From Kaistella sp. (GTDB taxonomy: Bacteria > Bacteroidota > Bacteroidia > Flavobacteriales > Weeksellaceae): a stretch of DNA of 64,000 nucleotides. Shown here piece after piece: positions 1-64,000 of the stretch. Where the stretch lies: positions 102,067 to 166,066 of the forward strand of contig NZ_JBGZYM010000084.1 of NCBI RefSeq assembly GCF_041824135.1, given 5' to 3'. The position numbers and the translations under genes are program-made. The number at the start of each line of letters is the position of its first letter. Positions within the stretch are counted from its first letter, which is position 1. The notes below the pieces were generated by a model that was not told the origin of the DNA, made no database searches, and worked only from the letters and a program-made list of their open reading frames with translations.

Positions 1-2
1 TG

Positions 3-401
3 CGTTCCAGTGGAGCAGGTGGGCAAAACGTGAATAAAGTAGAAACCGCAGTTCGATTGCGTCACGCGCCAACTGGAATTATTATCGAAAACTCCGAATC
101 CCGTTCACAGCTTCAAAATAAGGAGAAAGCAATGCAATTGTTGCGCTCCCGATTATATGAAATGGAACTCGAAGAACGTATGAAAGCCAGAACTGAGATC
201 GAAGCCGGAAAGATGAAAATCGAGTGGGGAAGTCAGATCCGGAATTACGTGATGCATCCGTATAAATTGGTGAAAGACGTTCGGTCTGGCCATGAAACTT
301 CGGACGTTGATGGCGTAATGAATGGAGATTTAACACCGTTTCTAAAAGCCTTCCTAATGGCGGATGGAACTGCAGTTTCTGAAGACGATTTTACACTTTA
401 A
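3..401 (+). CDS. prfB: Peptide chain release factor 2, C-terminal part (5' end outside window)
   Basis: Frame 3 reads [19 protein letters not shown] (GGQ motif) and [20 protein letters not shown], typical of RF2. Confidence 0.95.
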
Positions 402-442
402 ATTATATTGAAAGTTTTAAGATTTAAAATAATATTAAAATT

Positions 443-1411
443 TTGAAAGAAACAATCACTCAATTTTTCAATAACTATGGTTTGTTTAGTCCGTTGGATT
501 TTACGGATCCGGTTACTTATTTTGTTCCCGGATTTATCCTTTTGATTTTGGGTGAAACATTTTTGTATCAAATTCCTCAGAAATTATTCACCAAAAAACT
601 CGTAAAAGATGAACTTTCCAGCGTTGGATTAGGTTTAGGCGCCATGTTTTTGGATTTTGGAATGAAGGCTATTTCGCTTTCCTATTTTTTCTGGATTTAC
701 AATCATCTCAGATTGACCAATATTTTTGGAATTGAAAATTTTTCAGAATTTTTCACTTTAAAATGGCAGCTCGAACACTGGTGGTTATGGATTTTGGTTT
801 TGATCGTTCAGGATTTTGGCTTTTATTGGCACCATCGTTTGAGTCATAAAATTCGGCTTCTTTGGACGGGACATGTTAACCATCACTCTGCGACGCACCT
901 CAGTTTTGCGATTGCTCTGCGACAAGGTTGGTTCGAAATTGTCTACCGTGATATTTGGTATATTCCTTTTGTTTTGGTCGGTTTTCATCCGATTATGATT
1001 GTGATGATGCATCAGATTAATTTAATTTATCAGTTTTGGCCGCATACCAATGCGATTGGAAAACTCGGGTGGTTCGATAAAATTTTCAATTCACCGTCAA
1101 ATCATCGCGTTCATCACTCTCGGAAAATTGAAGATTTAGACAAAAATTATGGTGGAATATTGATGGTGTGGGATCATCTATTTGGAACTTATAAATCTGA
1201 AGATCAAAAAATTGAAGAGTACGGAATTCTGCGTAACATTCAAACGCACAATGTTTTTCATATCGTTTTCGATGAATTTGGAAATTTAGTAAGAGATGTG
1301 AAATCTGCGCCTGATTTTCGCGCGAAACTGAACTATATTTTCAAAGCTCCTGGTTGGAATCACACCGGAAAAGATGAGCGGATCGCCACCTTGCAAAAGA
1401 ATTCAAATTAA
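443..1411 (+). CDS. Sterol desaturase / fatty-acid hydroxylase family membrane protein
   Basis: His boxes HRLSH, HVNHH and HRVHH, plus NYGGILMVWDHLFGT; hydrophobic N-terminus. Confidence 0.88.
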   Translation: MKETITQFFNNYGLFSPLDFTDPVTYFVPGFILLILGETFLYQIPQKLFTKKLVKDELSSVGLGLGAMFLDFGMKAISLSYFFWIYNHLRLTNIFGIENFSEFFTLKWQLEHWWLWILVLIVQDFGFYWHHRLSHKIRLLWTGHVNHHSATHLSFAIALRQGWFEIVYRDIWYIPFVLVGFHPIMIVMMHQINLIYQFWPHTNAIGKLGWFDKIFNSPSNHRVHHSRKIEDLDKNYGGILMVWDHLFGTYKSEDQKIEEYGILRNIQTHNVFHIVFDEFGNLVRDVKSAPDFRAKLNYIFKAPGWNHTGKDERIATLQKNSN

Positions 1412-1485
1412 ATATATGTTAAATCATCTTAAATAATTTTCATTACCGATTTTAATAAAGTATTTTTGTTTTTTTTAGAAAATAT

Positions 1486-2181
1486 ATGGAAAACTTTGAA
1501 AGTTGGAAGGATCTTTTAAATCCTGAATTTTATATACAGATGGGCGGTTTTTGGCTGATCTTGTTCATTATCTTCGCAGAAACTGGTTTATTCGTAGGAT
1601 TTTTCCTGCCAGGTGACAGTTTACTTTTTGTATCCGGAATTTATGCCGTAGAAATTATTAAAGAAACTTTCGGGTCTACGGGAAGTGATTTATTAGACAC
1701 CACTATTTTAGCAACGTCTGTCGCAATCGCTGCCGTGATCGGCAACGAAATCGGTTACTGGTTTGGTTTAAAAGCAGGTCCTGCTTTATATAAAAGAGAA
1801 GATTCATTCCTTTTCAAAAAGAAATATCTTTTCCAGGCACATGATTTTTTCGAAGAACATGGTGCGTTGGCTGTAATCATGGCGAGATTCTTACCAATCG
1901 TAAGAACTTTCACCCCAATTGTAGCTGGAATCGTGAAAATGGATAAGGGTCGATTTTTTATCGACAATGTGATCGGTGCTTTCCTGTGGTCATTCTCTTT
2001 AATTTTCGCCGGACATTATTTAGATGCATTATTTAAAACTCAATTTGATATTGATTTGAAATCGCATTTAGAAATGATCATCATTATTATCGTATTGATT
2101 ACAACCGTTCCAATTATCGCTAAATTCTTCTTCGGAAAAAAGAAAGAGGTTGTTGATGATGAAATTGATACGCACGGATAA
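1486..2181 (+). CDS. DedA family membrane protein
   Basis: FAETGLFVGFFLPGDSLLF and ARFLPIVRTFTPIVAG DedA motifs. Confidence 0.93.
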   Translation: MENFESWKDLLNPEFYIQMGGFWLILFIIFAETGLFVGFFLPGDSLLFVSGIYAVEIIKETFGSTGSDLLDTTILATSVAIAAVIGNEIGYWFGLKAGPALYKREDSFLFKKKYLFQAHDFFEEHGALAVIMARFLPIVRTFTPIVAGIVKMDKGRFFIDNVIGAFLWSFSLIFAGHYLDALFKTQFDIDLKSHLEMIIIIIVLITTVPIIAKFFFGKKKEVVDDEIDTHG

Positions 2182-2200
2182 AAATATCTTCACATAAATT

Positions 2201-2235
2201 AAAACAGCATTCTTTTCGGAATGCTGTTTTTTTTG
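2201..2235. terminator. Bidirectional intrinsic terminator
   Basis: aaaacagcattc / gaatgctgtttt stem with A- and T-tracts, between convergent genes. Confidence 0.85.
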
Positions 2236-2286
2236 TTTTAAGGTTGTAGGTCAAATAATTTCGTTTGCTGGAAATGATAAGCAAAA

Positions 2287-2655
2287 TTATTTGGTATGAC
2301 TTTTAAGTCGCTCAATAAGCATGGTGATAATTCTTCTATTATAATCTTTACTTTGAGTCGCATAAACTGCAATCTCGTCGATTGTAAATAGACCAATCGT
2401 AATGCCGATAAAGGTGTTTTTAAGAACCATGTCTTTCTGAAGACTTTGTTCGATAAAAGTTCTCTTCTTCGCTCCAGACAACGTTTCATAATCTGATTTT
2501 TGACGCATTGCGTAACTTTCAAATAAAGCCACATAAAGGTCGTTTTGTAATTTCAAAATCGGTCTTAAAGTTTGGTTTTGAAAGTTTTCTACTTCGGTAC
2601 TTTCTTCTGAAATTGGAATATCTAAAGTTGGTCTTAGGTCTAATTTGTTAATCAT
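2287..2655 (-). CDS. Conserved hypothetical protein (flavobacterial)
   Basis: 122-aa ORF with FQNQTLRPILKLQNDL segment; no catalytic motif recognised. Confidence 0.7.
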   Translation of the reverse strand: MINKLDLRPTLDIPISEESTEVENFQNQTLRPILKLQNDLYVALFESYAMRQKSDYETLSGAKKRTFIEQSLQKDMVLKNTFIGITIGLFTIDEIAVYATQSKDYNRRIITMLIERLKSHTK

Positions 2656-2810
2656 TGGTATTTTTGGACTAAGTTGTTTTTAACAGTGTAAATTTAAGTG
2701 ATTTTCTCTTAAATTGATAAGCAATTCTCGCATAGGAATTAATACTTAAATGCAATTTTAATATCACTTTTAATGAAAGTTTTTTGAGCTTGTTAGAATG
2801 GTAGTGATAT

Positions 2811-4202
2811 TTATTCCTTATACATTTCCGTAAATAGAGTGTTGAGCGATTCTGAATAAGTAGGATGTGAAAATATGGTTGTCGATAAATATTTAGCAGG
2901 AATTTTACCGTGCATCGCCATTTGGATGACCGAAGCAATTTCTCCACCTTCGCTGCAGACAATGCTCGCACCTAAAATTAATCCAGTTTCTTTATCTACA
3001 ATCGCTTTCCAAAGTCCTTGCGGCTCACCTGTTTCAATACCTCGCGTAATTCTTTTGCCTTCAATTTTTATCACTTTAAAATTCAAGCCTTTTTTTATTG
3101 CCTGATCTTCAGATAAACCGCCCCTTCCTAATTGTGGATCCGTAAACATGGTATACGGAACAATTCTGCCTTTTGTAGATGCGTTTCCTTTGTGTAAAAG
3201 ATTGGTTTGAAGGATCACGAAATCGTTATAGGCAATATGGGTAAATTGCGGACCGCCATTAATATCACCTAAAGCATAAATTCCTTCGATATTCGTTTCC
3301 AGTTTTTTATTTACTTTTATATATCCTTTTTTGTCCAGTTTTATTCCGGCAGCTTTTACATTGAGACCATCAGCATTGGATTCCCGTCCAGTTGCAACCA
3401 AAAGATGAGTTCCGGAAATAGACGTTTTTTTATCATCTGTACTGTAAGTTACCTTGACTTCTTTACCGGCTTTTTCTACCATCTGAACGGAACAATTCAG
3501 TAAGAAATGAAGTCCGTCCGCTTCCAAAAGCTCTTGCAATGATTCAGCAATATCCTGATCTTCGCCAGACATAATTTGTGCAGCGGTTTCAATGATCGTT
3601 ACGTCACTGCCGAATCGACTGTACATTTGTCCAAGTTCCAATCCGATATAACCCGCACCGATTACAATTAATTTTTCCGGTATTTCTTCAAGAGCAAGAA
3701 TTCCACTGGAGTCATACCATTTTACTTCATCCAAACCTTTAATTTTTGGCACCGCTGGACGGGCACCTGCATCAATAAATATATAAGGTGCGGTAAACTC
3801 TTGTGTCGTACCATCTTTCTTTTTAACAATCACTTTTTTCTTGCTGCTAAAAGAAGCAGTTCCATAGACAAGCTCCAGGTTTTCTGCAGTAGCAGTCCGT
3901 TTCAGCACACCTTCTTTAGAATCATCAACAATTTTATCTTTTCTTTTTTGAGTCGTTCCAAAATCTATTTTAAGATCAGAAACTGAAATTCCGTGTTTTT
4001 CTGCGGTATTAATAGCGTGCATTACTTTCGCGGAAGCTATTAACGTTTTTGTCGGGGTGCAGCCAACGTTCAAACAAGATCCGCCGAGCTCCACTTCAGA
4101 CTTTTCAATCATAACCGTTTTCCAGCCTGCTTCTGACAGTTTTTCCGAAAGCGGTTTGGCGGCTTGTCCGGACCCAATTATAATTGCATCTTTTTTGATC
4201 AT
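2811..4202 (-). CDS. Pyridine nucleotide-disulphide oxidoreductase (RclA-like; family often labelled mercuric reductase)
   Basis: GSGQAA FAD-binding site, GGSCLNVGCTPTK redox CxxxxC, GAGYIG NAD site and C-terminal HPTYSE; no C-terminal Cys pair. Confidence 0.88.
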   Translation of the reverse strand: MIKKDAIIIGSGQAAKPLSEKLSEAGWKTVMIEKSEVELGGSCLNVGCTPTKTLIASAKVMHAINTAEKHGISVSDLKIDFGTTQKRKDKIVDDSKEGVLKRTATAENLELVYGTASFSSKKKVIVKKKDGTTQEFTAPYIFIDAGARPAVPKIKGLDEVKWYDSSGILALEEIPEKLIVIGAGYIGLELGQMYSRFGSDVTIIETAAQIMSGEDQDIAESLQELLEADGLHFLLNCSVQMVEKAGKEVKVTYSTDDKKTSISGTHLLVATGRESNADGLNVKAAGIKLDKKGYIKVNKKLETNIEGIYALGDINGGPQFTHIAYNDFVILQTNLLHKGNASTKGRIVPYTMFTDPQLGRGGLSEDQAIKKGLNFKVIKIEGKRITRGIETGEPQGLWKAIVDKETGLILGASIVCSEGGEIASVIQMAMHGKIPAKYLSTTIFSHPTYSESLNTLFTEMYKE

Positions 4203-4465
4203 TGGTCTATTTTTAAATTTGTTTTGAAATTATGGTTGAAGTAACTGAGTTCGTTAGTCCAATTTGAAGACCAACCAATATACAGAATTTAAAAATGTTA
4301 TCGTGTAAATTGAAACGCTTTGAGCTACTCAATTGATTTTAAACAAAGTAGAGGGTGTTTTTGATAAACATTTTTAACATCAGAAGGAAAAATTTTAAAA
4401 TTAATACAGAAATATTTACATCACTTTAATTCTTTATCGTAATATTGCAATATAGAAATAACAAT

Positions 4466-4795
4466 ATGGGAGCGAGTAAAACAGAACACTTTACAGAAGA
4501 TCAAAATGAAATGGCAAAGATTGCAAAAGCGTTGTCACATCCGGCCAGAATTGCGATTCTGGAACATCTTTTAAAAGTCAATGAATGTATTTGTGGCGAT
4601 ATCGTTTCCGAACTTCCGTTGGCACAACCAACCGTTTCTCAACATTTGAAAGAAATGAAAAACGCTGGAATCATCAAAGGAACGATCGACGGCAATTCTG
4701 TTTGCTATTGTGCGGACGAGAAGACCATCGAAAAACTTCATCTTTATTTCAAAGAAATTTCAACAAAGTTGTCCAACAGAAGCTCGTGTTGTTAA
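4466..4795 (+). CDS. arsR: ArsR/SmtB family transcriptional regulator
   Basis: [35 protein letters not shown] and C-terminal CC; ATG at 4466 preferred over TTG at 4445. Confidence 0.9.
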
Positions 4796-4822
4796 TTATA
4801 GAAAAATATCCAATCATTTATT

Positions 4823-4856
4823 ACCCAACACCCAACACCTAACACCCAACACCTAA
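4823..4856. repeat. Heptamer tandem repeat (acccaac/acctaac) x5
   Basis: acccaac acccaac acctaac acccaac acctaa read directly. Confidence 0.85.
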
Positions 4857-4860
4857 AATA

Positions 4861-5694
4861 ATGGATACCAACGAAAAAATCAAAGAAATGGTAAAGCAGA
4901 AATACAGTGAAATTGCTTTGCAGGATCAGGAAACCAATGCTTCTTCTTGCTGTGGAAGTGGCGGCTGCACCACTGAAGTTTACAATGTCATGAGCGATGA
5001 ATATGATCATTTGGAAGGTTACAGCGCAGATGCTGATTTAAAATTAGGTTGTGGTTTACCAACTGAATTTGCCAAGATTCAACCCGGAAATACGGTGGTT
5101 GATTTAGGAAGTGGAGCAGGAAATGATTGTTTCGTAGCTAGACATGAAACGGGTGAAACCGGGAAAGTGATCGGAATTGACTTCACACCAGAAATGATTG
5201 ATAAAGCCAGACTGAATGCTGATAAACTGAAATATAATAATGTTGAATTCAGATTAGGTGACATTGAAAATATTCCGACTATGAGTAATATCGCTGATGT
5301 TGTCGTGAGTAATTGTGTGATGAATCTGGTGCCCAATAAATCAAAAGCATTTAGTGAGGTTCACCGTATTTTAAAAGTGGGCGGACATTTCAGTATTTCA
5401 GATATTGTGCTGACCGGTGATCTTCCGGAAAAAATTAAAAATGCGGCAGAAATGTACGCAGGTTGTGTGGCAAGTGCGATTCAGAAAGACGAATATTTAG
5501 ACATTATTAAAAATTCTGGATTTAAAAACATAACGCTTCAAAAAGAAAAACCGATCATTATTCCAAATGATATTTTGAAAAACTATCTGAACGAAGACGA
5601 GATTGAAACCTATAATTCTAATAAAAATATTATTTTCAGCATTACGGTTTACGCCGAGAAACTAGATGAATGTTGTGGTCCGACTTGTTGCTAA
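4861..5694 (+). CDS. arsM: Arsenite S-adenosylmethionine methyltransferase
   Basis: SCCG, LGCG, DLGSGAG SAM motif, SNCV, GCVA and Cys-rich tail CCGPTCC; directly downstream of arsR. Confidence 0.92.
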   Translation: MDTNEKIKEMVKQKYSEIALQDQETNASSCCGSGGCTTEVYNVMSDEYDHLEGYSADADLKLGCGLPTEFAKIQPGNTVVDLGSGAGNDCFVARHETGETGKVIGIDFTPEMIDKARLNADKLKYNNVEFRLGDIENIPTMSNIADVVVSNCVMNLVPNKSKAFSEVHRILKVGGHFSISDIVLTGDLPEKIKNAAEMYAGCVASAIQKDEYLDIIKNSGFKNITLQKEKPIIIPNDILKNYLNEDEIETYNSNKNIIFSITVYAEKLDECCGPTCC

Positions 5695-5724
5695 AATTCT
5701 ATTTCTAGTGAAAATCGCTTTAAT

Positions 5725-5757
5725 AAAAAAAGCAAGACTAACTTCTTGCTTTTTTTT
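5725..5757. terminator. Bidirectional intrinsic terminator
   Basis: aaaaaagcaaga / tcttgctttttt stem between convergent arsM and SDR genes. Confidence 0.8.
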
Positions 5758-5779
5758 GTTTTTAAAAGACCGTGATCTA

Positions 5780-6766
5780 TTATTTCTTTTTAGATTTCAT
5801 ATATAGAAATCCGATGGCGATTCCGGTAACCATCATCAAAATCGTTTTCTGTTTTTTTGTTGGAACGGGAAGGGCCATTTCACCATAAATTCTCATCGGA
5901 TCTTTTGATGGATAATTAACATTACCGTCGGTATTCGTGGTAGCATCTTCTTTCATCACTAATCTCAATGCTGCAGACGCGGTATTTATAATTGCTTTCG
6001 GAAATAAACCGTAGAGTATTTTAGATACTTGTGCATAACCATCCGTAATGATGCTTTTCTTTGGATTTTTTGCGGCCTCAACCATTTGCGCTGCCAGTTC
6101 GCGCGGATCTACTGAAAATGGTGGAATCTTGAAATCCAACCCAGAATATTTTGCGGAGTGGGTATTTCCTGTTGATCTTTGGATTCCTGGATATAAACCT
6201 ACAATATGAATATTCGGTTCATCAGAAACTTCACCCTGCAAACCTTCTACCATTCCACGGATTCCAAACTTTGTGCTTGAATAGGCTGTAGAATATGGAG
6301 CTGGCATCCATCCGCCAATCGAAACATTATTAATTAAAATTCCTTCTTTCTGTTTTTTGAAGATTGGCAGTACGGCATGAGCACCGTGTAAAAATCCCAG
6401 TAAATTAGTCTTCACTATTTGATCCATGGTTTCAATCGGGATTTCTTCAAACTTACCACTTGCCATTACTCCGGCATTATTCACCCAAATATCGATTCTT
6501 CCGTTAAATTGTAAAGCTTTTTCTGCTAAATGCTGAACTTGCTGTGCATCAGATACATCGGTTTGAACTCCCAAGGCAACAACTTCTAAATCGTGACATA
6601 AAGCAACAGTTTCATCTAATCCTTCTTGTCCTCTGGCAGCAACTACTACATTGCAACCTTCCAACGCAAACGCTTCTGCGGCAGCTCTACCAACGCCACT
6701 TGTTCCACCGGTGATCACTACTGTTTTGCCACGTAATTCTCCGTATTTTATTTCTTGATTTTCCAT
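5780..6766 (-). CDS. SDR family oxidoreductase
   Basis: TGGTSGVG Rossmann motif, NNAG and YSSTK catalytic YxxxK. Confidence 0.92.
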   Translation of the reverse strand: MENQEIKYGELRGKTVVITGGTSGVGRAAAEAFALEGCNVVVAARGQEGLDETVALCHDLEVVALGVQTDVSDAQQVQHLAEKALQFNGRIDIWVNNAGVMASGKFEEIPIETMDQIVKTNLLGFLHGAHAVLPIFKKQKEGILINNVSIGGWMPAPYSTAYSSTKFGIRGMVEGLQGEVSDEPNIHIVGLYPGIQRSTGNTHSAKYSGLDFKIPPFSVDPRELAAQMVEAAKNPKKSIITDGYAQVSKILYGLFPKAIINTASAALRLVMKEDATTNTDGNVNYPSKDPMRIYGEMALPVPTKKQKTILMMVTGIAIGFLYMKSKKK

Positions 6767-6954
6767 AATAATAAATTGTAAATGTTAGATTGATGCTTTA
6801 CTACTATCAATTATTATGCAATTCATTTCGTCAACTAAATCCGAATCATATTAATGAAGGATTCTGTGTAAAAATGAAATCATTTGTTAAATGGTATCTG
6901 TTAATTTTATAAATTTGAGATTCTGCTCTTTTTAACAATAACGAAATATCTGCG

Positions 6955-7824
6955 ATGAAAAAATTTTTAACTCTTTCGATTTTACTGCTTGGCTTCATTT
7001 CTTATGGACAAACATTTGAGCAGACCGTTGCCGACGCATCGTGTGAATGTATTCAGGAATTACCAGACCTTACGGATGAGAATTATAAAAACTGTATTTC
7101 AACCTCTTTAACCGAAGCCTTAGTGAAAGGAGATGTGAAAAGAAATATGAAGCAGATCGGTACTGTTAAAGGAATGAAAAGCACTTTAGAGAAAGTGTAT
7201 GGTATTTTAGCAGAGAGCTGTTCACTCAACGCAAACAAAGAACTTAAACAAAAAAGAGAAGTGTATTATTCCGCCTCTCCAAATTACGAGGCTAATATTT
7301 CCTATAATATGGGGAAAGATTTTATGGAACAGGGAAACTATCAGCTGGCCATAAAATCATTTGAAAAAGCTTTGGAAAATGATGAAAATTTTGTTCTAGC
7401 TCTGGATGATATTGCTATTTCTTATCGACAGTTAAATCAATTTGATGAAGCGATCACCTATTATAAAAAATCGTTGGCTGTTTTTCCGGAAGGTGATTTT
7501 GCCTTAATGAATATTGCAGTAGTTTATAATTTAAAAGAGGATTATAAAACCTCCAATGAATATTACGCTCAACTCATGCAGTATCAGCCTCATAATGCGT
7601 AAGGCTAGTATGGATTTGGTAGAAATCTAAGTTTTTTAGAAGATTATGAGAATGCCTTATTACATATTATTAAGGCTCATAAAATCTATATTTTTGAAAA
7701 ATCTGATTATGAAAAACATTCTCTACAAATGATTGGAATTCTTTATGGTCTCATGAAAGAAAAAGGAAATGAAAAAGAGTTTTATAGGATTGCCAAAGAA
7801 AACGGGATCACCATCAAACAATGA
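6955..7824 (+). pseudogene. Secreted TPR protein interrupted by two in-frame stops (7600-7602 TAA, 7606-7608 TAG)
   Basis: Signal peptide and TPR repeats; the same frame continues ..HNA*G*YGFGRNLSFLEDYENAL..ITIKQ to TGA at 7822-7824. Confidence 0.75.
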
Positions 7825-7857
7825 TCAAAATACCTGTACTAAAAACAATTAACTAAA

Positions 7858-8366
7858 ATGTCGAATGCTTACGCTTTACAAAACGCAGATTTTCTGGATC
7901 ATATCGTTGTGGTCTGTCCTAAATGTGCCAAGAGAGCGGTCGTGACAGGTGGCAAACCCAATCAGTATTTAGTTGAAGACGAGCAGAACATTCGGGGTGC
8001 CTGTGCGCATTGCGGTTTTGTTGCAGTTCTAAATGAGGCGTCGAAATCAACGGTATTTGTCAACAGTCGGGACGTTCCGGTAAAATCACATGTACTTTAT
8101 TTCAACAGTCCGTGTGATCCGTTCTTCCAATTGCCGGTCTGGTATGAGATTCCAACCACTCACGGATCTTTGTGGGCGTATAACGAGGACCATCTTACGT
8201 TATCGAAAATTTTATTGCAGACAAAATACGCAGTCGAAACGGTATCGCATTAAAAAATAAAAGTATCGCAAGTCGACTTCCAGTTTGGGCATCCAGCGCA
8301 AAAAACCGCGAATATTTAGTGAAGACCATCAAAAAATTCAAAGAAAAACAGGACTTCTCTGTATAA
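7858..8366 (+). pseudogene. Zn-ribbon (CxxC..CxxC) protein with a frameshift near 8200
   Basis: CPKC and CAHC motifs; after LWAYNEDHLT the protein-like sequence continues in another frame from 8202 (IENFIADKIRSRNGIALKNKSIASRLPVWASSAKNREYL..) to TAA at 8364-8366. Confidence 0.72.
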
Positions 8367-8532
8367 TTCCACAAGCGTTTAATTTCATAAATAGCGTTGT
8401 TTTTTCGAAAACGCTATCGATTATTCATGAACCTATTTAAGATTTTGTCACGATTGAAACGCTTTGGCATCCACACTTTGCGAAATTTTCAAAATGAGTT
8501 GTTAAAAAATTCTTAATTATATTGAAAATCAT

Positions 8533-8540
8533 TATATTTG
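8533..8540 (+). promoter_or_regulatory. Bacteroidota housekeeping-sigma -7 box upstream of secDF
   Basis: tatatttg matches TAnnTTTG, 34 nt before the ATG. Confidence 0.6.
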
Positions 8541-8574
8541 CCGACTATAATTTTAATGTTGTAAACTATTAACA

Positions 8575-11502
8575 ATGCAAGGAAAAGGACTTATTACGCT
8601 GGTTGCGGTTATTCTGGGACTTATTTGTCTTAACGAATTGTTACCAACATGGTATGCTGGTAAAGTTGAAAGACAAGCCACTGCTATTGCGGGAAACAAC
8701 CCCGAAAAATATAATCAAGAAATGGCTCGCCTGTCGAAAGACACTCTGAATCTAGGATTTACAAAATTGTATTATTCAAGAGCGAAAGAAAGAGAAATGA
8801 AGCTAGGTCTGGATTTGAAAGGAGGGATCAACGTACTTTTGGAAATCAACCAGAGAGATTTGGTCAATGATTTAACCCAATATTCTACCAACCCAATTCT
8901 TTTAGAAGCACTCGCGCGTACCGATAAAGCACAAAAAACTGCTGCCGGAACGTATATCGATAACTTCTTCAAGGAATTCGACGCCGTGAATAAAGAAAAA
9001 GGAACCAACCTTAAATTGGCTGATCCAGAACTTTTCGGTAATACCAACATTACAGAAATTAAATACAACACCTCTGATGACGAGGTTAGAAATATCATTC
9101 GTCGTAAAATTAATGCTTCAGAAGGTTCTGCCTATGAAGTGATCAGAACGCGTATCGACAAAATGGGAGTTACCCAGCCAAACGTTCAGCGTGTACCTGG
9201 AACCGGTCGTATTTCCGTGGAAATGCCGGGAAGTAAAGATATTGACCGAGTAAAGAAAATGCTGGCTACCTCTGCAAAACTGCAGTTTTGGGAAGTACAG
9301 ACGATTCAGGAAGTTCTTCCATACTTAGAGCAATTGTCAACGATTGTTCCTTTGAAAGCAGACTCGATCGGTGTGGCTAAAAATACTGATTTAATGAACA
9401 TGCTTCAATTGAATTCACTGAGATCAAGTGGAGTTGGAAACATTAAATTATCAGATACTGCTGCAATTAATAAAATTTTAAATTCAGAAGTTGCAAAAGA
9501 TCTTCGTCCGACGAATATTAAATATACCCAGTTCATGTGGGGTTATAAACCTGAATCGAACGATGTAAACAATTTAGTTCTTTACGCGATCCGTGGAAAC
9601 ATTAACCAAAAAGCACCTGTTGATGGTGCGGTAGAATCTGCCAGAGTTAATTATGACGAAATGGGTAGAGTAGTGGTTGACATGCAAATGGACTCTAAAG
9701 GTTCGAAAGAATGGAAAGCCATGACTGCTAAAAACGTGAACAAGTCAGTAGCGGTTTCTTTGGATAATGTGGTTTACACTGCACCAAATGTTGTGAATGA
9801 AATTCCTAATGGTAGAACCCAGATCTCTGGAAATTTCTCTCAGGAAGAAGCTCAGGATTTAGTAAATGTACTTGGAGCGGGTAAACTTCCTGCAAGTGCG
9901 AAAGTAGTACAGGCTGATGTTGTTGGACCTTCATTAGGACAACAATCGATTGACGCTGGTATGCTTTCCTTCCTAATTGCCTTCTTGGTAATTGTAGCGT
10001 ATATCATTTTCTACTACGGTGGAGCAGGAGTTTATGCGGTGATCGCGATGATCATTAACTTATTCTACATTTTCGGAATCATGGATTCTGTAGATGCGAC
10101 ATTAACATTGCCTGGTATTGCGGGTATCGTCCTCTCGATGGCGATGGCGGTGGATACCAACGTAATTATTTATGAACGGACCAAGGAAGAACTCTTCGCT
10201 GGTAAAAATATTCTCGAGGCTTATAAAGACGGTTTCAAACACGCACTTTCTGCAATTATCGATGGTCACTCAACTACGATTTTGACTGCAATTGTATTAT
10301 ATATTTTTGGTACAGGTCCAATTAAAGGATTTGCCGTTACGTTGATCATTGGTATCTTGATGACCTTCTTTACGTCGGTATTATTATCGAGAGTAATGAT
10401 TTTTGCAAGATTGAACAAAGGAAAAGGATTATCAGTTTGGACTCCTTTAACCAAGAATTTATTCAGAAATGTTTGGATCGACTTTATCGGAAAAAGAGAA
10501 TATGCCTACATGATTTCTGCTTTCCTTACGGTAGCGAGTTTAGTTTCCATCTACGTTAATGGTTTTAAATATGGTATTGACTTTACAGGTGGTCGTAACT
10601 ACGTTGTAAAATTTGACAAACCAATTGATGCTGATAAAACAGAGAAGGCTTTAGTAGCCATGTTTAAGACAGAAGACGGTAAATTATCTGCCGTAGAAGC
10701 CAAAACTTTCGGAACAGGGAATCAGTTGAAAATATCTACCGATTATTTAATTGATGATGAATCGCTACAAGCCGATCAAACCATAGAGCAAAAGCTTTTC
10801 GAAGGATTGAAAGAAAGTCTTCCAGCTGATATGACTTTGCAGCAATTTAAATCTGCAGATTCCGAACATGGCGGGATCGTATCTTCAACGAAGGTAGGAC
10901 CAACGGTTGCAGACGATATCCAAAGAGGTGGAATGTTTGCCGTAATTGCGGCACTTGCAGGGATCTTCCTTTACATCTTGGTGCGATTTACCAAATGGCA
11001 GTTCTCTTTAGGAGCAATTGTCGGTCTAGCACACGATGCTATTATTATTTTAGGAGTTTATTCCTTGTTGCATAAATACATGCCGTTTAATATGGAGATC
11101 AATCAGGATTTCATTGCTGCGATTCTAACCGTTCTCGGTTATTCCATCAATGATACGGTGATTGTATTTGACAGGATTCGGGAGTATTTAAGAGAGAAAA
11201 AATCGTTGACGTTAGCTGGATTATTTGATGATTCTATTTCAAGTACTTTGGGAAGAACGTTCAATACTTCATTCACCACGATTTTGGTAATTTTAGCCAT
11301 CTTCATCTTCGGTGGAGAAAACTTAAGAGGATTCATGTTCGCCTTACTATTAGGTATTGCGTTCGGTACGTACTCATCGATCTTTATCTCCTCCGCAATC
11401 GCTTACGATTTCTTGAAAGGTAAAGGCAAAGGCCCGGAAGAAAAGCTACATGGCAGAACTTCAGTCGATGTAGAAGTAGTTGACAACAGAACTAAAAAAT
11501 AA
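8575..11502 (+). CDS. secDF: Fused protein translocase subunit SecDF
   Basis: LGLDLKGG, GIDFTGG, TLPGIAG and GYSINDT motifs of SecD and SecF in one 975-aa ORF. Confidence 0.97.
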   Translation: MQGKGLITLVAVILGLICLNELLPTWYAGKVERQATAIAGNNPEKYNQEMARLSKDTLNLGFTKLYYSRAKEREMKLGLDLKGGINVLLEINQRDLVNDLTQYSTNPILLEALARTDKAQKTAAGTYIDNFFKEFDAVNKEKGTNLKLADPELFGNTNITEIKYNTSDDEVRNIIRRKINASEGSAYEVIRTRIDKMGVTQPNVQRVPGTGRISVEMPGSKDIDRVKKMLATSAKLQFWEVQTIQEVLPYLEQLSTIVPLKADSIGVAKNTDLMNMLQLNSLRSSGVGNIKLSDTAAINKILNSEVAKDLRPTNIKYTQFMWGYKPESNDVNNLVLYAIRGNINQKAPVDGAVESARVNYDEMGRVVVDMQMDSKGSKEWKAMTAKNVNKSVAVSLDNVVYTAPNVVNEIPNGRTQISGNFSQEEAQDLVNVLGAGKLPASAKVVQADVVGPSLGQQSIDAGMLSFLIAFLVIVAYIIFYYGGAGVYAVIAMIINLFYIFGIMDSVDATLTLPGIAGIVLSMAMAVDTNVIIYERTKEELFAGKNILEAYKDGFKHALSAIIDGHSTTILTAIVLYIFGTGPIKGFAVTLIIGILMTFFTSVLLSRVMIFARLNKGKGLSVWTPLTKNLFRNVWIDFIGKREYAYMISAFLTVASLVSIYVNGFKYGIDFTGGRNYVVKFDKPIDADKTEKALVAMFKTEDGKLSAVEAKTFGTGNQLKISTDYLIDDESLQADQTIEQKLFEGLKESLPADMTLQQFKSADSEHGGIVSSTKVGPTVADDIQRGGMFAVIAALAGIFLYILVRFTKWQFSLGAIVGLAHDAIIILGVYSLLHKYMPFNMEINQDFIAAILTVLGYSINDTVIVFDRIREYLREKKSLTLAGLFDDSISSTLGRTFNTSFTTILVILAIFIFGGENLRGFMFALLLGIAFGTYSSIFISSAIAYDFLKGKGKGPEEKLHGRTSVDVEVVDNRTKK

Positions 11503-11522
11503 GTATCCAATATTTATATATC

Positions 11523-11553
11523 AAATGTCCTTCGAAAGAGGGACATTTTTTTT
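11523..11553 (+). terminator. Intrinsic terminator after secDF
   Basis: aaatgtcc..gaaa..ggacattt stem followed by T-tract. Confidence 0.85.
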
Positions 11554-11579
11554 GTTTTGAACATCTATTATTACTTTTA

Positions 11580-11672
11580 TTTGGGCAGACATTTCCGCCT
11601 TCCACTCCCGCTTTTTTTGCTCCTCCGCCTCGGCGGATCCGCAAAAAAGAGCTCCGTTCAAGTCGGGCTGCA
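11580..11672. repeat. Structured intergenic repeat, copy A
   Basis: Shares tttgggcagacatttccgccttccRctcccgctttttt and aaaaagagctccgYtcaagtcgggctgca with 33693-33776. Confidence 0.85.
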
Positions 11673-11964
11673 AACCCAGATTCTATTCAACCAGTTCATA
11701 AATTTAAAGATCATACAATTCTACAAACATCTTTTCCCGATATAATTGAGAGAGTACGCAAAATTTATATAGTTCAAATAATTCTTTATCTCATAATATT
11801 TTCCCTTTGCTGAGTGAAATGCCTTTGCGTCCGTAATTTATACAGCATCATCATTTTAACCTTTGCGTCATTGCGTTTAAAATTCACTTTGTCCCTCAAT
11901 TAAATTTTCATCTTTAAGCTTTATTCTTAAAAAAAACCACAAAAAAACTATCTTTACACCCGCA

Positions 11965-13188
11965 ATGAAAAAAAAGCAAAAATCAGCAGCCATCGGTTTC
12001 ATCTTCATCACGCTGTTAATTGATATTACAGGGTGGGGAATTGTGATTCCAGTAGTCCCGAAATTGATACAGGAATTAATTGGCAGCAATGATCTAAGTG
12101 TTGCCGCGCAGTATGGTGGTTGGATCAGTTTCGCTTATGCCGGAACGCAATTTATTTTTGCTTCGGTGTTAGGTGGACTAAGTGATAAATTTGGTCGAAG
12201 ACCCATTATCCTTTTATCCTTATTAGGATTCTCGATGAATTTTTTCATACAGGCAATTGCACCAACAATCATGTGGCTTTTTGTCGGTAGAATTCTATCT
12301 GGAGTAAGCGGTGCGAGTATTACCACCGCAAGTGCCTATATTGCTGATATCTCCAATGATGAAGACCGTGCGAAAAACTTCGGAATGATCGGTGCTGCCT
12401 TTGGAGTAGGATTTATTATCGGTCCTGTGATCGGTGGTTTCTTAGGACAATACGGCGCAAGAGTTCCATTCTATGCCGCCTCTGCGTTGTGTTTGGTGAA
12501 CTTTCTTTACGGTTGGTTTATTCTGCCGGAAAGTCTCGATAAAGAACACCGAAGACCTTTCGATTGGCGACGGGCAAATCCCGTGGGCTCTTTATTACAG
12601 CTAAAGAAACATCCTGAAATTTTAGGCTTAATTTCCACCTTGGTTTTGGTTTACATTGCCGGACATGCCGTGCAAACCAACTGGACTTTCTTTACGATGT
12701 ACAAATTTGGTTGGAGTGAAAAAATAGTTGGACTTTCCTTAGGATTTGTTGGGATCATGGCGGCTTTGGTTCAAGGCTATTTAATCAGGTTTATTCAACC
12801 GAAATTAGGCAACGAAAGAACCATCGTTTATGGCTTGGCTCTTTATGCAGTCGGCTTAATCCTGTTCGCCTTTGCCAGTGAAAGCTGGATGATGTTCGCC
12901 TTTCTGGTTCCTTATGGCTTAGGTGGAATTGCCGGACCGGCTTTACAATCAGTGATCTCTTCCCAGGTTCCGAAAAATGAGCAGGGAGAACTGCAGGGCG
13001 CCTTAGCGAGTTTAATTAGTTTTACGGCGATTATCGGTCCACCATTAATGACGAATACTTTTTATTATTTCACCCATGATTCCGCTCCATTTAAGTTTCC
13101 AGGCGCACCCTTTTTCCTGGGATTTATATTGATGGCCATAAGTGTTATCATCGTGAATAGGATGTTCCCCAGAAAGAAAAAACTGTAA
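11965..13188 (+). CDS. TCR/Tet (TetA-like) MFS transporter
   Basis: Motif A GGLSDKFGRRP, GRILSG and GPVIGG; about 12 hydrophobic segments. Substrate not determinable. Confidence 0.9.
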   Translation: MKKKQKSAAIGFIFITLLIDITGWGIVIPVVPKLIQELIGSNDLSVAAQYGGWISFAYAGTQFIFASVLGGLSDKFGRRPIILLSLLGFSMNFFIQAIAPTIMWLFVGRILSGVSGASITTASAYIADISNDEDRAKNFGMIGAAFGVGFIIGPVIGGFLGQYGARVPFYAASALCLVNFLYGWFILPESLDKEHRRPFDWRRANPVGSLLQLKKHPEILGLISTLVLVYIAGHAVQTNWTFFTMYKFGWSEKIVGLSLGFVGIMAALVQGYLIRFIQPKLGNERTIVYGLALYAVGLILFAFASESWMMFAFLVPYGLGGIAGPALQSVISSQVPKNEQGELQGALASLISFTAIIGPPLMTNTFYYFTHDSAPFKFPGAPFFLGFILMAISVIIVNRMFPRKKKL

Positions 13189-13283
13189 CTACTAATCTAT
13201 CGTATTTAATTACACTTCAATTTTAGTAATAAATTAATTTTAAAAATGAAAAACGATAACATAATCTTTTGTAATTTTACGCC

Positions 13284-13607
13284 ATGGAATTAAGTATAGG
13301 TGAAATGATGATGGTTGCTTTGGCGATCGTAGTTTTGTTCGGACCCAATAAATTACCGCAGATTGCGCGTGATTTGGGGCAAGGCGTACGTAAAATGCGT
13401 GGTGCCATGGAAGACGTAAAAACTGAAATTCTAAAAGAGACCGATAATCCAGTTTCGGAAATCAAGCGAGAAATCGATAAAGTAAAGAAAGCAGCTATGG
13501 ATTTTAATCCAATGGGCGATCTTGAAAAAGAAGCTTTAGCCAAAAGAAGCGAACCCAAAATCGACTTGTCTGAAAGCGATACCCACGAAGGACCTGTAAG
13601 CCGTTAA
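13284..13607 (+). CDS. Twin-arginine translocase TatA/TatB family subunit
   Basis: N-terminal TM, VLFGPNKLPQIARDLG hinge and amphipathic helix. Confidence 0.88.
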   Translation: MELSIGEMMMVALAIVVLFGPNKLPQIARDLGQGVRKMRGAMEDVKTEILKETDNPVSEIKREIDKVKKAAMDFNPMGDLEKEALAKRSEPKIDLSESDTHEGPVSR

Positions 13608-13608
13608 G

Positions 13609-14199
13609 ATGCACGAACTTATTCAGGAAGACAGATCCTTGTTTCTTTTTCTCAATAATTTGGGGAGTTCTCCCTTTGACCAATTGTGGATCATGATATC
13701 GGCCACCTGGATCTGGGTGCCACTTTACGTTATTTTTCTCTATCTTTTATTCAAAAACTTTCAACTTCGAAACTTAATTTTCATCCTTATATTCATTGCT
13801 TTAGGCGTGACATTCTCCGATCAGTTGGCGGGCGTTTTTAAAACAGGCGTTTCTCGGTTACGACCTTGTCACGATCCCACTTTAACTGGATTAATGCGTG
13901 ATGTAAAATGTGGCGGACAGTTTGGATTCTATTCCAGTCACGCGGCAAACACTTTCTTTATCGCTACTTTCATGTCCTTACTTTTGTACAAGAAATTCCG
14001 ATTCTTACCCTATATTCTATTCGTTTGGGCAATCATTGTATCTTACAGCCGAATATATCTGGGTGTTCATTTTCCTTTAGATATTGTAATGGGTAGCTTG
14101 ATGGGCTTTTTTGCTGGTGGTTTCTTCGCTTCTTTAGCGCTAAAAGTCATTCGCAACCAGAACAACTCGACTCCAACTGCTACAACCAGCACTTCATAA
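13609..14199 (+). CDS. PAP2 family phosphatase
   Basis: K..SRLRP, FYSSHAAN and SRIYLGVHF motifs. Confidence 0.92.
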   Translation: MHELIQEDRSLFLFLNNLGSSPFDQLWIMISATWIWVPLYVIFLYLLFKNFQLRNLIFILIFIALGVTFSDQLAGVFKTGVSRLRPCHDPTLTGLMRDVKCGGQFGFYSSHAANTFFIATFMSLLLYKKFRFLPYILFVWAIIVSYSRIYLGVHFPLDIVMGSLMGFFAGGFFASLALKVIRNQNNSTPTATTSTS

Positions 14200-14224
14200 T
14201 AGATTTTTAATAATCTGTTCGCAG

Positions 14225-14645
14225 CATTCAATTCCCGTAGGAAATCTTAATCCTCTTACCTCCTTAACCACAACCTTAATGGTTTAACCTTAGCAGTCAA
14301 TAGCTAATAGTCAAATCATGACATTAGTGGAAACATTTGTACAATTGGTGTTTAAAATCATTTTTTTTTAAACCATTCAATTCCGAAGGAAATCTTAATT
14401 TTCTTAACTCCTTAACCAAAATCTTAATGGTTAAATTTCAGCAGTCAATAGTCAAATCGTGAAAATTTGTCAAACCATTTGTACAATTGGTGTGTAAAAC
14501 CATTTTCTATTTTTAAAGCGCTCAATTTCCGAAGGAAATCTTAATTCTCTTAGTTCCTTAACCAAAATCTTAATGGTTGGATTTTAGCAGTCAATAGTCA
14601 AATGGTGGTATTTGTCAAACCATCCGTGCAATTTTTGTTTAAAAA
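14225..14645. repeat. Three imperfect tandem copies of a ~147-bp non-coding unit
   Basis: Anchor ggaaatcttaat at 14240, 14388 and 14534; anchor agcagtcaatag at 14292, 14440 and 14586. Confidence 0.9.
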
Positions 14646-14727
14646 ATTTTACTTTATTTAAACTTTTCTACTCTTTTACATTCCATCAAAACTTACTTTG
14701 AAGATATAACTCCTCCTATCTTTTTTA

Positions 14728-14735
14728 TATCTTTG
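14728..14735 (+). promoter_or_regulatory. -7 promoter box immediately before polA
   Basis: tatctttg (TAnnTTTG) ends 5 nt before the ATG at 14741. Confidence 0.6.
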
Positions 14736-14740
14736 CTTCT

Positions 14741-17572
14741 ATGTCAGAAAACAACGATAAACGTCTTTTCCTCATCGATGCGTATGCGATGATCTTCCGG
14801 GGATATTATGCATTGATCAGAAGTCCGCGTATCACTAGTACTGGAATCGATACTTCCGCAATATTTGGTTTTACTAACTCATTAATTGAATTGATTCGCA
14901 GAGAAAGACCAACGCATTTAGCAGTCGTTTTTGATGTCGGACAAGCCAGTGTAAGAACTGCAGATTTTGCCGATTACAAAGCCAACCGAAGCGAAACTCC
15001 AGAAGCAATTAAACTGGCCATTCCTTATATCCACCGAATTTTAGAAGCCATGCACGTTCCCATCTTAGGTTTGGAAGGTTATGAAGCTGATGACTTGATC
15101 GGAACCCTCTCTGTAAAAGCAGAAAAAGAAGGATATGAAGTTTTTATGGTCACACCAGATAAAGATTTTGCCCAATTGGTAACGGATAGAGTTAAGATCT
15201 ATAAACCAGGTTTGAAGGGCGCTGAATTTGAAATTTTAGGTGTAGAAGAAGTCAAAGCGAAATACGAAATTGAAGATCCAAAACAGGTTATCGATTTTCT
15301 TGCTATGATGGGTGACGCTGTAGATAATATTCCCGGTTTGGAAGGAGTTGGAGAAAAAACTGCGAAGAAATTCCTGAAAGAATACGGCAGCATTGAAAAT
15401 CTTTTGGCTAACACTGCAGATTTAAAAGGTAAACTCAAAGAAAAAGTAGAAAATTCTGCTGAGCGTGGAATCCTTTCTAAAAAATTAGCGACCATCATTT
15501 GTGATGCTCCAATTGAGTTTCATCAGGAACAGTATGATTTAGATACGCCTGATTTCGAGAAAGTAAAAGAAGTTTTTGACGAAATTGAATTCCGACGTTT
15601 GTACGAAAATTTATATCGTGCGTTTGCTCCGTCAATTGAAAACGGAAATTCAAGCAGTAAACCGTCACTTTCAAATCCTCAACCTGCAAAAGGTGGAGAT
15701 CAATCGATGCAATTGGATCTTTTTGCCAACTTCGAAGAATTAGAACAAGCAACCACAATCAAAGAAACGGTTTTTGATAACGATCATTTGTATCAATACA
15801 TCGATTCTCCAAAAGCGCAGTATATTTTAGTTCAAAATTTAATGGCTCAAACCGCTGTTTCTTTTGACATTGAAACCACTACTGAAGATGAAATGAATGC
15901 TGAATTAATCGGAATGAGTTTTTCTTACAAAAATGGTTTGGCCTATTATATTCCTTTATCAGAAAATCGTGAGGAAGTTTTAGAAACACTTGAAATTTTC
16001 CGGCTATTTTTTGAGAAGCAAGAAGTTTTGAAAATCGGACACAATATCAAGTTCGACTACAAAGTTTTAAAACAATATGGAATTAATGTAGAAGGATTGC
16101 TCTTTGATACCATGATCGCGCATTATCTACTCAATCCAGACGGAAGACATGCGATGGAATATCTTTCCGAAATGTATTTGAACTACAAACCGATTGCGCT
16201 GGAATCCTTAGTTGGTAAGAAAGGAAAGAATCAAGAAAGTTTACGATCAGTCCCTTTAGCAGATCAAACAGAATATGCCAGTGAAGATGCAGATTTGGCT
16301 TTCCGATTGTATCAACTTTTCGCACCACAATTAAAATTAGAAAACCTCGAAGATTTGTTTTTTAAAGTCGAAATGCCTTTAATGAAAGTTCTTGCGAAGA
16401 TGGAACTCGAAGGAATTTCCCTCGATAAAAAATGGTTAGCGCAGGAAAGTTTGGATTTAGAAAACGATTTACGTCAACTGGAGAAAACGATATTTGAATT
16501 GTCAGGCGAGGAATTTAATATGAATTCTCCGAAACAGTTGGGCGAAGTTTTATTTGAAAAGATGCAACTCGATCCCAAAGCCAAAAAAACTAAATCCGGT
16601 CAATACGCTACTGGCGAAGATATTTTACAAAAGCTTGCTGCAAAACACGAAATTATTCAGCATATTTTAGAGTACAGAACCTATCAAAAATTAAAGTCAA
16701 CATACGTCGATGCTTTGCCGTTGCAAATTGATAATAACGATCATCGCGTACATACCAATTTCTCGCAAACAACCGCAGCGACAGGGCGATTGTCGAGTTT
16801 AAATCCAAATCTACAAAACATTCCGATCCGAACTTTAAGAGGTCAACAAATTCGTGGTGCATTTGTTGCCAATCCTGGAAATAAATTAATTGCAGCAGAT
16901 TATTCCCAAATTGAATTGCGTTTAATTGCAGCGATTTCAGAAGAGGAAAATATGATCAAAGCCTTTCAAAATGGAGAAGATATTCACGCTTCTACCGCCT
17001 CGAAATTATTTGATGTTCCTTTAGAAGAAGTGACTAAAACCCAACGCTCACAAGCGAAAACGGTAAACTTCGGAATCCTTTACGGACAAGGTGCTTTCGG
17101 ATTAGCCGAACAAACTGGTCTTTCCCGGAAAGAAGCCAAAGAGATGATTACTTCTTATTTTGAAACCTATCCAAAGTTGAAAAAATACATGGCAGATCAA
17201 GTCGTGAAAGCGCAGGAAATGGGCTATGTTGAAACGATATTACATCGTAAAAGACATTTAAAAGATATTAACTCTGCGAACTTTGTCGTAAAAGCACACG
17301 CCGAAAGAAACGCCGTAAACGCACCAATTCAGGGAAGTGCCGCCGATGTTATTAAATTAGCGATGATTAAAATTGATGAACAACTTTCTGAACAGAATTT
17401 AAAAACGAAAATGCTTTTGCAGGTTCATGATGAACTTGTTTTTGAAGCACCGGAAGAAGAATTAGAAACCGTAACCGCTTTAATTAAAAAAGAAATGGAA
17501 TCGGCTTACGAAACCACCGTTCCTTTAATAGTCGAAGTGGGAGTAGGAGATAATTGGTTGGAAGCACATTAA
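14741..17572 (+). CDS. polA: DNA polymerase I
   Basis: 5'-3' exonuclease (LIDAYA, EADD), 3'-5' exonuclease-like region, and polymerase motifs DYSQIELR, KTVNFGILYG and QVHDEL. Confidence 0.98.
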   Translation: MSENNDKRLFLIDAYAMIFRGYYALIRSPRITSTGIDTSAIFGFTNSLIELIRRERPTHLAVVFDVGQASVRTADFADYKANRSETPEAIKLAIPYIHRILEAMHVPILGLEGYEADDLIGTLSVKAEKEGYEVFMVTPDKDFAQLVTDRVKIYKPGLKGAEFEILGVEEVKAKYEIEDPKQVIDFLAMMGDAVDNIPGLEGVGEKTAKKFLKEYGSIENLLANTADLKGKLKEKVENSAERGILSKKLATIICDAPIEFHQEQYDLDTPDFEKVKEVFDEIEFRRLYENLYRAFAPSIENGNSSSKPSLSNPQPAKGGDQSMQLDLFANFEELEQATTIKETVFDNDHLYQYIDSPKAQYILVQNLMAQTAVSFDIETTTEDEMNAELIGMSFSYKNGLAYYIPLSENREEVLETLEIFRLFFEKQEVLKIGHNIKFDYKVLKQYGINVEGLLFDTMIAHYLLNPDGRHAMEYLSEMYLNYKPIALESLVGKKGKNQESLRSVPLADQTEYASEDADLAFRLYQLFAPQLKLENLEDLFFKVEMPLMKVLAKMELEGISLDKKWLAQESLDLENDLRQLEKTIFELSGEEFNMNSPKQLGEVLFEKMQLDPKAKKTKSGQYATGEDILQKLAAKHEIIQHILEYRTYQKLKSTYVDALPLQIDNNDHRVHTNFSQTTAATGRLSSLNPNLQNIPIRTLRGQQIRGAFVANPGNKLIAADYSQIELRLIAAISEEENMIKAFQNGEDIHASTASKLFDVPLEEVTKTQRSQAKTVNFGILYGQGAFGLAEQTGLSRKEAKEMITSYFETYPKLKKYMADQVVKAQEMGYVETILHRKRHLKDINSANFVVKAHAERNAVNAPIQGSAADVIKLAMIKIDEQLSEQNLKTKMLLQVHDELVFEAPEEELETVTALIKKEMESAYETTVPLIVEVGVGDNWLEAH

Positions 17573-17644
17573 TTTTACAAAGAAATGGTAGCTGACAAAA
17601 ACTCAATAAATAAAACAGTCGCTTTTGTAATTTAACGATTAAAT

Positions 17645-17717
17645 AAACTCCAGCGGAGTTTAATCCCTGTAGCAAAATATAGAATCATAATGCAGCGTTC
17701 CGTAGGAACGCTATCTA
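17645..17717. repeat. Left end of Y1-transposase element with two short palindromes
   Basis: aaactcc-agc-ggagttt (17645-17661) and agcgttcc-gta-ggaacgct (17694-17712). Confidence 0.8.
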
Positions 17718-17777
17718 AAAAACCAGAATTGTTGTATATCTTATTTATTAAATTCATATCGAAAAATTTATTTGAAA

Positions 17778-18242
17778 ATGGCAAATACGTATACACAAAT
17801 TTACATTCAACTGATTTTTGCCGTAAAATTTCGGGAAAGTAAAATTTCCGAAGAAATTAGAGAGGAGATAGAAAAATATATTTGCGGAATTTTCAGTCAT
17901 AAAAAACAAAGTGTTTTAGCCATTTATGCAAATCCGGATCATATTCATATTTTCTTTTGTTACAGAAATATTCAAATTTCAATTGCGGATTTAGTAAAAG
18001 TAGTTAAGGTTGAATCCACTAATTTTATCAATGAAAAAAAATATTTAGAAAGTCATTTTTCCTGGCAGGAAGGATATGGTGCTTTTTCTTATTCAAAAAG
18101 CCAGAAAGAAAATGTGATCAAATATGTTTTGAATCAAAAAGAACATCATCAAAAGCAAAGTTTTAAAAATGAATATATCGATTTTTTGAAAAAGTTTGAA
18201 ATAGAATTTAAAAATGAATATCTATTTGAATTTTTTGAATAA
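17778..18242 (+). mobile_element. tnpA: IS200/IS605-superfamily Y1 HUH transposase (RAYT-like), no tnpB
   Basis: MANTYTQIYIQLIFAVK start, DHIH HUH motif, FSWQEGYGAFS and IKYVLNQKEHH catalytic Tyr. Confidence 0.92.
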
Positions 18243-18246
18243 CAAA

Positions 18247-18321
18247 TAGATAGCGTTCCTCCGGAACGCACCTTTCTACCTGTTAATTATTAACTACAGA
18301 GATAAGATTCCTCTGGAATCT
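18247..18321. repeat. Right end of Y1-transposase element, inverted relative to the left end
   Basis: tagatagcgttcc-tcc-ggaacgc (18247-18269) and agattcc-tct-ggaatct (18305-18321). Confidence 0.8.
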
Positions 18322-18338
18322 CTTGCAACAATTATTTT

Positions 18339-19217
18339 ATGAAATTCCTGATCATCATTCCCACGCACAACGAAGAGAAGAATATTCTTTTCACTTTGAA
18401 ATCTCTGGATCAACAAAAATTTCAGGATTTTTTCTGTGTCGTTGTTAATGATGGTTCCACGGACAAAACCCAAGAAATTGTTGAAGAATTTATTAAAGAT
18501 AATTTAAAATTTAAAATTGAAAATTTAGCGGTATCAGCGCATGAACCCGGCGCAAAAGTAGTTCGGACTTTTAATCAAGGTTTAAATTCTGTAGATTTAA
18601 AAGAATTTGATATCATCTGTAAATTTGATGCAGATATTATTTTTCCATCAGATTATTTAAAGAAAGTTAATCAGGTTTACGAAACGCAACCAAAAGCCGG
18701 AATGGTTTCTGGAATTGTTAAAATAAAGAAATCCATTTTTGAGCAAGCCTTGATTTTTGATTTTAAAGACGAAAAGCACCAATGGAAATTTGAAAATATC
18801 TCGTCTAAAAACCATATTCGAGGACCTATAAAATCTTATCGAAAAGAATGCTTTTTAGACATGAACGGTTTGCGTCCGGTTTTAGGCTGGGATAATATCG
18901 ATGTCATGTTGGCGAAGAAAAATGGTTGGGAAACCGTTACTATTAAAGATTTATGGGTTAAACATTTGCGTCCGACTGCTTATCAGTATCAAAATCAAAA
19001 AGCCGAAAAACTGGGTGAATATTTTTATAATATCGGTTTGAATCTACCTTTGACCATGATTTCATCTGGAAAATCATCATTTAAGAATAAATCATTGGTA
19101 GAATTCTTTACGACCATGAAATCTTTTTTGAAACAAAAAGCAGAACGATCATTATCAACGGAAGAAATAAAATATATCCGTAATTTACGCTGGCAACAAA
19201 TGTTTAACAGGAATTAA
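18339..19217 (+). CDS. Glycosyltransferase family 2
   Basis: IIIPTHNEE, VNDGSTD and KFDAD (DxD) motifs. Confidence 0.92.
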   Translation: MKFLIIIPTHNEEKNILFTLKSLDQQKFQDFFCVVVNDGSTDKTQEIVEEFIKDNLKFKIENLAVSAHEPGAKVVRTFNQGLNSVDLKEFDIICKFDADIIFPSDYLKKVNQVYETQPKAGMVSGIVKIKKSIFEQALIFDFKDEKHQWKFENISSKNHIRGPIKSYRKECFLDMNGLRPVLGWDNIDVMLAKKNGWETVTIKDLWVKHLRPTAYQYQNQKAEKLGEYFYNIGLNLPLTMISSGKSSFKNKSLVEFFTTMKSFLKQKAERSLSTEEIKYIRNLRWQQMFNRN

Positions 19218-19225
19218 AAAGAAAC

Positions 19226-20923
19226 ATGAAAAAAATAATTTCCATTTTAATGGTTTTCTCAACGATCGTTTTATTTGCACAAAAAAACGCCGATCTCATT
19301 ATCACCAATGCAAAAATTTACACGGTCAATCAAAATTTTGATACGGCTGAATCGATGGTGATTTCAAACGGAAAAATTGTCGCGGTTGGAAAATCTGCGG
19401 ACATTCTTAAAAATTATAAATCTTCAAAAGTCCAAGATTTACAAGGAAAAACTGTTTTCCCTGGATTGATCGACGCGCATTGCCATTTCACGGGTTTTGC
19501 GACAGATAAATGGAAATGCGAATTGTGGGGAACAAAATCCTGGGATGAGATCATTGCCAGAATTTCGGAATACGCGAAGACGGCACCCAAAGAATGGTTG
19601 TACGGAAGAAGCTGGGATCAAAATGACTGGCCAGTTAAAGAATTTCCAAACAAAGAAAAATTGGATCAGCTCTTTCCGAACCGACCGGTTTATTTAAAAA
19701 GGATTGATGGTCACGCGGCAGTTGCGAATCAGAAAGCTTTGGATATTGCTGGAGTGACGAAAGATTCAAAAATATTGGGAGGAGAAATTGAGGTAAAAAA
19801 CGGAAAATTGACTGGAATTTTAGTGGATAATGCCATGTTATTGGTTGAAAAACATATTCCGGAAATTGAGGATAGTGAGGCAATTCAGTATTTTTCAGAT
19901 TTGCAGAAAGAGTGTTTTTCTTACGGATTAACTTCACTTCACGATTGTGGGATTACCGAAAGAACTTTAGATCGTTTAGAAAAGGCACAAACGCAAGGTC
20001 AATTGCAAATGAAGATTTTCGCTTTGCTGGAAGACAATCCGGATTATTATGACCGTTGGATCAAGAAGGGAAGATATACCAATAAAAATATTACAGTAGG
20101 TGGATTTAAAGTTTATTCAGATGGAGCGTTAGGTTCCAGAGGAGCTTGCCTTATCCACGATTATTCGGATAAAAAAGGCTGGAAAGGATTTCTTTTAAGT
20201 GAAAGAAAACATTTTGAAAGTTTAGCAAAAAAATTAAAAAACAGTGATCTTCAAATGTGTACACACGCCATTGGTGATTCTGCAAATAGAACAATTCTGC
20301 AAATTTATGGTGATATTTTAGGCGTAAAGAATGATCGAAGATGGAGAATTGAACACGCGCAAATTGTTGATAAAAACGATTTCGATCTGTTCGGAAAATA
20401 TTCAATTATTCCATCCGTACAACCGACTCATGCGACTTCCGACATGTATTGGGCGGAAGATCGCTTAGGAAAAGAACGTTTGAAGTATTCTTATGCTTAT
20501 GAAGATTTACTGAAACAAAATGGCTGGCTTCCTTTGGGAACAGATTTCCCGGTGGAAGAAATTAGCCCACTCAAAACTTTTTATTCTGCGGTAGCAAGAA
20601 AAGATTCTAAGCATTATCCTGCTGAGGGATTTCAAAAAGAAAATGCTTTAACGAGAGAGCAAGCGATTCGGGGAATGACGATATGGGCAGCAAAAGCCGC
20701 CTTTCAGGAAAATGAGATCGGGAGTTTAGAACCGGGAAAATCGGCGGACTTTATTATTGTTGATCAGGATCTAATGACTGTTCCAGAAGTGAAAATTTTA
20801 GAAACGAAAGTTTTGGAAACGTATAGCAACGGAAAAAAAGTGTTCTTTAACAAGGAGTATAATGATGATTTAGCTAAGAAATTATCAGGTAGAACAACTC
20901 ACGGAATATCATCTTCTAAATAA
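19226..20923 (+). CDS. Amidohydrolase family 3 (YtcJ-like), secreted
   Basis: Signal peptide, PGLIDAHCH, HAIGD, RIEHAQ, GTDFP and G.LEPGKSADF. Confidence 0.92.
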   Translation: MKKIISILMVFSTIVLFAQKNADLIITNAKIYTVNQNFDTAESMVISNGKIVAVGKSADILKNYKSSKVQDLQGKTVFPGLIDAHCHFTGFATDKWKCELWGTKSWDEIIARISEYAKTAPKEWLYGRSWDQNDWPVKEFPNKEKLDQLFPNRPVYLKRIDGHAAVANQKALDIAGVTKDSKILGGEIEVKNGKLTGILVDNAMLLVEKHIPEIEDSEAIQYFSDLQKECFSYGLTSLHDCGITERTLDRLEKAQTQGQLQMKIFALLEDNPDYYDRWIKKGRYTNKNITVGGFKVYSDGALGSRGACLIHDYSDKKGWKGFLLSERKHFESLAKKLKNSDLQMCTHAIGDSANRTILQIYGDILGVKNDRRWRIEHAQIVDKNDFDLFGKYSIIPSVQPTHATSDMYWAEDRLGKERLKYSYAYEDLLKQNGWLPLGTDFPVEEISPLKTFYSAVARKDSKHYPAEGFQKENALTREQAIRGMTIWAAKAAFQENEIGSLEPGKSADFIIVDQDLMTVPEVKILETKVLETYSNGKKVFFNKEYNDDLAKKLSGRTTHGISSSK

Positions 20924-20953
20924 TTCCCGAATTCTTTACCCTTAAACTTAATC

Positions 20954-22012
20954 TTGAAAAAAATCGCTTACATAGAACTTGATACTCATGCAGAAATTGC
21001 AGATAATTTTATGGAATTAATGGCTGATTCTAAAGAGTTTGAAGTCGATTATTATTTCGTAGAAAGGATTATCAAAAGAATTGGGAAGAATCATTCCAAT
21101 ATTCACTTAAGTGAAAGTACGGAGCTTTTAAACCAATTAAATGACCAAAAATATGATCTGGTCATCATCGGAACGGCGCATCGGTATTTTAATTTATTTA
21201 ATGAGATCACCAAGAAATTTAATACTTCGGTTATCGTTCATAATCTAAATTTTACAAGAATTTCTCGGTTTCAACTTTTTAGAAATATCTTTAAGAAAGA
21301 CTTTAAGTATCGGTTGAAATTATGGTTAAAAGAAGATCTGCTTGCTGCTCCTGAAGTTTTTACCAAAGCTAAAAATCTTTTGGTTTTAGATAAAGGTTTA
21401 GCAAAAGGCCGTTTGAAATATTTACCTGTTTTCTATAATCAATTTCAAGACAGTAATCAATCAGAAATTTTCACGATAGTTATTCCTGGTGCAGTTTCAC
21501 AGCAGAGGAGAGATTATAAAAAAGTGCTTCAGGAACTAACGAAGCTGAATCTCGATCAAGGTCAATCTCAAAAATCTTTTAGAATCGTTTTTCTCGGAAA
21601 AGCACAGGGGAAAGAACTTCAATGGTTGAAAGATTTTGACAACGAAGAAGCTGAAAATATTTCAATTCAATATTTTACTGAAAAAGTTTCACAGTCTCTA
21701 TTCGATGAATGGATGAACAAAGCCGACGTTTTATGGTGTCCGATTCAAAGTGAAACCGAATTCTTTAGCCATAAAGAAATCTATGGAAAAACCAAAATGA
21801 GCGGAAATATTGGTGATGCCATTAAATACGGAAAGATGGCTTTCTTTCCCGAGAATTATCGATCAGATTTTGAGTTTGTCATTAATGAGAAAGTAAATTC
21901 CGGTGGTGAAGTTTTTGACTTTGAACCTGAAAATTCTTATGATTTTCAAAAAGAATTCAACAAAAATAAAATTCTGGCTGATCTTGAAAAACTTTTGGAA
22001 TCTCATCTTTAA
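20954..22012 (+). CDS. Hypothetical protein, possibly glycosyltransferase-like
   Basis: 352-aa ORF with TTG start, next to a GT2 and a flippase; no definitive motif. Confidence 0.6.
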   Translation: MKKIAYIELDTHAEIADNFMELMADSKEFEVDYYFVERIIKRIGKNHSNIHLSESTELLNQLNDQKYDLVIIGTAHRYFNLFNEITKKFNTSVIVHNLNFTRISRFQLFRNIFKKDFKYRLKLWLKEDLLAAPEVFTKAKNLLVLDKGLAKGRLKYLPVFYNQFQDSNQSEIFTIVIPGAVSQQRRDYKKVLQELTKLNLDQGQSQKSFRIVFLGKAQGKELQWLKDFDNEEAENISIQYFTEKVSQSLFDEWMNKADVLWCPIQSETEFFSHKEIYGKTKMSGNIGDAIKYGKMAFFPENYRSDFEFVINEKVNSGGEVFDFEPENSYDFQKEFNKNKILADLEKLLESHL

Positions 22013-23487
22013 AATTTGAATAGACTTTTAAAAAACTTCTTGTTCAGATATTCTTCCAATGGAAAGATCTTCATCACGTGATTCGCTCCAAAAATAACAA
22101 GTAGCACAAAAGCTGGTTTGTAGGTAAGATTGAGTAGATTGCTTTTCGTTTCGGGCAGCATGATCGCGATGTTAATGGCTAAAGTGCAGATAATCAAAAC
22201 ATACATCATCTCGATGGTTAGCGGGAAAACTTTGAACTTCACATAATTAAAGTAAATTTTGATCATGTTGAATAAAGTGAGCGAGATTGCTGTAGCCATT
22301 GCAATTCCGATAATTCCGAATTGAGTTTTGGTAAGGAAAAGATAATTGAGACCAATCGTTGTAACTGCCAGAAATAACATGACAACAATATTAAATCGGT
22401 AATGTTTGGACAGCGAAATGATATGTCCGTTGAAACCGGTTGCCAAGTCGAATATCATGGCGAAACCTAAAATCCAGACAACAGGTTCGGCTTGTCGCAA
22501 TTGTTCGCCGTTTTTGATGAGATTACTGAGGTACGGAAATCCAACCAAAATACATGAAAACAAAATTGAACCCAGAAAAAACAAGGTCAAAGATGTTTTC
22601 TTATGGAAACGGTCGAGTTCATCAAATTCTCCTTCCGCAATGGTTTTATTGATCATCGGTGCCGATATATTATAAAGCCCCATTTGCGGAATTAAGATGA
22701 AAGACAGAATCGATAAAATAATACTGTAAACTCCATTTTCCTCGAAATTCAGAAATTCTCCGATCATAAAATTATCAACCCGGAAGGCGATGTAATTTCC
22801 GATGTTCCCTAAAAATCCGTAAAAACTATAGTTCAGAATTTCCTTCCAGAGATTATCTTTTCTGACGTAATCGGTATTAAAGTCCGGCGTTATTTTTTCC
22901 AGTTTATTGGCATAAAAAAAATATCCCAAAAGTGATAATAGAAACATTCCTAAGAAAAATCCGTACGAGCCTTTTTCCGTAACTCCTAAAAAGAAAAATA
23001 AAGTGAAAGCTCCTACATTGGCAATTTTCGGAAAGAGATTTTCGAAAATATTCGGTACCGCGATTCGCTTAAAGTTGGTGATGTATTTATTAAAGACCGC
23101 CGATAAAGCCATTACTAAAATAAGAGGCAAAATTAAAAGTTTCATTTTCCATAACTGTAAACTTTTAAATTCTGGGAAAAAATGAAAGAAACCGAAAAAT
23201 AAAACCGAGAAAATAATGAAATTCAGAACGATGCCTCCTAAAGAAAGGGATAATAAATTTTGATGTTTACCGTCTTTCTGTGTTTGATGAAAAAATTTCA
23301 CGGTCGAAAAAGAAAGTCCAAAAACTACGATAGGTAAAAGCATTTCTGCGGTTGGCATGATGTAGCGCAACTTTCCGTAAAACTCCATGTCGTACGGGAA
23401 AATAAAAATCGCAGAAATAGTTCCGAGTAAAAAACCGAAATATCCGATTAAGGAATATTTAAAACCCTGACGTGCAATGACACTCAT
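22009..23487 (-). CDS. Polysaccharide flippase (Wzx/MOP-family)
   Basis: About 14 hydrophobic segments, MSVIARQGFKYSLIGY start and GIIGIAMAT motif. Confidence 0.85.
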   Translation of the reverse strand: MSVIARQGFKYSLIGYFGFLLGTISAIFIFPYDMEFYGKLRYIMPTAEMLLPIVVFGLSFSTVKFFHQTQKDGKHQNLLSLSLGGIVLNFIIFSVLFFGFFHFFPEFKSLQLWKMKLLILPLILVMALSAVFNKYITNFKRIAVPNIFENLFPKIANVGAFTLFFFLGVTEKGSYGFFLGMFLLSLLGYFFYANKLEKITPDFNTDYVRKDNLWKEILNYSFYGFLGNIGNYIAFRVDNFMIGEFLNFEENGVYSIILSILSFILIPQMGLYNISAPMINKTIAEGEFDELDRFHKKTSLTLFFLGSILFSCILVGFPYLSNLIKNGEQLRQAEPVVWILGFAMIFDLATGFNGHIISLSKHYRFNIVVMLFLAVTTIGLNYLFLTKTQFGIIGIAMATAISLTLFNMIKIYFNYVKFKVFPLTIEMMYVLIICTLAINIAIMLPETKSNLLNLTYKPAFVLLVIFGANHVMKIFPLEEYLNKKFFKSLFKF

Positions 23488-23774
23488 TGATTATTGGTTT
23501 TACGGGTTTTTAGGTATTGGTTGAATATGAAATTTCGCACCATATTTTTTACGGGAAATAGTTTTTAAATAAAATTCTGGAGTAAATTTTTAAATCATCA
23601 AGCGTTTTTTCAAATTCAAGAAAACAAAGATAGTAAAATATGTTAAATAAATGTTAAAATTATTAAAGAGTAAGAAATGATTAGAAGGTCACCTCGTTTT
23701 GTTTTAAATTTAACAATTGAAGAAAAAATTGCTTAAAATTCATTGAACTGCAATTTCTCATTTTATTAAAAAGT

Positions 23775-25415
23775 ATGAAAAAAGTTCTTATTCTCCTCGG
23801 TTTTAGTTTATTGACCGCTTGTAGTTCCGTTAAAAACAGTCAGGAAAAACCATTCCTGTGGGAAGGAGCAAATGTTTATTTTCTGTTAACAGATCGGTTC
23901 AAAAATGGAGATGCGACTAATGATCTCAATTTTGATAGAACAGAAAAAGCCGCTGTTCTACGTGGTTTTGAAGGCGGAGATCTGAGAGGGATTATTCAAA
24001 AAATAGACGATAATTATTTTTCTGATCTAGGAATTAATGCGATCTGGATGACGCCAGTTGTAGAGCAGATTCACGGCGCAACGAATGAAGGAACCGGCAA
24101 TACATACGGTTTTCATGGCTATTGGACTAAAGACTGGACGGAACTCGATCCTAATTTTGGCACAAAAAACGATTTGAAAGAATTGGTGGAAAAGGCCCAC
24201 AAAAAAGGAATACGAATTGTTCTGGATGCCGTGATTAATCACACAGGACCTGTTACCGAAAAGGATGCTGTTTATCCAAATTCTTGGGTAAGAACTTCGC
24301 CCACTTGTAATTACCAGAATTACGAAAATACAACCGCTTGTACATTGGTCGCAAATCTTCCGGATATTTTAACAGAATCTAATCAACCTGCCGAATTGCC
24401 GCAGATGCTGGTTGAAAAATGGAAGAAGGAAGGGAAATATGAAGCTGAAATGAAATCTTTAGAAGCGTTTTTTGCCCGAACAGGATATCCAAAAGCGCCA
24501 AAGTATTATATTATGAAATGGCTGGCCGATTATGTGGAGGAATATGGGATTGACGGTTATCGAGTTGATACCGTAAAACATACCAACGAAGATGTCTGGA
24601 AAGATTTTCAGCAGGTTTGTCAGGGATCGTTTGATATTTACAAAAGAAAAAATCCTTCTAAAGTTCTTGATAACAATCTCTTTTTTACCGTTGGGGAAGT
24701 TTATGGCTACGGAATCTCTCAAAAACAGGATTATAATTTCGGTGATAAAAAGGTCAATTATTATCAAAATGGCTTTAAGTCATTGATTAATTTTGACTTT
24801 AAAGGTGATGCGAATAAACCGTATGAAGAGTTATTTTCAAACTATTCAAATCTGTTGCATTCTGATTTAAACGGAAAAACGGTAATGAATTATCTGACGT
24901 CGCATGATGATGGATCTCCATTTGATAAAGACCGAAAAAGAACGTACGAAGCGGGAACAAAATTACTTTTGGCGCCAGGAATTTCACAGGTCTATTATGG
25001 AGATGAAACCGCCAGAACCTTGACCGTCGCTGGAGCAGATGGTGATGCCAATCTTCGTTCTAACATGAATTGGAATGACGTTGAAAATAATTCAGCGACG
25101 CAAAAATTAGCAAAACATTATCAGAAATTAGGAAAATTCAGAGCGAACCATCCTGCGGTCGGAGCGGGCGTTCATCAAATGATTTCTAACCAACCTTATT
25201 ACTTTTCCAGAATCTTAACCAAAGGCCAATTTACAGATAAAGTAATCATTGGACTTGATGTAAAAGAACAATTAAAAGAAGTGAATGTAGCTGGAGTTTT
25301 TGCAGAGGGAACTCAATTAAGAGATTTTTATTCTGGTGCGTCAATGTCCGTTATTAATGGGAAAGTTTCTTTCTCTTCCAATTCGCCAATCATTTTATTA
25401 GAAAAAATAAACTAA
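23775..25415 (+). CDS. Alpha-amylase family (GH13) lipoprotein
   Basis: Lipobox LTAC; GH13 regions DAVINH, GYRVDTVKH, GEVY and SHDD. Confidence 0.92.
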   Translation: MKKVLILLGFSLLTACSSVKNSQEKPFLWEGANVYFLLTDRFKNGDATNDLNFDRTEKAAVLRGFEGGDLRGIIQKIDDNYFSDLGINAIWMTPVVEQIHGATNEGTGNTYGFHGYWTKDWTELDPNFGTKNDLKELVEKAHKKGIRIVLDAVINHTGPVTEKDAVYPNSWVRTSPTCNYQNYENTTACTLVANLPDILTESNQPAELPQMLVEKWKKEGKYEAEMKSLEAFFARTGYPKAPKYYIMKWLADYVEEYGIDGYRVDTVKHTNEDVWKDFQQVCQGSFDIYKRKNPSKVLDNNLFFTVGEVYGYGISQKQDYNFGDKKVNYYQNGFKSLINFDFKGDANKPYEELFSNYSNLLHSDLNGKTVMNYLTSHDDGSPFDKDRKRTYEAGTKLLLAPGISQVYYGDETARTLTVAGADGDANLRSNMNWNDVENNSATQKLAKHYQKLGKFRANHPAVGAGVHQMISNQPYYFSRILTKGQFTDKVIIGLDVKEQLKEVNVAGVFAEGTQLRDFYSGASMSVINGKVSFSSNSPIILLEKIN

Positions 25416-25425
25416 AAACACAACC

Positions 25426-25953
25426 ATGAAAAAACTAATTCAACTCGCATTATGCTCGATTTCGTTGCTGGCTTTTGCGCAAAAAGCTCCGGAAATCAAC
25501 AAAACCGAATTTTCAAAAGAGGCTTTAAGTCAAAAAGTAATGTCGCTTGAAGGAAAGAAAACTTCCATCGCTGATGTCTTGAAAAAGCATGAAGGGAGAA
25601 TCCTCATTATTGATTTCTGGGCAAGCTGGTGCCAGGATTGTATTCTCGCTTTGCCCGCAGCGAAGAAGCTTCAGGAGAATAATCCAGAGCTGGATTTCGT
25701 GTACTTTTCTTTAGACCGTTCGCATGCTCAGTGGAAAAAAGGTCTGGATAAATACCAAATTACGGATCAGGAAAATTACTGGTTTGATGAAGGTTGGAAA
25801 AATGATTTCAATAATTACATCGATCTGAATTGGGTGCCACGATTTATGGTGGTTGGCCAAACCGGAAAAATCGCTAAATATTACGCCATTCATCCAAATG
25901 ATCCCGATATTCAGAAAACGATTTTTGCACTTTTAAGAAACGATGAAGACTAA
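25426..25953 (+). CDS. TlpA-like thioredoxin-fold protein
   Basis: Signal peptide, DFWASWCQDC (CxxC) and WVPRF. Confidence 0.88.
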   Translation: MKKLIQLALCSISLLAFAQKAPEINKTEFSKEALSQKVMSLEGKKTSIADVLKKHEGRILIIDFWASWCQDCILALPAAKKLQENNPELDFVYFSLDRSHAQWKKGLDKYQITDQENYWFDEGWKNDFNNYIDLNWVPRFMVVGQTGKIAKYYAIHPNDPDIQKTIFALLRNDED

Positions 25954-26159
25954 AACTTTCCTTTTCGCTTCTTCTTAAAAACATATTGGGACAGATTCGC
26001 TGGACTTTTTAAAAATTTATACTTTTTGATATCTTCATTAAAGGAGCAATGTTCTTCTTACAAAGGATTCTACTTTTAGTAGATATCAATTTGCTTGAAA
26101 ATTATATTCTATCAATGTTTCAAATTAAAAGTTGTGTTCGACTAATCGAGTTTTTAAAA

Positions 26160-26825
26160 TTAAAGAAAAGGCAACTCTAAAAAGTCATTCAGCGGTTTAA
26201 TGCTCTTTAGTATTTTAGCGAAATTTTTAGCTGCTTGCGGATCCAATAAAGCTTCATCAGAAATGGGGTGACTCACGGTAAAGCTTTTCAGTTTCAGATA
26301 TTCTGCCATCGGATGGTCTTTTTCAAAACCAGCTGGCACTCTTTGTAATTTGTGTTCTATGCTTAATCCACGGAAATTATTTCGGAAATCTTTATGTTTG
26401 ATGATCTTTAATAAATCGTCGCCGCTTGCTCTAATTTCATTTCGTATTTGTTTTAAAACGGCAGGTTCCGGATTGTAAACGCCGCCCGCCAAAAATGATT
26501 TTCCGGGTTCAATGTGCAAATAATATCCCGAAATTTTAGCACCTTTTCCCATGCCTAAACTGGCGCCGAAATGAATTTTATAGGGAATTTTATTTTTAGA
26601 AAAACGAACGTCACGGTAAATTCTAAAGACGGCTTTCTTCGGATCAATCTTCAGAATTTCCTCATCAAATGGGGCGATCTCCTGGATCAAACTTTCAACA
26701 AATAATTCTACGTCTTCCTTCGCTTCCAAATAAAGATTCTTATTTTCATTGAACCACTCGCGGTTGTTATTCTTTTCTAAAGTATTCAGAAATTGTAGGG
26801 TAGAGGTGGAGATATTGTTTTTCAT
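26160..26825 (-). CDS. DUF2461 family protein
   Basis: NNNREWFNENK, FRIYRDVRFSKNK.PYK and GYYLHIEPG; ATG at 26825 preferred. Confidence 0.88.
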   Translation of the reverse strand: MKNNISTSTLQFLNTLEKNNNREWFNENKNLYLEAKEDVELFVESLIQEIAPFDEEILKIDPKKAVFRIYRDVRFSKNKIPYKIHFGASLGMGKGAKISGYYLHIEPGKSFLAGGVYNPEPAVLKQIRNEIRASGDDLLKIIKHKDFRNNFRGLSIEHKLQRVPAGFEKDHPMAEYLKLKSFTVSHPISDEALLDPQAAKNFAKILKSIKPLNDFLELPFL

Positions 26826-27096
26826 TACTTGTAAATTAAACTCAAATTTAATCAAATTTAATTTTTAAAAAGAAGTAGTTATCGGATTAATCAAAAGCTT
26901 TGGCGGTATTTTTCAGCACTTCGTTTCTTTTAATAATGAAATTAAACTACTGCAATAGAAGATTTCAGGTAGAGTCAATTTTAATTTATTTTTAAAAAAC
27001 ACCTGTATTATAGTTTTAATCGCCCCTAAAACGCGATTGGCTATTATTAACAATAATTTAATAAACCATCGATATAATTATGATAAATAAAAAACG

Positions 27097-27104
27097 TATC
27101 TTTG
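27097..27104 (+). promoter_or_regulatory. -7 promoter box upstream of the DEAD-box helicase
   Basis: tatctttg matches TAnnTTTG. Confidence 0.6.
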
Positions 27105-27130
27105 CACCCAATTTATAGACGATCTTTTAC

Positions 27131-28951
27131 ATGAATTTATTTACGGAGACCAATCTAAGTCCTGAAGTTTTGAAGGCAATTGGCGAAATGGGCTTTGTTA
27201 GTCCAACAGAAATCCAAAAACAGACTATTCCTTTTATCTCTACAGATACACGCGATCTAATCGCACTTGCGCAGACGGGAACAGGCAAAACAGCAGCGTT
27301 TACGCTTCCGATTTTGGATATGATTGACGACGGGAGTCGCAAAATCCAATTATTGGTGCTTTGTCCAACCAGAGAACTTTGTTTGCAAATTACCAAAGAC
27401 ATTACTAATTATTCGAAATACTTAAAAAACATCAAAACTACAGCGGTTTATGGTGGTAGCAGTATTACTGATCAAATCAGATCTCTTCGCGAGAAACCAC
27501 AGATTATTGTGGGAACTCCAGGTAGAGTTATTGACCTGATCAACAGAAAAGCCCTTGATTTCTCAGAAATTCAATGGTTAATTCTTGATGAAGCTGATGA
27601 AATGTTATCAATGGGTTTCAAAGAAGATTTGGCAACAATTCTACGTGAAACTCCTGATACAAAACAAACTCTTTTATTCTCGGCAACGATGAATAAAGAA
27701 GTTGAACGTATTTCTAAAAACTATTTGACGAATCCACACCGTATTGCGGTTGGATCGATCAATGAAGTGAAGAAAAATATCAAACACGAATATTACGTGG
27801 TTGGATACAGAAACAAAAAAGAAGCTTTGAAAAGATTGATCGATGCAAATCCAAATCAATATTCAATTCTTTTCTGCAGAACCCGTATGGAAACTCAGGA
27901 AGTCGCTGACTTTTTGATGCAGAATGGGTATGCTGCAGATGCACTTCATGGTGATTTGTCTCAGGCACAGCGTGATACGGTAATGAAAAAATTCCGTTTG
28001 AAAAACATCGATATTTTAGTTGCGACTGATGTTGCGGCAAGAGGTTTAGATGTTGATTCATTAACGCACGTTATTCACTTCTCTTTACCAGATGATCCAG
28101 AAGTTTTTGTTCACCGTAGTGGTAGAACTGGACGTGCTGGGAAAGATGGAATCTCGATCTCTTTAATTAAACCTGAAGAATCAAGAAAACTGAAGCAGAT
28201 CAAATCGGTAACGAAAATTGATATTGTTGAGAAGAAAATTCCAACAGGTAAAACAATTATCGAAGCGCAGGTTGCTGGCGTTTTCGAAAAATTATTTACA
28301 GAGCACGAAAATTTGGTGGAATTCGGTGACGAATTAATTCCAGATCTATCTGCTTTTACCAAAGAAGAGTTGGTTCACCAAATGTTACAGTTGCAATTGA
28401 GAGACATGGCGCTTTATTACAAAGATAAAGACGATTTGGTTGATCAGAAATTCAGCGATGATAGAGGTGGAAACGATCGAGGCAGAGACAGAGATCGCGG
28501 TAGAGACCGTGATGGAAGAGGAAGAGATCGTGATAGAGGCGACAGAAGAGATAGCGGAAACAGAGATGGTGGAAACAGATTCGGTAATAACCGTGACGGT
28601 GGAAGCAGAGATTTCGGACGTGACCGTGATGGTGGAAACCGTGATTCTAGAGATAGAGATGGTGGAAACAGAGGGGAATCTAGAGATAGAAAGCCAAGAA
28701 AAAATAGTGAAGACATGGTTCGGTTCTTCTTTAACTTAGGAAAAAGAGACAATTTGAAAAAAATTGACATGTTGGAAATTATTAACAAGTCTACTGAAAA
28801 ATCAAGAAAAAGACCAGATATTGGGAATATCGAGATTTTAGAAAAATTCTCTTTCTTTGAAGTAGAAAAATCATTTAAAGACGAAGTTCTTAAAGGATTA
28901 GAAACTCAGAAATTTAAAGGAAAAGATATGAGAGCTGAAGAATCTAACTAA
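27131..28951 (+). CDS. DEAD-box RNA helicase (DeaD/CsdA-like) with R/D/G-rich linker and DbpA-type C-terminal domain
   Basis: AQTGTGKT, PTREL, DEAD, SAT, ARGLD and HRSGRTGR; C-terminal VRFFFNLGK..IG.IEILEKFSFFEV. Confidence 0.95.
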   Translation: MNLFTETNLSPEVLKAIGEMGFVSPTEIQKQTIPFISTDTRDLIALAQTGTGKTAAFTLPILDMIDDGSRKIQLLVLCPTRELCLQITKDITNYSKYLKNIKTTAVYGGSSITDQIRSLREKPQIIVGTPGRVIDLINRKALDFSEIQWLILDEADEMLSMGFKEDLATILRETPDTKQTLLFSATMNKEVERISKNYLTNPHRIAVGSINEVKKNIKHEYYVVGYRNKKEALKRLIDANPNQYSILFCRTRMETQEVADFLMQNGYAADALHGDLSQAQRDTVMKKFRLKNIDILVATDVAARGLDVDSLTHVIHFSLPDDPEVFVHRSGRTGRAGKDGISISLIKPEESRKLKQIKSVTKIDIVEKKIPTGKTIIEAQVAGVFEKLFTEHENLVEFGDELIPDLSAFTKEELVHQMLQLQLRDMALYYKDKDDLVDQKFSDDRGGNDRGRDRDRGRDRDGRGRDRDRGDRRDSGNRDGGNRFGNNRDGGSRDFGRDRDGGNRDSRDRDGGNRGESRDRKPRKNSEDMVRFFFNLGKRDNLKKIDMLEIINKSTEKSRKRPDIGNIEILEKFSFFEVEKSFKDEVLKGLETQKFKGKDMRAEESN

Positions 28952-28979
28952 TTTTTCAATCTTGTAATCGATTATACAC

Positions 28980-29010
28980 AAGTCTCACTTTTTAGTGGGA
29001 CTTTTTTTTT
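28980..29010 (+). terminator. Intrinsic terminator after the helicase
   Basis: aagtctcact / agtgggactt stem plus T-tract. Confidence 0.85.
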
Positions 29011-29119
29011 GTTCGTAAACTTTTTGTGTTAACAATTTTCATAAGACGTAGATCGTTAATTTTAAAGGAGATAAAATGATGAATTCAATATTTTGTATAA
29101 CTTTGTTAAAAATGAGGAC

Positions 29120-29332
29120 ATGGAAAATCTTATCGTAATTCCGGAAAATGAAAAACAACTTTTATTAGTGAAGAAATTATTGCAGGAAATGAAAATAAAA
29201 TTTAAAATTGAAAAATCGTACAAAAAAAGTTTTCAAGACGATCTGTCTTTGAAAATTCAAAAAGCGCGTGAAGAAAAGGAAAATGGAGAATTGATTACCG
29301 TAGACCCACGTCAGCTATGGGAAAATATATAA
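29120..29332 (+). CDS. Putative antitoxin (DUF2683-like)
   Basis: 70-aa ORF overlapping a YoeB-type gene; taactttg promoter box at 29098-29105 favours the ATG at 29120. Confidence 0.75.
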   Translation: MENLIVIPENEKQLLLVKKLLQEMKIKFKIEKSYKKSFQDDLSLKIQKAREEKENGELITVDPRQLWENI

Positions 29333-29598
29333 TTCAGCTTTCGAAAAGAGCATTTAGAGATTTACAAGCGATAAAAAAATCAGGACGTAAACTTGATATG
29401 AAAAAACTGGAACTTTTATTTCTAGAATTAGAACTTCATCCAAAATCTGGCACCGGTTCTCCAGAAAAATTACGGTATTATGAAGGCGAAGTATGGAGTA
29501 GAGAAGTCAATAAAAAAGACAGATTGGTGTACGAGATTTTCGACGAAGATTTGCTGGTAATTGTAATACAGTCATTGGGTCATTACGACGATCGATAG
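29317..29598 (+). CDS. Txe/YoeB family toxin
   Basis: HPKSGTGSPEKL, WSREVNKKDRLVY and GHY C-terminus. Confidence 0.92.
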   Translation: MGKYIIQLSKRAFRDLQAIKKSGRKLDMKKLELLFLELELHPKSGTGSPEKLRYYEGEVWSREVNKKDRLVYEIFDEDLLVIVIQSLGHYDDR

Positions 29599-29769
29599 AT
29601 TTAAATTCCTTTCTAAAATAATCATTCATTTAATCTAATTTCATTAAAATTAATGGGATTTTTTTTTGTTAAGAAGTATTTTCACAATGTTAATAAAGAT
29701 TAATATTAAATAGAGAAACTTACCAGTCTTTTTCGGAAATTTGCACCACTAATTATTAAATGAATTATA

Positions 29770-30408
29770 ATGGGAATCGGAAATATTTTTAAAATGTTCC
29801 AGCCGAAAGACAAAGTGTTTTTTGTACTGTTTGAAAAAGTTGCTGAAGAACTGGTAGCGATGTCAAAAGAATTTCATGAAAGTCTTTTGGACTTTGACAT
29901 CAACGACGACACCATGTTGCAACACATGAGCGACTACGAACACCGTATGGATGATTTAACCCATGAAATATTCGTACAGTTAGGAGAAAACTTTATTACT
30001 CCGTTTGATAGAGAAGACATCAGTCATTTAGCCAGTGGGTTAGATGATATTGCGGATTTCATGTATGCGTCAGCCAAATATATTTATTTATACAAAGCAC
30101 CACTGGATCCAGCTTACACCGAATTTACCCTTTTAATTTACAAATCTTGTTTGGAAGTTCAGTCAGCACTTAAAAACCTGAACGACTTCAAAGATCCGAA
30201 AGCAGTGAAAGAATCGTGTATCAAGATCAACTCTTTCGAAAATATTGCAGATGACGTTTTAAGTCAGGCGATTGTTAAATTGTTTGATACCAATGATGCA
30301 CTTTTGATCATTAAAGTAAAATCAGTTTTGGAATATCTGGAAACGGTTACCGACAAAGCAGAAGATGTGGCTAATACCATCGACAGTATTTTGATTAAAT
30401 ACGCTTAA
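29770..30408 (+). CDS. DUF47 / PhoU-like phosphate transport regulator
   Basis: FITPFDREDI..LAS.LDD and ETVTDKAEDVA; upstream of a PiT gene. Confidence 0.92.
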   Translation: MGIGNIFKMFQPKDKVFFVLFEKVAEELVAMSKEFHESLLDFDINDDTMLQHMSDYEHRMDDLTHEIFVQLGENFITPFDREDISHLASGLDDIADFMYASAKYIYLYKAPLDPAYTEFTLLIYKSCLEVQSALKNLNDFKDPKAVKESCIKINSFENIADDVLSQAIVKLFDTNDALLIIKVKSVLEYLETVTDKAEDVANTIDSILIKYA

Positions 30409-30441
30409 TCTATTCCCTAATTTAGTACAAACAAAAGAAGA

Positions 30442-31584
30442 ATGGATTTACCAATTCTACTCATCATCATCATTGTATTAGCGCTTATATTCGACTATAT
30501 CAATGGTTTTCACGATGCCGCAAACTCGATTGCGACCATTGTTTCAACAAAAGTTTTAACGCCTTTTCAAGCAGTTCTTTGGGCTGCCGTCTGGAATTTC
30601 GCAGCCTTCTTCCTCGCTGCTTATGTAATTGGAGAATTTAAAATTGGGAATACCATTGCCAAATCCGTCAATACCGATTTCATCAATCTTGAAGTCATCT
30701 TTGCCGGCTTGGTGGCTGCGATCGCCTGGAATTTGTTAACCTGGTGGTTTGGGATTCCATCTTCGTCCTCACACACTTTGATCGGTGGTTTTTTAGGAGC
30801 CGCTTTAATGCACGCCTTAGTTACCGATTATCATCTTATTGCTTTGGCACAGCCGAATCTGGAGATCTTTGACAAACTCATATTGGCCTTTAAGCAGCTC
30901 TTTACGCAGAATGTCGTCAGGTACGATAAAGTGATTCCAATCTTTTTATTCATTTTCTTAGCACCGTTAATTGGGTCTGCGATCTCAATTGTAATTACCT
31001 TGTTCATTGTCAATGTTTCGAAAAGATCAAGTCCGCGAAAAGCAGATAATGCTTTCAAAAAATTACAGTTGCTTTCTTCTGCGGCGTTCAGTTTAGGACA
31101 CGGTTTGAATGATGCTCAGAAAGTCATGGGGATCATTGGTGCGGCGATCATATTTCACCACACCAAAACTCTGCAGGATCCTGTTTATCTGGCATTAGAT
31201 AGCTCTCACCAATTTAATTATTTCGTAGATCATTATTTTTGGGTTCCCTTTGTATCTTTCTTAATGATTTCTTTAGGAACGATGAGTGGTGGCTGGAAAA
31301 TTGTAAAAACAATGGGTACCAGAATTACTAAAGTAACGCCTTTAGAGGGAGTTGCTGCTGAAACTGCTGGAGCAATCACGCTTTTCATTTCAGAGCATTT
31401 CGGAATTCCAGTTTCTACAACTCATACCATCACCGGTGCCATCATCGGGGTAGGAGTTACCAAAAGAGTTTCCGCCGTAAGATGGGGAATCACCGTAAGT
31501 TTATTATGGGCTTGGATTTTAACCATACCAATTTCTGCAATGGTTGCAGGACTCACTTATTTGGTTGTTGTCTTTGTAAAATAG
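30442..31584 (+). CDS. Inorganic phosphate transporter (PiT family)
   Basis: NGFHDAANSIAT, PSSSSH, HGLNDAQK and PVSTTH signatures. Confidence 0.95.
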   Translation: MDLPILLIIIIVLALIFDYINGFHDAANSIATIVSTKVLTPFQAVLWAAVWNFAAFFLAAYVIGEFKIGNTIAKSVNTDFINLEVIFAGLVAAIAWNLLTWWFGIPSSSSHTLIGGFLGAALMHALVTDYHLIALAQPNLEIFDKLILAFKQLFTQNVVRYDKVIPIFLFIFLAPLIGSAISIVITLFIVNVSKRSSPRKADNAFKKLQLLSSAAFSLGHGLNDAQKVMGIIGAAIIFHHTKTLQDPVYLALDSSHQFNYFVDHYFWVPFVSFLMISLGTMSGGWKIVKTMGTRITKVTPLEGVAAETAGAITLFISEHFGIPVSTTHTITGAIIGVGVTKRVSAVRWGITVSLLWAWILTIPISAMVAGLTYLVVVFVK

Positions 31585-31603
31585 AAAGTCTTTTATATAA
31601 TGG

Positions 31604-31632
31604 AAGCCATCTCGGGAGAGATGGCTTTTTTT
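31604..31632 (+). terminator. Intrinsic terminator after PiT
   Basis: aagccatctc / gagatggctt stem plus T-tract. Confidence 0.85.
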
Positions 31633-31689
31633 GGTTTATTTTCTTCGTCAAAGATTTTTAAATCGTATTTTTGCCCAAACAGAAAATTT

Positions 31690-32661
31690 ATGCAGTTTTT
31701 AGATGAATATCAGGAGATGGTTGCCACCGCGATCGAAAAATATATTTTTAAAGATAAACCAGAGGAACTGTATGCTCCGATGAATTATATTATTTCACAT
31801 GGTGGAAAACGACTTCGTCCGATGATGGTTTTAATGGCGTGTGAAATGTTTGATGGTGATTTGCAAAAGGCACTAAAGCCAGCTTTGGCTATCGAGTTTT
31901 TCCATAATTTCACGCTGATTCATGATGATATTATGGATGAAGCGCCACTTCGTCGCGGAAAGCCGACTATTCATACTTTGCACGGAATAAATACTGGAAT
32001 TCTCTCTGGTGACGCTTTAATGTTCAAAGCCATTAAGTTTTTTGAAGACCTGGAACCCAATTTGTACAAAGCATGTATGCGTGTTTTCATTCATACGGGC
32101 TTATTGCTTTGTGAAGGTCAACAGTACGATATCAACTTTGAAACGCAGGACGAAGTGACCTTTAATGATTACATCAGAATGATCACCTATAAAACTGGAA
32201 TTTTAAGTGCCTCTTCTTTTGAGATCGGTGCCTTGATCGCTGGTGCAGATTTTAAAGATGCCAAAGCGATTTTCAATTTCGGTAAACATGTCGGAATCGC
32301 CTTCCAGATTATGGACGATTATTTAGATGTTTTTGGAAACCAGGAACAGTTTGGTAAGAAACACGCTGGAGATATTTATGAAAATAAGAAAACCGTACTA
32401 TACCTTTTAGCCAAAGAACACGGAACAGAGGAAGAAAGAAAAGAACTGGAATTCTGGTACTCCAAGAAAACCGACAATGTTGATAAAGTGTACAGCGTAG
32501 AAAAGATTTTCAGACGTACCAAAGTGGACGAAAAAACATTGCTGCTCATTCAGGAACACAATGAACTTGCTCAACAATATCTTAATAAAATTAGTGTTTC
32601 AGATGCGAAGAAAAAGCCATTTATTGAACTGGCGAATTACTTATTGAGAAGAGAAAGCTAG
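31690..32661 (+). CDS. Polyprenyl diphosphate synthase
   Basis: GGKRLRP, HDDIMD (FARM) and MDDYLD (SARM); tatttttg box at 31666-31673 supports the 31690 start. Confidence 0.93.
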   Translation: MQFLDEYQEMVATAIEKYIFKDKPEELYAPMNYIISHGGKRLRPMMVLMACEMFDGDLQKALKPALAIEFFHNFTLIHDDIMDEAPLRRGKPTIHTLHGINTGILSGDALMFKAIKFFEDLEPNLYKACMRVFIHTGLLLCEGQQYDINFETQDEVTFNDYIRMITYKTGILSASSFEIGALIAGADFKDAKAIFNFGKHVGIAFQIMDDYLDVFGNQEQFGKKHAGDIYENKKTVLYLLAKEHGTEEERKELEFWYSKKTDNVDKVYSVEKIFRRTKVDEKTLLLIQEHNELAQQYLNKISVSDAKKKPFIELANYLLRRES

Positions 32662-32736
32662 TAGATGTTTTCTTGAACTTCCGCATCATCAAATCATCTC
32701 AGCATATTATAAAATCATCCCATCGTCAGATCGACC

Positions 32737-33687
32737 ATGAAATTTAGAACAGAAGTAGAAATTCCAAATTCTAGCAAAAAAATAGATATTGAAGATCAAA
32801 TCTTTTCAATCGGCTCCTGCTTTTCAACCGAAATGACCGATCTTTTAAAAGACGGACAATTGCAGACTTTCAATAATCCTTTTGGAACACTTTTCAATCC
32901 TTTTTCGATCAACCATGCAGTTTCTAAATTGCACAATGCCGAATTTTACGAAGAAGGAGATTTGATTAGTTTTAACGAAGAAGTAATTTCTTTGGATCAT
33001 CACACGTCGTTTAATACGCGATTTGTACATCAGACTCTAGACAAGATTAATAGTCAGATAGAAGCTGGGAATCAGTTTTTAAGGAAGACCAGTTGGATTA
33101 TCATTACGTACGGAACTTCCCATATTTATGAATTTCTGCCGAAGAAAAAACTGGTCTCCAATTGTCACAAAATTCCAGCCAAGTATTTCGAAAAAAGATT
33201 TCTCACTCATTTAGAACTGACAGATTCCATTTACGAAACCGTTGTTAATCTTACCGACATTGCAAAAGACGACGTCCAGATTTTATTCACAGTTTCGCCT
33301 GTTCGTCATACGAAAGACGGGATGGTTGAAAATAATTTGAGTAAAGCGAAGTTGATTACCGCAATCCATGAGATTCTTCCACAATTTGAAAACTGTCATT
33401 ATCTGCCGGCTTATGAAATTCTAATGGATGATTTACGGGATTACCGTTTTTACAAAGAAGATTTAATTCATCCCAATAATCAGGCGATCAATTACATCTG
33501 GGAAAAATTTGGGAATGCTTATTTCTCCGATGAAACCATGGATTTTATTGAAGAAAATTTAAAAATTGCAAGATCTCTAGACCATAAAACCGCCGATGAT
33601 AAAGATCCAAAATATCAGGAATTTTTGGGAAAGTTAAAAGAAAGAATTTCGATCCAACAATCGAAAGTGAAGCATAAAATATTTTAA
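32737..33687 (+). CDS. GSCFA domain protein (SGNH-like)
   Basis: GSCFS, NPFGT, TVSPVRH and DDLRDYRFY..D..HP. Confidence 0.9.
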   Translation: MKFRTEVEIPNSSKKIDIEDQIFSIGSCFSTEMTDLLKDGQLQTFNNPFGTLFNPFSINHAVSKLHNAEFYEEGDLISFNEEVISLDHHTSFNTRFVHQTLDKINSQIEAGNQFLRKTSWIIITYGTSHIYEFLPKKKLVSNCHKIPAKYFEKRFLTHLELTDSIYETVVNLTDIAKDDVQILFTVSPVRHTKDGMVENNLSKAKLITAIHEILPQFENCHYLPAYEILMDDLRDYRFYKEDLIHPNNQAINYIWEKFGNAYFSDETMDFIEENLKIARSLDHKTADDKDPKYQEFLGKLKERISIQQSKVKHKIF

Positions 33688-33692
33688 AATCA

Positions 33693-33776
33693 TTTGGGCA
33701 GACATTTCCGCCTTCCGCTCCCGCTTTTTTATTTCGCTGCGCTACACAAAAAGAGCTCCGCTCAAGTCGGGCTGCA
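33693..33776. repeat. Structured intergenic repeat, copy B
   Basis: Same flanking blocks as 11580-11672 with a different central segment. Confidence 0.85.
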
Positions 33777-33849
33777 GCGGGGAACTCAATAGAAACTTTG
33801 GTTTGTTAATTTAAAATCTAATATCTGTCACCTAAAAATTACCACAAAA

Positions 33850-34614
33850 ATGATTGATACTCATACCCATTTATATTCCGAAGAATTCGACGAGGATCGA
33901 AAAGAAATGATTTCCAGAGCAATCGGAAAAGGCGTTTCTAAGTTTTATCTTCCGGCAATTAATTCGGAGACTCATGAAAAAATGCTGGCTTTAGAAACTG
34001 AATATCCATCTCAGATTATATCAATGATGGGTCTTCACCCGTGCTATGTACAGCCGGAATCGTGGGAACAGGAATTAAAATTAGTTGAAGAGTATTTGGA
34101 TAAAAGACCGTTCGCCGCCATCGGTGAAATCGGGATTGATTTACATTGGGATAAAACTACTTTAGATATTCAGGTAAAAGCTTTTGAACAGCAAATCGAT
34201 TGGGCAATTGAAAAAGATCTACCGATTGTGATTCACACCCGAGAAAGTTTTGATGAAGTCTTCGAAGTCCTAGACCGAAAAAAACATCCAAAATTACGTG
34301 GAATTTTTCATTGTTTTTCAGGCGATTTACAGCACGCCCAACGAGCAATTGATTTGAATTTCATCTTAGGGGTCGGTGGAGTAGTCACATTTAAAAATGG
34401 AAAGATCGATCAATTCTTAAATGAGATCCCTTTAGACAAGATCGTCTTAGAAACAGATTCTCCTTACTTAGCGCCTGTCCCACATCGAGGGAAAAGAAAC
34501 GAAAGTTCTTTCTTGGATTTGGTCGTGGGAAAATTGGTGAATATTTATGGTAAAGACTTTTCTGAAATTGATAGAATCACCACAGAAAACGCGGAGAAAA
34601 TGTTCTCAATTTAA
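33850..34614 (+). CDS. tatD: TatD family hydrolase
   Basis: IDTHTH, GEIG, HTRE, HCFSG and ETDSP. Confidence 0.93.
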   Translation: MIDTHTHLYSEEFDEDRKEMISRAIGKGVSKFYLPAINSETHEKMLALETEYPSQIISMMGLHPCYVQPESWEQELKLVEEYLDKRPFAAIGEIGIDLHWDKTTLDIQVKAFEQQIDWAIEKDLPIVIHTRESFDEVFEVLDRKKHPKLRGIFHCFSGDLQHAQRAIDLNFILGVGGVVTFKNGKIDQFLNEIPLDKIVLETDSPYLAPVPHRGKRNESSFLDLVVGKLVNIYGKDFSEIDRITTENAEKMFSI

Positions 34615-34622
34615 GCAAGATA

Positions 34623-34746
34623 TTTTTCACGCAAAGACGCGAAGTTTTTCTGTGTTGCCGCAAAGTTTTTTAAATATTATACAGATGATTTCAAAAAAAA
34701 GACCGCAATGCTCAATACTGCGGTCTTTGCGTCTTTGCGTGAAAAA
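34623..34746. repeat. 22-bp inverted repeat enclosing an inner hairpin (REPIN-like)
   Basis: tttttcacgcaaagacgcgaag (34623-34644) versus ctttgcgtctttgcgtgaaaaa (34725-34746): 21 of 22 complementary. Confidence 0.8.
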
Positions 34747-34779
34747 GACTCGTCTGAGAAGTCGGAGGTTTTATTAATA

Positions 34780-35751
34780 CTATTTTAATTGATAAACCCC
34801 AAATACATAATCACTCGGATGTTTTTCCAGGAATTCATCCTCAAGTTGAAAAATCCGTTCTAAAACTTCTTTTTTTTCTGGAGTCAATTCTACGAAATGA
34901 TGAGAGATCTCTTTTAGTGCACTCTGCAGAATATTATTACCATAAAATTTTTCTTCCAAAATATTAAATTTTTCATGAATTGAAGGAATGATAGAAGCTG
35001 AATCTACACATTCTGAGGGGTCGGCAATGATCATCCGTAAAACTCCAGAACCGTAATATTTGTTTTTGTAAATGTTGGTCTTGAATATTTTTCTATATTC
35101 TTTCGGGATAATAGAAATAGCTTTGTTAATATATTCCAACTGCATTTTAGAATATTGTAAACGCGTTGCACCCACATATTCATTGATGATCAACAAACCT
35201 TTCGGCTCCAGGTTTTTAATAACAACTTGATCTAGAAATTCAGAAATACGGTCAAAATGATGCAGCGAAGCATGGAAGAAAATCACATCATATTTTTTAT
35301 TTTGAAAGTTGTGCTGCAAAATATTTGTAGCGAAATAGGAAATGTTTTTTAATCCTTTTTTATCTGAAATTATTTTTCCTTTTTGTAATAATTCATCTGA
35401 GAAATCATAGCAATCAATTTCACAGTTTTGATTCATTTCTGCAAGTCGAATTTCATGACTGCACACTCCGGTTCCCAATGCTAAAATTTTGATCTTGTCT
35501 TTATTCTTAAAATATTTTTCAGTAAGGTATTCTTCGTAAAGGGTGTTTTCATTTCCGGTGATGAGTTTGTTCCATCTTTTTGCAACCGCTGGTACGATCC
35601 AAAAACTTGAAGTTTCTAATATATTATCATTAAATGCGCTTTTTGTACGCTGAAAAGAATCGCTATTAATTTTTGAAAGCAAGAACGGTAAACCTCTTTG
35701 GTGAAATTTAATGTAAATGTCAGAAATATCTTCTCTGGTTATGATTCTCAT
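34780..35751 (-). CDS. Class I SAM-dependent methyltransferase
   Basis: ILALGTG, DFS, YDVIFFHASLHH and LEPKG.LIINEYVG. Confidence 0.88.
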   Translation of the reverse strand: MRIITREDISDIYIKFHQRGLPFLLSKINSDSFQRTKSAFNDNILETSSFWIVPAVAKRWNKLITGNENTLYEEYLTEKYFKNKDKIKILALGTGVCSHEIRLAEMNQNCEIDCYDFSDELLQKGKIISDKKGLKNISYFATNILQHNFQNKKYDVIFFHASLHHFDRISEFLDQVVIKNLEPKGLLIINEYVGATRLQYSKMQLEYINKAISIIPKEYRKIFKTNIYKNKYYGSGVLRMIIADPSECVDSASIIPSIHEKFNILEEKFYGNNILQSALKEISHHFVELTPEKKEVLERIFQLEDEFLEKHPSDYVFGVYQLK

Positions 35752-35974
35752 TAAAGATTAATATAATTTAAATGTTGTGTCTGTGTAAAATTATAATTTT
35801 AATATTGATAAAAAAAAATTAAAGTGTTTACTGTATTTATTGTTTTTTTTAAAGTGAAAATATTTTTTAAAGTGGTCTTTCAAAAGATAAATACAAAAAG
35901 ACCACAAAATTCAAATTTTGCGGTCTTTTTGTTTTTTTCACGTCTTTGCGTGAAAGAATCTTTCCGTGAAAGAA

Positions 35975-37228
35975 TTATCTATTTCTCGTAAAATTACTTT
36001 TGTTATTTGGCTTTTTACTATGACCGCTCGCAGAATTTCCTTGAGGTGGTCTCGGTCTGAAAGGTTTATTGTTCGAATCTCTTTTTTCAGCTACCAAGTT
36101 TTCAGTATGAAAAGGATGCTCCTTTTCAACTGGAATTTTCTTACCGATTAATTTTTCGGTATTCTTTAGATTCAATAGATCTAAACCATCAACGAAAGAG
36201 ATCGAACTTCCTTCTGAGCCTGCTCTTCCAGTTCTACCGATTCGGTGAACGTAAGTTTCAGAAACATCAGATAATTCAAAGTTGACTACATATTTCAATT
36301 CATCAATATCGATTCCTCTCGCTGCAATATCAGTTGCGACCAAGATTCTTGTTTTTCCAGATTTGAAATTAGAAAGCGCATTCTGACGTTGATTCTGAGA
36401 TTTATTTCCGTGAATCGCTTCTGCAGAAATTTTATGACTCTGCAGTTTTCTGGCAATTTTATCAGCACCATGTTTCGTGCGTGAAAATACAAGAACAGAT
36501 TCTCTAATATCGTTCTGTAAAATGTGCGTTAACAGATCCAGTTTGTTGTCTTTATCTACAAAATAAACTTTCTGCTGAATCGTATCTGCAGTTGCAGAAA
36601 CTGGTGCTACTTCAACCTGGATCGGATTGGTCAACATCGAGCTTGCCAGTTTATTGATCTCTTCCGGGAACGTTGCCGAGAAGAAAAGGGTTTGTCTTTT
36701 TTGCGGAAGTAATTTAATAATTCTCTTCACATCATGAACAAATCCCATATCGAGCATTCTGTCTGCTTCGTCTAACACGAAAACTTCTAAATGCTTTAAG
36801 GAAATAATTCCTTGAGAAATAAAATCCAGTAATCTTCCTGGAGTTGCTACAAGAATATCCACGCCTCTTCTTAATGCGTTTTCTTGAGCCGCTTGTTTAA
36901 CACCACCGAAAACAACCAGATTTCTTAATCTTAGGTGTCTTCCGTACGATTTAAAACTTTCATCAATTTGAATGGCTAACTCTCTTGTTGGAGTCAGAAT
37001 CAATACTTTGATGTGATTGTTTTTTTGGTTTTTAATGGCTAGATTTTGCAGGATCGGAATAGCAAATGCTGCAGTTTTTCCTGTTCCAGTTTGGGCAGTT
37101 CCTAATAAATCTCTGCCTTGTAAAATATGGGGAATCGATTTTTGTTGAATAGGTGTTGGTTGGGTGTAACCCTCTTCCTTAAGCGCTTTTGCGATAGGAT
37201 CAATTAAGTTTAAGTCGGTAAAATTCAA
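35975..37228 (-). CDS. DEAD-box RNA helicase (RhlE-like)
   Basis: AQTGTGKT, PTRELA, DEAD, SAT, ARGID and HRIGRTGR; TTG start. Confidence 0.95.
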   Translation of the reverse strand: MNFTDLNLIDPIAKALKEEGYTQPTPIQQKSIPHILQGRDLLGTAQTGTGKTAAFAIPILQNLAIKNQKNNHIKVLILTPTRELAIQIDESFKSYGRHLRLRNLVVFGGVKQAAQENALRRGVDILVATPGRLLDFISQGIISLKHLEVFVLDEADRMLDMGFVHDVKRIIKLLPQKRQTLFFSATFPEEINKLASSMLTNPIQVEVAPVSATADTIQQKVYFVDKDNKLDLLTHILQNDIRESVLVFSRTKHGADKIARKLQSHKISAEAIHGNKSQNQRQNALSNFKSGKTRILVATDIAARGIDIDELKYVVNFELSDVSETYVHRIGRTGRAGSEGSSISFVDGLDLLNLKNTEKLIGKKIPVEKEHPFHTENLVAEKRDSNNKPFRPRPPQGNSASGHSKKPNNKSNFTRNR

Positions 37229-37393
37229 ATGAAATGTTTTTAATTAAAATGAAACTCGTGTCATTCTATAATATATGTAACGAAGAAAATGAAGTAAAAA
37301 AACTTTGCGAGTTTTCAGTTCCGCAGGAAGCGGATTCATCTAGAATGACTACGTCCATAAAAAAACCTTCCGTGAAGAAGGAATTTAGTTCTG

Positions 37394-37401
37394 CAAATAT
37401 A
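37394..37401 (-). promoter_or_regulatory. -7 promoter box for the RhlE-like helicase, implying a ~160-nt leader
   Basis: Reverse complement of caaatata is tatatttg (TAnnTTTG). Confidence 0.55.
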
Positions 37402-37434
37402 GTTTAATTATTTTTAGCAATGGATATTTACGAA

Positions 37435-37911
37435 TTATTCAATTTTAGTCCAATTTTGATTGGTCTTTAGATCATCAATGAATTGATATAGTTTTTCCAG
37501 TCCTGGAGTTCCATGTTTTCCATAATCCTTGATTTTTTTCACGCTACCATCTTCATAATTGAGTGTCAGATAAGAAGTCGGCAAGTCGCTTACGTTCTGG
37601 TTGCCATAATTATCTTTTAATTCTTTAGGATTTAATGAATTTAATATGGATACTAACTCTTCGTACTGAATTTCATTAATGGTTCCTTTAAAAGTACCTT
37701 CATCCTTTTCGGAGGACGTATCTCTCGAAAAGTTAAATCTTTTTGCTTCAAAAATTGCAGTTCGATCAGCATTGAGGGTCATTTTGTAAACTGGACAAAA
37801 TCCAAAACAGGCACCAGCTTCATAGGTAATGGTTGAGTATTTCGAATTAACTTTGTTGGTCGAGCAGTTAAGCAATAAGAACATTGCGAGAAGACTAAAT
37901 AAATATTTCAT
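37435..37911 (-). CDS. Lipoprotein, DUF6438-like
   Basis: Lipobox LLNC, CFGFCPVY and SDLPT; ATG at 37911. Confidence 0.75.
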   Translation of the reverse strand: MKYLFSLLAMFLLLNCSTNKVNSKYSTITYEAGACFGFCPVYKMTLNADRTAIFEAKRFNFSRDTSSEKDEGTFKGTINEIQYEELVSILNSLNPKELKDNYGNQNVSDLPTSYLTLNYEDGSVKKIKDYGKHGTPGLEKLYQFIDDLKTNQNWTKIE

Positions 37912-38002
37912 AGATTTTTTTTCATTAGGTTTCAATAACTATTCCAAAAAAATAGATCTGCTAAAAGCAAATCTATTATTTTTTATGAGTATGTATTAAA
38001 TA

Positions 38003-38986
38003 TTATCCGTGCAACTGTTTCCAGATCGCATCCTTCAATTCCATTAAACCTTCCTGCGTAACGGCTGAAAAGTAAATTGGTTTTTTATTTTCCGGAAATT
38101 CTTTTGAAATCTCAGCTTTTAATTCATCGTCTAATAGATCTGCTTTAGAAACGGAAATAATGTAATCTTTATCTAAAAGCTCTGGATTGTACTGCTGCAA
38201 TTCATTTTCCAAAATTTTAAACTCCTGAAAATGACTTTCTGAATCGGCCGGAATTAAGAATAAAAGAATCGAGTTTCTTTCAATATGTCTCAAGAATCGA
38301 TGCCCTAGTCCTTTACCTTCCGCTGCACCTTCGATAATTCCAGGAATATCTGCCATTACAAAAGATTTGTAATTTCGGTAATCTACAATTCCTAAATTTG
38401 GCGTCAACGTTGTAAAAGCGTAGTTCGCAATTTTTGGTTTCGCCGCTGAAACTGCTGCCAGTAAGGTTGATTTTCCAGCATTTGGAAATCCAACTAAACC
38501 AACATCAGCCAATAATTTTAATTCAAAAGTTATATAGCCTTCTTCACCAGGCAAGCCAGGTTGTGCATATCTTGGCGTTTGGTTGGTAGAAGACTTAAAA
38601 TGTTCATTTCCTTTACCACCTTTACCACCTTTTTTCAAGATGATCTCCTGACCGTGTTCTAAAATTTCGGCAACGATTTCTCCTTCCTCATTTTTAGCGA
38701 TAGTTCCTAACGGAACTTCAATATATACATCTTCACCATACGCTCCGGTCAACTGGTTTTTACTTCCGTTTTTACCGCGTTCTGCTTTCACATGTCGCGT
38801 ATAACGCAAAGGAAGTAAAGTCCACTCGTGGGAATCTCCTTTTAAAATTATGTGACCACCGCGTCCACCATCTCCACCATCTGGCCCACCTTTTGGGACA
38901 TATTTTTCACGGTTAAGGTGTGCTGATCCAGCACCGCCATGACCACTTGTACAATGGATTTTTACGTAATCTACGAAATTTGACAT
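38003..38986 (-). CDS. obgE: GTPase ObgE
   Basis: Gly-rich Obg fold ([12 protein letters not shown]), GFPNAGKS and DIPG; ATG at 38986. Confidence 0.97.
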
Positions 38987-39070
38987 AATTGAGTTCTTAG
39001 TTATCACGAGCGAAAACGACAAAGCAATCCAATTCAACAGATTGCTTTACTGCCTCGCAATAGCGATTTT

Positions 39071-39649
39071 TTATTTTATTTTTTCTACTTCCGCAAAAAG
39101 TTTTTCAGAGATTTCGTCGATCGCGCCAACTCCGTTTACTTCTACATATTTGCCTTGTTGTTTGTACAATTCGGCAACTTCTGCAGTTTTTGCGTAATAT
39201 TCTTTAATTCTATTGCTGATGATCTCCTGATTAGAATCATCCGTTCTTCCACTGGTTTTTCCTCTTTTTAAAAGACGCTCCACTAAAACTTGATCTTCTA
39301 CAATTAAAGAAAGACAAACGTTGATATCGCTGTTTAAAATTTCTTTAACAATTTTTTCTAAAGCTTCTGTTTGGTTTGCGGTTCTGGGAAATCCGTCGAA
39401 AATAAATCCTTGTGCGTCACATGGCTTTTTTAATTCATCGGTCAACATATCGATCGTTACTTGGTCTGGAACCAACTCGCCTTTATCGATGTATGATTTT
39501 GCCAATTGACCAAGTTCGGTATCGTTTTTCATATTGAAACGAAATAGGTCGCCGGTAGAAATTTGTTTAAGATTAAACTTTTCGATCAAATTCTGCGCTT
39601 GTGTACCTTTTCCGCTTCCTGGAGGACCGAATAGAACAATGTTTATCAT
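39071..39649 (-). CDS. adk: Adenylate kinase
   Basis: GPPGSGKGTQ, STGDLFR and DGFPRT. Confidence 0.97.
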   Translation of the reverse strand: MINIVLFGPPGSGKGTQAQNLIEKFNLKQISTGDLFRFNMKNDTELGQLAKSYIDKGELVPDQVTIDMLTDELKKPCDAQGFIFDGFPRTANQTEALEKIVKEILNSDINVCLSLIVEDQVLVERLLKRGKTSGRTDDSNQEIISNRIKEYYAKTAEVAELYKQQGKYVEVNGVGAIDEISEKLFAEVEKIK

Positions 39650-39666
39650 TTTTATCAGATTTATTT

Positions 39667-40224
39667 TTAGTGATTTATTCTTCCTTCAGATAATTGATAT
39701 AGATCCGGTAGGTTTCTTCCCAATTCATCGTAATCCAAACCATAACCTAAGACAAACTTATTCGGAATTTCTTTAGCCACGTAATCGATTTTAAATTCTT
39801 TTTGGTAAACATCTGGCTTTAGTAATAAAGAGGCTACTTTCAAAGATTTCGGACGCTGGGTGTTTTTAAAGTACTCGAACAGGCTTTCAATAGTGTTTCC
39901 GGTATCTACGATATCTTCCATTAAGATGATATGGCGACCTTCTACTTCTTTGGTTAAGTCCATTTTTTTGTAGACAATTCCGGTTGATTGAAGTCCTCCT
40001 ACATAAGAACTCATCTGGATAAATGCAATTTCGCATTGTCCTGGATAGTGTCTTAAAAAGTCTGAAAAAAACATAATCACTCCATTAAGAACTCCTATGA
40101 AAACAGGGATTTCATCCTTATAATCTTCATGAACTTTCAGTGCAAGGGCTTTGATGAGTTCTTGGATTTCGTCGTTTTTCATGTACGGAACGAACTCTTT
40201 ATCGTGAATTTTTACTATATCCAT
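39667..40224 (-). CDS. hpt: Hypoxanthine phosphoribosyltransferase
   Basis: MEDIVDTGNT PRPP motif and FVLGYGLDY. Confidence 0.9.
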   Translation of the reverse strand: MDIVKIHDKEFVPYMKNDEIQELIKALALKVHEDYKDEIPVFIGVLNGVIMFFSDFLRHYPGQCEIAFIQMSSYVGGLQSTGIVYKKMDLTKEVEGRHIILMEDIVDTGNTIESLFEYFKNTQRPKSLKVASLLLKPDVYQKEFKIDYVAKEIPNKFVLGYGLDYDELGRNLPDLYQLSEGRINH

Positions 40225-40377
40225 AGGTTTTTCTAAAGTGCAAATTTAAGGAAATAATTCGAAAGAGAATGGGATTAATCAACACCATATAATAAGGATG
40301 TAAATATTTTCTGTCTAAATATTGTTCAAGATTATTTTTAAAACTATTTTTGTAGAAATCTAAAAAAAAAGTAAAAT

Positions 40378-41664
40378 ATGGCAACTTACGTTGTGGTTGG
40401 TCTTCAGTATGGCGACGAAGGCAAAGGAAAAATTACGGATGTACTCTCTGCGAAATCAGACTATGTGGTGCGCTTTCAAGGAGGTGATAATGCAGGTCAC
40501 ACGGTGTATGCCGGTGAGGAAAAATTTGTTTTACATTTACTTCCCTCAGGAGTTTTGCAGTGTAAAGGAAAATGCATTATCGCCAATGGAGTCGTTGTAA
40601 ATCCAAAAGCATTCTTAAAAGAAATCGGTCAGATCGAAGAGAAAGGAATGCGTACCGATCACGTTTTTATCAGCAGAAGAGCGCATGTCATCATGCCGTA
40701 TCACATCTTGCTCGATACTTATCGTGAAGAGGAAGAAGGAGGAACGCAGATCGGAACCACCAAGAAAGGAATCGGACCTTGTTATGAAGATAAGATCGCA
40801 AGAGTCGGAATTCGGATGGTTGATTTGTTGAATCCTGAAGTTTTAGCCGAGAAGATCAAAAAAAATCTGAAAACTAAAAATTCACTTTTCGAAAAATATT
40901 TTGAAAAGCCAAAGTTAGATTTTGATGAAATTTACAATGAGTTTTTAGCCTTGGGTGAAACATTGAAAGACAGAATCGTTGATACGGAAGTGGAATTGAA
41001 TGAAGCAATTCACGACGGAAAAAACATTTTATTTGAAGGTGCACAGGCTGCAATGTTGGATATTGATTTCGGAACGTACCCTTATGTAACATCATCTTCG
41101 CCAACGACAGGTGGAGTTTGTTCTGGAGCTGGAGTTCCACCAACAAGTCTTCAGAACCTAATCGGAGTAGCAAAAGCGTATACAACGAGAGTTGGAAATG
41201 GTCCTTTTCCTACAGAACTGAATGACGAGATCGGTGAAGAAATGAGAAAGGTTGGTCACGAATTCGGTGCAACCACTGGTAGACCTAGAAGATGCGGTTG
41301 GTTGGATTTAGTTTCATTAAAACATGCAACCATGATCAATGGAATTAACAATTTAGTTATTACCAAACTGGATGTTCTATCTGGAATCTCTCCTTTAAAA
41401 ATTGCAACAAAGTATAAAACCGAAGACGGTAAAATTATTGATTACTTTACTTCTTCAACAACTAAGTTATATAACTACGAACCAGTTTATGAAGAGTTAG
41501 ATGGTTGGGAGGAAGATATTACGCACGCCAGAACTTATGATGAACTTCCGGCTAATGCAAAAAAATACATCGAGTTTATTGAGAAACATCTGGGAATCAA
41601 TGTTTATTTGGTTTCAGTTGGACCAGAAAGAACTCAGAATATTATTCGAAAAGAATTATTTTAA
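40378..41664 (+). CDS. purA: Adenylosuccinate synthetase
   Basis: QYGDEGKGK, GGDNAGHT, EGAQA and GATTGRPRRCGW. Confidence 0.98.
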   Translation: MATYVVVGLQYGDEGKGKITDVLSAKSDYVVRFQGGDNAGHTVYAGEEKFVLHLLPSGVLQCKGKCIIANGVVVNPKAFLKEIGQIEEKGMRTDHVFISRRAHVIMPYHILLDTYREEEEGGTQIGTTKKGIGPCYEDKIARVGIRMVDLLNPEVLAEKIKKNLKTKNSLFEKYFEKPKLDFDEIYNEFLALGETLKDRIVDTEVELNEAIHDGKNILFEGAQAAMLDIDFGTYPYVTSSSPTTGGVCSGAGVPPTSLQNLIGVAKAYTTRVGNGPFPTELNDEIGEEMRKVGHEFGATTGRPRRCGWLDLVSLKHATMINGINNLVITKLDVLSGISPLKIATKYKTEDGKIIDYFTSSTTKLYNYEPVYEELDGWEEDITHARTYDELPANAKKYIEFIEKHLGINVYLVSVGPERTQNIIRKELF

Positions 41665-41698
41665 TTTTAAACATCCTTTTTCGGAAATAAATAAAGCG

Positions 41699-41725
41699 AA
41701 ACCACTCTGCACAGAGTGGTTTTTT
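41699..41725 (+). terminator. Intrinsic terminator after purA
   Basis: accactct / agagtggt stem plus T-tract. Confidence 0.8.
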
Positions 41726-41895
41726 GCGTTCAAAAGTTAAAATTATTTTTGTGTTATGTTTTGAATGGTTTCTTTTAATTATTAGCAATTTATTGGCTTT
41801 AATTTTGATATAAAATTATCAATAAGAATAATTAAATATAAAACTAATAATCATTAAAGGCGTTTTGCAACTTAACCAATTAAAATAATTTAGTG

Positions 41896-42714
41896 ATGAA
41901 AAATCTACTTCAAAACAAAGAATTTCAACTTGATGAAATTCTTTTCGAAAACAGAAACAAAAATTATGGTGCTTATGCTTTAAGAAACGAAGCAGACCGA
42001 ATTCTAACAAAATCAATGTTCATAGGAATAGGCGTTTTTGCCATGATTGCGATAACTCCATTGTTGATCAACGTTTTTAATGCAACCGATGCACCAATCG
42101 AGAAAGAATTACCGCCTCCGTATGTGATTACTCATGTGAATGAACCGCCAGAGGTTGTTCCTGTTACTCCTGTCGCACCTCCAGCAGTTGCTCCAGTAAA
42201 CACTTTGGATTCCAGAGTTCCCACTCCGACCAGAGATGCTAAGATTGAGAAGGTAATGCCAACACAAACTGATTATGATAAAGCGGTTATCGGAACTCAA
42301 GATATCGTCGGAGATCCGCCAATCATAACAACAGTTCCGCCGGTTATTAATGTTGCTCCAACAACTGGTCCGCCAATAACGGCACCAAAACCTGTTGATA
42401 ATACACCGAAAACAGCGGTAGACGTTCAAGCTAATTTCATGGGCGGAATCAACGTCTTTAGAAATAAAGTCATCAATCAGTTTGATACTTCGGTGATGGA
42501 CGGAACAGGAGAAGTTGCTAAAACAACTGTTGTTTTCATTGTTGAAAAAGATGGAACCATCAGTGAGGTCAAAGCAACTGGCCCAGATGCTACATTTAAT
42601 CGGGAAGCCATTAAAACCATTAAATCGGTAAAAGGAAAATGGGTGCCTGCAAAATTAAATGGGGAGAATGTAAGAAGTTACTTCAAGTTCCCAATTTCAA
42701 TGCAATTTGAATAA
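41896..42714 (+). CDS. Energy transducer TonB family protein
   Basis: FENRNKNYGAY, single TM, Pro-rich linker, and C-terminal FIVEKDG..W.PA..NG..VRS. Confidence 0.9.
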   Translation: MKNLLQNKEFQLDEILFENRNKNYGAYALRNEADRILTKSMFIGIGVFAMIAITPLLINVFNATDAPIEKELPPPYVITHVNEPPEVVPVTPVAPPAVAPVNTLDSRVPTPTRDAKIEKVMPTQTDYDKAVIGTQDIVGDPPIITTVPPVINVAPTTGPPITAPKPVDNTPKTAVDVQANFMGGINVFRNKVINQFDTSVMDGTGEVAKTTVVFIVEKDGTISEVKATGPDATFNREAIKTIKSVKGKWVPAKLNGENVRSYFKFPISMQFE

Positions 42715-42742
42715 AAAACGTTCTATTTAAACCATAACAGAC

Positions 42743-42773
42743 TTATCCACAAAATACCTTGTTTTGTGGATAA
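42743..42773. promoter_or_regulatory. Inverted pair of perfect DnaA-box consensus sites forming a 12-bp hairpin
   Basis: ttatccaca (42743-42751) and tgtggataa (42765-42773). Confidence 0.55.
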
Positions 42774-42883
42774 TTTTATTTTAAGGTAACTCCATCAGAT
42801 GCAATACTTTAACTTTATTTTAAACTTTACCAATCGTTTGAAAATGATAAAAAAGTGTATTTTTGGGGATTAAATTTTATATA

Positions 42884-43657
42884 ATGGGTAAAATCATAGG
42901 AGTTGCTAATCAAAAAGGAGGCGTAGGTAAAACTACAACGGCAGTAAATTTGGCTGCTGCATTGGGAGTTTTAGAAAAAAAGATTCTTTTGATTGATGCA
43001 GATCCGCAAGCGAATGCGACTTCTGGTTTAGGGATTGAAGATGCCAATTATTCCACCTATCACTTGCTGGAGCATAGTGTAGAGGTGGAGAAATGCATTC
43101 AAAAAACAGCTTCTCCAAATTTGGATATGATCCCATCTCATATTGATTTGGTCGCTGCTGAAATTGAATTGGTCGACCGTGAAAATCGGGAGTACATGCT
43201 CAAAAAAGCATTAGCTTCTATTAAAGATAATTACGACTATATCATTATTGATTGTGCACCAAGTTTAGGATTGATCACTGTGAACGCGCTTACTGCGGCA
43301 GACTCTGTGATTATTCCAATCCAGTGTGAATATTTTGCATTAGAAGGATTGGGTAAATTATTGAATACCATTAAAAATGTTCAGAAAATCCACAATAAAG
43401 ATTTAGATATTGAAGGTTTGCTTTTAACCATGTTTGATTCTCGTTTGAGATTATCAAATCAAGTGGTAGAAGAAGTCCACCTGCATTTCCCTGAAATGGT
43501 TTTTGAAACAATTATCAGCAGAAATGTTCGTTTAAGTGAAGCGCCAAGTTTTGGTGAGAGTATTTTAAATTACGATGCAGAAAGTAAAGGGGCGATTCAG
43601 TATCTTCAATTAGCTGAAGAGGTTTTACTTAAAAATGAAAATTTAATTAATAATTAA
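42884..43657 (+). CDS. parA: Chromosome partitioning ATPase ParA/Soj
   Basis: ANQKGGVGKTTT, IDADPQANAT and DCAPSLG. Confidence 0.96.
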   Translation: MGKIIGVANQKGGVGKTTTAVNLAAALGVLEKKILLIDADPQANATSGLGIEDANYSTYHLLEHSVEVEKCIQKTASPNLDMIPSHIDLVAAEIELVDRENREYMLKKALASIKDNYDYIIIDCAPSLGLITVNALTAADSVIIPIQCEYFALEGLGKLLNTIKNVQKIHNKDLDIEGLLLTMFDSRLRLSNQVVEEVHLHFPEMVFETIISRNVRLSEAPSFGESILNYDAESKGAIQYLQLAEEVLLKNENLINN

Positions 43658-43717
43658 GAAATGATTTTCGAGGTTTAATTGTATTTAAACTTTAAAAATC
43701 CAGAAAATATTTTAAGA

Positions 43718-44605
43718 ATGAAAGATAAGAAAAGAGCAATGGGACGTGGATTGGGTGCGATATTAAGCGCTGAATCGAAAGCGTCTGTTAACTCCGCCAC
43801 AGATGAAGGTGCAGACAAGTTTGTCGGTAATATTATGGAGGTCTCTTTAGAAGATATTGATCCGAATGCCACGCAGCCAAGAACCTATTTTGATGAAAAA
43901 GCTCTGAATGATCTTGCGCTTTCTATCAAAGCTTTAGGAGTTATCCAGCCCATTACTTTAAGAAAAGAAGGAAACAGATTTGAAATCATTTCTGGAGAAA
44001 GACGTTTCCGAGCCAGTAAAATTGCTGGTTTAAAAAGCGTTCCGGCATATATTCGTTTGGTCAATGATCAGGAATTGTTGGAAATGGCTTTGGTTGAAAA
44101 TATTCAAAGAGAAGATTTAGATGCCATCGAAATTGCCTTAACTTATCAAAGATTATTAGAAGAGATCGGAATGACTCAAGAGAATTTAAGTCAAAGAGTT
44201 GGGAAAGAAAGATCTACCATCACCAATTCCATTCGATTATTAAGACTGGATCCTGATTTTCAGAATGCGATCAGGAGTGGTGAGATTTCTGCCGGTCACG
44301 GTAGAGCCATCATCAGTATCGAGGATGAGCAAAAACAAAAAGAGCTTTTTGACAAGATTGTTAAACAAGGCCTAAGTGTTCGTCAAACCGAGCAGGAAGC
44401 TAATTTGCTGAAAAACCCTAAAGTTGAAGTTAAAAAGGCCAAAACAGAACTTTCTAATAATTTCAAAAGAGTCGAGAAGAGTCTGGCCGATATTTTAGAC
44501 GTCAAAGTAGAAATAAAATCTGCGGCTAACGGAAAAAAAGGAAAGATCGTTCTGGATTTTAAAAACGAAGAAGAATTAGAACAAATTCTTGCACACTTTA
44601 AATAA
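43718..44605 (+). CDS. parB: Chromosome partitioning protein ParB/Spo0J
   Basis: AMGRGLGA, QPR, GERRFRA, ENIQREDL and HTH region. Confidence 0.96.
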   Translation: MKDKKRAMGRGLGAILSAESKASVNSATDEGADKFVGNIMEVSLEDIDPNATQPRTYFDEKALNDLALSIKALGVIQPITLRKEGNRFEIISGERRFRASKIAGLKSVPAYIRLVNDQELLEMALVENIQREDLDAIEIALTYQRLLEEIGMTQENLSQRVGKERSTITNSIRLLRLDPDFQNAIRSGEISAGHGRAIISIEDEQKQKELFDKIVKQGLSVRQTEQEANLLKNPKVEVKKAKTELSNNFKRVEKSLADILDVKVEIKSAANGKKGKIVLDFKNEEELEQILAHFK

Positions 44606-45234
44606 TGCAAAAGTTTACGATTATATTTTTGGTTTTATTTTCAATTTCGACTTTCGCGCAGATCAGTCCGAAAGACACCATTCGTGTTGAAAATTATCCT
44701 ACAGATTCAGTTAGTACAAAACAAGTTCCGTCTGAAATTGAAGTATTGACCGATATTAAAGAATCTAATGCTCCGGTTAAAGCCATGAAATTCAATCCTA
44801 CGAAAGCAGGTTTGTATTCAGCAATATTACCTGGATTAGGACAATATTACAATAAAAAGTACTGGAAGATTCCAATCGTTTGGGGCGGAATAGGAACTGG
44901 AGTTGGCGTTACACTTTGGAATCAAAAACAGTATAACCGATACAGAGATGCATTTGTGGCCGAACTGAATGGGCAAGAACATGAGTTTTCCAATATTCCT
45001 GGCGTGACCAAAGAAGTTTTAGGCCGAACCCAAGATCGAGTCAAAAGACAAAGAGATTATGCCATTGCAATTACAAGTTTGGTTTATATTCTTGGAATCG
45101 TAGATGCAGTCGTAGATGCACATTTGTACGAAGGTAGAAAAGATCCTGATTTGGCTTTGAAACCAACCATCATTTTTGATGAATTTGGAAAGGCTAATTC
45201 TAAAGCAGGTTTAAGTTTAAGTTATAATTTTTAA
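44605..45234 (+). CDS. DUF5683 family membrane protein
   Basis: SAILPGLGQYYNKKYWKIP and DA.VDAHL; follows parB. Confidence 0.85.
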   Translation: MQKFTIIFLVLFSISTFAQISPKDTIRVENYPTDSVSTKQVPSEIEVLTDIKESNAPVKAMKFNPTKAGLYSAILPGLGQYYNKKYWKIPIVWGGIGTGVGVTLWNQKQYNRYRDAFVAELNGQEHEFSNIPGVTKEVLGRTQDRVKRQRDYAIAITSLVYILGIVDAVVDAHLYEGRKDPDLALKPTIIFDEFGKANSKAGLSLSYNF

Positions 45235-45264
45235 TAAAATATCGACGCTGCAGCGTTTTGAAAT

Positions 45265-45969
45265 ATGAAAATAGCACTGGTTGGTTACGGGAAAATGGGG
45301 CATATCATCGATAAGCTTGCGACCAAGAAGGGTCATGAGATCGTTGCTAGACTTAATGAAACGCCGACTGCCGAAAATCTAAACAGCCCAGATGTCGTCA
45401 TCGAATTCTCGAACCCGGAAGTAGCTTTTAATAATATTAAAATTTGTCTGGAAAATAAGATCCCAGTGATCTGTGGAACGACCGGTTGGTTAGATCAAAA
45501 ACCGGAGATCGAGGAAATTGCTCTTCAAAATAATACCGCTTTTTTATACGGCTCTAATTTCTCTTTAGGCGTAAATTTATTTTTTGCTTTAAATGAAAAA
45601 CTTGCCAACTTGATGAAAGATTTTTCTGAATATAATGTCCAGTTAGAAGAAATCCACCATACCCAAAAAAAAGACGCTCCAAGTGGAACAGCCATTTCAA
45701 TCGCAGAGGGAATTATTAAAAATGATCCTCGATTCGATGCCTGGAAATTGGAAGAAACACAAAATCAAGAACTCGGTATTTTTGCGATCAGAGAAAACGA
45801 AGTTCCGGGAACTCACAGCGTTTATTACAAAAGTGACGTCGATGAAATCGAGATCAAACACACCGCTTTTAACAGGAACGGCTTTGCCGTAGGAGCCATC
45901 GTTGCCGCGGAGTGGATCATCGGGAAGCAGGGCAACTTCACTATGAATGATGTTCTTTTCAGTAAATAA
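45265..45969 (+). CDS. dapB: 4-hydroxy-tetrahydrodipicolinate reductase
   Basis: GYGKMG, GTTG, EIHHTQKKDAPSGTA and PGTH. Confidence 0.96.
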   Translation: MKIALVGYGKMGHIIDKLATKKGHEIVARLNETPTAENLNSPDVVIEFSNPEVAFNNIKICLENKIPVICGTTGWLDQKPEIEEIALQNNTAFLYGSNFSLGVNLFFALNEKLANLMKDFSEYNVQLEEIHHTQKKDAPSGTAISIAEGIIKNDPRFDAWKLEETQNQELGIFAIRENEVPGTHSVYYKSDVDEIEIKHTAFNRNGFAVGAIVAAEWIIGKQGNFTMNDVLFSK

Positions 45970-46051
45970 TTACTCTTTACTTATTATGGATCACTCATTA
46001 CTTTGTAACAATTTTCAAATAAAATAAACTAATAGCGATAAGCATTACAAT

Positions 46052-47701
46052 ATGAATTACTTTCTTACTTATTTAATTTACGTATTAATTCTCTCTGTGA
46101 TCATGGGAGTTTCTACGTGGAAGCTTTTCAAAAAAATGGGTTACAATCCGCTTTTTGCGTTTGTCCCTTTTTACAATTATTTCATTATCCTCAAGGAAAC
46201 CAACCATTCCAAATGGTGGGCAATACTTTCTTATATCCCAATCATCGGGCCGATAATGATAACGGTTTTCCATGTTTTTTTAATGAAGCATTTCGGCAAA
46301 AGATCTTTGATGCAAACTTTGTTAACCATTTTCCTGCCCTTTGTTTATATGGCGGTGGTGAATTATTCCAAAGACACCGAAGTTGAAGTAGAGGAAGATC
46401 TATATTTAACAGACGAAGAAAAAGCGGCCAAAAGAAAAGATACTTTCGCTGGCTCTATTACTTTTGCAGTGGTTTTTGCCACGATTATTCACGTATTTTT
46501 CACGCAGCCATTTGGGATTCCAACAGGTTCGATGGAAAGAACATTGTTAGTAGGAGATTTCTTATTTGTTAACAAATGGACTTACGGTTTCAGAATGCCA
46601 ATGAGACCAGTCGCTCTTCCTTTCTTGCAAGGAACCATCATGGATACTGGACAAAAAGGAAATCCTAAAGATGATCCCAAATCCTATGTCGATGCCATAA
46701 AACTTCCGTACACCAGACTTTTACAATTAAAGAAACCGCAGAAAAACGATATCGTTGTTTTCAATTATCCACAAGATTCAGTTCATACTGCGATTGACCG
46801 AAAAGATCCGTACGTAAAAAGATGTGTCGCTGTTGCCGGTGATGTTCTGGAGATGCGTGCCGGTCGACTTTTCGTCAACGGGAAACCAGAAGTCATTTTG
46901 GGCGACCAGCAGAAACAACATAAATATATAGCGACTACCGGAAGTCAGTTGGATATTCCTGCCTTATACAAGATCTACGGCTTTTTGCCGGTTCAGGAAA
47001 CTCAAACTCAAAATGGTTTCATCTATGATTTCCAGGGATTGACTGATAAAACAGCCAAGGAAATTAGAGAACTTCCACAGATCATTGAACTTAAAGAACA
47101 TATCTGGGAAAAAGATTCTGCCGCGATTTCGTTTAAAGTGAATGGCGCCAGAGATGCCTACACCAAAAATATCGATACTACACAATCTGTTTTTCCAGTC
47201 AACAAAAAATGGAATCAGGATTGGTACGGTCCTTTGCGAATTCCAAAGAAAGGTGATGTGGTTACTTTGAACCAGGAAACTTTGCCAGAATATCAGTGGA
47301 TCATTTCTGAATATGAGCATCATCATTTAGAAAATAATAACGGAAAGATCTTTATCGATGGCAAAGAAGCTACGCAATATACGATTCAGCAGGATTATTA
47401 CATGATGATCGGTGACAACCGTGATGCTTCCTTGGATGCACGATTTTTCGGTTTCGTACCAGAGGAAAATATTGTGGGATCGCCTATGTTTACTTGGTTA
47501 AGTGTGGAGGGATTGTTCCCGGATAGTGGTTCCACGTATCAGGCGGACAAGAAAGTGCGTTGGGACAGAATGTTTAAAGCAACCAATACTGGCGAATTAC
47601 ATAAAACCTCGTACTGGTGGATCGCCGCGATTATTCTGGTCCTGTTTTTCGGTTGGGATTTCATTATGAAATTATTTAGAAAGAAAGAGAAAGAAGATTA
47701 A
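46052..47701 (+). CDS. lepB: Signal peptidase I
   Basis: PTGSMERTL (Ser), YVKRC (Lys) and GDNRDAS.DARF. Confidence 0.95.
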   Translation: MNYFLTYLIYVLILSVIMGVSTWKLFKKMGYNPLFAFVPFYNYFIILKETNHSKWWAILSYIPIIGPIMITVFHVFLMKHFGKRSLMQTLLTIFLPFVYMAVVNYSKDTEVEVEEDLYLTDEEKAAKRKDTFAGSITFAVVFATIIHVFFTQPFGIPTGSMERTLLVGDFLFVNKWTYGFRMPMRPVALPFLQGTIMDTGQKGNPKDDPKSYVDAIKLPYTRLLQLKKPQKNDIVVFNYPQDSVHTAIDRKDPYVKRCVAVAGDVLEMRAGRLFVNGKPEVILGDQQKQHKYIATTGSQLDIPALYKIYGFLPVQETQTQNGFIYDFQGLTDKTAKEIRELPQIIELKEHIWEKDSAAISFKVNGARDAYTKNIDTTQSVFPVNKKWNQDWYGPLRIPKKGDVVTLNQETLPEYQWIISEYEHHHLENNNGKIFIDGKEATQYTIQQDYYMMIGDNRDASLDARFFGFVPEENIVGSPMFTWLSVEGLFPDSGSTYQADKKVRWDRMFKATNTGELHKTSYWWIAAIILVLFFGWDFIMKLFRKKEKED

Positions 47702-47709
47702 TGTTTTCA

Positions 47710-47809
47710 GGAGCTTCATCCCGCTTTCCACTATACCTGCCTGCCGGCAGGCAGGTCTTTTTTTCGTCGTTCCTCCTCAAAAAAGGATGCCGTTGCAATC
47801 GGGGCTAGG
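47710..47809. repeat. Structured intergenic element carrying a perfect palindrome insert
   Basis: ccgctttccactata[cctgcctgccggcaggcagg]tcttttt..aaaaaggatgccgttgcaatcgggg; same architecture as copies A and B. Confidence 0.7.
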
Positions 47810-47905
47810 ATTCAGGTTGCCCCATAAAAATAAGAGATAGTTGCTTCAGTTGATCCATCATCAAAGCAGTCCTGTTTATTATTTTCAAAATAAAGTTTTA
47901 TAAAA

Positions 47906-48517
47906 ATGCAGATTCTATTACCTATATTTTATCTTCCGCCAATTTCATGGTTTGCCGTCTTTTTGCAGGATGATGCTGAAATCATTTTCGAACAGTATGA
48001 GAATTTTCCGAAGCAAACCTATCGCAATAGAACTAATATTTACGGAGCCAACGGAAAACTCTCTTTGATCATTCCAATGAACCACAATGGAACAAGATTG
48101 CTGAAAGAGATCCAAACTTCCACGCGGGAAAAATGGCAACACATCCACTGGAAATCGATAAAAACGGCTTATCAGACTTCGCCTTATTTTGAATATTACG
48201 AAGATAAGTTAGAAAAGATTTTTTCTTTTAAAACGGCGTCTCTGGTAGAATTCAATTTAAATGCTTTAAAGATCGTTCAAAAATTACTGAAAACAGAAAA
48301 GGCATATTCTTTGAATAACGAGTACTTCAAAGAACCTGAGTATCTCAATTACCGCGATCAATTATCCGCCAAAACAGAAACTAATTTTCAAATGGTAGAG
48401 TATTATCAGTCATTTTCTGATAAATTTGGCTATTTGAAAGATTTGTCCATAATTGATCTTCTCTGTAACAAAGGCCCAGAAGCTTTGACCTATATTAAGA
48501 ATGTCAAAACAAAATAA
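47906..48517 (+). CDS. WbqC family protein
   Basis: KQTYRNR, HWKSIKTAY..SPYFEYY and LSIIDLLCN.GP. Confidence 0.9.
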   Translation: MQILLPIFYLPPISWFAVFLQDDAEIIFEQYENFPKQTYRNRTNIYGANGKLSLIIPMNHNGTRLLKEIQTSTREKWQHIHWKSIKTAYQTSPYFEYYEDKLEKIFSFKTASLVEFNLNALKIVQKLLKTEKAYSLNNEYFKEPEYLNYRDQLSAKTETNFQMVEYYQSFSDKFGYLKDLSIIDLLCNKGPEALTYIKNVKTK

Positions 48518-48525
48518 AAATCAAT

Positions 48526-50250
48526 ATGAATAAAATATTAATTGCAGCTTGTTTTATAACAGGCTTTGTTTCTTTTGCGCAAAAAGCAGAAACAGCTTTA
48601 GATCCTATGCAGGATAAAAATCTGATGACGTGGTATCATCAGGATTTTGGATCTACCAATATTTACGGTGTCAACACTCAAAATGCTTATAAATATTTAG
48701 ATTCCAAAGGTTTGAAAATCAAACCGGTAATTGTTGGAGTTTTAGATAGTGGTGTAGATGTTGACCATCCAGGACTCATCAAAAATATGTGGAAGAACGT
48801 CAACGAAGTTCCTAACAACGGAAAAGATGATGATGGAAATGGCTACATTGATGATATCCACGGTTGGAATTTCAGTGGTGGAAAAAACGGTGATATCGAC
48901 ATCGACAATATGGAAGTAACTCGGGTTGTTAAAAAATACCAGTCCATTTTTGAAGGACCGAACTCTACAGAGAATAAAGCCAATCAAGCTAAAATGCCTG
49001 AAGAATTTGTGATGTACATGAAGTCCAAAGAAATTTTCACTAAAAAAAGTGTCGAAGCCAAACAGAACTACGAGACTTATAAGAGAATTCAGGGAATGAT
49101 TCCATCGATGATTGCAATGCTGGGTGGCCAGAATCTTACACCAGAAGTAATTTCAGCGATTAAACCAACTACATCAGAGCAGGCAATGGCTGCTTCCGTT
49201 TTGGGACAGATCAGCAGAGATCCTTCCGTTATTGGAAAATCACCTGCCGAAGTTCAGAAGTTTTTAGAGGCGCAAATGAAAGAAGCTTTGGATTACTATG
49301 AACCACAAGCGACCAAACAATATAATTTGGAGTTCGATCCAAGAGCTTCTATTGTTGGTGATAATTATGATGATTATTCAGAAAAAAAATACGGTAATAA
49401 TCATTACGAAGGTCCAGATGCACAGCATGGAACTCACGTTGCCGGAATTATTGCAGGTCTTCCGCAAGGAACTGAAGTGCAATATGGAGTAGGTTATAAA
49501 ACTGCAAAAATAATGACTGTTCGCGCCGTTCCAAATGGTGACGAGAGAGATAAAGATATTGCAAATGCCATTAGATATGCTGTAGACAATGGAGCGAGAA
49601 TTTTAAATATGAGTTTCGGGAAACCGGTTTCTCCAGGAAAATATGTGGTTTGGGATGCTTTCAAACATGCAGAATCGAAAGGTGTTCTTTTAGTAAAAGC
49701 TGCCGGAAACGAAAACGAAGACATCGCAGAAAATGTTTATTTCCCAACTAATTATAAAAATGTCGAGGACGCCAAACCTTTTGTTAACAATATGATTGTT
49801 GTTGGTGCATCAACCAACGATAACGAATTTTTACGAGCGAGCTTCTCTAATTATAATCAGAAATTAGTTAACGTGTTTGCGCCAGGCGATAAGATTTATT
49901 CTACTGTTCCAAAAGGAAAATACGAATATCTCCAGGGAACATCGATGGCTTCTCCGGTAGTTGCCGGTGCAGCTTCTGTTTTGTTAGCATACATGCCGAA
50001 TTTGACTCCAGCTCAAATCATCGAAGCATTGGTGAAAACTTCTAATAAATCAACGGTGAATGCCATGATCAGTTCCAACACCAATAACAGATTTGATATG
50101 ATTTCTGAAGCTGGCGGTGTGATTGATGTAAGAAAGGCGGCAGAATATGCCTATACGAATTTTTATAAAGATTCGAAGGTAAAAGCTTCCACATCAACAC
50201 CGGTTAAGAAAAAAACGTACAAGAAAAAGCCCGTTTACAAAAAGAAATAG
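48526..50250 (+). CDS. S8 (subtilisin-like) serine peptidase, secreted
   Basis: Catalytic GVLDSG, HGTHVAG and GTSMASP. Confidence 0.95.
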   Translation: MNKILIAACFITGFVSFAQKAETALDPMQDKNLMTWYHQDFGSTNIYGVNTQNAYKYLDSKGLKIKPVIVGVLDSGVDVDHPGLIKNMWKNVNEVPNNGKDDDGNGYIDDIHGWNFSGGKNGDIDIDNMEVTRVVKKYQSIFEGPNSTENKANQAKMPEEFVMYMKSKEIFTKKSVEAKQNYETYKRIQGMIPSMIAMLGGQNLTPEVISAIKPTTSEQAMAASVLGQISRDPSVIGKSPAEVQKFLEAQMKEALDYYEPQATKQYNLEFDPRASIVGDNYDDYSEKKYGNNHYEGPDAQHGTHVAGIIAGLPQGTEVQYGVGYKTAKIMTVRAVPNGDERDKDIANAIRYAVDNGARILNMSFGKPVSPGKYVVWDAFKHAESKGVLLVKAAGNENEDIAENVYFPTNYKNVEDAKPFVNNMIVVGASTNDNEFLRASFSNYNQKLVNVFAPGDKIYSTVPKGKYEYLQGTSMASPVVAGAASVLLAYMPNLTPAQIIEALVKTSNKSTVNAMISSNTNNRFDMISEAGGVIDVRKAAEYAYTNFYKDSKVKASTSTPVKKKTYKKKPVYKKK

Positions 50251-50260
50251 ACTTTAAATT

Positions 50261-50287
50261 AAAACCCGATTGCTCGGGTTTTTTTTT
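50261..50287 (+). terminator. Intrinsic terminator
   Basis: aaaacccga / tcgggtttt stem plus T-tract. Confidence 0.85.
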
Positions 50288-50343
50288 ATTTTGGTCCGAA
50301 TGGCATGGTTTTTTGTACAGATAGAATAATTAATTATACTACT

Positions 50344-50823
50344 ATGAAAAATTTATTATTAGCAGGAATAGTTGGAGCAGCATTAACTGTTTCATGTTCT
50401 ACAGCCAAAACAGCGCAGTCTAACCGTGCAGAATTTTTGAAATTAAAAGGCGACTGGCAAATTACCAGTGTTAATTATGACAATAATTATAAAGTTAAGC
50501 CATTTGATGAAAACGCAGATGCTCAATGTTTCGTTGGAAGTCAGTGGAGATTAATTCCCAATAACTGGACCGGATCTTATACCATCAATGGTGGTGGCGA
50601 TTGTCCAAGTGTAATTCAACCAATCAAATTCGAAGTATCAAATGGAAATGAATTTAAATTCAAGAAATTGATGGAAGGTTCAAAAGCGAAAGCAGTAACT
50701 GCTGGTTATTCTCTTAATTTAGTGAGTCAAACGGCAGATGGATTCAGTTTAGAACAAAACATTCCTTCAGGTGGGGAAAATGTAAGAGTTGTTTACAACT
50801 TCGAAAGAACAGGAATGAAATAA
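50344..50823 (+). CDS. Lipocalin-like lipoprotein
   Basis: Lipobox LTVSC and LKGDW motif; ATG at 50344. Confidence 0.75.
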   Translation: MKNLLLAGIVGAALTVSCSTAKTAQSNRAEFLKLKGDWQITSVNYDNNYKVKPFDENADAQCFVGSQWRLIPNNWTGSYTINGGGDCPSVIQPIKFEVSNGNEFKFKKLMEGSKAKAVTAGYSLNLVSQTADGFSLEQNIPSGGENVRVVYNFERTGMK

Positions 50824-50856
50824 TACTATTAAAATTAAAATATTAAATAAAAAATT

Positions 50857-51552
50857 ATGAAAATTTTTAACAAAACAAATATCGCAGCTTTGTTTATCTC
50901 AGCATCAATGTTGACAATGACAAGTTGTGAAGCTGTAAAAAACTCAAACAATCAACAAAAAGGAACTGTAATCGGAACTGCAGCAGGAGCAATTTTAGGT
51001 GGTGTCCTTGGGAATAATTTAGGAAAAGGTAAAAACGCGCCTTTAGGAGCAGTCCTAGGTGGTGTAGTTGGTGGAGTTGCTGGTAACGTTATCGGTAACA
51101 AAATGGATAAGCAGGCTAAAGCGATTAAAGAAACTTTGCCAGGTGCAGAAGTTGAAAGAGTAGGTGAAGGAATTAAGGTAACGATGAAAGAAAACATGGT
51201 TAACTTCGGTTTTGACTCTTCAGATCTAACTGCTAGTGCAAAAGCAAATCTTGATAAACTGGCTCAAGTTTTAGTAGATAATGTAGACACGAACATTAAT
51301 ATTTATGGCTACACAGATAGTAAAGGAACTGATTCTTACAACCTTTCACTTTCTGATAGAAGAGCTGCAGCTGTGAAAAGCTACCTTGCATCGAAAGGAG
51401 TTTCTTCAATGAGAATGAATACAATGGGAATGGGTGAAGCTTCTCCTATTGCATCAAACAGTACCGATGCAGGTAGAGCAGAAAACAGAAGAGTAGAATT
51501 TGCAATTACTGCAAATGAAGATATGATTAACGATGCAAAAACTGCTCAGTAA
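50857..51552 (+). CDS. OmpA family lipoprotein with glycine zipper
   Basis: Lipobox, GAILGG..GAVLGG zipper, GYTD, LSDRRA and NRRVEF. Confidence 0.94.
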   Translation: MKIFNKTNIAALFISASMLTMTSCEAVKNSNNQQKGTVIGTAAGAILGGVLGNNLGKGKNAPLGAVLGGVVGGVAGNVIGNKMDKQAKAIKETLPGAEVERVGEGIKVTMKENMVNFGFDSSDLTASAKANLDKLAQVLVDNVDTNINIYGYTDSKGTDSYNLSLSDRRAAAVKSYLASKGVSSMRMNTMGMGEASPIASNSTDAGRAENRRVEFAITANEDMINDAKTAQ

Positions 51553-51576
51553 ATCAATATAAATATACTGATATAA

Positions 51577-51600
51577 GATCCGCTTCGGCGGATTTTTTTT
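51577..51600 (+). terminator. Intrinsic terminator
   Basis: atccgc-ttcg-gcggat plus T-tract. Confidence 0.88.
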
Positions 51601-51639
51601 ATTTAAAATTCACTAATTTTACCGTTGAATTTTATATGA

Positions 51640-52527
51640 ATGATGAAATATTTAAAACTGCTTCGCGTAGAGCAGTGGGTTAAGAATCTCTTTGTTTTTT
51701 TACCACTGTTTTTTTCGGGAAACATTACCCATTTTGACTTATTACTAAAAAGCGTTTTTGCTTTTATTGTATTCTCCCTCGTCGCAAGTAGTATTTATAT
51801 CATCAATGATTATTCAGATATTGAGTCCGATCGGAAACATCCTGAAAAAAAGAACCGTCCCCTTGCAAGTGGTGTAATTTCTAAAGGAACTGCGAAGATT
51901 ATTTTAATTATTCTCCTGGCTTTAATTGGTGTTGCAGTATTTTTTGCTAAAGATTTTTTACTTGATAATTTGTGGAAATTTGGAACGATTGTAGGCTTTT
52001 ATTTCGTCATGAATTTAGCGTACACTTTCAAATTAAAACATGTCGCGATTGTAGATGTGATGATCATTTCTATTGGGTTCGTTCTTCGTGTTTTAGCAGG
52101 AGGTTACGCCACTGGAATTCTAATTTCACAATGGGCGATCTTACTGACCTTCGTTTTAGCATTGGTTTTAGCAATAGGTAAAAGAAGAGGAGAATTGATT
52201 AACGCTCAAATTTCGGGTCGTACAAGAAAATCATTAGATGGCTATAATGTACAGTTTGCCGACATCGCACTTTCAATCAGTTGTGCTTTGGCAATTGTGT
52301 GTTATTTAATGTTTACATTATCTCCAGAAGTTCAGCAGCGATTTCATCCTCGCGTTTTTTATACGGTGATCTTTGTTGTTTTTGCTTTTTTACGCTATTT
52401 GCAACAGACTTTGGTCTATAACAAAACCGAATCTCCTACCAAAATTATTTATAAGGACAGATACATTCAGGTGACGTTAGTGCTTTGGTTGGCAGCGTTT
52501 TTATTACAAATTTATTTTAAGAAATGA
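51640..52527 (+). CDS. UbiA-family polyprenyl-phosphate phosphoribosyltransferase (DPPR synthase-like)
   Basis: R.EQWVKN, YIINDYSD.ESDR.HP.K..RPLASG and multiple TMs. Confidence 0.9.
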   Translation: MMKYLKLLRVEQWVKNLFVFLPLFFSGNITHFDLLLKSVFAFIVFSLVASSIYIINDYSDIESDRKHPEKKNRPLASGVISKGTAKIILIILLALIGVAVFFAKDFLLDNLWKFGTIVGFYFVMNLAYTFKLKHVAIVDVMIISIGFVLRVLAGGYATGILISQWAILLTFVLALVLAIGKRRGELINAQISGRTRKSLDGYNVQFADIALSISCALAIVCYLMFTLSPEVQQRFHPRVFYTVIFVVFAFLRYLQQTLVYNKTESPTKIIYKDRYIQVTLVLWLAAFLLQIYFKK

Positions 52528-53837
52528 AACCAGATTATAAACAGACGGTAACGAACTGGGGAAATTTTCCAGTGGTGGAAAAAGAAATGAAGTCCGAAGA
52601 CTCGTCTGCGAAAATACAGAAATATATTCGCGATAACCACGACATCATCGCTAGAGGAAACGGCAGATGTTATGGCGATGCAGCCCTTTCCGAAAATATA
52701 TTTTCGACCAAAAGACTTAATAAGTTTATCAGTTTCGATCGATTAAATGGAATAATTGAATGTGAATCTGGTGTTTTGCTTTCTGATGTTTTAGAGGTCA
52801 TTGTTCCTCAAGGTTACTTTCTTTTTGTAACTCCAGGTACTAAATTTATTACTGTTGGTGGTGCAATCGCTTCTGATGTTCATGGTAAAAATCATCATGC
52901 AGAAGGTTGTTTTTCAGAGTACGTTATTGAATTTTCTTTAATGAATGAAAAAGGAGAGATCCTGGCCTGTTCAAAAACTGAAAACGCGGATAAGTTCTGG
53001 TCCACAATTGGTGGAATGGGCTTAACCGGAATTATTCTTTCCGCTAAATTCAAATTAAAAAATATTGAAAGCTCTTATATTCGTCAGGAAAGCATCAAAG
53101 CTGAAAATTTAGATGAGATTTTTAAATTATTTGCCGAAAGTGAATCCTGGACTTATAATGTTGCTTGGATCGATTGTCTTCAAAAAGATAAAAATTTAGG
53201 AAGAAGCATCATGATGCGTGGCGAACATGCCTTTAAGCATGAATTACCAAAAAAATTACAGGATAATCCTTTGCTGGTCAAGAAAAACACCAGTCCTTCA
53301 ATTCCTTTCTATTTTCCAAATTTTGTACTAAATAATTTAACCGTTAAATTATTCAACTTTTTATATTACAGTAAACAGACTAAGAAGGAAGTTAAAAACT
53401 TTGTTCATTATGAATCATTTTTTTATCCATTAGATATTGTAAATGATTGGAACAGAATTTATGGTAAAAGTGGTTTTATTCAATATCAAATGGTGATTCC
53501 AAAGGAGAAAGGCAAAGAAGGAATGAAAAGAATTCTGGAGACCATTGCCAAAAGTGGAAACGGATCTTTTCTTGCGGTTTTAAAATTGTTCGGTAAAGAC
53601 AATCCCGAAGCATACAACTCCTTCCCGATGGAAGGTTATACGTTGGCATTGGATTTTAAAGTCAATAAGAAACTGAAAAAGTTAGTGGCTCAACTTGACG
53701 ATATCGTAGAAGAATTTGGCGGCAGAATTTATTTAACCAAAGATTCGATGAGTAAATCATCATTGACCAACTATCTGCAAAATGTTCAAAACCCGAAATT
53801 TATTTCAATGCAGCAAAAGAGAATTCAAAATAATTAA
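52524..53837 (+). CDS. FAD-linked oxidase, DprE1-like
   Basis: RGNGRCYGD, TPGTKFITVGGAIASDVHGKNHH, LAVLK, GYTLALDF and GGRIYLTKD. Confidence 0.9.
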   Translation: MKPDYKQTVTNWGNFPVVEKEMKSEDSSAKIQKYIRDNHDIIARGNGRCYGDAALSENIFSTKRLNKFISFDRLNGIIECESGVLLSDVLEVIVPQGYFLFVTPGTKFITVGGAIASDVHGKNHHAEGCFSEYVIEFSLMNEKGEILACSKTENADKFWSTIGGMGLTGIILSAKFKLKNIESSYIRQESIKAENLDEIFKLFAESESWTYNVAWIDCLQKDKNLGRSIMMRGEHAFKHELPKKLQDNPLLVKKNTSPSIPFYFPNFVLNNLTVKLFNFLYYSKQTKKEVKNFVHYESFFYPLDIVNDWNRIYGKSGFIQYQMVIPKEKGKEGMKRILETIAKSGNGSFLAVLKLFGKDNPEAYNSFPMEGYTLALDFKVNKKLKKLVAQLDDIVEEFGGRIYLTKDSMSKSSLTNYLQNVQNPKFISMQQKRIQNN

Positions 53838-53878
53838 TCTTCTTGAGATAATCCCATTCAGAAATTATACCATAAATT

Positions 53879-54604
53879 ATGATCGTTTTAGGAAGCAATT
53901 CAGAGGTTGCACAGGCATTTGTTGAGAAGACTTTAAGTGCGGGTGAGAAATTTTCGAAAATATATCTCTTCACTTCAAATAAAGAAACCACAGAGAAATT
54001 TGCGAAACATTTGGAGGTGAAATATGTTCAGCAATCAGAGATTATTGACCTCGATTTATTGAAACCGATTGACTACACTACTTTTGATGAAATAGATTCT
54101 GAACTCCTTTTTTGCGCCACAGGATATCTTGGTGAAGGGACAGAAGAAGGACTGTATGACAACAAAAATACGGAGAAAATCATCGATGTTAATTACGGAA
54201 AATTAGTTCCTGTTCTTAATTTTTTCGCCAATAAAATGGAGAGGCAAAGATCTGGAACGATGATCGTTCTTTCGTCTGTTGCAGGAGAACGCGGACGGCA
54301 AAGCAATTTTATTTATGGAAGTGCAAAAGCGGGTTTAACAGCTTTCCTAAGTGGATTAAGAAATTATCTGTTCAGTAAGAAAGTTCATGTGCTCACGGTG
54401 AAGCCTGGATTTATGGAAACGAAAATGACAGAAGGTTTGCCACTCAATCCTAAATTAACAGCAAGCCCAAAACAAGCTGCTGAAGGAATATATAACGCGT
54501 ATAAAAGTAAGAAAAACGTCGTTTATGTTCTGCCAGTTTGGAGCGTCATTATGTTGATTATCAGAAATATTCCAGAATTTATTTTTAAAAAATTAAAACT
54601 TTAA
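53879..54604 (+). CDS. SDR oxidoreductase, DprE2-like
   Basis: LSSVAGERGRQSNFIYGSAK and VKPGFM; operonic with the DprE1-like gene. Confidence 0.85.
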   Translation: MIVLGSNSEVAQAFVEKTLSAGEKFSKIYLFTSNKETTEKFAKHLEVKYVQQSEIIDLDLLKPIDYTTFDEIDSELLFCATGYLGEGTEEGLYDNKNTEKIIDVNYGKLVPVLNFFANKMERQRSGTMIVLSSVAGERGRQSNFIYGSAKAGLTAFLSGLRNYLFSKKVHVLTVKPGFMETKMTEGLPLNPKLTASPKQAAEGIYNAYKSKKNVVYVLPVWSVIMLIIRNIPEFIFKKLKL

Positions 54605-54660
54605 AACTTTAACATTTTAATTTGTAGTTTACCGAGAATAAATATTGAATTTTTAAGAAG

Positions 54661-55248
54661 ATGAAAAAATTATATTGCTTTGATTTTGATGGAACTTTAA
54701 CCTACAAAGACACCATGTTTTTGTATCTTAAATTCTATAATGCTTCGAAATTCCGAATTCAGTTTATTAAACATATTCCACTTTTTACTTTACTTAAATT
54801 AAATCTTTTAGATGCAGAGAAAGTGAAAAAAAGTTTTATTTCGTCGATTCTTAAAGGTCAGAGTAAAGCAAAAATTGAAAAAAAAGCACAAGAATTTTTT
54901 GAGCAATATTATCCAGAGATCTTTCGGGAGAATGCTTTAGATTTTATTAAAAATATTGATTATTCACAGACAGATTGCTACATCGTTTCCGCCTCCTTGG
55001 ATATTTGGGTAAAACCTTTTGCCGAAAAATTTAAAATGAATCTGATAGCCACAAAAGCAGAGTTCAAAAATGAGGTCTTTACTGGAAATTTCGTTGGAAA
55101 AAATTGTAATGGACCCGAGAAAGTGAATAGAATAAAAGAAGAGATTTCTGGCAAAAAATTCGATAAAGCCATCGCTTTCGGCGATACTTCTGGCGATCAA
55201 CAAATGTTGGATTGGGCAAATGAAGGTCAGTTTAAATTTTTTCATTAA
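54661..55248 (+). CDS. HAD-IB family phosphatase
   Basis: FDFDGT, VSAS, K and GDTSGD HAD motifs. Confidence 0.9.
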   Translation: MKKLYCFDFDGTLTYKDTMFLYLKFYNASKFRIQFIKHIPLFTLLKLNLLDAEKVKKSFISSILKGQSKAKIEKKAQEFFEQYYPEIFRENALDFIKNIDYSQTDCYIVSASLDIWVKPFAEKFKMNLIATKAEFKNEVFTGNFVGKNCNGPEKVNRIKEEISGKKFDKAIAFGDTSGDQQMLDWANEGQFKFFH

Positions 55249-55287
55249 TTTTAAACTCTGAAAAAATCTAAAAAAGTAAAAGTAAAA

Positions 55288-56463
55288 ATGAATAAAATTT
55301 ATTTGGATAATGCTGCGACTACGCCGCTATCTGAGGAGGTTATTGATGCAATGGTCGGTGTGTTAAAAAACAATTATGGGAATCCATCTTCCACACACAG
55401 TCTTGGTCAAGAGGCTAAAATACTCATCGAAAATGTAAGAAGAGATGTTGCTGAGTATCTGAAAGTAAGTCCGGCTGAAATTATTTTCACGTCTTGCGGA
55501 ACAGAATCCAATAATATGATTATAAAATCGTGTGTTGATCATTTGGCTGTGGAGCGGATTATTTCGTCACCTCTTGAGCACAAATGTGTGGCAGAAACGG
55601 TTATGGACATGAAGAAACGAAGAGGAGTAGAAGTTGCTTATCTTCGTCCTGATAAAAAAGGAGATTTTAGTTTAGAGCAATTAGAAAAACTTTTGAAAAG
55701 TTCTGACAAGAAGACTTTGGTAACCCTAATGCACGCCAATAACGAGATCGGAAATCTTATTGACATCAAAAAAATTGCGCAATTGTGCAAAGAAAATAAT
55801 GCTTTGTTCCATTCTGATACCGTTCAATCAATGGCTCACATGGATTTAGATTTTTCTGATATTCCAGTAGATTTTGCCTCTTGCAGTGCTCATAAATTCC
55901 ACGGTCCAAAAGGAAGCGGTTTTGCTTTCATTAGAAAAGCCTCAGGATTAAAGGGAATTATCACTGGCGGTCCACAGGAAAGAAGTCTGAGAGCAGGTAC
56001 AGAAAACGTTTGCGGAATCGTAGGTTTAGGAAAAGCTTTGGAAATCTATCTGAAAAATATGGATATTTACGCTAATCATATTAAAGATATCAAACAATAC
56101 ACAACTGATCAACTTTCGCAAAAAATTGCAGGAGTTAAATTCAACGGGAGAAGTGCTGAAATGGACAATAGTTTATATACGGTCCTAAGCGTTTTACTGC
56201 CTTTCAAAGACCCGATGATCGGCTTAAAGTTAGATATGAAGGGAATAGCGATTTCTCAGGGAAGCGCCTGTTCGTCTGGAGCGTCTAAACCTTCAATGGT
56301 AATGATGATGGTCGTCGATGAAGAAGAGATGGATCAAACAACACCTCTAAGAGTTTCTTTCAGCCACTTTACAACCAAAGAAGATATTGATGCTTTAGTC
56401 AATGCGGTAGAAGAAATAGCTGAAAGTTTTCAAATAGAAAAAGTAAATGTTGAACATAGATAG
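55288..56463 (+). CDS. Cysteine desulfurase (IscS/NifS-like)
   Basis: YLDNAATT, SAHKFHGPKG (PLP Lys) and GSACSSG. Confidence 0.94.
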   Translation: MNKIYLDNAATTPLSEEVIDAMVGVLKNNYGNPSSTHSLGQEAKILIENVRRDVAEYLKVSPAEIIFTSCGTESNNMIIKSCVDHLAVERIISSPLEHKCVAETVMDMKKRRGVEVAYLRPDKKGDFSLEQLEKLLKSSDKKTLVTLMHANNEIGNLIDIKKIAQLCKENNALFHSDTVQSMAHMDLDFSDIPVDFASCSAHKFHGPKGSGFAFIRKASGLKGIITGGPQERSLRAGTENVCGIVGLGKALEIYLKNMDIYANHIKDIKQYTTDQLSQKIAGVKFNGRSAEMDNSLYTVLSVLLPFKDPMIGLKLDMKGIAISQGSACSSGASKPSMVMMMVVDEEEMDQTTPLRVSFSHFTTKEDIDALVNAVEEIAESFQIEKVNVEHR

Positions 56464-56532
56464 ACAAAAGGGTAAATTAGCAAGAATATTGTAAATTTGT
56501 AGACTCAAAATTAATTTAAAAATTACATAAAA

Positions 56533-56850
56533 ATGGCATTAGAAATTACAGATCAATCATTTCAGGAAATGGTTTTGAATTCAGATAAACCGGTATTGGT
56601 AGATTTTTGGGCAGTATGGTGTGGACCGTGTAGAACACTTGGACCAATTATCGAAGAAGTAGCGACTGATTTCGAAGGAAAAGCAATCGTAGGAAAAGTA
56701 GATGTAGATAACAACCAGCAGGTTTCTGTGGACTACGGAATTAGAAATATTCCTACTGTTTTAATTTTCAAAAACGGAGAAGTGGTAGATAAAATTGTCG
56801 GTGTAGCTTCAAAAGAAGTGATCGCTGAAAAATTATCAGCACATTTATAA
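56533..56850 (+). CDS. trxA: Thioredoxin
   Basis: WCGPC motif in a 105-aa protein. Confidence 0.97.
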   Translation: MALEITDQSFQEMVLNSDKPVLVDFWAVWCGPCRTLGPIIEEVATDFEGKAIVGKVDVDNNQQVSVDYGIRNIPTVLIFKNGEVVDKIVGVASKEVIAEKLSAHL

Positions 56851-56872
56851 AAATAAATTGCTTGAAAATGAG

Positions 56873-56902
56873 TGCTTTCCTGATTAGGAGAGCATTTTTT
56901 TT
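56873..56902 (+). terminator. Intrinsic terminator after trxA
   Basis: tgctttcct / aggagagca stem plus T-tract. Confidence 0.75.
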
Positions 56903-56910
56903 GAATATTG

Positions 56911-56941
56911 TTTGTAGTGTACGATAAAATATGTACTTTTG
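56911..56941 (+). promoter_or_regulatory. Bacteroidota housekeeping promoter for the tRNA locus
   Basis: tttg (56911-56914), 19-nt spacer and tacttttg (56934-56941) match TTTG-N19-TAnnTTTG. Confidence 0.75.
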
Positions 56942-56982
56942 CACTCACCAAAAAGAAAGACGTTCTTTAGAAACTAAGACAA

Positions 56983-57055
56983 CACGATAACTCAATTGAT
57001 TAGAGCATCACCAAGTCACCTCCGTAAGAGTTGATGAATCGAGTTCAAGTCAAAA
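56983..57055 (+). pseudogene. Degenerate tRNA-like relic
   Basis: taactcaattgattagagc (D-arm-like), gtca at the anticodon spacing and gagttcaagtc (T-loop-like); stems broken. Confidence 0.5.
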
Positions 57056-57079
57056 TTGGTTTTATCAAAGCATAAAAAA

Positions 57080-57153
57080 GATCCGGTAGTTCAGCTGGTT
57101 AGAATGCCGCCCTGTCACGGCGGAGGTCGCGGGTTCGAATCCCGTCCGGATCG
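57080..57153 (+). tRNA. tRNA-Asp(GTC), copy 1
   Basis: 74-nt cloverleaf: GATCCGG/CCGGATC acceptor, CCGCC/GGCGG anticodon stem with CTGTCAC loop and TTCGAAT T-loop; CCA not encoded. Confidence 0.97.
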
Positions 57154-57223
57154 CTTTTTTATAAATTACTACTAATTTGTAAAATGCACTATAAAAGTTT
57201 ATCAATACTTTTTCAAAAAAATT

Positions 57224-57297
57224 GATCCGGTAGTTCAGCTGGTTAGAATGCCGCCCTGTCACGGCGGAGGTCGCGGGTTCGAATCCCGTCCGGATCG
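57224..57297 (+). tRNA. tRNA-Asp(GTC), copy 2 (identical to copy 1)
   Basis: Same 74-nt sequence as 57080-57153. Confidence 0.97.
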
Positions 57298-57300
57298 CTA

Positions 57301-57334
57301 ATCTCTCAAATAATTTTTGAGAGATTTTTTTTTT
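57301..57334 (+). terminator. Intrinsic terminator after tRNA-Asp, repeated in every array unit
   Basis: atctctcaaa / tttgagagat stem plus T-tract; copies at 57647, 57990 and 58335. Confidence 0.85.
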
Positions 57335-57335
57335 G

Positions 57336-57575
57336 ATGTGATTTTACGTTTACATACTTTATTCCGCAAGCTTAGATATTTACTACAAAGGTTTTTCGAC
57401 TGATGTAGAGAAGCGTCTGGAATACTATTTAAATTCAAAACATAAATTTACTTCTCAAACTAAAGATTGGGTGATTGTGTATGTTCAACAATTTGAGGAA
57501 AAAGAAGCAGCTTTGAAAGAAGAAAAAAGATTAAAGAAACTCAATCGTAAATCTATAGAGAATTTGATTGGTTAG
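57336..57575 (+). pseudogene. GIY-YIG nuclease copy 1, stop at codon 2
   Basis: atg tga ttt tac gtt tac..; the rest of the frame is open to ..ttg att ggt tag. Confidence 0.85.
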
Positions 57576-57679
57576 AATGCAGATCTGTCATCTCGTCAGC
57601 TGCTGACGAGACGGGTTCGAATCCTCTCGTTTCTGGAACGAGACAAATCTCTCAAATCATTTTGAGAGATTTTTTTTTG

Positions 57680-57910
57680 ATGAGATTTTACGTTTACATA
57701 CTTTATTCTGCAAGCTTAGATATTTACTACAAAGGTTTTTCGACTGATGTAGAGACGCGTCTGGAATATCATTTAAATTCAAAACATAAATTTACTTCCC
57801 AAACTACAGATTGGGTGATTGTGTATGTTCAACAATTTGCTGAAAAAGAAGCAGCTTTGAAAGAAGAAAAAAGATTAAAGAAACTAAACCGTAAATCCAT
57901 AGAAAATTGA
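57680..57910 (+). CDS. GIY-YIG nuclease copy 2, shortened by 3 residues through a 1-nt deletion near the 3' end
   Basis: MRFYVYILYS..YYKGFSTDVETRLEYH..ALKEEKRLK; ends gaa aat tga instead of gaa aaa ttg att ggt tag. Confidence 0.85.
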   Translation: MRFYVYILYSASLDIYYKGFSTDVETRLEYHLNSKHKFTSQTTDWVIVYVQQFAEKEAALKEEKRLKKLNRKSIEN

Positions 57911-58023
57911 TTGGTTAGAATGCCGATCTGTAATCTCGTCAGCAGCTGACGAGACGGGTTCGAATCCTCTCGTTTTTGGAACGAGACCAATCTCTCAAAT
58001 TATTTTTGAGAGATTTTTTTTTA

Positions 58024-58263
58024 ATGAAATTTTACGTTTACATACTTTATTCCGCAAGATTAGATGTTTACTACAAAGGTTTTTCAACTGATGTAGAAAA
58101 GCGTTTGGATTACCATTTAAATTCAAAACATAAATTTACTTCTCAAACAAAAGATTGGGTGATTATGTATGTTCAAGAATTTGCTGAAAAAGAAGCAGCT
58201 TTGAAAGAAGAAAAAAGATTAAAGAAACTAAACCGTAAATCCATAGAAAAATTGATTGGTTAG
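58024..58263 (+). CDS. Small stand-alone GIY-YIG nuclease, copy 3 (intact, 79 aa)
   Basis: FYVY..YYKG (GIY..YIG equivalents), conserved Arg in KRL and Glu in ALKEEK. Confidence 0.92.
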   Translation: MKFYVYILYSARLDVYYKGFSTDVEKRLDYHLNSKHKFTSQTKDWVIMYVQEFAEKEAALKEEKRLKKLNRKSIEKLIG

Positions 58264-58366
58264 AATGCCGCTGTGTCATCTCGTCAGCAGCTGACGAGAC
58301 GGGTTCGAATCCTCTCGTTTTTATAAGGAGACAAATCTCTCAAATTATTTTGGGAGATTTTTTTTA

Positions 58367-58386
58367 ATGAAATTTTACGTTTACAC
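58367..58386 (+). pseudogene. Stub of a fourth GIY-YIG copy (first ~6 codons)
   Basis: atgaaattttacgtttacac matches the start of copy 3, then similarity ends abruptly. Confidence 0.75.
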
Positions 58387-58608
58387 CCTTTCCTTTTATT
58401 TAATTCACTTCTTCAGAAACTTGGGAAATTAAAATTAACACTAATTTTTCTCAGCAATTTTCTTTTTCCTAAATTTATTAATTCCTGGTTTCTGAGTGTC
58501 GAATTAAGAAATGTTATCATTTATCATCCTCATTTATTTTGATTAGTACAAGAAAAATGGTAATATTGTTAAGCAACATTATTTAATAATCTATTTAAAA
58601 ATACATCT

Positions 58609-59877
58609 ATGAAACCCAGTGTTATTTCAATTGTTCTCGGTGGAGGAAGAGGCGCCAGGTTAGCTCCTTTAACCAATACAAGATCCAAACCGGCAGTTCC
58701 GATTGCAGGAAAGTACAGGTTAGTTGATATCCCTATTTCCAACTGTCTTAATTCTGGTTTTAACCGTATTCTGGTGCTGACGCAGTTCAATTCTGCATCC
58801 CTGAATTCTCATATTAAAAATTCATTTCACTTCGATATTTTCAGCAAAGGTTTTGTGGATATTTTGGCAGCGGAACAAAACATAGAAAGTGATGCTTGGT
58901 ATCAAGGTACCGCAGATGCCGTGAGACAATCCATGAAACATTTGGATAAATACGATTACGAATATATTCTAATCCTTTCTGGCGATCAGTTGTATCAAAT
59001 GGATTTCCGTGAAATGATCGACTTTCACTGTAAGAACAAAGGCGATATTACCATTGCTACGATTCCAGTAAATGCGCATGATGCTACAGGATTCGGTATT
59101 TTAAAATCTGATGAAGAAGGGAATATTACATCATTTATTGAAAAACCTTCTGGTGAAGCTTTAAATGATTGGAAATCTGAAGTTTCTGAAAAAAATAAAG
59201 GTGAGGGAAAAGAATATCTTGCCTCCATGGGAATCTACGTTTTCAACAAAAGTGGCTTGAAAAAGATGTTTGATGAAGATGCTGGTGATGATTTTGGTGG
59301 AGAATTAATTCCAAACGGGATTGGAAAATATAAAACATTAAGTTTTCAATATGATGGCTATTGGACCGACATAGGAACAATACAGTCATTTTTTGATGCT
59401 AATTTAGATTTAACAACTGATTTTCCTAAGTTTAACTTGTTCAGTAAATCTCCTATTTATACAAGAGCGAGAATGCTGCCACCTTCTAAGATTTTGGGAT
59501 CGTACGTTAGTAAAGCAGTATTTGGTGATGGCTGTATTATAATGGCTGATAAAATTGAAAATTCAATTGTAGGAAACAGAAGCCGTGTAGATCGAGGAAG
59601 TACCATCATGAATTCGTATATGATGGGTGCTGATTTTTATCAGGACACCAAGGAAATTGTATCGAATGACAATAGCGGAACTCCTAATTTGGGTGTTGGT
59701 AAATATTGTTATATCGAACGCGCCATTCTTGATAAAAATTGTAGAATCGGCGACAATGTAAGAATCATTGGTGGCCAACATTTACCAGATGGCGATTTTG
59801 ACAGCCACTCCATTAAAGATGGGATCGTCATTGTAAAAAAGAATGCCGTCATCACAGCAGGAACTCAGATTCCTTAA
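58609..59877 (+). CDS. glgC: Glucose-1-phosphate adenylyltransferase
   Basis: LGGGRG.RL.PLT..RSKPAVP, GTADAV, SGDQLY, FIEKP and ASMGIY. Confidence 0.97.
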   Translation: MKPSVISIVLGGGRGARLAPLTNTRSKPAVPIAGKYRLVDIPISNCLNSGFNRILVLTQFNSASLNSHIKNSFHFDIFSKGFVDILAAEQNIESDAWYQGTADAVRQSMKHLDKYDYEYILILSGDQLYQMDFREMIDFHCKNKGDITIATIPVNAHDATGFGILKSDEEGNITSFIEKPSGEALNDWKSEVSEKNKGEGKEYLASMGIYVFNKSGLKKMFDEDAGDDFGGELIPNGIGKYKTLSFQYDGYWTDIGTIQSFFDANLDLTTDFPKFNLFSKSPIYTRARMLPPSKILGSYVSKAVFGDGCIIMADKIENSIVGNRSRVDRGSTIMNSYMMGADFYQDTKEIVSNDNSGTPNLGVGKYCYIERAILDKNCRIGDNVRIIGGQHLPDGDFDSHSIKDGIVIVKKNAVITAGTQIP

Positions 59878-59900
59878 AACATTTACTTTCAAATAAACAA

Positions 59901-59932
59901 GCACGGCAGTATTTTTACTGCCGTGTTTTTTT
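59901..59932 (+). terminator. Intrinsic terminator after glgC
   Basis: cacggcagta / tactgccgtg stem plus T-tract. Confidence 0.85.
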
Positions 59933-59960
59933 TGCGCGTCTTTTTCCCTATTTTTGCCGC

Positions 59961-60998
59961 ATGCGTTGGTTAAAATTTGGAATCATTATCGTTTTATTTT
60001 TCGGAGTAGTTTATGCTGTTTCAATGACTTTTGTGGATGAAAATAAAAGCTTCACTATTGAAAAAGAAATTAATTATCCGATTGATAAAGTGTATCCACA
60101 GTTCAGCAATTTGCAAAACTTTACAAGATGGAATGCGTTCTTTTCAGAGAATAAAAATATGACAGTGCAGTACTATACTCCTTACGAAGGTAAAGGAAGT
60201 GCGATGAGTTATCGCGATAAAAAGGACAATGATATTTTCGGCGATCTATTTATTCGATATGAAAATCCAGAAAAGACTTTGAAATTACAGTTATTCGAAG
60301 GTCAAAAAAATATGCCTTACGCCATCGATCTTAAGTTTGTTCCGCAAAACGATAAAACAAAAGTGATCTGGTTCATTCATACTCCGAAACAGACTTTTTT
60401 TAAGCGGTCGTTAAATTTAATTTCGGAAGACTTTTGGGTAAACAATATCGACCAAAGTATGAAAAATCTTTATCAAATCTTAGGGAACAAAGTAGATAAA
60501 GAAATGCAGCGTGAAAGCATTAAATTTGATTCTCTGATGGTCGAGAATGAAGAAAGTCAATTGCTTTTAGGAATTAATGTTACTACGAAAAATGTAAAGG
60601 ATGCTCTTTTTAAAAATATTGTGGTGAATCATAATAAAGTCTCAAACTACATTAAAATGGATTTGGGCAAAAGAGAGGACGAATATGGCGAACCGGTATT
60701 AATTACCGACGCTGATAATTTTAAAGATAAAGAAGTCTCTTACTTTTACGGAATCCCAGTTTCTAAGAAAGAAGGTATTACCGATAATAATTTCAGTTTT
60801 AGAACGATCAATAGTTCTACGTATTATGTTATTTTTTATGACGGTAATTATGCGGGAAGAGTGAAGGCAATTCAGCAACTTTTAACAAAAGCAAAAAAAG
60901 ATACTATGCGAATTGGTGATTTGCAGCAGACTTTTTTAGAAGAGCCAACATCTGATTCTAAAACGGTTATGAAATTATCGCTGCCGGTTTACAAATAA
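59961..60998 (+). CDS. SRPBCC (START-like) domain membrane-anchored protein with GyrI-like C-terminus
   Basis: N-terminal TM, IEKEINYPIDKVY..NLQNF.RWN and C-terminal LSLPVYK; domain call by resemblance. Confidence 0.7.
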   Translation: MRWLKFGIIIVLFFGVVYAVSMTFVDENKSFTIEKEINYPIDKVYPQFSNLQNFTRWNAFFSENKNMTVQYYTPYEGKGSAMSYRDKKDNDIFGDLFIRYENPEKTLKLQLFEGQKNMPYAIDLKFVPQNDKTKVIWFIHTPKQTFFKRSLNLISEDFWVNNIDQSMKNLYQILGNKVDKEMQRESIKFDSLMVENEESQLLLGINVTTKNVKDALFKNIVVNHNKVSNYIKMDLGKREDEYGEPVLITDADNFKDKEVSYFYGIPVSKKEGITDNNFSFRTINSSTYYVIFYDGNYAGRVKAIQQLLTKAKKDTMRIGDLQQTFLEEPTSDSKTVMKLSLPVYK

Positions 60999-61099
60999 TT
61001 TGCAGCAATCGTCTTTTTAACCTTTTTTTGGCTTTAGTACCTCACTTATTTTTGTTAAATTTGGTCTTTAAATAAAAATAAACAGATAATTTGTAAATA

Positions 61100-63907
61100 A
61101 TGGACAAATTTTCATTCCTAAACGCTGCTCATTCGCAGTTAATAGAAGACTTATATCAACAATATTTAAAATTCCCTGACTCGGTAGAACCTTCCTGGAA
61201 ATCATTTTTTCAGGGATTTGATTTTGCTTTAGAGGGATATGGTGATGATTTTAGGGAAAATTCTGAATCATCAAAGGTTTCGGCGCCGGTGCAGTTAGCG
61301 AATCAAGCTTCTGCAAATGGTCAGATTCCGGAAGATATTCAAAAAGAGTTTCAGGTTCTTAATCTGATCGAAGCCTACAGACATCGTGGACATCTTTTCA
61401 CCAACACCAATCCGGTACGTGAAAATAGACATTTCGAACCTACTTTAGATATTGAAAACTTTGGGTTAACCAAAGCAGATCTCTCCCGTAAATTTAATTC
61501 TGCCACTACTACTGGCTTAGCTACCGCGGTAACTTTACAAGAACTTATTGCCCATCTCGATAAGATTTATTGCAAATCAATCGGTGTGGAATATATGCAC
61601 ATTAATAATGTTGCTGAGCGTAAATTCATTAGAGAATGGTTGCAGGTTAATGAAAATCATCCTCGCTTAAATGCGGATGAGAAGATAGAGATTTTAGAAA
61701 AACTGAATCAAGCAGTTGCATTTGAAAATTATCTTCATACCAAATTTGTTGGACAAAAAAGATTTTCTCTTGAAGGAGGGGAATCTTTAATTCCTGCCTT
61801 AGATCAATTAATTACCCGTTCTTCACACTTGGGAGTAGACGAGGTTGTTCTGGGAATGGCGCACAGAGGAAGATTAAATGTATTGACCAATATTTTTGGA
61901 AAGTCATATAAACAGATTTTCTCAGAATTTGAAGGTAAAGAATTTGAAGAAGATGTATTCTCGGGTGACGTAAAATACCACTTAGGCTCTTCCAAGAAAA
62001 TAAAAACAGCGAATGGACAAGAGGTTTCAATCAATTTGACGCCAAATCCATCGCACTTAGAAACTGTTGCTGCTTTGGTAGAAGGTATTTGTCGAGCGAA
62101 AGTTGACGATACTTATAAAGATTTCAAAAAAGTTTTACCAATCATTATTCATGGTGATGGTGCAATTGCTGGACAAGGCATCGTTTACGAAGTTGCACAA
62201 ATGATGACTTTGGAAGGTTATAGAACGGGTGGAACAATTCACATTGTGGTGAATAATCAAGTTTCGTTTACAACCAATTTCTTAGATGCACGCTCGTCGG
62301 TTTATTGTACAGATGTTGCGAAAGTAACTGAATCTCCAGTAATGCATGTGAATGCAGATGATGTAGAAGCAGTGGTACATGCAGTTCGATTTGCCGCAGA
62401 TTTCCGCGCAGAATTTGGTAAAGACGTTTATCTTGATCTTTTAGGATATAGAAAATATGGGCATAATGAAGGTGATGAGCCGAGATTTACGCAACCCAAC
62501 TTATATAAAAAGATTTCTAAACATTCCAATCCGAGAGAGATTTATAAGGAACAACTCATGCAAGAAGGAGTTCTTTCTGCTGATGTTCTGAAAGACATGG
62601 AAGTTTCCTTCAAAAAACTTTTAGATGCTGATTATGATGCTTCAAAAGAAATTGAAAAGAATACGATGGATCTTTTCATGGCGAGCTATTGGAAAGATTT
62701 ACCAATGTCCCCAAAAGGTGCAGTTTTAAATCCTGTTAATACTCAATTTGATGCTAAGAAATTAAAGGAACTGGCGATTAAAATGTCAACCTTGCCGACG
62801 GATAAAAAATTCATTAGTAAAGTAACCCGTCTTTTTGAGAACAGAATCAAATCGATTGAAGGAAATACGATTGATTGGGCACTTGGTGAGTGGTTAGCCT
62901 ATGCTACTTTGCTTACTGAAGGAAATAATATCAGAATTTCTGGAGAAGATGTAGAAAGAGGAACATTCTCTCACCGTCATGCTTTAGTAAAAACTGAAGA
63001 TACAGAAGAAGAGTACATACCATTAAGACACATCAGCGATAATCGTTTCGATATCTATAACTCGCATCTTTCTGAGTATGGTGTTCTTGGTTTTGATTAT
63101 GGTTATGCCATGGCCTCGCCAAATACGTTAACTATTTGGGAAGCACAGTTTGGAGATTTCGTTAATGGTGCACAGATCATCATCGACCAGTATTTGGTTG
63201 CTGCAGAAGAAAAATGGAAAATTCAAGCCGGTTTGGTGATGTTACTTCCGCATGGTTATGAAGGACAGGGTGCAGAACACTCTTCGGCAAGATTAGAAAG
63301 ATTCTTAGGACTTTGTGCCAATGAAAATATGGTGGTTGCCAATGCGACAACTCCTGCAAATTACTTTCATTTGTTAAGAAGACAAATGAAATGGAATTTC
63401 AGAAAACCATTAATTGTAATGACCCCAAAATCGTTATTGCGTCATCCAAAGGTAATTTCAACCATTGAAGATTTGGCAACCGGAGAATTCCAGCCGATTA
63501 TTGATGATGCAACTGCAAAAGCGGAAAAGATTGAAAAATTAGTTATTTGTTCAGGTAAAATTTATTATGAACTTTTAGCTAAAAAAGAAGAATTGAATTG
63601 TGAAAATATTGCCTTGGTCAGAATGGAACAAATGTATCCACTTCAACAAGACAAAATAAATGAAGTTTTCGAGAAATACAGCAACAGAAAACAATTGCTT
63701 TGGGTTCAGGAAGAACCAGAGAATATGGGAGCTTGGGGTTATATCTTAAGAAATTTCAGAGATACAGGAATTCAGGTTATTGCTCCAGTACCAAGTGGTT
63801 CACCTGCACCAGGAAGCCATAAGATGTTTGAAAATAATCAGAACAGCGTGATCAACAGAGTATTTGATAGAGATGATGCGCCAACAAAAAGACCTGTTAC
63901 GGCTTAG
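61100..63907 (+). CDS. sucA: 2-oxoglutarate dehydrogenase E1
   Basis: GMAHRGRLN, GDVKYH, HGDGA, GHNEGDEP and WEAQFGDF. Confidence 0.98.
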   Translation: MDKFSFLNAAHSQLIEDLYQQYLKFPDSVEPSWKSFFQGFDFALEGYGDDFRENSESSKVSAPVQLANQASANGQIPEDIQKEFQVLNLIEAYRHRGHLFTNTNPVRENRHFEPTLDIENFGLTKADLSRKFNSATTTGLATAVTLQELIAHLDKIYCKSIGVEYMHINNVAERKFIREWLQVNENHPRLNADEKIEILEKLNQAVAFENYLHTKFVGQKRFSLEGGESLIPALDQLITRSSHLGVDEVVLGMAHRGRLNVLTNIFGKSYKQIFSEFEGKEFEEDVFSGDVKYHLGSSKKIKTANGQEVSINLTPNPSHLETVAALVEGICRAKVDDTYKDFKKVLPIIIHGDGAIAGQGIVYEVAQMMTLEGYRTGGTIHIVVNNQVSFTTNFLDARSSVYCTDVAKVTESPVMHVNADDVEAVVHAVRFAADFRAEFGKDVYLDLLGYRKYGHNEGDEPRFTQPNLYKKISKHSNPREIYKEQLMQEGVLSADVLKDMEVSFKKLLDADYDASKEIEKNTMDLFMASYWKDLPMSPKGAVLNPVNTQFDAKKLKELAIKMSTLPTDKKFISKVTRLFENRIKSIEGNTIDWALGEWLAYATLLTEGNNIRISGEDVERGTFSHRHALVKTEDTEEEYIPLRHISDNRFDIYNSHLSEYGVLGFDYGYAMASPNTLTIWEAQFGDFVNGAQIIIDQYLVAAEEKWKIQAGLVMLLPHGYEGQGAEHSSARLERFLGLCANENMVVANATTPANYFHLLRRQMKWNFRKPLIVMTPKSLLRHPKVISTIEDLATGEFQPIIDDATAKAEKIEKLVICSGKIYYELLAKKEELNCENIALVRMEQMYPLQQDKINEVFEKYSNRKQLLWVQEEPENMGAWGYILRNFRDTGIQVIAPVPSGSPAPGSHKMFENNQNSVINRVFDRDDAPTKRPVTA

Positions 63908-63950
63908 TAAAAAATAGTAATTATAATTAAAAAAATAAAAAATATATCCG

Positions 63951-64000
63951 ATGTCAATATTAGAAATGAAAGTCCCTTCTCCGGGAGAATCCATCACAGA
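63951..64000 (+). CDS. sucB: Dihydrolipoyl succinyltransferase E2, N-terminus (runs off the window)
   Basis: MSILEMKVPSPGESITE lipoyl-domain start directly after sucA. Confidence 0.9.
   Translation, partial: MSILEMKVPSPGESIT

Follow-up and report, generated by a model that had tools for sequence, protein, structure and literature searches.

A tandem array directly 3′ of a tRNA-Asp gene pair, found in 64,000 nucleotides of Kaistella sp. DNA (the window), is best explained as a selfish cassette that carries no integrase. The cassette would combine a minimal GIY-YIG nuclease gene with a cognate hairpin lodged in a host-tRNA copy that has been disabled, and would recombine via tRNA-derived repeats. 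We assign this reading a probability of roughly 0.55.

Positions 57300-58385 of the window form a tandem repeat with a period of 344, 3.2 copies, 93% matches and 0% indels (TRF), in agreement with the earlier note, which had described three units of about 344 bp and a stub behind the second tRNA-Asp copy. In each unit a terminator is followed by a GIY-YIG ORF of 79 codons and then by a fragment derived from tRNA-Asp (Table 1). Two intact tRNA-Asp(GTC) genes, the second of which directly precedes the array, account for every tRNA-Asp gene detected in the draft assembly, which yielded 36 tRNAs in all. Four terminator-like hairpins were identified where shuffled sequences lead one to expect 1.0, and the terminator 3′ of tRNA-Asp is also present in congeners that do not carry the cassette. 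All three ORFs match the Pfam GIY-YIG family (PF01541, E 4e-12 to 6e-14), and the 344-bp unit contains no ORF of another family, as anticipated for a minimal unit without an integrase. Copies 1 and 2 are damaged, the frame of copy 2 ending three codons early through a 1-bp deletion, and only copy 3 is intact.

Table 1. Features of the tRNA-Asp locus and the adjoining array (window coordinates).
Feature	Coordinates	Strand	Evidence and remarks
Decayed tRNA-like relic 5′ of the tRNA pair	56983..57055	+	Aligned with tRNA-Asp, fragment 2 and the hairpin-tRNA of congener G017; D-loop, GTCA and T-loop kept
Intact tRNA-Asp(GTC), copy 1	57080..57154	+	ARAGORN; Rfam tRNA 69.2 bits
Intact tRNA-Asp(GTC), copy 2	57224..57298	+	ARAGORN, Rfam
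Terminator hairpin and T-tract	57300..57334	+	Host tRNA operon terminator; recurs in every unit
GIY-YIG ORF, copy 1	57336..57575	+	Pfam; TGA at codon 2
Pseudo-tRNA-Asp 1	57563..57644	+	D-loop to anticodon loop, hairpin 1 (57591-57611), T-loop, hairpin 2 (57625-57643)
Terminator, unit 2	57645..57679	+	
GIY-YIG ORF, copy 2	57680..57910	+	Pfam; 76 codons, 1-bp deletion near 3′ end
Pseudo-tRNA-Asp 2	57905..57988	+	Hairpin 1 (57934-57954), hairpin 2 (57968-57986)
Terminator, unit 3	57989..58023	+	
GIY-YIG ORF, copy 3	58024..58263	+	Pfam E 5.6e-14; intact, 79 codons; Y6, Y17, R27, H31, E63
Pseudo-tRNA-Asp 3	58250..58332	+	Hairpin 1 (58279-58299); hairpin 2 decayed
Terminator, last partial unit	58333..58366	+	
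Stub	58367..58385	+	Fourth ORF cut off after 19 nt; unique DNA from there to glgC (58609)

The fragment at the end of each unit is derived from tRNA-Asp, as the earlier note had seen, but it is not the simple 3′ fragment described there; its defining mark is a conserved hairpin, to which the note gave no weight in this finding. Positions ~14-38 of the tRNA and the T-loop are retained, and conserved palindromes replace two other segments: hairpin 1 (TCTCGTC-loop-GACGAGA) stands in for positions 39-50 and hairpin 2 for the acceptor 3′ strand. Rfam returned only sub-threshold chance matches for these tRNA-like fragments. The ORF stop codon falls within the D-loop-derived GGTTAGAAT, so that the reported overlap of coding and tRNA-derived sequence holds for the array; it does not hold generally, being confined to Kaistella, Epilithonimonas and some Chryseobacterium. 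The hairpin begins 24-43 nt past the stop codon at most Flavobacterium loci, and the tRNA fragment therefore abuts the stop codon or starts no more than ~18 nt after it.

The same layout is found in other species. A same-strand tRNA gene lies just upstream, usually 30-70 bp away, in about 50 of the 57 homologous loci, and in a second sample it was detected in all ten loci with upstream sequence present; this linkage, which had been suggested for checking, is far beyond chance. The tRNA types are Asp, Ala, Val, Arg, Asn, His, Leu, Gln and Ser, and the loci span several phyla. Most of the 57 loci have a hairpin-substituted tRNA copy 3′ of the ORF, and at least 15 are tandem arrays. tRNA positions ~14-38 and 51-76 recur there together with the terminator, often 100% identical to the flank of the host tRNA, as expected from the idea that the tRNA fragment serves as a homology arm. 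The protein tree groups by tRNA type (Asp clade: 55 rows, support 94/97). A tblastn search gave no match in 50,697 phage records and 72,556 plasmids, so neither an origin from a phage SegB-type nuclease nor a plasmid vehicle finds support.

The protein encoded by copy 3 (79 aa) matches the Pfam GIY-YIG domain over residues 2-72, and its AlphaFold2 model is a single compact domain (pLDDT 92.5). Foldseek matches this model to UPF0213 and to the Slx1 nuclease domain, and the best PDB sequence matches are also UPF0213 proteins; the best matches by sequence and fold are thus the UPF0213/YhbQ-type Slx1-like proteins (PDB 1ZG2, 1YWL) and the nuclease domain of eukaryotic Slx1. No NCBIfam family matches the protein and PHROGs gives a weak endonuclease match only. 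Residues Y6, Y17, R27, H31 and E63 are invariant across 37 sequences, and a dN/dS of 0.05-0.09 between species indicates strong purifying selection on the ORF. Judging by the PDB matches, the model and the Foldseek search, the protein looks like a catalytic-domain-only nuclease of the Slx1/UPF0213/Ssn type and not like a sequence-reading homing endonuclease, the kinship to which the earlier note had appealed. Eukaryotic Slx1 is a structure-selective nuclease acting on branched and hairpin DNA; it requires Slx4 and carries a RING domain, whereas the cassette protein consists of the catalytic domain only. Linkage to tRNA genes or hairpin repeats has not been described for UPF0213 proteins, unlike what is seen here.

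The hairpin is conserved as a unit of its own. Variants of TCTCGTC..GACGAGA (29 distinct) are always flanked by ..CTGTCA and CGGGTTCG.., and form 1.9 more base pairs than the search pattern itself prescribes, compared with 0.02 in shuffled sequences. Compensatory stem variants (TCTCGGC/GCCGAGA) occur and the loop ranges from 1 to 13 nt. Weeksellaceae, Chitinophagaceae and Bacteroidales share the stem but differ in the loop and in the flanks derived from the tRNA. At nearly all loci a hairpin lies between 20 nt before and 56 nt after the stop codon. Related TCCCGA..TCGGGA hairpins at other tRNA types replace the anticodon arm; the substitution is neat in the Val, Ala and Arg(TCT) types, and ARAGORN folds one such copy as a tRNA. 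The alternative TCTCG/CGAGA pairings had also invited an attenuator-like interpretation, which was dropped, the hairpins being conserved as separate units in other genera.

Further copies of the hairpin are dispersed in the genome (about 9 here), and the palindromes are also found at other sites, where they replace defined segments of other structured repeats. The same palindrome recurs at unrelated sites, and for this reason we rejected palindromic filler from hairpin-end repair as its source. The number of hairpins per genome has a bimodal distribution and tends to go with the presence of the gene, which was detected in 7 of 10 hairpin-rich and 2 of 31 hairpin-poor congeners (7/3/2/29 for 41 congeners; Fisher p 1.6e-4, for genomes that are kin and not independent). 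Three genomes of the genus sample have at least five hairpin copies and no detectable Asp-type gene. Some of the palindrome matches are ordinary terminators.

A second cassette is present in the same genome. A paralog with 33% identity lies 3′ of tRNA-Arg(TCG) and has its own 20-bp palindrome, which is conserved beside orthologs of 65% identity in two congeners. The perfect 20-bp form of this Arg-type palindrome occurs four times in a genome of ~35% GC.

The distribution of the cassette is patchy. The protein was detected in 15 of 301 genomes of the order (E<=1e-12), being absent from about 95% of them and from most congeners, and the Asp-type hairpin-in-tRNA pattern in 4 of 301. Both copy-number variation and empty alleles, proposed earlier as signs to look for, were found in the genus, which contains empty sites, arrays of ORF-less mini-units and tRNA copies of full length that have taken on the hairpin. 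One congener (G017) has arrays of ORF-less hairpin units 5′ of the ORF, as well as a full-length hairpin-tRNA before an intact tRNA. The intergenic DNA of the congeners is too divergent for exact insertion boundaries to be mapped. Copies within the array diverge at a dS of ~0.2, and two of them each have a one-to-one counterpart in the related genome UBA5040 (dS 0.26); the array has therefore been stable, without sign of ongoing amplification. Judged by these divergences, the array is old rather than freshly amplified, with two of its three ORFs already damaged, and pseudogenisation has been repeated among cassette ORFs. The tree of the Asp clade partly follows taxonomy, and much of the inheritance in this clade may therefore be vertical.

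The principle of a hairpin paired with a nuclease is already described for the Ssn proteins (CDD cd10448); the form embedded in a tRNA was not found in the literature searched. Ssn nucleases bind the flanking hairpin solely as ssDNA, cut one strand a few nt upstream of it, and depend critically on the C that directly follows the palindrome (Chenal et al., Nat Commun 2025, PMC11893778). In SsnA of Neisseria meningitidis, mutants of Y6, Y17 and E64 abolish cleavage, and RNA is not bound; its repeats, the NTS, number in the hundreds in Neisseria, where a role in modulating recombination or transformation has been proposed (PMC11893778). The likeness to our cassette covers several traits: both are single-domain GIY-YIG proteins (79-94 aa) that have no DNA-binding domain and share the numbering of catalytic residues (Y6, Y17, E63/64). 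In both, a hairpin adjoins the gene, with an oriented and conserved 5′ flank (GTCAT here and CGTCAT in the NTS), a C right after the palindrome and a stem conserved in sequence as well as in structure. Extra hairpin copies are dispersed in both, here perhaps preferentially in gene-holding genomes (with three exceptions and among kin genomes), and the arrays reproduce the hairpin-gene-hairpin architecture. The published degenerate SRM sequence has no match in the window and 3 in the genome, versus 10 in a reversed control, and a relaxed form (HGTCWY, a TCYCG hairpin and C) matches units 1 and 3. The two systems differ in context: the cassette has its hairpin within a tRNA copy that is disabled, its gene within a tRNA operon and its units in tandem, whereas the Ssn paper makes no mention of tRNA; about 10 hairpin copies in this genome also contrast with hundreds.

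Besides the Ssn family, the nearest known counterpart is the phage protein SegB, a free-standing GIY-YIG homing endonuclease. SegB, of ~220 aa, has a DNA-binding part, whereas the GIY-YIG domain of the cassette is not joined to any DNA-binding domain for a long target. In both cases a GIY-YIG nuclease gene adjoins tRNA genes; SegB, however, is phage-borne and has neither a cognate hairpin nor a hairpin-substituted pseudo-tRNA, whereas the cassette protein is chromosomal and, at 79 aa, unmatched in the phage records. SegB belongs to the tRNA cluster of T-even phages, cuts within tRNA genes at the motif RAWTSGAAC, and drives a tandem amplification of the segment of tRNA and nuclease that depends on homologous recombination; its homologs are enriched near tRNAs of many isotypes (PMC13096335, Nat Commun 2026). 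In our reading, the motif resembles the T-loop. Homing endonucleases of the Seg type cleave alleles that lack the endonuclease, the linked allele being immune; by analogy, the hairpin-substituted tRNA copy could be such an immune allele.

Two other kinds of element share single traits with the cassette. REP/RAYT and IS200/IS605 elements likewise have a single-copy nuclease gene flanked by a cognate dispersed hairpin repeat, with action on ssDNA hairpins proposed, but they use HUH tyrosine transposase chemistry, reach hundreds of copies and involve neither GIY-YIG nor embedding in a tRNA. tRNA-targeting integrase islands also lie between an intact tRNA and a duplicate of its 3′ part, but the cassette has no integrase, measures 344 bp, bears a hairpin-substituted duplicate and has a repeat that runs through the host terminator. 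An integrase-type att duplication was rejected on two of these grounds, the missing integrase and the hairpin substitution in the duplicate. Literature searches on GIY-YIG with tRNA genes, pseudo-tRNA, REP/RAYT and Flavobacterium yielded no description of a tRNA-embedded cassette, and a search on YhbQ with GIY-YIG yielded no paper.

By analogy with SsnA and SegB, we infer that propagation into tRNA-Asp is initiated by the nuclease as the trigger of recombination. As in SsnA, the nuclease would bind the sense-strand hairpin whenever replication, heavy tRNA transcription or transformation exposes this strand as ssDNA, and would then nick the tRNA-derived sequence a few bases upstream of the hairpin. 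The nick would provide a recombinogenic end, the part played by SegB at the tRNA-Tyr/segB segment of phage T6. Homologous recombination between the tRNA-derived repeats would lead to gain, loss, amplification and spread to neighbouring tRNA copies, while selection would keep at least one intact tRNA-Asp. A point against this account is that ordinary unequal recombination suffices for arrays, deletions and conversions, with no need for a nuclease. A wider proposal seems to us possible, though doubtful: such cassettes may constitute a distinct class of integrase-free mobile elements, in which an Ssn-like ssDNA nuclease nicks its own hairpin within tRNA-derived sequence and the resulting end takes the tRNA sequence, conserved almost universally, as a portable homology arm. 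The cognate tRNA operon, be it in the same cell or in a new host reached by transformation, would thereby receive copies of the element; neighbouring tRNA genes would be converted to the hairpin form, and the same hairpin would be seeded into other structured RNA genes such as Flavo-1.

The evidence was also weighed against four other explanations. The array could be a passive local duplication, with a housekeeping or repair nuclease gene lying by chance 3′ of tRNA-Asp, multiplied by slippage or unequal crossing-over, and with hairpins and tRNA pieces as functionless, decaying debris. An old, stable array with two damaged ORFs fits this account, and unequal recombination can build arrays by itself. 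The recurrence of the three-part layout at at least nine tRNA types in several phyla, the conservation of the stem across families while loop and tRNA flanks change, and the patchy distribution with empty sites nevertheless make this already disfavoured account improbable. Unlikely, too, is a domesticated Ssn-type host system, which would cut hairpin-tagged ssDNA to modulate recombination or natural transformation at the essential, sole tRNA-Asp locus and a few dispersed sites, the arrays being a by-product. The strong purifying selection, the dispersed hairpins in gene carriers (7 of 10 against 2 of 31 congeners, which are kin and not independent) and the SsnA/NTS precedent in Neisseria are in its favour. 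However, only about nine dispersed copies are present here against the hundreds in Neisseria, the gene is missing from most congeners and from ~95% of the sampled genomes of the order and is repeatedly pseudogenised, and its constant residence in the tRNA operon would be left unexplained.

The presence of the same palindromes in place of defined segments of structured repeats, the four perfect copies of the Arg-type palindrome and the bimodal, gene-associated counts would instead fit an enzyme that mobilises hairpins with a logic like that of REP/RAYT. Such a nuclease would copy or move the palindrome into tRNA anticodon arms, Flavo-1 RNA genes and other repeats, and the pseudo-tRNA would be the home copy. 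We regard this as quite unlikely, given that GIY-YIG nucleases have no known mechanism for transposing an 18-22-bp sequence, that three palindrome-rich genomes are without the cognate gene and that ordinary terminators account for some matches. Least credible, and in our view very improbable, is an RNA-level pair resembling a type III toxin-antitoxin system, in which a strongly transcribed tRNA-like RNA with a protein-binding hairpin neutralises or guides the nuclease. A terminator does separate the RNA gene or genes from the ORF, which starts directly past the T-tract; the ORF-less hairpin units of G017 lie 5′ of the ORF; the hairpin takes the place of the anticodon arm in the Val, Ala and Arg(TCT) types, including the copy that ARAGORN can fold; and an old note ties an Slx1-like domain fused to TrmH to RNA metabolism. 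SsnA, however, does not bind RNA, and no tRNA-like fold is conserved: the fragments of the window and of Flavobacterium lack the 5′ acceptor strand, and hairpin 2 interrupts their T-stem.

If the selfish cassette reading is correct, it ties the newly described hairpin-directed ssDNA nucleases of the Ssn type to residence in tRNA operons, the building of arrays and the disabling of spare tRNA copies, and represents a cellular counterpart to the SegB-driven amplification of tRNA genes in phages. It would also offer a testable explanation for the tRNA-like debris near bacterial tRNA genes and for the variation in copy number seen there. The clade-specific hairpins of the tRNA-linked clades (TCTCGTC, TCCCGA and CCTGCCTGCC types) would then amount to a catalogue of candidate nuclease/hairpin pairs for ssDNA-cutting specificities.

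The decayed tRNA-like relic 5′ of the tRNA pair (Table 1) has the longer spacing that is typical of hairpin-bearing copies, and the converted copy before the intact tRNA in G017 is analogous to it.

Directly 3' of the second of two tRNA-Asp(GTC) genes, the only ones that ARAGORN detected among 36 tRNAs in the 3.19-Mb draft assembly, begins a tandem repeat with a period of 344 bp (3.2 copies, 93% matches, 0 indels by TRF). This bears out the array of GIY-YIG units that an earlier note had described behind this tRNA from the sequence alone. Each unit opens with a terminator-like hairpin and its T-tract; four such sites are present, where shuffled sequence would give 1.0. An ORF of 79 codons with a Pfam GIY-YIG match (E 4e-12 to 6e-14) begins 3-5 nt past the T-tract, and a piece derived from tRNA-Asp completes the unit. 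Only copy 3 of the ORF is intact. Between the promoter region and tRNA-Asp copy 1 there is a decayed sequence resembling tRNA-Asp; its spacing is long, as in hairpin-bearing copies, and it probably descends from a converted tRNA copy, comparable to those that precede the intact tRNA in one congener (G017).

Features of the array, of related loci and of dispersed hairpins (bare numbers are window positions; C numbers are contigs of the source genome)
Feature	Position	Strand	Remark
trxA	56533-56850		flanking gene
Decayed tRNA-Asp-like sequence	56983-57055
tRNA-Asp(GTC) copy 1	57080-57154	+	intact; ARAGORN, Rfam
tRNA-Asp(GTC) copy 2	57224-57298	+	intact; ARAGORN, Rfam
Tandem repeat	57300-58385		TRF
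GIY-YIG copy 1		+	codon 2 is TGA
GIY-YIG copy 2		+	1-bp deletion; frame stops three codons early
GIY-YIG copy 3	58024-58263	+	intact
Stub of fourth ORF	58367-58385	+	19 nt; array end
glgC-like gene	58609-59877		flanking gene
Flavo-1 RNA match	47713-47810	-	RF01705, 43.1 bits
Arg-type palindrome	47736-47755		within Flavo-1 match
Structured repeat, ~110 nt	~33685-33785		C84:135755-135850
tRNA-Arg(TCG) cassette (L004)	C117:51900-52407		outside window
GIY-YIG ORF of L004	C117:51973-52212		80 codons
Third GIY-YIG paralog (L005)	C84:33760-36978		outside window; 107 codons
TCCCGAT..ATCGGGA palindromes (examples)	C46:777; C75:16740, 17007, 17109; C101:519; C115:9985; C117:8962, 66678

The tRNA-derived piece had been taken for a plain 3' fragment, a description that does not hold. 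Two parts of the tRNA are retained: positions ~14-38, which run from the D-loop to the anticodon loop and end in ..CTGTCA, and the T-loop (CGGGTTCGAATCC). In place of the intervening 12 nt, which in the tRNA make up the 3' strand of the anticodon stem, the variable loop and the first part of the T-stem, stands the palindrome TCTCGTCAG-CAG-CTGACGAGA; a second, related palindrome, TCTCGTT-loop-AACGAGA, takes the place of the 3' strand of the acceptor. The insert, compared by reading, recurs throughout the Asp clade (..CTGTCA / TCTCGTC-loop-GACGAGA / CGGGTTCGAGTCC..). Among the 29 distinct variants of this Asp-type hairpin that we collected, the 7-bp stem is nearly invariant and the loop spans 1-13 nt. 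The stem's inner extensions are complementary and contribute a mean of 1.9 pairs that the search pattern does not impose (0.02 in shuffles); where the stem itself changes, which is rare, the change is compensatory (TCTCGGC/GCCGAGA). That the stop codon overlaps the tRNA piece is true of the window and fails as a general rule, given that in most Flavobacterium loci the hairpin begins 24-43 nt past the stop.

A homologue scan with one genome per species returned 57 loci encoding relatives of the protein, and ~50 of them have a same-strand tRNA gene upstream of the ORF, typically 30-70 bp away, confirming the proposed linkage of small GIY-YIG genes to tRNA genes. Relatives with at least 45% identity are all located behind tRNA-Asp, in Kaistella, Epilithonimonas, Chryseobacterium, Flavobacterium, Chitinophaga, Bacteroidales and other Bacteroidota MAGs. 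Remoter relatives, some of them from Ignavibacteriota, CPR phyla, an Acidoferrum MAG, Micavibrio and a gammaproteobacterium, follow tRNA-Val, His, Leu, Asn, Arg, Gln or Ser; a second, independent sample at the order level added tRNA-Ala(GGC) and Arg(TCT). The ORF is surrounded by tRNA-derived direct repeats: on its 3' side, tRNA positions ~14-38 and 51-76 and the host terminator recur, often 100% identical to the upstream tRNA locus, and the stretch between these positions is longer than in the tRNA itself. In tRNA-Ala, Val and Arg(TCT) cassettes the anticodon arm is replaced by a hairpin TCCCGA..TCGGGA; hairpins of this type are also found in tRNA-Asn cassettes, and in the one case aligned the hairpin stands in for the 5' half of the anticodon arm. 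At least 15 species-level loci are tandem arrays; their periods range from about 340 to 520 bp and are mostly 350-400 bp. Nuclease gene and hairpin are a conserved pair inside tRNA operons, and the window array is one instance of a widespread tRNA-resident cassette, more general than the earlier note could see.

The ORF is under purifying selection, with dN/dS of 0.05-0.09 between species (dS being saturated), and Y6, Y17, R27, H31 and E63 are invariant. AlphaFold2 gives a confident model (pLDDT 92.5) that consists of the GIY-YIG core alone; the structures closest to it in fold are, in order, UPF0213 BH0048, the Slx1 nuclease domain (TM 0.66-0.69, rmsd 2.3-2.8 Å) and the catalytic domain of I-TevI, and the top PDB sequence matches are two UPF0213 proteins. 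The protein tree groups by tRNA type, with 22 label changes where shuffles give 39.7. It recovers an Asp clade of 55 rows with support 94/97, within which the tree follows taxonomy in part, with some exceptions.

The distribution is patchy. The Asp-type hairpin-in-tRNA pattern was detected in 4 of 301 genomes sampled from the order and a protein relative (E<=1e-12) in 15; a search of phage and plasmid records returned no cassette copies. Most genomes of the genus have an empty layout of trxA, one or two tRNA-Asp genes and glgC, with the same terminator behind the tRNA. One congener has a single ORF and several units without it, in another the ORF is frameshifted, and G017 carries five ~110-bp hairpin units without ORF in array, as well as full-length tRNA-Asp copies in which the hairpin has taken the place of positions 39-50. 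The anticipated variation in copy number and empty alleles were therefore both found, and every state expected from recombination between the repeats is present: empty, single, arrays, ORF-less arrays and hairpin-converted tRNA copies. Intergenic DNA of the congeners is too divergent to give exact insertion boundaries. Copies 2 and 3 of the window each pair with one copy in a related genome (UBA5040); dS is 0.26 for the orthologous pair of copies 3 and ~0.2 among the array's own copies, so the array predates the split of the two genomes and has been stable since.

Two published systems are close to this arrangement. SegB of phage T6, a GIY-YIG homing endonuclease, cuts inside tRNA genes at the motif RAWTSGAAC, and the recombination-dependent tandem amplification of a segment with tRNA-Tyr and segB requires it; its homologs are enriched beside tRNAs (Chihara et al. 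2026, PMC13096335). Unlike classical homing endonucleases, which have their own DNA-binding domain, the 79-aa window protein is too small for one. SsnA is a 94-aa single-domain GIY-YIG protein (cd10448) whose binding to a hairpin repeat (NTS/SRM) is confined to ssDNA and to one strand, the cut falling a few nt upstream; it needs both sequence and structure of the hairpin, most importantly the C directly after the palindrome and the bases just upstream, and does not bind RNA (Chenal et al. 2025, PMC11893778). The repeats flank the gene and are also dispersed, a layout that the authors liken to IS and REP/RAYT systems, and tRNA is never mentioned (PMC11893778). The window hairpin resembles the NTS in its oriented GTCAT 5' flank (from anticodon GTC and A37), its TCYCG stem start and the C directly after the palindrome; it does not fit the published degenerate SRM sequence. 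By analogy, the window nuclease and hairpin would work like an Ssn/SRM pair, whether or not the protein belongs to that family, and the enzymology of the cassette was probably described in 2025 with the Ssn family. Its tRNA-embedded, array-forming lifestyle is described in no paper found in the literature searched.

We propose that, while the sense strand is single-stranded, the nuclease binds its own hairpin there and makes a nick in the tRNA-derived sequence. The nicked end would promote unequal exchange and gene conversion, possibly also uptake into new genomes via the highly conserved tRNA sequence, and selection would retain one working tRNA-Asp gene. The same structures would also arise by ordinary recombination with no nuclease involved, and the window array looks old and partly decayed; for these reasons we give the full statement, a tRNA-resident cassette whose nuclease nick drives recombination between tRNA-derived repeats, a probability of only about 0.55.

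The source genome contains a second cassette (L004), which comprises tRNA-Arg(TCG), a terminator, a GIY-YIG ORF 33% identical to copy 3, a tRNA-Arg copy from D-arm to CCA and the repeated terminator. Between its positions 31 and 32 the tRNA copy carries an inserted 20-bp palindrome, ACCTGCCTG-CCGG-CAGGCAGGT. Orthologs with 65% identity occur in two congeners, each adjoined by the identical palindrome, and pseudogenes in two more. The perfect Arg-type palindrome is found four times in the source genome; the window occurrence (CCTGCCTGCCGGCAGGCAGG) interrupts a Flavo-1 RNA match and is the same as in the L004 pseudo-tRNA-Arg, and a TCTCGT..ACGAGA hairpin comes directly after two further Flavo-1 copies in the genome. 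The Asp-type palindrome TCTCGTC-N3-9-GACGAGA occurs 12 times, against 4 for a reversed-pattern control; nine copies lie outside the array, mostly within other small structured repeats, where they replace differing segments. Its count is bimodal among 41 congeners, and the Asp-type gene is present in 7 of 10 genomes with at least three palindromes versus 2 of 31 with fewer (Fisher p 1.6e-4, with kin non-independent), an association that is a lead and not a result. Carriers of the gene include near and distant relatives of the source genome, and three palindrome-rich congeners lack it.

Other repeats and paralogs were observed alongside. A dispersed ~110-nt structured repeat, TTTGGGCAGACATTTCCGCC..CCCGCTTTTTTGTTCCACT..CAAAAAGAGCTC..GTCGGGCTGCA, not recognized by Rfam, occurs in the window and in ~15 other copies in the genome, and in several of these (C69, C70, C78, C101) a TCTCGTC..GACGAGA palindrome replaces differing internal segments. 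The palindrome TCCCGAT(A/G)(G/C)C(T/C)ATCGGGA, often flanked by GCG..TTGCG, is also dispersed; it is the hairpin type of Val-, Ala- and Arg(TCT)-linked cassettes in other genomes, and a cognate GIY-YIG gene was not found in the source genome. The third GIY-YIG paralog has no adjoining tRNA; arrays of ~85-bp REP-like units (TTGTCACGCTGGAAGCGTCTCC ... AGATTCCTCCGGAATGACAA) enclose it on both sides. Finally, in two loci from Ignavibacterium and Giovannonibacteria MAGs (L076 and L081), an intact tRNA (Arg-CCT, Gly-GCC) begins 1-3 nt past the end of the GIY-YIG ORF and there is no tRNA upstream within 1.5 kb, a mirror image of the Bacteroidota layout.

Follow-up and report, generated by a model that had tools for sequence, protein, structure and literature searches.

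The described system closest to the locus reported here is that of the Ssn-type nucleases (clade cd10448), the characterisation of which dates only from 2025 (Chenal et al. 2025, PMC11893778). The SsnA protein consists of a single GIY-YIG domain (94 aa) and binds the NTS motif (cGTCA followed by a hairpin and TC) as ssDNA only (PMC11893778). It cuts a few nucleotides upstream of the NTS, and is inactive on dsDNA, on RNA and on the reverse strand (PMC11893778). Binding to the NTS depends on the sequence of the stem but not on that of the loop, and most of all on the C that follows the palindrome; the bases upstream of the motif are required for the cutting (PMC11893778). The Y6A, Y17A and E64A mutants of SsnA abolish the cutting, and most members of the family are flanked by their own hairpin motifs, designated SRM (PMC11893778). 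The term tRNA has no occurrence in the text of the Ssn paper (PMC11893778).

The locus also has features in common with three other known systems. Short GC-rich hairpins, recognised as ssDNA by a small nuclease that is encoded nearby, are found likewise in REP/BIME-RAYT and in IS200/IS605 with its Y1 enzyme (PMC11893778). In phages T4 and T6, the GIY-YIG gene segB lies among tRNA genes, and SegB targets these genes and drives local segmental or tandem amplification (PMC13096335). When elements integrate into tRNA genes, they are typically left flanked by a complete copy of the tRNA gene and a partial one (PMC9897764).

The window analysed here is the whole stretch of 64,000 nucleotides from Kaistella sp. 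(contig NZ_JBGZYM010000084.1), a part of a 3.19-Mb genome, and the features of the tRNA-Asp locus described below are on its + strand. Two true tRNA-Asp(GTC) genes were called by ARAGORN at 57080-57154 and 57224-57298, each with 69.2 bits against the Rfam tRNA model. Directly 3' of the second gene begins an array of 3.2 tandem units of 344 bp each (TRF: period 344, 93% matches). The order within a unit is an intrinsic terminator, a GIY-YIG ORF that starts 1-3 nt past the T-run, and a stretch derived from tRNA-Asp. The terminator, a hairpin followed by a T-run, was located by sequence reading and folding at 57300-57335, and recurs in each unit, by sequence reading, at 57645-57679, 57990-58023 and 58334-58366. 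The window has four copies of the ORF, of which one is intact. The first copy (57336-57575) is broken by a TGA at codon 2 and is 90% identical to the third by tblastn. The second (57680-57910; PF01541, E 2.5e-12) encodes 76 aa, being three codons short owing to a 1-nt deletion. The third (58024-58263), with 79 aa, is the sole fully intact copy, and the fourth (58367-58387) is truncated after about 20 nt, where the array ends. An array end with a truncated ORF was also found in two related genomes, G339 and G001. The tRNA-Asp-derived stretch opens in the D loop, and the stop codon of the ORF is the TAG of ggTTAGaat. The neighbours of the array are trxA and glgC-like genes, and no integrase is encoded inside it. 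In E. coli, the RtT element downstream of tyrT also consists of tandem repeats behind a tRNA gene, each with a piece of the tRNA 3' end. Unlike RtT, each repeat of the present array encodes a nuclease and carries two conserved hairpins, and no RtT match was obtained in the Rfam scan.

The two hairpins, designated HP1 and HP2, lie within the tRNA-Asp-derived stretch. They had been noticed as palindromes in the initial annotation of the window, and its description of their sequence and placement was reproduced in our analysis. HP1 (tctcgtcagcWgctgacgaga, with a 10-bp stem of TCTCGTCAGC/GCTGACGAGA) was found in all three units with 0 mismatches, where 0.00 occurrences are expected by chance. The motif scan placed it at 57591-57611 (where the folding agreed), 57934-57954 and 58279-58299. 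It stands directly after the anticodon-loop sequence tgtca in units 1 and 3, and after a mutated flank, tgtaa, in unit 2. In unit 1, the segment from the D loop to the anticodon-loop tGTCA occupies 57570-57590; its end forms the 5' flank of HP1, and the TGTCA is conserved in the alignment described below. The 12 nt that HP1 replaces are cggcggaggtcg of the true tRNA-Asp at 57224-57298. They correspond to tRNA positions 38-49, that is, the 3' strand of the anticodon stem, the variable loop and the first base of the T stem. Between HP1 and HP2, the T-stem/T-loop block cgggttcgaatcc was kept in 3/3 units (57612-57624 in the first, from sequence and alignment), and the first C of this block is the conserved base directly after HP1. 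HP2 (tctcgtt-N5-aacgaga) replaces the acceptor 3' strand cgtccggatcgc. Its first copy, at 57625-57643, has a 7-bp stem of TCTCGTT/AACGAGA and the loop tctgg, and is followed by C. The second copy is at 57968-57986, and the third, at 58313-58331, is decayed (tctcgtttttataaggaga) with its 3' arm lost. From ggttagaat to aatctctc, the start of the terminator, unit 1 measures 76 nt and the true tRNA 59 nt; the values given earlier were 78 and 61, and the excess of 17 nt is the same. The HP1-bearing units of the window are without the 5' acceptor strand, the 5' part of the D-arm, the 3' strand of the anticodon stem and the acceptor 3' strand. When the 21-mer of HP1 was counted over the whole genome with up to 3 mismatches, a check proposed in the initial annotation, 3 sites were obtained, all in the array. 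Two further candidates were rejected on reading the sequence. An origin of the palindromes from P nucleotides or by foldback does not agree with their arms, which are not inverted copies of the adjoining flank, and for a cloverleaf with HP1 as the anticodon or variable arm, the partner strands are absent.

The protein from the third ORF is a minimal single-domain GIY-YIG nuclease. The match to PF01541 (E 5.4e-14) covers 1-74 of 78 positions, and the whole length of 79 aa is accounted for by the GIY-YIG domain, with no added DNA-binding domain. Y6, Y17, G19, R27, H31 and E63 of this copy, together with S10, W45 and A59, were invariant across the cassette clades. The nearest solved relatives are the UPF0213 proteins 1zg2 and 1ywl, and NCBIfam has no family for the window protein. 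The product of the window ORF shares with the Ssn nucleases its single GIY-YIG domain, its size class (about 80-100 aa) and its catalytic residues, Tyr, Tyr, Arg and Glu.

The hairpins are conserved in the relatives of this organism. HP1 units were also present in four other Kaistella genomes (G024, which has four units, G001, G009 and G018), and in K. gelatinilytica (G008), HP1 is shorter and the native T arm and acceptor strand have been retained. The pattern TCTCGT-N(1-14)-ACGAGACGG was detected in 51/401 Weeksellaceae genomes, which represent 10/49 genera, and a control pattern gave 0-1 matches per genome. An orthologous ORF (50-63% identity) is located 45-70 nt behind the native tRNA-Asp gene in Flavobacterium, Bacteroidales, Chitinophaga and others. 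In Flavobacterium, this ORF is followed by tgtca-TCTCGTC..GACGAGA-cgggttcgagtcc-TCTCGTT..AACGAGA-c, and the layout tgtca-HP1-13 nt-HP2-c after the orthologous ORF is common to Kaistella, another Weeksellaceae genus and Flavobacterium. Among the distinct units, 11 carried two hairpins and 18 carried HP1 with the native acceptor strand. HP2 was always followed by C, and a compensatory variant of it, TCCCGTT/AACGGGA, was found in G009. The tRNA-derived flanks matched the own tRNA-Asp of each host (aatacatgcc vs aatgccgccc), while the hairpins were unchanged. Both hairpins are therefore old, conserved in sequence, and a part of the cassette and not of the tRNA.

The covariation of the HP1 stem, which had also been proposed as a check, was analysed using an alignment of 42 distinct copies in the tRNA-Asp context from several genera. 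Pairs 7-9 vary with covariation, and 0/500 shuffles reached the observed score. At pair 9, the alignment contains GC 9 times, UA 6, AU 5, UG 3 and CG 1. The six basal pairs showed zero variation and zero covariation in the 42 copies. The flanks, TGTCA on the 5' side and CGG on the 3' side, were invariant or nearly so, with no change at all in the C directly after the hairpin, and the loops were free. The basal stem and flanks of HP1 are held invariant next to anticodon-stem bases that decay. These results indicated that the palindromes are genuine DNA hairpins under strong conservation, located within disabled copies of the tRNA-Asp gene.

The hairpin-bearing copies of tRNA-Asp are of two types. 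Type B copies come after the ORF, with the 3' part kept and the 5' part usually truncated. Type A copies, which have no ORF, are found upstream of the native tRNA-Asp genes or between them, and have an intact 5' half and a scrambled acceptor 3' strand. In the window, type A is represented by a decayed tRNA-Asp-like relic with a degenerate HP1 at 56984-57055, which lies between the promoter and the first tRNA-Asp gene and has kept its 5' half, with its 3' end scrambled. This relic aligned to an HP1-bearing type A pseudo-tRNA of G024 with a score of 49, and to the true tRNA-Asp with a score of 22. Intact type A copies are present in relatives. With type A copies upstream and type B copies downstream, sites of the HP1 type therefore bracket the native tRNA genes together with the nuclease gene. 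Type A copies of different genera share an old hairpin variant with the loop agag, and it differs from the hairpins of the ORF-linked type B copies of the same genome; an ongoing spread of the hairpins is therefore not supported.

Comparable cassettes are linked to other tRNA genes. A second GIY-YIG ORF of the same genome (32% identical) lies behind tRNA-Arg(TCG). It is followed by a tRNA-Arg copy that spans the D stem through the terminator and is interrupted at position 31/32 by a cleanly inserted, perfect 20-nt palindrome. GIY-YIG ORFs of Kaistella stand behind tRNA-Arg, Met, Ala, Asn and Asp, and after each comes a copy of the tRNA concerned, in which an arm is replaced or interrupted by a hairpin. 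The hairpin of the tRNA-Met cassette has the stem TCCGCC/GGCGGA and comes right after ctcata in the tRNA copy. That of the tRNA-Ala cassette (stem TCCCGAA/TTCGGGA) replaces the anticodon arm, and two TCCCGA hairpins replace two parts of the copy in the tRNA-Asn cassette. The CCTGCC palindrome of the tRNA-Arg cassette, at position 31/32 as above, is in the T loop in G026. The TCCCG-type hairpins follow ..gagc(a/g), not GTCA. In the protein tree, 24/24 ORFs followed by TCTCGT hairpins belonged to one clade (support 89/93), and the Arg, Met, Ala and Asn cassettes had their own nuclease clades with their own hairpins (98/90 for the CCTGCC clade). The hairpin labels required 10 changes on this tree, compared with 21.8 for shuffled labels. 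Labels can be shared by common descent, and therefore the tree shows a linkage of hairpin type and clade, not co-evolution; common descent alone can account for this linkage.

From these observations, we favour with moderate confidence the explanation that an Ssn-like ssDNA nuclease binds HP1 and HP2 and cuts at them as its cognate sites, and that these are built into a selfish cassette linked to a tRNA gene. The anatomy of the units, the conservation of the hairpins, their linkage to the nuclease and the intact catalytic residues are observed, and by analogy with the Ssn family we infer that the enzyme would bind the hairpins, cut ssDNA and thereby affect recombination. Every ORF of the array is flanked by short, conserved and oriented hairpins, which are candidate counterparts of the SRM motifs. 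Like the NTS, HP1 has a conserved stem, a free loop and a C after the palindrome, as well as a GTCA-type 5' flank (Neisseria NTS cGTCAttcccgcg.. vs tGTCAtctcgtc.. here). The conservation of HP1 fits recognition by a protein, because the basal pairs and flanks are invariant, the upper pairs covary and the loops are free, in agreement with the rules known for SsnA and the NTS. Of the proposal in the initial annotation that the palindromes are recognition or immunity sites, the recognition half has the best support, from this pattern and from the strict linkage of the hairpins to one GIY-YIG clade. A third GIY-YIG gene of the genome, a paralogue at C84:35263, has the classical Ssn layout; it is flanked by arrays of the repeats GTCATTCC-N3-GGAATC and GTCACGCT-gga-AGCGTC, which are of the GTCA-hairpin-TC kind. 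Unlike in the Ssn systems, the hairpins of the tRNA-Asp cassette form part of a disabled copy of the adjacent tRNA gene, and there are 3 exact copies of the hairpin here instead of hundreds of motifs. The published degenerate SRM pattern was not discriminating in this genome, where it had 3 exact matches against 10 in the reversed-genome control. At 2 mismatches, the pattern accepts HP1, but also about 1,600 further sites of the genome. GTCA was not enriched genome-wide as the 5' flank of hairpins with a stem of at least 5 bp, a measure that AT-rich hairpins dominate and that changes with the limits chosen for the stem. The GTCA-flank signal was confined to the repeat families near the paralogue.

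As in REP/BIME systems, the genome contains related hairpins at dispersed sites. TCTCGT..ACGAGA hairpins occur 19 times compared with 0.6 expected; the array does not include 13 of these, and some belong to composite repeats. The 20-nt palindrome of the Arg type recurs at four exact and two near sites elsewhere in the genome, including 47736-47755 of the window. The palindromes could accordingly be REP-like sequences or neutral scars in a dispensable pseudo-tRNA, having no functional tie to the nuclease. We regard this as unlikely, because the exact HP1 is confined to the array, occurs at the same position of the tRNA copy in several Bacteroidota families, and has an invariant basal stem and flanks beside decaying anticodon-stem bases, and because the type of hairpin tracks the nuclease clade. 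REP and REPIN sequences are many dispersed near-identical copies, whereas HP1 has 3 sites and the short stem type alone is enriched. The REP-like mobile inserts considered in the initial annotation thus have a counterpart in the dispersed short stem and in the tRNA-Arg palindrome, but not in HP1. The locus further differs from REP/BIME in that the site is embedded in tRNA-derived sequence, and from the RAYT and Y1 systems in its GIY-YIG enzyme, which works with no covalent intermediate.

The immunity half of the earlier proposal fared less well. It would mean that a homing endonuclease cuts the native tRNA-Asp gene at about positions 38-49, and that the replaced stretch protects the copy in the cassette. 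The replacement of a defined part of the tRNA and the presence of tandem arrays speak for this explanation, and the SegB system described above provides a precedent. The target of such homing enzymes is the allele without their gene, and a resistant variant is all that their own genome has. In contrast to SegB, a phage homing enzyme with several domains that acts on dsDNA, the protein studied here is a chromosomal one of 79 aa with dedicated hairpins, it lacks the joined DNA-binding domain of the Seg and I-Tev homing enzymes, and intact target-like tRNA genes are kept alongside it in its own genome. In every genome examined, two to four intact tRNA-Asp genes adjoin the nuclease gene, and because of this coexistence, the native tRNA-Asp cannot be an efficient target. 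In addition, the replacement is always the same specific, conserved hairpin and not an arbitrary disruption, and a second hairpin replaces another part of the tRNA copy. This explanation is therefore improbable.

The stretch between the ORF and the terminator is on the transcribed strand, and it might give a structured RNA, either a mimic or decoy of tRNA-Asp, as the initial annotation had suggested, or a 3' stabiliser or processing signal of the nuclease mRNA. The T-loop block is kept, and the fold is very stable. Unit 1, folded as ssDNA, forms HP1, HP2 and the terminator hairpin with -25.4 kcal/mol, compared with -12.0 +/- 2.5 for shuffles (z = -5.5). Furthermore, the type B copies of G339 are full length, and ARAGORN calls one hairpin-bearing tRNA-Asp copy, a tRNA-like gene, an 82-nt tRNA-Met. 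In the window and in Flavobacterium, however, no cloverleaf is possible, because the acceptor 5' strand and the 5' part of the D-arm are absent and other sequence stands in place of the acceptor 3' strand. No tRNA was called in the HP1 units of the window, where ARAGORN and the Rfam tRNA model gave the two true genes only. In a permissive Rfam scan of 56800-58700, the two true tRNAs alone were above the threshold, and the weak matches were echoes of the terminator or of the tRNA. The six basal pairs of HP1 without covariation in 42 copies are unlike a helix that is conserved for its shape only, and SsnA leaves RNA untouched (PMC11893778). The mimicry of tRNA-Asp is thus not supported, in view of the missing 5' half and acceptor strand, the lack of a tRNA or Rfam match and the unvarying basal pairs, and a role as structured RNA in general has a low probability.

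It is highly improbable that the partial tRNA copies are att-site duplications made by an integrase, with the hairpins as part of the ends of the element. Inserted DNA lies here between an intact and a partial tRNA copy, as it does after integration into tRNA genes, but the putative element is only 344 bp and encodes the 79-aa nuclease alone, the array has no integrase, and the partial copy, which recurs in tandem, differs from an exact repeat in that hairpins interrupt it.

If HP1 and HP2 are the cognate sites of an Ssn-like nuclease, the enzyme would bind the hairpin of the sense strand when this is single-stranded, during replication, heavy transcription of the tRNA operon or DNA uptake. 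The motif strand has a positive GC skew and the excess of genes, and is therefore the lagging-strand template. As the lagging-strand template and the non-template strand of a heavily transcribed operon, the sense strand is often single-stranded. The nuclease would read the invariant base of the stem, TCTCGT/ACGAGA, and the C that follows, and its nick would fall upstream of HP1, within the segment derived from tRNA-Asp. The tGTCA of the anticodon loop would supply an NTS-like 5' flank, and this may explain why HP1 is placed exactly after the anticodon. The nicked end, being homologous to the real tRNA-Asp genes, could promote recombination or gene conversion with them. Both the tandem arrays, with the truncated ORF at their end, and the flanks that track the host tRNA could be products of such recombination.

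Pairs of an Ssn-type nuclease and a hairpin are known, and their embedding in disabled copies of an adjacent tRNA gene was not found described. Our search of the literature on GIY-YIG proteins together with tRNA-Asp, Bacteroidetes or partial and pseudo-tRNA gave no description of such a cassette. As far as we found, the substitutions of defined tRNA arms, the two-hairpin module conserved between Weeksellaceae and Flavobacteriaceae, and the clade-specific hairpins for five tRNA species in one genus are also undescribed. More tentatively, the mini GIY-YIG nuclease and its hairpins could be a new kind of selfish element on tRNA genes across Bacteroidota, with a hairpin-guided mobility that works through ssDNA nicks and recombination or gene conversion and does without transposase and integrase. 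This mobility might copy the cassette, into tandem arrays and to new tRNA loci, and at the same time keep its flanks matched to the host.

The cassettes offer natural putative pairs of enzyme and site for the study of specificity, with the hairpin types TCTCGTC, TCTCGTT, TCCGCC, TCCCGAA and CCTGCC, and these are relevant to tools for ssDNA. The cassette also explains a class of pseudo-tRNAs and of mis-called tRNAs, such as the 82-nt "tRNA-Met" on a hairpin-bearing tRNA-Asp copy. The conserved placement of the putative hairpin sites inside disabled copies of the adjacent tRNA gene points to a concrete role for Ssn-type nucleases, in the parasitism or the remodelling of tRNA loci.

A second GIY-YIG cassette was found in the same genome on the minus strand of contig C117 (50473-53706, locus L007; 1960-1350 within the locus), in the order true tRNA-Arg(TCG), terminator, 81-aa GIY-YIG ORF and tRNA-Arg copy. 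The copy spans the D stem to the terminator, and a 20-nt palindrome is inserted cleanly at position 31/32. The tRNA-Arg cassette of one relative (G012) has an identical arrangement, and in that of another (G026) a related palindrome is located in the T loop of the copy, not at 31/32. A perfect palindrome identical to the L007 insert (cctgcctgcc/ggcaggcagg) lies in the window at 47736-47755, within a small repeat element, and across the whole genome four exact and two near copies were found in unrelated contexts. The element in the window comes after a signal-peptidase-like ORF.

Hairpins of the form TCTCGTC-loop-GACGAGA also occur in this genome as interchangeable modules within composite dispersed repeats, for example at C70:32320, C78:7139, C69:26758 and C101:53504, in the contexts ctgcagcc-hairpin-gagctcttttt.. 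and ..gggcagac... In other copies of these repeats, a different hairpin occupies the equivalent position.

A third GIY-YIG gene, encoding roughly 98 aa, is located outside the window (C84:33763-36978, locus L008). It is bordered on both sides by alternating arrays of two repeats, GTCATTCC-N3-GGAATC on the minus strand and GTCACGCT-gga-AGCGTC on the plus strand, and this layout resembles the classical NTS-ssn-NTS arrangement, in which the Ssn nuclease gene is flanked by its NTS hairpin repeats.

Upstream of the tRNA-Asp operon, we found a Bacteroidota-type promoter -7 box (TAnnTTTG; tacttttg, 56934-56941). No promoter of their own was visible for the nuclease ORFs in the window, which each begin 1-3 nt past a terminator T-run, and therefore read-through is probably their sole expression route.

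Between this promoter and the first tRNA-Asp, a decayed tRNA-Asp-like relic (56984-57055) carries a degenerate form of HP1, the hairpin that follows the anticodon-loop tGTCA in the disabled tRNA-Asp copies. The relic is homologous to intact 'type A' hairpin-bearing pseudo-tRNAs, which stand without an ORF among or upstream of the native tRNA-Asp genes of relatives. In G038 (C3:30600-34400, locus L070), each tandem unit measures about 110 bp and comprises nothing but a pseudo-tRNA-Asp (D loop to 3' end) with HP1 and a terminator. No ORF separates the units, which resemble cassettes from which the nuclease gene has disappeared while the hairpin stayed. A hairpin-bearing tRNA-Asp copy in G339 (locus L072, 780-861) is full-length, with intact 5' half, T arm and acceptor stem; in that species it may represent a tRNA-like RNA that undergoes processing. 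ARAGORN labels it as an 82-nt tRNA-Met(CAT), which is a pitfall for annotation.
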